13,436 bases of DNA from Alphaproteobacteria bacterium (lineage in GTDB: Bacteria > Pseudomonadota > Alphaproteobacteria > UBA8317). Every line of letters begins with the position of its first letter. Within the stretch, counting starts at the first letter, position 1. Below are positions 1-13,436 of this stretch, piece after piece. The stretch is taken from assembly GCA_038131935.1 (NCBI GenBank), contig JAYPQH010000040.1:1-13436 (forward strand), in the 5' to 3' direction. Under the pieces are notes generated by a model. That model saw only the letters and a program-made list of their open reading frames with translations, was not told the origin of the DNA and searched no databases. The position numbers and the translations under genes are program-made.

Positions 1-359
1 ATTACTTTGAGCTGGAAGTCCGCTTCCCATGCGCTGTCATCAAGCGCTTCCAACCCATAAGCAGCGGAAGCTCCAGCGTTATTAATAAGGATATCTACTC
101 CGCCAAATTGGTCTTTTGCGCTGGTTACAAGTGCTGTGCAAACTGTTGGGTCCGTGACGCTTCCAGCATAGGCAAATGCATTTCCACCACCGCTGGCTTT
201 TACTATTTCTGCAGCAGCTGCAAGATGATCGGCACGACGTGCATTCATGATAACATTGGCACCTTCGGCAACAAAGCGTTTCGCTGTTGCTAAGCCGAGC
301 CCATCACTTGCACCGGTGATGATGGCAGTCTTACCGCTTAATTCTAGGTTGAAAGACAT
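1..359 (-). CDS. Short-chain dehydrogenase/reductase (classical SDR), N-terminal part; continues beyond the window start
   Basis: Not in the ORF track. Manual translation from ATG at 359 gives MSFNLELSGKTAIITGASDGLGLATAKRFVAEGANV...FGGVDILINNAGAS...WEADFQLKV, open to position 1. It has the TGxxxGxG cofactor motif and the NNAG motif. An AAGGAG RBS lies at 374-369. Confidence 0.93.
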   Translation of the reverse strand, partial: MSFNLELSGKTAIITGASDGLGLATAKRFVAEGANVIMNARRADHLAAAAEIVKASGGGNAFAYAGSVTDPTVCTALVTSAKDQFGGVDILINNAGASAAYGLEALDDSAWEADFQLKV

Positions 360-625
360 TTTGAAGAACTCCTTGCAATATATATCATGAAAGCCTTGTT
401 GGTTGATCAACAGCTGTCTGTAAATGTTTTAAAAACAAGCGTGAACAAAAACCTCCGCATAATTAAACATTAAAAAAGTAAAAAGCTTTGAAACTCTTTA
501 TCCGTTAAATTATATTTGTTCACCTTGCGCAAGAAAACATACTTTAAAGACTTACTTTTATGAGATTTTACTGGTGGTAAATGATGGGACGCTTATGTTG
601 GGTTTACATAAAGACCCAATCGGGC

Positions 626-644
626 TTGATGACCTTTTCATCAA
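626..644. promoter_or_regulatory. Perfect inverted repeat TTGATGA-N5-TCATCAA; candidate operator or RNA hairpin
   Basis: Arms at 626-632 and 638-644, in the divergent intergenic region between the SDR and ABC genes. Function is unknown. Confidence 0.3.
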
Positions 645-916
645 AAATTTTCTTAAAGACCATAGCGGCATGAAATTTTAAGGGTTGATCAGCAATTCTA
701 TTTTTTCCACTCTGCTTGGTAGGCGTGAGTCTCTATTTACAACAATAAGCAGTCTGTCTCTGGTTCAATAGTTGTGGTTGGTTAATCATATAAATTACTT
801 CGTGCCACTTTCTTTTTGGGTTGAATATGCATCAGTGCTGCGTAAATTTATCCCTTGATTGCGTCTCAAATGAAGATAAGGTGATGTTAAGTAACATGTA
901 GCAGAAGGATATTCCT

Positions 917-2459
917 ATGTTTAAGTATTTAATGTTGACGGCTGTGATTGCCTCTTCAACTGTCACGTCTGTATCTGCTGAGACCATTCGATGGGCACGC
1001 GCTGGAGATGCGATCACCATGGACCCTCATGCCCAAAATGAGGGACCAACGCATGCACTTAATCACCAGATTTATGACTCTTTATTGCAGAGAGATATGG
1101 CTGGTGCCATTATTCCATCATTGGCAACAAGTTGGGCCGCCTTGCCAGATAATCCCAATGTGTGGAGATTTAGTCTCCGTAAAGGTGTAACATTTCACGA
1201 TGGTGCCACCTTTGATTCAGAGGATGTTGTCTTTTCGCTTAACCGCGCGAAAGCTGATGGTTCTGAGATGAAAGAATTATTGTCCTCTGTAAAGGAGGTC
1301 AGGGCAGTCGACGCACATACCGTTGATATTGAAACGCACGGAGCCAACCCGCTTTTGGTCAATAACCTGACCAATATGTTTATCATGGATAAAGGTTGGT
1401 CTGAAGTTCACAATGTTATGACACCACATGATGTGGCCAAAGGTGAAACCAATTTTGCAACAATGAACACCAATGGAACCGGTGCCTTTATGCTCGTTAG
1501 CCGCTCCGTTGATGAAAAAACAGTTTTAAAGGCTAATCCAAATTATTGGGGCAAGATATTACCCCAACCAGGTTTCGAAATTATCTACACACCGATCCAA
1601 TCTGCAGCGCACGTGTTGCAGCCTATTATCTGGTGAGGTTGACCTCATTCAAGATGTGCCAGTGCAGGATTTGAGGCGCGTTGCCTCACAACCTGAATTG
1701 CAACTTGCGACTGCAGCACAAAACCGGGTTGTTTTCTTTGGTGTGGATACAGTGAACGGGCCTACATCAAAGCTTCAAGTGCGCCAGGCCATGAACATAG
1801 CGATCAATCGTGACGCCATCAAAAAGGTGGTCATGCGCGGTCAATCAGATCCTACTGGTGTTATCATGCCACCATTTGTGAATGGCTGGAACGCTGATTT
1901 GAATAAATATCCTGATTTTGACCTCAAAAAAGCAAAAGCATTAATGGCTGAAGCAGGTTATGAGAATGGATTTGATATCGTCCTGAATTGCCCGAATGAT
2001 CGGTATATTAATGATGAGGCTATTTGTCAGGCTGTCGTAGGCATGATGGCGCAAATTGGTGTAAGGGTGACGCTTGATGCTAAGCCAAAAGCGCAGCATT
2101 TCCCGATTGCAAAGGGAGGTGACTCAGATTTTTACATGCTGGGATGGGGTGTCCCAACATTCGACTCACATTATATCTTTAACTTCCTGGTGCATACGCA
2201 AACGGATAAGAGGGGTTCATGGAATCCTACGGGTTATTCCAATGCGGATGTTGACGCTATGATTGTTAGCTTGGAATCAGAGACTGACCTTGCCAAGCGA
2301 GATCAAACCATTGCCAAGATATGGGCAGAGGTTCAGAAGGCACAAATTTACCTTCCCATCCACAACCAGGTGCTGAATTGGGGTATGCGTAAGGACATTG
2401 CATTCGATGTTCAGCCAGAAGATCAGCCGCATTTTCAATTTCTTAAATTTAATAAATAA
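917..2459 (+). CDS. ABC transporter substrate-binding protein, family 5 (DppA/OppA/NikA-like); one gene interrupted by frameshifts at ~1555-1623
   Basis: ORFs 917..1636 and 1656..2459 are the two halves. There is a Sec-type signal peptide (MFKYLMLTAVIASSTVTSVSA/ETIRW) and family motifs LRKGVTFHDG, GTGAF and VRQAMNIAINRDAI. The linker SAA-[T]-RVAA-LLSGEVDLIQDVP can be read across three frames at 1601-1660. AAGGA RBS at 905-909. Confidence 0.92.
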
Positions 2460-2466
2460 ATAGATT

Positions 2467-2503
2467 TGACCCTGTGAGCTTCCCAGCGAGCAGGGTCATT
2501 TTT
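2467..2503 (+). terminator. Intercistronic stem-loop after the substrate-binding protein gene (partial terminator or mRNA stabiliser)
   Basis: TGACCCTG (2467-2474) pairs with CAGGGTCA (2491-2498), with an inner GCT/AGC pair, followed by TTTTT (2499-2503). Confidence 0.65.
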
Positions 2504-2511
2504 AAGAAAAA

Positions 2512-3495
2512 ATGCTGATCATTGTCCTTAGAAGGCTTAGCCAAGCAATATTTGTGTTGCTCTTTGTAGCGCTCATTTCTTTTTTGATTTTTCGTTATGT
2601 CGGAAATCCCGTGGAAAGCTTGCTTGGCCAAGAAGCAACTGTTGCACAGCGCGCTGCTTTGGAAGAAGCGTTGGGCCTGAATGATCCAATATTTGTGCAG
2701 TATTTTGAGTTTGTCTGGCGTGCTCTTCAATTCGATTTTGGGAATTCTTACAGGGGTGCGTTACCTGTTTCTGATTTAATTCTTCAGCGTCTTCCAGCTA
2801 CGCTTGAATTGGCATGCACATCAGCCTTTTTTGCTGTTGTTTTTGGTTTGTTGGCCGGGCTTTACACTGCCATTAATAAAGGAAGCTTGGTCACCAATAT
2901 GATCTTATCAAGTTCACTCATTGGGGTCTCACTCCCAACTTTTTTAATTGGCATCCTTTTGATTTGGCTTTTTTCTGTAGAATTGAATTGGCTGCCTTCG
3001 TTTGGTCGTGGAGAGGTCGTAGACTTAGGTTGGTGGACAACGGGATTTTTAACCACGAGTGGGCTCAAGTCTCTCATTTTGCCGTCAATAACGTTAGGTT
3101 TGTATCAAATGACCCTTATCATGCGTTTGACCAGGGCTGAGATGCTTGAAGTCTTGCAGCAAGATTACATAAGGCTCGCAACAGCTTTAGGTCTGTCAAA
3201 AAAACAACTATATATATTTCACGCTCTTCCCAATATTCTCATCCCCGTTATCACCATTACAGGTTTACAATTTGGGTCTGTGATTGCTTTTGCCATTATT
3301 ACAGAGACCGTTTTTCAATGGCCTGGTGTTGGGCTGTTGTTCATCAATGCCGTCTATTTTGTCGATATTCCTGTTATGAGTGCGTACTTGCTATTGGTAG
3401 GTTTTGTATTTGTTGTGATCAACCTGATCGTTGATCTTTTATATTTGGTGGTTGACCCACGTTTGCGTGATACCCAATTGCGGGGCGAAAGCTAA
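2512..3495 (+). CDS. ABC transporter permease, DppB/OppB-like
   Basis: 327 aa with multiple hydrophobic segments. Motifs DFGNSY, RLPATLELA, EAA loop (MLEVLQQDYIRLATALGL), ETVFQWPGVG and DLLYLVVDPR. Confidence 0.95.
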   Translation: MLIIVLRRLSQAIFVLLFVALISFLIFRYVGNPVESLLGQEATVAQRAALEEALGLNDPIFVQYFEFVWRALQFDFGNSYRGALPVSDLILQRLPATLELACTSAFFAVVFGLLAGLYTAINKGSLVTNMILSSSLIGVSLPTFLIGILLIWLFSVELNWLPSFGRGEVVDLGWWTTGFLTTSGLKSLILPSITLGLYQMTLIMRLTRAEMLEVLQQDYIRLATALGLSKKQLYIFHALPNILIPVITITGLQFGSVIAFAIITETVFQWPGVGLLFINAVYFVDIPVMSAYLLLVGFVFVVINLIVDLLYLVVDPRLRDTQLRGES

Positions 3496-4404
3496 ATGAT
3501 CAAGCGCTTCTTGCATTCGGATTTTTTTTATGAATTCCAACGAAATCCTGTAGCTGTTTTGTCACTGTTGGTGATAGCTCTCATTATACTAGCTGCTATA
3601 CTCGCAGATTTTATTGCGCCACATAATCCCTTTGAGCCTGCCAGCTTGAATTTATTGAATGGTTTTACCCCACCTCTACAAGCTAATGATTTCACCGGTG
3701 AAACATTTCTCATGGGTACGGATGACCAAGGAAGAGATCTTTTCTCTACTATTCTGTTTGGGCTGCGGATCTCTCTTTTTGTTGGTATGATGTCAGTCAT
3801 TCTGGCAATGATCCTTGGGGTAACATTGGGTTTGATTGCGGGTTTTGTCGGTGGATGGATTGATGCGTTTATTATGCGGTTTGCTGATATCCAAATGACA
3901 TTTCCCTCAATTTTGGTCGCTATGCTTATCTATGGTGTGGCCAAAGGGCTTTTGCCTCCAGACCTCCGCTATGAAATGTCTATTGCAGTGCTGATCATTT
4001 CTATTGGATTGTCTGAATGGGTGCCGTTTGCAAGAACGGTCCGCGGATCCACCCTTGTGGAAAAAGAGAAAGAATATATTACGGCTGCAAAGATGTTAAA
4101 CTTAAGCAATCGTCAGCTGATGATACGCCATCTTTTGCCCAATGTTCTGAGTCCCGTTTTGGTGATTGCGACCATAACATTTGCATTGGCTATTATTGCT
4201 GAAGCCACATTGTCTTTTCTAGGGGTGGGTGTGCCCACAACAAAGCCAAGTTTGGGTACACTCATTCGCATAGGACAAGATTTTTTATTTTCCGGCGAAT
4301 GGTGGATTTTGTTCTTTCCAGCCATCACTTTATTAATGCTTGCGTTATCCATTAATCTATTTGGCGATTGGTTGCGCGACATGCTGAATCCAAAACGAAA
4401 ATGA
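3496..4404 (+). CDS. ABC transporter permease, DppC/OppC-like
   Basis: 302 aa. Motifs GTDDQGRD, EYITAAK...RHLLPN, EATLSFLGVG and GDWLRDMLNP. The ATG directly abuts the previous stop codon. Confidence 0.95.
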   Translation: MIKRFLHSDFFYEFQRNPVAVLSLLVIALIILAAILADFIAPHNPFEPASLNLLNGFTPPLQANDFTGETFLMGTDDQGRDLFSTILFGLRISLFVGMMSVILAMILGVTLGLIAGFVGGWIDAFIMRFADIQMTFPSILVAMLIYGVAKGLLPPDLRYEMSIAVLIISIGLSEWVPFARTVRGSTLVEKEKEYITAAKMLNLSNRQLMIRHLLPNVLSPVLVIATITFALAIIAEATLSFLGVGVPTTKPSLGTLIRIGQDFLFSGEWWILFFPAITLLMLALSINLFGDWLRDMLNPKRK

Positions 4405-4419
4405 TTGAGGACACACGCT

Positions 4420-5372
4420 ATGGGCACCCCTGTTTTGGAAGTAAATCGGTTAACCGTGCATTTGAAGAAGCGCAAAAATATATTTAAGGTTATCGATGAT
4501 CTGTCGTTTGAGGTGTATCCGGGGGAAATTCTAGGTCTTGTTGGCGAGTCTGGTGCAGGAAAATCCATAACAGGATCTGCTATTATTGGTCTTATAGAAC
4601 CACCGTTATTTATCTCATCAGGTGAAATTAGTCTTCATTCGAAAATAATTGATCATCACACACAAAAGCTGCGTGGCACAGAAATTTCAATGGTTTTTCA
4701 GGATCCTTTAATGAGCCTAAACCCATTGCGTCGCGTGGGTGATCAGCTGGTTGAGACGATAGACGCATATCAAAATGTCAAAATCTGACGCCATAGAGCG
4801 GGCAAAGCAGCTGTTAGCTGAAGTTGGCATTGATCCAGCACGTTTCAATACCTATCCCCACACATTTTCTGGAGGGATGAGGCAGGAGTGGTGGTTGCAC
4901 TTGCTTTGCTCCCGAACCTTCACCATCATTGCAGATGAACCAACAACAGCTCTCGATGTGTCTGTGCAGGCGCAAATATTACGGTTGCTGAAAACACTCT
5001 GTAGCCAGAGGGGCACGGCTATAATTTTGATCACCCATGATATGGGCGTGATTGCACAAACTGCCGATCGGGTGGCTGTGTTGTACGCAGGTCGTTTGGC
5101 AGAAGTGGGGCGTACTTATAAAATTTTACATGCTCCAAAGCACCCTTACACAAAGGGCTTGGTTGCTGCGACACCTAAAATTGATGCTTCTTCAGTTGCA
5201 CAAAAACTTTACCAAATTCCTGGATCCATACCCAGTTTGGATCAAATACCTACTGGCTGCGCATTTCACCCAAGATGTGCTCAGGCGGTTGCAAAATGCC
5301 AACAAGCTCGGCCTCCTCTTTTGTCAGGAGGCGGCATGTTGGCTCCTTGATGGAAACGAGGGTGCAATATGA
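4420..5372 (+). CDS. ABC transporter ATP-binding protein, DppD/OppD-like; one gene with several frameshifts
   Basis: Walker A GESGAGKS and Q-loop MVFQDP are in ORF 4405..4788. Signature FSGGMRQ, Walker B IIADEPTTALD, H-loop ITHD and GCAFHPRC are in ORF 4775..5350. The family C-terminus AACWL is in a third frame ending at TGA 5372, which overlaps the next ATG (ATGA 5369-5372). The likely start is ATG 4420 behind GAGGA at 4407-4411. Confidence 0.9.
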
Positions 5373-6193
5373 GTTACGTGAATGCCCATCAAATAACCCG
5401 ACATTTTGACATATCAGATCCCTGGATTGTCCGCAAAATTATGGGGCGGGAGAAGAATGTGCTGACGGCGGTAAAGGCGGTGAGTTTTGCTATTCCTAAA
5501 GGACAAACCTATGCCTTGGTTGGTGAGAGTGGTTCGGGAAAATCTACAATTGCGCAGATGGTGGCAGGTTTACTGAGGCCATCCTCAGGGACCATCACAA
5601 TAAATGGTCATGATTTTTGTGACCCTCATTTGAGTGTGCAAGACAGACTTGCGATGCGACGCTGGGTTCAAATGGTGTTTCAATCACCTTATGCAAGTTT
5701 AAACCCCCGCTGGAAGATTAGAGATATCTTACGCGAACCTATTGTTGCATTTGGCTTGCTAGAAGATCGTTCGGCCCAGGATAAGCGGGTGGTTGAGTTG
5801 TTAGAACAAGTTGGTCTGTCACCTAAAGATGGAGAAAAATACCCGCATGAATTTTCGGGTGGCCAAAGACAAAGGATCTCTATTGCGAGGGCAATAGCAT
5901 CACAACCTGAGTTGATTATTTGTGATGAACCAACATCTGCTCTTGATGTATCGGTTCAGGCACAGGTTCTTAACCTTCTGAAGGATTTACAGCGTCAATT
6001 TTCGCTCACATACCTCTTTATTTCGCATGATTTGGCTGTCATCTCAACGATGGCGAACAGAATTGGGGTACTTCAAGCAGGCGAATTGGTGGAAGAAGCA
6101 GATGCATCAGTTCTTTTTACATCTCCTCAACATGAATACACAAAGTTACTTTTAGATGCGGCACCTAATATGAAGATGGAGGCCCCATCGTGA
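5369..6193 (+). CDS. ABC transporter ATP-binding protein, DppF/OppF-like
   Basis: 274 aa, intact. Motifs GESGSGKS, MVFQSPYASLNPR, FSGGQRQR, ICDEPTSALD, ISHD and PQHEYT. Confidence 0.96.
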   Translation: MSYVNAHQITRHFDISDPWIVRKIMGREKNVLTAVKAVSFAIPKGQTYALVGESGSGKSTIAQMVAGLLRPSSGTITINGHDFCDPHLSVQDRLAMRRWVQMVFQSPYASLNPRWKIRDILREPIVAFGLLEDRSAQDKRVVELLEQVGLSPKDGEKYPHEFSGGQRQRISIARAIASQPELIICDEPTSALDVSVQAQVLNLLKDLQRQFSLTYLFISHDLAVISTMANRIGVLQAGELVEEADASVLFTSPQHEYTKLLLDAAPNMKMEAPS

Positions 6194-6288
6194 CCCCATG
6201 ATCATGTTGCAGTTTATGAACGCATAGGATTTCATGAGGATATTTGTGACATAGTGCGGTCATGATCAATTTTGGATGAAGGATTAAC

Positions 6289-7434
6289 ATGATGACGCAA
6301 GAAAAAATCCCAGCGGTTTTTGTCCGAGGAGGTACCAGCAAAGGTGTTTTCTTTCATGCGAAAGATCTTCCCGCGTCACAAAGTGAGAAGGATCAAATGT
6401 TTCTGAAGGTGCTTGGAAGCCCTGATCCGTATCAAAGACAGCTTAACGGTATGGGAGGGGGGCTCTCATCTGTGTCAAAGGTTGCAATTATTGAACGGTC
6501 AACGAGACCAGACGCAGATGTTGATTATACGTTTGTCCAAATTGCAGTTGACAAACCCATTGCAGATTATGGTCAAGCTTGTGGTAATTTATCAGCATCT
6601 GTTGGACCTTTTGCCATTGAGGAAGGTTTGCTGAAGGTTCAAGACGGAGAGGTGACAGTCCGCGTTTATAATACCAACACAGACAAAATCTTTCATGCAC
6701 ATTTCCAAGTGCGCCACGGTCGTGCGGTGGAAATAGGTGATTTTGAAATGTCGGGTGTTGCGGGGTCAGGTGCGAAGATAAAACTTGACTATATTCATCC
6801 AGGTGGTGCCAAAAGTGCAGCTTTTCTTCCTACTGGTCATCAAACCGATAGTACGAAGCTTGCAGATCTAGGTCTCATAGAAATGTCGCTTATTGATGCT
6901 ACAAATCCCGTTGTTTTTGTGCGTGCTGTAGATTTTGGGATCACAGGCCATGAGGCACCAGACATCCTTGAATCCAATAATGATTTGATGTCCAAACTTG
7001 ATATTGTTCGCCGTCAGGCGGGCGTTATGATGGGATTATCTTCCAAACCTGACAGCGTGGCACTCTCAAATCCCAAAATTGCACTTTTATCAACACCGGC
7101 TGATTATCAGACGATAAGTGGAGAATTTGTGGCCGCTGATCAGTATGATATTGGCATCCGAATTGTTTCCATGGAGCGTATGCATCGCGCGGTAACAGGA
7201 ACTGGTAGCATGTGTCTCGCTGCAGGCTGTCAGGTGGTGGGAAGTTTGCCCCATCAACTGGCTAACAATATTGAAAAAGGAATGGATGTGCGTATTGGAA
7301 CCCCTTCTGGTGTCATGGTTGTGGCCGCAAGTGCAAGTCAGGATAGCGATGGAATCTGGCATGCTCATAGTGTTACGGTCTATCGAACCCAGCGAAGATT
7401 GATGGAAGGGTTTGTTGTGTTGCCTCGGGGATAG
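6289..7434 (+). CDS. PrpF-family isomerase (diaminopimelate-epimerase fold; aconitate/methylitaconate/oxalomesaconate isomerase-like), substrate unknown
   Basis: 381 aa. N-terminal RGGTSKG, GSPDPY..Q..GMGG..S..SKV, catalytic CGN, DATNP and SMERMHRA..GTG motifs. An AAGGA RBS lies just upstream. Confidence 0.92.
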   Translation: MMTQEKIPAVFVRGGTSKGVFFHAKDLPASQSEKDQMFLKVLGSPDPYQRQLNGMGGGLSSVSKVAIIERSTRPDADVDYTFVQIAVDKPIADYGQACGNLSASVGPFAIEEGLLKVQDGEVTVRVYNTNTDKIFHAHFQVRHGRAVEIGDFEMSGVAGSGAKIKLDYIHPGGAKSAAFLPTGHQTDSTKLADLGLIEMSLIDATNPVVFVRAVDFGITGHEAPDILESNNDLMSKLDIVRRQAGVMMGLSSKPDSVALSNPKIALLSTPADYQTISGEFVAADQYDIGIRIVSMERMHRAVTGTGSMCLAAGCQVVGSLPHQLANNIEKGMDVRIGTPSGVMVVAASASQDSDGIWHAHSVTVYRTQRRLMEGFVVLPRG

Positions 7435-7612
7435 GCGAATGATGGTGGCGTCTTCACATCTTGGTTGTTCAATGTGTTTGTTGGAACAGGAGAGCGAGCA
7501 TTCCTTAAGAACACGATATGAATACATATCTTTCGTATAGCGCTACGACAACAAGTTTTTGTCTCACGGCATGATCGCTCGAAATATAGGAAATGCCAGC
7601 TTCATCTAAAAA

Positions 7613-8152
7613 TCAGACGACGCCGGTATATTCACCACGCGCTGGGTAATTTTTTGCGATAGCAAAATCCAAAGCTTTCACAAGTTCTGAAAAATGTGGC
7701 CTAACAAAAGGCATGGTTTGAACAGACCCGTAGTATAATGTTTGTTCAGGCGTGATCATGAATAGACCTGGCTCTGAAAATAGTGCTGGTTCTTCAATGC
7801 CAATGGATGTCGTTCCCCTTGATGTCGAAAGATACAAACCCCATTCCCGCGCCTTTGAAAGAGGTAGGTCAAAGCCAAGTCGTAAACCGTCAGCGCCAAT
7901 TTTGTTGGCCATGTCACGGGTCCTGACTTCATCGTCAGTGCTGATCGCTATGGTACCCACGCCACGTTGTGCAAATGCAGATACAAGGTTTTGAAACTCA
8001 GACAAATACGTGGCGCAGATTGGGCAGTGAAGCCCACGGTAAAAACAGATAACTGTTCCTCGCTCATATGATTCTTCCGCAAGATTGAAAACACCATGAT
8101 CCAAGGTTGGAAGGAGCAAATCAGGTACTTTCTGTCGAGGTACAAGCATCAT
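7613..8152 (-). CDS. Peroxiredoxin-like AhpC/TSA family protein (thioredoxin fold, CxxC)
   Basis: 179 aa. Motifs FYRGLHCPIC, AISTD, FSEPGLF, QTMPFVRP and YPARG. GAGAGG RBS at 8163-8158. Confidence 0.9.
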   Translation of the reverse strand: MMLVPRQKVPDLLLPTLDHGVFNLAEESYERGTVICFYRGLHCPICATYLSEFQNLVSAFAQRGVGTIAISTDDEVRTRDMANKIGADGLRLGFDLPLSKAREWGLYLSTSRGTTSIGIEEPALFSEPGLFMITPEQTLYYGSVQTMPFVRPHFSELVKALDFAIAKNYPARGEYTGVV

Positions 8153-8251
8153 AAATTCCTCTCGGTATATGCGTGATGGATCACATGAAAAATATTGAAC
8201 GCAAACAAAGAACTTAAAGATGCTTGGGTAAAAGGCAAGAAGGAAATCAAT

Positions 8252-9988
8252 TTAGCTTGATTTTGTATACTTTTCAGGAAGTTCTAACCATTTGCGTTCT
8301 GCTTCGTCCCAGCTCGATAATGCTTGCCAATCAGGCACCCAAGCAAGCCCCGTCTTGCTATCTGATGAGATCGCGGTTGGGCTTGTCACAACATCGATCA
8401 ATACAGGATGTCCTGATCTGAGTGCTGTGAATGCTGCATTAAGAACATCATCAATGTCTTCTTCGTTTTCTACACGCCATGCTTTCAATCCAAAGCCTCG
8501 GGCCATGGCTGCGTAATCAGCAGCTTGAAGCTGGGTCCCCACAACTTTGCCAAAACGTTCGAGTTGATCACGGACTTCAATAGCCCAAGAGCCATTGTTG
8601 CTGACAACGATCATGATAGGGACTTTATGTCGTGCCGCGGTGTCAATTTCCATAGCAGAAAACCCGAAAGCCCCATCACCTGTTACAGCTATGACCTCTC
8701 TATTGGGTGCAGCCTTCGCCGCACCTATGGCAAATGGTGTCGCCAGGCCGATACATCCCAAAGGCCCAGGATCAAGATAAGTTGTTGCGGGTAGTGCAAT
8801 GCGCGAAAAACTCAGGAAATCACCACCATCAGCAATAATAATCGCCTCTGGATCCATTTTTTGACGTATTGCTCCGAGTAATCGATTGGGATGGATACGA
8901 CCTTGATCATCGCTTGGCGCGGTTAACAAATTTTGACTCAATTTGTTGCTGCGCTCATGGTGCTTTGCCCGCATGGTTTCGAGCCAAGATCGCTTTCTAA
9001 GCTTAGAATCTAGCCGCTGTGCGAGTGCATCAAGGCTAAAGCCAACATGGCCAAGTACGCTCACATCTCCCAATCTATTATCTATGAGTTCTTGGGCCAC
9101 ATCAGAAATACGTAGGAAATTGGCATCGCCAAAAATAGCTTTCGCACCATAAGCCAACTGAAAATCTAACTTTCTTCCAATAGTAATAACCAGATCAGCC
9201 TCTTGCATGGCTGCGCCACGCACCGCACCGATATAAGAAGGGTGGCTTTCAGCAATAAGCCCTTTTGTTTCTCCAGTATCAAGATAGCCAGCAGCGGAAG
9301 CTTGCAGAAATCTCTCTAGAGGCTGAGCGTAGCCTAGAGCTCCGCGGCCTGAAATAACCACAGGTTTTTCAGATTTTTTGATCAATTGAGCGGCGGCATC
9401 CAGTGCATCATCCATGGCGCGCGATTGTGGTTTTGGTCTACCTGTGATTTGTTCCACCATAAATAGGTTGCGTGGCAACATTTCTCTTTGGACATCAACA
9501 GGAAAATCTAAAAAACTTGGGCCCGGCTCACAACCTACACCAAGTGCTGCAGTTATCGCGTTATCCAATTCTCTTGGCAGTGCTGTGGCATGACGGACGG
9601 TCCGTGCAACCCTTGTGATTGAGCTTACCAAAGCAACATGGCTCATATCTTGGAGGGCACCACGGTTTTCTTGGGGGCGTGGTGGTGTGCCTGAGAGTAC
9701 AAGAACAGGAACGCGGCTTATATGCGCATTGGCAATGCCGGTCATGGCATTGGTGACACCAGGCCCAGCGGTCACCAGCGCGACGCCAAAATTCCCCCCC
9801 ACAGCCGCATGGGCATGCGCCATATAGATAGCAGCGCGTTCGTCTCGGACGTCCACAATTTCAATGCCCTGGGCGTCAAGTGCCATCCAAATGGGCATAA
9901 TATGACCACCACAAAGTGCGAAAACACGCTCTATGCCGCGGGCTTTTAAAACTGAAGCAATAAGATGTGCGCCTGTATGATCTTGCAT
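8252..9988 (-). CDS. ThDP-dependent enzyme, probable 2-hydroxyacyl-CoA lyase of the actinobacterial AcHACL (2-hydroxyisobutyryl-CoA lyase) type
   Basis: 578 aa. General ThDP motifs: VRDE (cofactor-activating Glu), TAGPGVTN and GDG...NN. Subfamily-like motifs (compared from memory with AcHACL): GGHIxPIW, IHPNR, ADGGDxLSF, ELIDNRxG, NNxxWxIE and the C-terminal SxDSxxGLxxVPDxQALxxWxxAE. The ThDP-enzyme call is near certain; the HACL subtype is less so. Confidence 0.8.
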   Translation of the reverse strand: MQDHTGAHLIASVLKARGIERVFALCGGHIMPIWMALDAQGIEIVDVRDERAAIYMAHAHAAVGGNFGVALVTAGPGVTNAMTGIANAHISRVPVLVLSGTPPRPQENRGALQDMSHVALVSSITRVARTVRHATALPRELDNAITAALGVGCEPGPSFLDFPVDVQREMLPRNLFMVEQITGRPKPQSRAMDDALDAAAQLIKKSEKPVVISGRGALGYAQPLERFLQASAAGYLDTGETKGLIAESHPSYIGAVRGAAMQEADLVITIGRKLDFQLAYGAKAIFGDANFLRISDVAQELIDNRLGDVSVLGHVGFSLDALAQRLDSKLRKRSWLETMRAKHHERSNKLSQNLLTAPSDDQGRIHPNRLLGAIRQKMDPEAIIIADGGDFLSFSRIALPATTYLDPGPLGCIGLATPFAIGAAKAAPNREVIAVTGDGAFGFSAMEIDTAARHKVPIMIVVSNNGSWAIEVRDQLERFGKVVGTQLQAADYAAMARGFGLKAWRVENEEDIDDVLNAAFTALRSGHPVLIDVVTSPTAISSDSKTGLAWVPDWQALSSWDEAERKWLELPEKYTKSS

Positions 9989-11574
9989 TATATCTTCTCC
10001 TCAATAAGGGTGTTTTTAAGGTGCCTTTGGCGCAGTACGCGGTGAAGAATTTTTCCTGTGGCCGTTCGTGGCATGTTTTCTTCTTTAATGATGGAAACAG
10101 AGCGAGGACGCTTATATCCTGCTATCTTCCCTACACACCAATGCACCAATTCAATTTCGGTGATGTTAACATTGGGGCAAAGCACAACAATAGCGTGCAC
10201 AGCTTCACCCCATAGCGTATGTGGTATGCCAATGATGGCGACATCTTGAACGGCCTCATGTTGTGCCAAAATAGCCTCAATTTCTGAAGGGTAGATGTTC
10301 TCTCCACCAGAAATAATCATATTGTTTTTCCGGTCTACGAGCTTAATAAAACCATCTTTGTCACGAATGGCCATATCACCAACACTACACCAGCCCCCAC
10401 GAAAGGCAGCAGCGGTCTTGTCGGGTAAATTCCAATAACCAGAAAATGTGTAAGGTGTACGTGAGTACAACTCACCTGGGCACCCATCAGGGACCTCATT
10501 TCCGTGATCATCAATCAATTTTATTGCTGCAGATCCGATACATTCCCTTCCAACAGTTCCAAGATGTTTAAATTGTTCGTCTGGATGCAGCATGGTCACC
10601 CAACCTGCTTCAGATGAACCATAAAGCTCAAAAAGACCCGCTTTGGGAAACATGCGCATAATATCTCGTTTGGTTTCTGCACGCGCCGGCGCAGAAGATA
10701 TCATAAGTTTTGTGACGCATTCCAATCTGCTGGTGTTGCGCTGATGGTCTGGTAAGGAGAGCATCATGATATATTGAGTTGGTACCATTGATGTGAAGCT
10801 GCATTGATATTGGCCCATAACCTCCAAAAGTTCTTGGGGGTCGAAATGGCGGCGCGCGTAGATTGTAATAGCTGCACCTGCATAGGCGAAAGCACAAAAG
10901 AAGTTTAATGAATTCGCATGGCATAATGGCATTACCAAAAGAGCGTGATCATTTTTGCCGATGGACAACTCAACATCAGTGGTTAAGGCCAACATGGCCA
11001 TACCATGGTGATCACGAATGACACCTTTAGGGGCACCCGTTGTCCCAGAAGTATACATGATCGTCCAAGGGTCTTGAGGTTCTGCAGAGGGTAGAAAATC
11101 GCGTTTGACGGCTGTCTCTATCAGTTTTTCATATGACAACCAATGAGCGGGTGGTGTTCCACCAAAATAAATAAAATGATCGTTTAAAATGCTTAAATCG
11201 TCTCTTATGGCGTCAAGCTGTTCATGTAATCCTTCCTGGGCCAACAATGCAGAAGCATCGCAATCTTTAAGTATATAGAGTATTTCTTGTGGTGAAAGCC
11301 GGAAGTTTATAGGTACGACCACAATCCCAGATTTGGCTGCAGCAACATAAATTTCTAGCCATTCAAGACAGTTCCACGCAAGTACGCCAACCCTATCACC
11401 CTTATGTAAACCAAGGTCTTGAAAAGATTGTGCCAGTCTCTCGGAACGTTCGCTCCATTGTATGTAGGTAAGGGTTCGGTTGATATCTCTGACAGCAATT
11501 TTATGGGGGCTAACGCGCACAAAGCTATCAAGTACTTCATGAAGCAAAAGGGGGCTGTTCTGTTGCAAGGTCAT
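9988..11574 (-). CDS. AMP-forming acyl-CoA synthetase (class I adenylate-forming CoA ligase)
   Basis: 528 aa. Motifs YTSGTTGAPKG, PLCH, YGSSE, SVGD, DRKNNMIISGGENIYP and PRTATGKI. Its stop overlaps the ThDP-enzyme start (TAATG, 9990-9986), with GAGGAG upstream inside the ligase gene. Confidence 0.95.
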   Translation of the reverse strand: MTLQQNSPLLLHEVLDSFVRVSPHKIAVRDINRTLTYIQWSERSERLAQSFQDLGLHKGDRVGVLAWNCLEWLEIYVAAAKSGIVVVPINFRLSPQEILYILKDCDASALLAQEGLHEQLDAIRDDLSILNDHFIYFGGTPPAHWLSYEKLIETAVKRDFLPSAEPQDPWTIMYTSGTTGAPKGVIRDHHGMAMLALTTDVELSIGKNDHALLVMPLCHANSLNFFCAFAYAGAAITIYARRHFDPQELLEVMGQYQCSFTSMVPTQYIMMLSLPDHQRNTSRLECVTKLMISSAPARAETKRDIMRMFPKAGLFELYGSSEAGWVTMLHPDEQFKHLGTVGRECIGSAAIKLIDDHGNEVPDGCPGELYSRTPYTFSGYWNLPDKTAAAFRGGWCSVGDMAIRDKDGFIKLVDRKNNMIISGGENIYPSEIEAILAQHEAVQDVAIIGIPHTLWGEAVHAIVVLCPNVNITEIELVHWCVGKIAGYKRPRSVSIIKEENMPRTATGKILHRVLRQRHLKNTLIEEKI

Positions 11575-11600
11575 ATCTATAACTCAGTAAACATCAATAA

Positions 11601-11633
11601 ATGAATACTGAATTCAGAATTCATAAAAGTCAA
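11601..11633 (-). promoter_or_regulatory. Sigma70-type promoter of the ligase-lyase operon overlapped by a 24-bp palindromic operator
   Basis: On the minus strand, TTGACT (11633-11628) is followed by 17 nt and then CAGTAT (11610-11605). The palindrome ATGAATACTGAATTCAGAATTCAT (11601-11624) has a single mismatched pair and covers the spacer and the -10 element. Confidence 0.7.
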
Positions 11634-11677
11634 CAAAAACCAAATGAGCTGTTAATTTGTACTTATCTTAAGATTAT

Positions 11678-12355
11678 TCATGAAGATTGCTGTGCCAAAG
11701 CTTCAAGCAGAGCTTTCTTTGCACCGATGATATGATCACCAACCAAGGCTATGACTTGGTCTTTATGACCCGAAACCAATAGATCCAAAATATCTCTATG
11801 TTGTGACCATACGATGGATGCCCGATTTGCGTGTAGCAACACAGAAACCATAACCCTGCGTAAATAGGTCCAATGTGTGTCAGCGGCGGTCGCTATCAAA
11901 GGATTACCGGACATATCATACAAAAAGGTATGAAAACGAACATCTTGTTTTACAGCTTCAACAGCATCAATATCACGAGATCTCTCACCCTCGTGAAGAA
12001 TGACATTGCCTTTGGTTTGTAAGATATCTGCAAAATGAGGGGTTTCCGCCACACGTTGTACGATAAGTTTAGCTGCAAGCTGATCAAGTACCAATCGGAT
12101 GTCGTAATGTTGGCTGATACGTAAAGGGTCAAGGGGGGCTACGTAAAGGCCGCGTGCACCATGCTCAACAACCAATCCATCAGTTTTGAGAAGCAACATG
12201 GCTTGTTGCACAGGCTGACGTGATACGCCCAAGGTAGCCGCAAGTTCTTCTTGTACAAGATGTTTTCCAGGTTCAAGCCGACAATCGCAGATGCTATCGC
12301 GGATCATTTGGTATACCAACTGAGTTCTGCTGGGGTTATGAGCAATAGGTTTCAC
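11678..12355 (-). CDS. GntR-family transcriptional regulator (FadR/FCD C-terminal domain)
   Basis: 225 aa with a GTG start and GAGG upstream. The wHTH reads LEPGKHLVQEELAATLGVSRQPVQQA...GLV. FCD motifs are DVRFH...SGNP and QHRDI...H. Confidence 0.93.
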   Translation of the reverse strand: MKPIAHNPSRTQLVYQMIRDSICDCRLEPGKHLVQEELAATLGVSRQPVQQAMLLLKTDGLVVEHGARGLYVAPLDPLRISQHYDIRLVLDQLAAKLIVQRVAETPHFADILQTKGNVILHEGERSRDIDAVEAVKQDVRFHTFLYDMSGNPLIATAADTHWTYLRRVMVSVLLHANRASIVWSQHRDILDLLVSGHKDQVIALVGDHIIGAKKALLEALAQQSS

Positions 12356-12652
12356 GTTTAATGACGCCTCGATTGAAAAAGTCCTTAGTAAGGTCTTACG
12401 CGTTTCTTGGTGCAGATCTCAAGTCATCAATGGGTTCTGTTGTATTTTGTGGGATCAAAAAAACTTTTCCAAGACAAGAAACCTGTTAGCTTTGTTCATC
12501 CTAACGATAAAATCATGCTGCTCTTGTCGTTGATGTTGTTAAGGTTTTGCCATTTGGTTCGGCCACACCTTGTCTCCTATGCTTAGTTATGTGCATGTGA
12601 GGTGTCATCATGGACAAAAGAGAATAACCTCAATCGGAAAAGGAAGTGTCAG

Positions 12653-13078
12653 TTGGAACTTAATTTAGAAAAAGCACAAGCTATCATCGCACATGCTCTT
12701 GAATGGCGCCGTTCTCATAATCTTAACCCATTAACGGTATCTGTCCTTGACGCCAGTGGGGTTTTGATGGCGCTCGCTAAAGAAGACGGTGCCAGTAATT
12801 TTCGTCCAGAAATTGCCCAAGGAAAGGCACGCGGCGCCATAGGTATGGGTATAGGGTCACGCGCTTTGTTTACCCGCGCGCAGGAACAGCCATATTTCAT
12901 TCAGGCAATGAACTCCATTGCAAATGGTTCCTTGGTTCCGGTGCCAGGTGGTGTTTTGATCAAATCAGATGGGGTTATATTGGGAGCCGTTGGCATTACC
13001 GGTGATACATCTGACAATGATGAAGCATGTGCCATCGCTGCTATTGAAGCTATTGGTTTTGTCGCAGATCCTGGCTGA
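12653..13078 (+). CDS. GlcG/HbpS-family (heme-binding, DUF336-type) protein
   Basis: Motifs VSVLDASG, IAQGKA, GGVLI and GAVGITG..SDNDE.CA. The likely start is TTG 12653 (MELNLEKAQAII) 6 nt after AGGAAG at 12641-12646, rather than GTG 12602. Confidence 0.9.
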   Translation: MELNLEKAQAIIAHALEWRRSHNLNPLTVSVLDASGVLMALAKEDGASNFRPEIAQGKARGAIGMGIGSRALFTRAQEQPYFIQAMNSIANGSLVPVPGGVLIKSDGVILGAVGITGDTSDNDEACAIAAIEAIGFVADPG

Positions 13079-13095
13079 GAATATGATCATCGACA

Positions 13096-13122
13096 CTTAT
13101 CCGCCCTATTCAGGCGGATAAG
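13096..13122. terminator. Hairpin between convergent genes, probable (bidirectional) terminator
   Basis: Perfect 10-bp stem CTTATCCGCC / GGCGGATAAG with a 7-nt loop, in the 63-bp gap between two stop codons. The U-tracts are weak. Confidence 0.65.
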
Positions 13123-13141
13123 ATCTTATTGAGAAGACTGG

Positions 13142-13436
13142 TCATGGCGCTGTTTGCGCAAAGGCCAATGACTTGTTTTTATACATGACATCATTTGTAA
13201 CTTCTTTGCCAAACCATTTTGGTGGTTGAAAATTATGTGCTGATGCTACATCCGTGAACTCAACTTCAACAAGCATAAGTGGGGCCAGGTTACCTTTAAA
13301 CTCATCCAGGACAAAGACTGTACCGCATGGTAAACATCCTTGGTACCTAGTCTTTAAAAGTTGTTGGTTGGAGGTAGCAGGCCAAATTACCTCGAATTGT
13401 TCCACAGTTATTTGTGTTTCATATTCATCTCTGACC
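13142..13436 (-). CDS. CYTH-domain protein (class IV adenylate cyclase / triphosphate tunnel metalloenzyme family), C-terminal part; starts beyond the window end
   Basis: The frame is open to the window edge (VRDEYETQITVEQFEVIW...). Motifs KTRY, LDEF.G.L..L..VEVEF and F.PP.WFGKEVT.D..YKN.SLA. Confidence 0.9.
   Translation of the reverse strand, partial: VRDEYETQITVEQFEVIWPATSNQQLLKTRYQGCLPCGTVFVLDEFKGNLAPLMLVEVEFTDVASAHNFQPPKWFGKEVTNDVMYKNKSLAFAQTAP

Follow-up and report, generated by a model that had tools for sequence, protein, structure and literature searches.

The question raised by this locus is what is made of which acid by an acyl-CoA ligase and a ThDP enzyme whose genes overlap on the minus strand of a 13,436-nucleotide contig (the window, by which we mean this whole stretch of DNA). 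The contig (13.4 kb) comes from a MAG and its composition fits the bin; members of the cluster of proteins at least 90% identical to the ThDP enzyme are carried by contigs as long as 465 kb. The host is a marine alphaproteobacterium, and its class, already proposed in a preliminary description of this DNA, is confirmed by a two-piece tmRNA in the genome (89.9% complete) that scores 162 bits with the alpha_tmRNA model. The features concerned are the following.

7613..8152, minus strand: AhpC/TSA-fold protein P0154, 179 aa, with a CPIC motif (Pfam)
8252..9988, minus strand: ThDP enzyme P0001, 578 aa (ORF list)
9988..11574, minus strand: AMP-forming acyl-CoA ligase P0002, 528 aa (ORF list)
9997..10002, minus strand: GAGGAG ribosome-binding site of the lyase, within the 3' end of the ligase gene (direct read)
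11609..11633, minus strand: promoter/operator region (read by eye, with palindrome counts)
11678..12355, minus strand: GntR/FCD regulator, 5' of the ligase on the same strand (Pfam)

At the ligase/lyase junction the minus strand reads ...GAGGAGAAGATATAATGCAAG..., and both this reading and the ORF list bear out the TAATG overlap described earlier: the TAA that ends the ligase (9990-9988) and the ATG that starts the lyase (9988-9986) have one base in common, and a GAGGAG Shine-Dalgarno-like hexamer (10002-9997) lies 8 nt 5' of the ATG. Stop and start codons that share one base are frequent in operons, and the overlap is unremarkable alone. The P0154 gene (AhpC-TSA, 55.5 bits in Pfam), 99 nt downstream of the lyase and on the same strand, could be the final gene of the transcription unit. 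Contigs from RNA libraries of three studies cover the locus at 95% identity or more, one of them (9409-10051) bridging the ligase/lyase junction and another (7686-8336) crossing the gap between the P0154 gene and the lyase, but since such libraries can hold DNA these contigs are no proof of transcription, and stretches of the locus lacking contigs are uninformative. Since neither the AhpC-like P0154 nor the PrpF-like and HbpS-like neighbours had a tblastn match (E ≤ 1e-10) in 80 related loci, we kept these genes out of the module.

The ThDP enzyme carries the Pfam domains TPP_enzyme_N, TPP_enzyme_M and TPP_enzyme_C, and belongs to the AcHACL/HICL family of 2-hydroxyacyl-CoA lyases, within a 'C-type' subclade. 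Specifically, it scores 719.1 bits with the NCBIfam equivalog NF058623 (cut-off 600) over profile positions 9-571 of 575, against 361.6 bits with PRK05858, 251.3 with OXC, 243.4 with the IlvB-type model and 209.1 with Xsc. Among PDB structures it matches that of AcHACL (7PT1, chain 7pt1_A) with 549.6 bits over residues 7-564, the next matches being OXC/HACS (221.7 bits), ALS (183.2) and BAL (178.9). Quick ML trees with SH-aLRT support place it inside the AcHACL-family clade together with P0156 (SH-aLRT 97-100), a protein that reaches 1042 bits with NF058623 and 733 with 7pt1; the PRK05858-type proteins P0170, P0182 and P0185 fall outside this clade. Profile, structure and trees thus uphold the proposed grouping: P0001 goes with AcHACL and stands apart from IlvB, Xsc, OXC and benzaldehyde lyase. 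The motifs named in support of that grouping are also all found in P0001, aligned with their 7pt1_A counterparts: GGHIMPIW, PPRPQENRGALQD, EPGP, ISGRGA, ELIDNRLG, IHPNR, ADGGDFLSF and VPDWQALSSW. The expectation that automated annotation would say 'acetolactate synthase' was right for public records, which label close homologues so or as 'thiamine pyrophosphate-binding protein', but not for NF058623, which already names a 2-hydroxyacyl-CoA lyase. Records titled 'acetolactate synthase' or 'TPP-binding protein' here deserve renaming. As had been noted, neither ilv genes nor a small subunit of acetolactate synthase lie nearby, none being present among the 16 non-shadow ORFs scanned on the contig (a scan that left out eleven shorter overlapping ORFs).

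Residues were hand-mapped from the P0001/7pt1 alignment and then checked in 81 C-type sequences, the roles of the AcHACL residues being those given in the parts of PMC8760513 and PMC13327070 cited here. Retained between AcHACL and P0001 are E65/E50, G43/G28, H44/H29, T88/T73, L127/L112, Q128/Q113, I492/I470, E493/E471, D496/D474, L566/L548 and V569/V551. The ThDP machinery is invariant in the sequence alignment, with the cofactor-activating Glu E50 aligning with E65 and the Mg/ThDP motif reading GDG at 437-439 and NN at 464-465. The acid/base Glu E471 (= E493) and Q113 (= Q128) are both invariant in 81 of 81 sequences; in AcHACL the Glu stands on the helix that follows the Mg loop, while the Gln holds the thioester carbonyl (PMC8760513, PMC13327070, in the parts cited). 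The small acyl pocket, L112, I470, L548 and V551 (= L127, I492, L566 and V569), is likewise invariant at each position in all 81, and among 22 sequences compared three of its residues are invariant and I470 is Val in one. The site that holds ADP in OXC is filled by R92, R215, E240, R272, D296 and E300 (AcHACL R107, R230, E256, R288, D312 and E316), and across the 81 sequences each of these six is either kept or exchanged for a similar residue. The C-terminal lid is present: the 7pt1 alignment reaches residue 564, 42 residues run from 537 to the C-terminus, and 8 of 12 residues are identical in the break-out segment when P0001 is set against the AcHACL lid (residues 556-590).

The sole active-site change concerns Q41, which is Cys26 in P0001 and Cys in 81/81 C-type sequences, and Gln in P0156 and in 12 Q-type alphaproteobacterial proteins. 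In AcHACL, Q41 is hydrogen-bonded to E493 and positions it, its role being uncharacterised according to the authors (PMC13327070, in the part cited). P0001 further differs from AcHACL in having Gly for Q255 and S274 and Trp for both lid residues F568 and Y572, and across the C-type clade Q41C, Q255G, S274G and F568W occur in all or nearly all of the 81 sequences.

The ligase has the N- and C-domains (AMP-binding, 267 bits; AMP-binding_C, PF13193, 64.3 bits) and the motifs of an ANL acyl-CoA synthetase: its sequence reads YTSGTTGAPKG, LVDRKNNMIISGGENIYP and PRTATGKI, which we take to be the ANL P-loop (TSGTTGxPKG), hinge Asp and A10 catalytic Lys. Its best NCBIfam match is PRK06187 (445.9 bits, under the cut-off of 476) and its best PDB match FadD5 (259.2 bits); the PaaK model gives 11.5 bits (E 0.084), and HCL (6hdw) is absent from the 42 PDB matches at E ≤ 1e-40. 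P0002 is FadD-like and a candidate short-chain 2-hydroxyacid-CoA ligase. Since it is not HCL-like, a comparison made through the PDB, the PaaK model and published papers, its acid specificity is only inferred. The parallel drawn earlier with the Actinomycetospora cluster consequently stands for the pairing of a CoA ligase with the lyase, but fails for the kind of ligase, which is FadD-like and not of the HCL type. Judged by sequence, P0002-type ligases are an orthologous group of their own that tracks the lyase: in five lyase-bearing genomes the best P0002 match (52-68%) lies in the lyase locus and the next paralogues reach at most 33%, whereas 60 relatives that lack the lyase offer nothing closer than 38% identity.

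A PaaK-like ligase of the same genome (C35, 467 aa; 156 bits against PaaK and 140 bits against HCL, carrying PF14535) was considered as the HCL of the system and rejected, its neighbours being amidase, nitrilase and PrpD-like genes, with neither lyase nor mutase.

The regulator has a wHTH and an effector domain (Pfam GntR, 55.1 bits; FCD, 58.6 bits) and is a probable repressor of the ligase-lyase pair. In front of the ligase, a -35-like TTGACT (11633-11628, assigned by eye) is followed after a 4-nt spacer by the palindrome TGAATTCTGAATTCA (11623-11609), which has four overlapping matches at up to two mismatches in the window where 0.10 are expected. The exact 15-mer recurs in 12 other loci, and with up to two mismatches the palindrome is found in 59/80 related loci, where shuffles give 0.2 per 80. 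In both L016 and L017 the palindrome has the corresponding position, after TTGACA/TTGACT. It is also present in five of 17 class-sample loci, all Q-type. A sigma-70 scan returned no promoter in the GntR-ligase gap, and overall one site as against 9.2 in shuffles. Regulator homologues (tblastn, E ≤ 1e-10) occur in 63 of the 80 related and 9 of the 17 class-sample loci. The parts of a predicted GntR/FadR-type (FCD) repressor with its own operator are all present, namely the wHTH and FCD domains and, at the promoter it would control, a palindrome that is conserved, and regulator and palindrome accompany the pair across Alpha-, Beta- and Gammaproteobacteria.

The non-actinobacterial setting, which the preliminary description had singled out, turned out to be common and not exceptional. 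Sampling 401 genomes of the class, we found NF058623-type lyases in 18, and the titles of the best 80 loci are all non-actinobacterial, nearly all of them proteobacterial, with no actinobacterium named. The suspected conservation of the ligase-lyase pairing was borne out by the neighbourhood survey, with a P0002-type ligase in 54/80 loci (counting the truncated one in L032) and another ANL ligase in 11/80. In 12 of the 401 genomes (L102, L112-L122), all alphaproteobacterial, the lyase has the AcHACL residue at each of 12 catalytic and pocket positions, and a P0002-type ligase (52-58% identity) lies directly upstream on the same strand. These Q-type lyases share the GntR-ligase-lyase order and the ligase type with our locus, but keep Q41, Q255 and K564 as in AcHACL (F568 in 8/12), score 998-1076 bits on NF058623 versus 719 for P0001, and branch as a clade of their own (SH-aLRT 100). 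In betaproteobacterial loci a PQQ alcohol dehydrogenase, an SDR, an ACAD with an APH-type kinase, and a TRAP transporter recur as neighbours. Regulator, palindromic operator, FadD-like ligase and lyase are a large conserved proteobacterial set, whose cultured carriers include Pseudooceanicola onchidii XY-99 and Piscinibacter sakaiensis 201-F6.

The enzyme family is already known and the gene set is common in Proteobacteria. In the literature, of which our coverage is partial, AcHACL-type lyases are treated as actinobacterial and paired only with HCL, although Fig. S5 of PMC8760513 and the 134 screened homologues of PMC11271303 may include proteobacterial members. That literature reports neither an activity nor a substrate for proteobacterial members. 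New against it are the FadD-like ligase partner and the GntR/FCD regulator and operator that travel with the pair.

The closest characterised relative, AcHACL of Actinomycetospora chiangmaiensis DSM 45062 (PDB 7PT1-4, 9QZ4-7), belongs to the same equivalog, aligns over its full length including the lid, and shares the catalytic Glu and Gln, the pocket residues and the filled ADP site. Its cluster runs GntR, lyase, HCL, MpdC, MpdB (Table 1 of PMC7176365). As there, the lyase of our locus stands near a CoA ligase and a GntR-family regulator; unlike there, the host is alphaproteobacterial, the ligase precedes the lyase, the ligase is a FadD-like 528-aa AMP-binding_C protein and not the PaaK-like HCL (465 aa), and the window is without mpdB/mpdC diol-oxidation genes. 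HCL, the 2-hydroxyisobutyryl-CoA synthetase of Aquincola tertiaricarbonis (PDB 6HDW and others), presumably does the same job as P0002, namely the ATP-dependent activation of a short 2-hydroxy acid with CoA ahead of a CoA-dependent enzyme that rearranges or cleaves C-C bonds; it is PaaK-like (PMC8388817, in the part cited) and appears among PaaK structures in the PDB search. More distant, at just 188-222 bits, are HACL1, RuHACL, ApbHACL-S and oxalyl-CoA decarboxylase, which share with P0001 the use of ThDP and CoA, a formyl-CoA-level intermediate and the three-domain fold, the HACLs among them catalysing the same overall reaction as the P0001 family. According to the cited parts of PMC8760513 and PMC13327070, the HACL1/OXC group binds ADP, has short C-termini, accepts long acyl chains and lacks an equivalent of E493. 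The next NCBIfam family to P0001 is the PRK05858 type (361.6 bits versus a cut-off of 587), the 'putative mycobacterial HACL' P66947, in which an E493-type Glu is also present (PMC13327070, in the part cited).

Our preferred reading, to which we give a probability of roughly 0.65, is that the locus would serve, under the control of a repressor, the catabolism of a small 2-hydroxy acid. This acid would most likely be tertiary and of C4-C5 size, 2-hydroxyisobutyrate or 2-hydroxy-2-methylbutyrate for example. The GntR/FCD protein would sit on the palindrome overlapping the promoter of the pair and be released by the acid or its CoA ester. The ligase, going by family, adjacency and co-occurrence, would convert the acid with ATP and CoA into the 2-hydroxyacyl-CoA. 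By analogy with AcHACL, the ThDP ylide of the lyase would then attack the thioester carbonyl, C1-C2 would be cut, and a ketone or aldehyde (acetone, from 2-hydroxyisobutyryl-CoA) would leave; Glu471 would protonate the carbanion, after which formyl-CoA would leave, a mechanism suggested for P0001 by family membership and residue conservation. Formyl-CoA would probably, if speculatively, pass to one of many family-III CoA-transferases or a thioesterase. Searches of the 89.9%-complete genome found no acetone or formate route: the formate dehydrogenase alpha subunit had no match at the cut-off (best 151 bits), and for acetone the gamma subunit of acetone carboxylase (PF08882) and the di-iron monooxygenase (PF02332) had no match in it and none in all 14 control genomes, so that their silence is uninformative.

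It is possible, though on balance unlikely, that the chemistry is the same (formyl-CoA plus a carbonyl) and the natural substrate is not 2-hydroxyisobutyrate but lactate, glycolate or 2-hydroxybutyrate, or else a functionalised acid, 2-methylglycerate for instance, for which the C-type clade and its FadD-like ligase would have evolved. The four substitutions that set the C-type apart from AcHACL, a ligase from a different ANL subfamily than HCL, and the varied betaproteobacterial neighbours, which hint at differing feeder routes, all point this way, as does the binding of (S)-2-methylglyceryl-CoA by AcHACL itself (PMC13327070, in the part cited). On the other hand, the residues that size the acyl pocket (L127, I492, L566 and V569) are unchanged in P0001, and the same type of ligase also serves the Q-type lyases, identical to AcHACL at every compared catalytic and pocket position. 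More doubtful is that the C-type clade is no mere copy of the actinobacterial 2-hydroxyisobutyrate route but a regulon in its own right, horizontally mobile and serving some other small 2-hydroxy acid that is plentiful in nature, marine in our case, a proposal based on the invariant Cys at Q41, the lid Trp residues, the clade's own FadD-like ligase family and the shared operator.

That the lyase works physiologically in the condensing direction, assimilating acetone or an aldehyde by condensing it with formyl-CoA, a role put forward for Desulfococcus biacutus, is very improbable. The AcHACL reaction is reversible (PMC8760513, PMC13327070) and an acetone-assimilating role has been discussed for a distant ThDP enzyme (PMC7176365, each in the part cited), but an acid-CoA ligase in one unit and a regulator of the acid-sensing type fit the catabolism of a free acid, and inspection of the neighbours in the window and 97 loci, which was not directed at mutases, noticed no 2-hydroxyisobutyryl-CoA mutase. 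Hardly credible is that P0001 is an acetolactate synthase, as sources naming close homologues 'acetolactate synthase I/II/III large subunit' would have it, or an oxalyl-CoA decarboxylase, sulfoacetaldehyde acetyltransferase or other ThDP enzyme, given scores of 209-251 bits with those NCBIfam models, far under their cut-offs of 538-739, the Glu at the Q113 position and lack of an E493 equivalent in OXC (Table 1 of PMC13327070), the filled ADP site, and the 16 scanned ORFs without small subunit or ilv genes.

AcHACL-type lyases are sought after as catalysts for attaching C1, as formyl-CoA, to ketones and aldehydes, and the proteobacterial set offers many natural variants for screening, both Q-type and C-type. 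Its FadD-like ligases would be a second ligase family for making 2-hydroxyacyl-CoAs, and the GntR/FCD protein with its palindrome is predicted to be a ready-made inducible regulator/operator pair. The set also points to seawater bacteria turning over small, branched 2-hydroxy acids.

Finally, thiol-peroxidase-fold genes adjoin the lyase here and in four betaproteobacterial loci. On the more doubtful reading of the C-type clade as a separate regulon, the Cys at Q41 may bring redox sensitivity or an altered proton relay, which could explain the presence of such genes beside the lyase.

The window comprises the 13,436 bases of contig C40 and comes from a genome (G000) of 2.48 Mb in 67 contigs, 89.9% complete. 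The features needed here are the following:

6289-7434, plus strand: PrpF-family isomerase, immediately beyond the lyase operon and convergent with it
7613-8152, minus strand: AhpC/TSA thiol-peroxidase-fold protein with a CPIC motif, following the lyase
8252-9988, minus strand: lyase ORF P0001, 578 aa, a three-domain ThDP enzyme by Pfam
9988-11574, minus strand: ligase ORF P0002, 528 aa, an AMP-binding enzyme by Pfam
11609-11623: palindrome TGAATTCTGAATTCA, candidate operator, in the 103-nt gap between the GntR and ligase genes
11678-12355: GntR/FCD regulator gene, upstream of the ligase
12602-13078, plus strand: HbpS/GlcG-like protein, divergent from the GntR gene

The TAATG overlap of the two ORFs, reported in the preliminary description, was confirmed in the ORF list and in a read of the minus strand (one base is common to both), with GAGGAG lying 8 nt 5' of the lyase ATG. 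Such a one-base overlap is an ordinary operon feature. All eight motifs listed for the lyase in the preliminary description were found in P0001, aligned with the same motifs of chain 7pt1_A of AcHACL, the lyase of Actinomycetospora chiangmaiensis, and the 16 main ORFs scanned on the contig included, as had been stated, neither an ilv gene nor an acetolactate synthase small subunit.

P0001 scored 719.1 bits on NF058623, an NCBIfam equivalog model named 2-hydroxyacyl-CoA lyase (cut-off 600), and remained under the cut-off of each of the models for PRK05858 (361.6 bits), oxalyl-CoA decarboxylase (251.3), biosynthetic acetolactate synthase (243.4) and sulfoacetaldehyde acetyltransferase (209.1). 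Among solved structures AcHACL (7pt1) matched residues 7-564 at 549.6 bits, followed by OXC/HACS-type chains (221.7), catabolic ALS (183.2) and benzaldehyde lyase (178.9), while P0156, a representative of the family core, scored higher still on both (NF058623 1042 bits, 7pt1 733 bits). Two quick ML trees of 37 rows each, with SH-aLRT as the only support measure, put P0001 and P0156 within one clade (97-100); the paralogue from the same genome and the representatives of the PRK05858-like proteins fell outside it. By profile, structure and tree results P0001 therefore belongs to the AcHACL family and does not group with IlvB, Xsc or benzaldehyde lyase, the outcome that would have refuted the reading. 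The family itself is known and has solved structures, and a curated model at NCBI already recognises P0001. The expectation that automated annotation would read 'acetolactate synthase' held in part: this label was seen on close homologues in the sources, but so was 'thiamine pyrophosphate-binding protein', and the NCBI model names the lyase.

AcHACL numbering was put onto P0001 by hand from the 7pt1 alignment (chain number is native number plus 11), with residue roles as given in the available portions of PMC8760513 and PMC13327070. By this mapping P0001 retains E65/E50, G43/G28, H44/H29, T88/T73, L127/L112 and Q128/Q113 (AcHACL/P0001), together with I492/I470, E493/E471, D496/D474, L566/L548 and V569/V551. 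All six fillers of the OXC ADP site (R92, R215, E240, R272, D296, E300) and the CoA contacts R257, R346, R396 and D543 are also kept. The substitutions are Q41 to C26, Q255 to G239, S274 to G258, K564 to T546 with K545 adjoining, and, among aromatic residues, F568 to W550 and Y572 to W554. No variation was seen at C26 or at the catalytic and pocket residues in 81 sequences, namely P0001 and the lyases of the 80 best-matching loci, including three translated stretches that held a stop from upstream extension and were retained.

Assigned by the residue at position 26, the family divides into a Q-type, matching AcHACL at 12/12 catalytic and pocket positions (P0156 and 12 alphaproteobacterial proteins), and a C-type with Cys (P0001, the 80 best loci and five further alphaproteobacterial proteins). 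In a tree of 12 of the 80 best loci, 16 of the 17 loci from an alphaproteobacterial class sample (truncated L102 was left out) and nine proteins, the 12 Q-type rows formed one clade (SH-aLRT 100), and the C-type rows, across the branch from it, formed two, of 15 and 3 rows. P0001 and loci L016-L020 make up a small alphaproteobacterial subclade (support 100). Its position within the C-type sequences of beta- and gammaproteobacteria suggests transfer between classes, in a tree that was midpoint-rooted only.

The ligase P0002 is, judged by its matches, FadD-like: its top NCBIfam match was PRK06187 (445.9 bits, below the cut-off of 476) and its top structure match FadD5 (259.2 bits). HCL, the CoA ligase of the published actinobacterial cluster, is PaaK-like according to the available text of PMC8388817, and its structure 6hdw sits with those of PaaK proteins in the PDB data used. 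That P0002 is this HCL was rejected: the PaaK model gave only 11.5 bits, and HCL was not among the 42 PDB matches of P0002 at E<=1e-40.

Even so, P0002 defines a group of orthologues that is linked to the lyase. A P0002-type ligase (at least 44% identity) was found in 53 of the 80 best loci, and L032, with a truncated match just under 44%, is a 54th. In 39 of the 53 loci the ligase gene is adjacent to the lyase and divergent from it, in five (alphaproteobacterial loci L016-L020) it is adjacent on the same strand, as in the window, and in nine it lies farther away within the locus. Across 60 lyase-free relatives the top match to P0002 was 38% identical; in five lyase-bearing genomes it was 52-68% identical and within the lyase locus, the next paralogues reaching at most 33%. 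All 12 Q-type alphaproteobacterial loci carry a P0002-type ligase (52-58% identity) directly 5' of the lyase. The ligase-lyase pairing for which a neighbourhood survey had been proposed is therefore conserved. These 12 loci offer the best indirect argument that P0002 may act on substrates of the type used by HCL.

Another ANL ligase (25-29% identical) lies immediately upstream on the same strand in 11 of the 80 best loci, all betaproteobacterial (L029, L031, L049, L053, L054, L063, L064, L091-L094). This third kind, whose top PDB matches are FadD13 and oxalyl-CoA synthetase, replaces the P0002-type, with GntR and operator unchanged. At 15 of the 80 loci a ligase was not found, seven of them having less than 1.7 kb of upstream sequence. 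Cultured carriers among these loci include Pseudooceanicola onchidii XY-99 (L017) and Piscinibacter sakaiensis 201-F6 (L084; genome G064). The latter has a second P0002-type copy, 55% identical, away from its lyase locus (C1:3766571-3768097).

Within the GntR-ligase gap, 4 nt separate TTGACT from the palindrome downstream of it, and a TTGAC-type hexamer with the palindrome is laid out likewise in L016 and L017, both much G+C-richer. The exact 15-mer occurs in 12 other loci and, at up to two mismatches, in 59 of the 80 best loci, where shuffled sequences gave 0.2 per 80. In 38 loci it is found no more than 400 nt 5' of the lyase, and in the others at the start of the ligase or regulator. Five of the 17 class-sample loci have it. 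Regulator, putative operator, ligase and lyase thus occur as a set, also at loci with another type of ligase. The effector of the GntR/FCD regulator is one that we can only infer.

An alphaproteobacterial host, as first described, is borne out by a two-piece alpha_tmRNA in the source genome (162 bits; of 14 control genomes only Caulobacter was positive) and by the label 'Alphaproteobacteria bacterium' on two proteins of the cluster at >=90% identity to P0001, whose members lie on contigs of up to 465 kb. The composition of C40 fits the bin (GC 44.7% vs 45.5%, tetranucleotide correlation 0.979). Of 61 genomes sampled first, only G000 passed the cut-off, and the genome from the same genus (84% complete) did not; in an even class sample 18 of 401 genomes passed, G000 included (14 of 337 of good quality). 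Scanning a single genome for each species gave at least 599 pattern matches, 557 of the matches listed being confirmed relatives. Titles of the best 80 of these at least 557 relatives named no actinobacterium; five were alphaproteobacterial, one Granulosicoccaceae and one a MAG titled Synechococcus, most others being Burkholderiales or other Betaproteobacteria. With these counts, the non-actinobacterial context is not the exception it had been taken for. The Synechococcus sp. locus (L066) has a typical betaproteobacterial layout, and its label or binning is probably wrong.

In the available passages of PMC7176365, PMC8760513, PMC13327070, PMC11271303 and PMC13188929 the AcHACL family is called actinobacterial, HCL is the sole partner described, and proteobacterial orthologues are not mentioned. 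Compared with the published actinobacterial cluster, the ligase is FadD-like here whereas it is PaaK-like there, and Q41 of AcHACL is Cys26 in P0001 and the C-type lyases; these two features, together with the operator common to many loci, are variations that merit experimental work.

At >=95% identity the locus is matched by contigs from four RNA libraries, which belong to three studies and carry the labels seawater, marine or unspecified metagenome. One of these contigs (9409-10051) spans the ligase/lyase junction and another (7686-8336) the lyase and the downstream AhpC-like gene. Because such contigs cannot show strand and DNA may occur in RNA libraries, they give only a hint of expression. 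An acetone or formate route was not found in the 89.9%-complete genome, in searches of which two had silent controls; the top match for formate dehydrogenase alpha reached 151 bits, where the cut-off is 666. The genome has at least ten family-III CoA-transferase genes, which could handle formyl-CoA. The substrate of the ligase-lyase pathway and the fate of its products are putative.

The thiol-peroxidase-fold neighbour has a parallel in four betaproteobacterial loci (L049:7704-8438, L063, L064, L092), where a peroxiredoxin-glutaredoxin hybrid adjoins the lyase on the opposite strand; this may be chance, and is of note given the invariant active-site Cys of the clade. Two models matched the PrpF-family isomerase below their cut-offs, those for 2-methylaconitate isomerase (328.7 bits) and 4-oxalomesaconate tautomerase (311.9 bits), and neither this gene nor the HbpS/GlcG-like gene is conserved beside the lyase in other loci. 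Recurrent near betaproteobacterial lyases (L021, L026, L039, L042, L047 and others), by an ORF filter that is rough in G+C-rich DNA, are an SDR (12 loci), a fused TRAP DctQM transporter (10), an acyl-CoA dehydrogenase (10, seven with an APH-type kinase), a PQQ alcohol dehydrogenase (8) and a small Rieske-like protein (7), which hint at different feeder routes.

The window also holds an Opp/Dpp-type ABC transporter whose family-5 solute-binding protein and OppD-like ATPase genes are each split in two frames (917-1636/1656-2459 and 4405-4788/4775-5350), with no long homopolymer at either site. A further split lies at G000:C4:22586-22960/22948-23547. Splits of this kind also affect recA and several CoA-transferase genes in other parts of the genome, so that indels introduced by the assembly are as probable an explanation as genuine pseudogenes. 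Finally, contig C35 of the same genome encodes a PaaK-like ligase of 467 aa (L128, 6663-8066) among two amidases, a nitrilase-family hydrolase, PrpD-like proteins and a nitroreductase; its composition fits the bin more poorly than that of most contigs (GC 40.7%, correlation 0.923).
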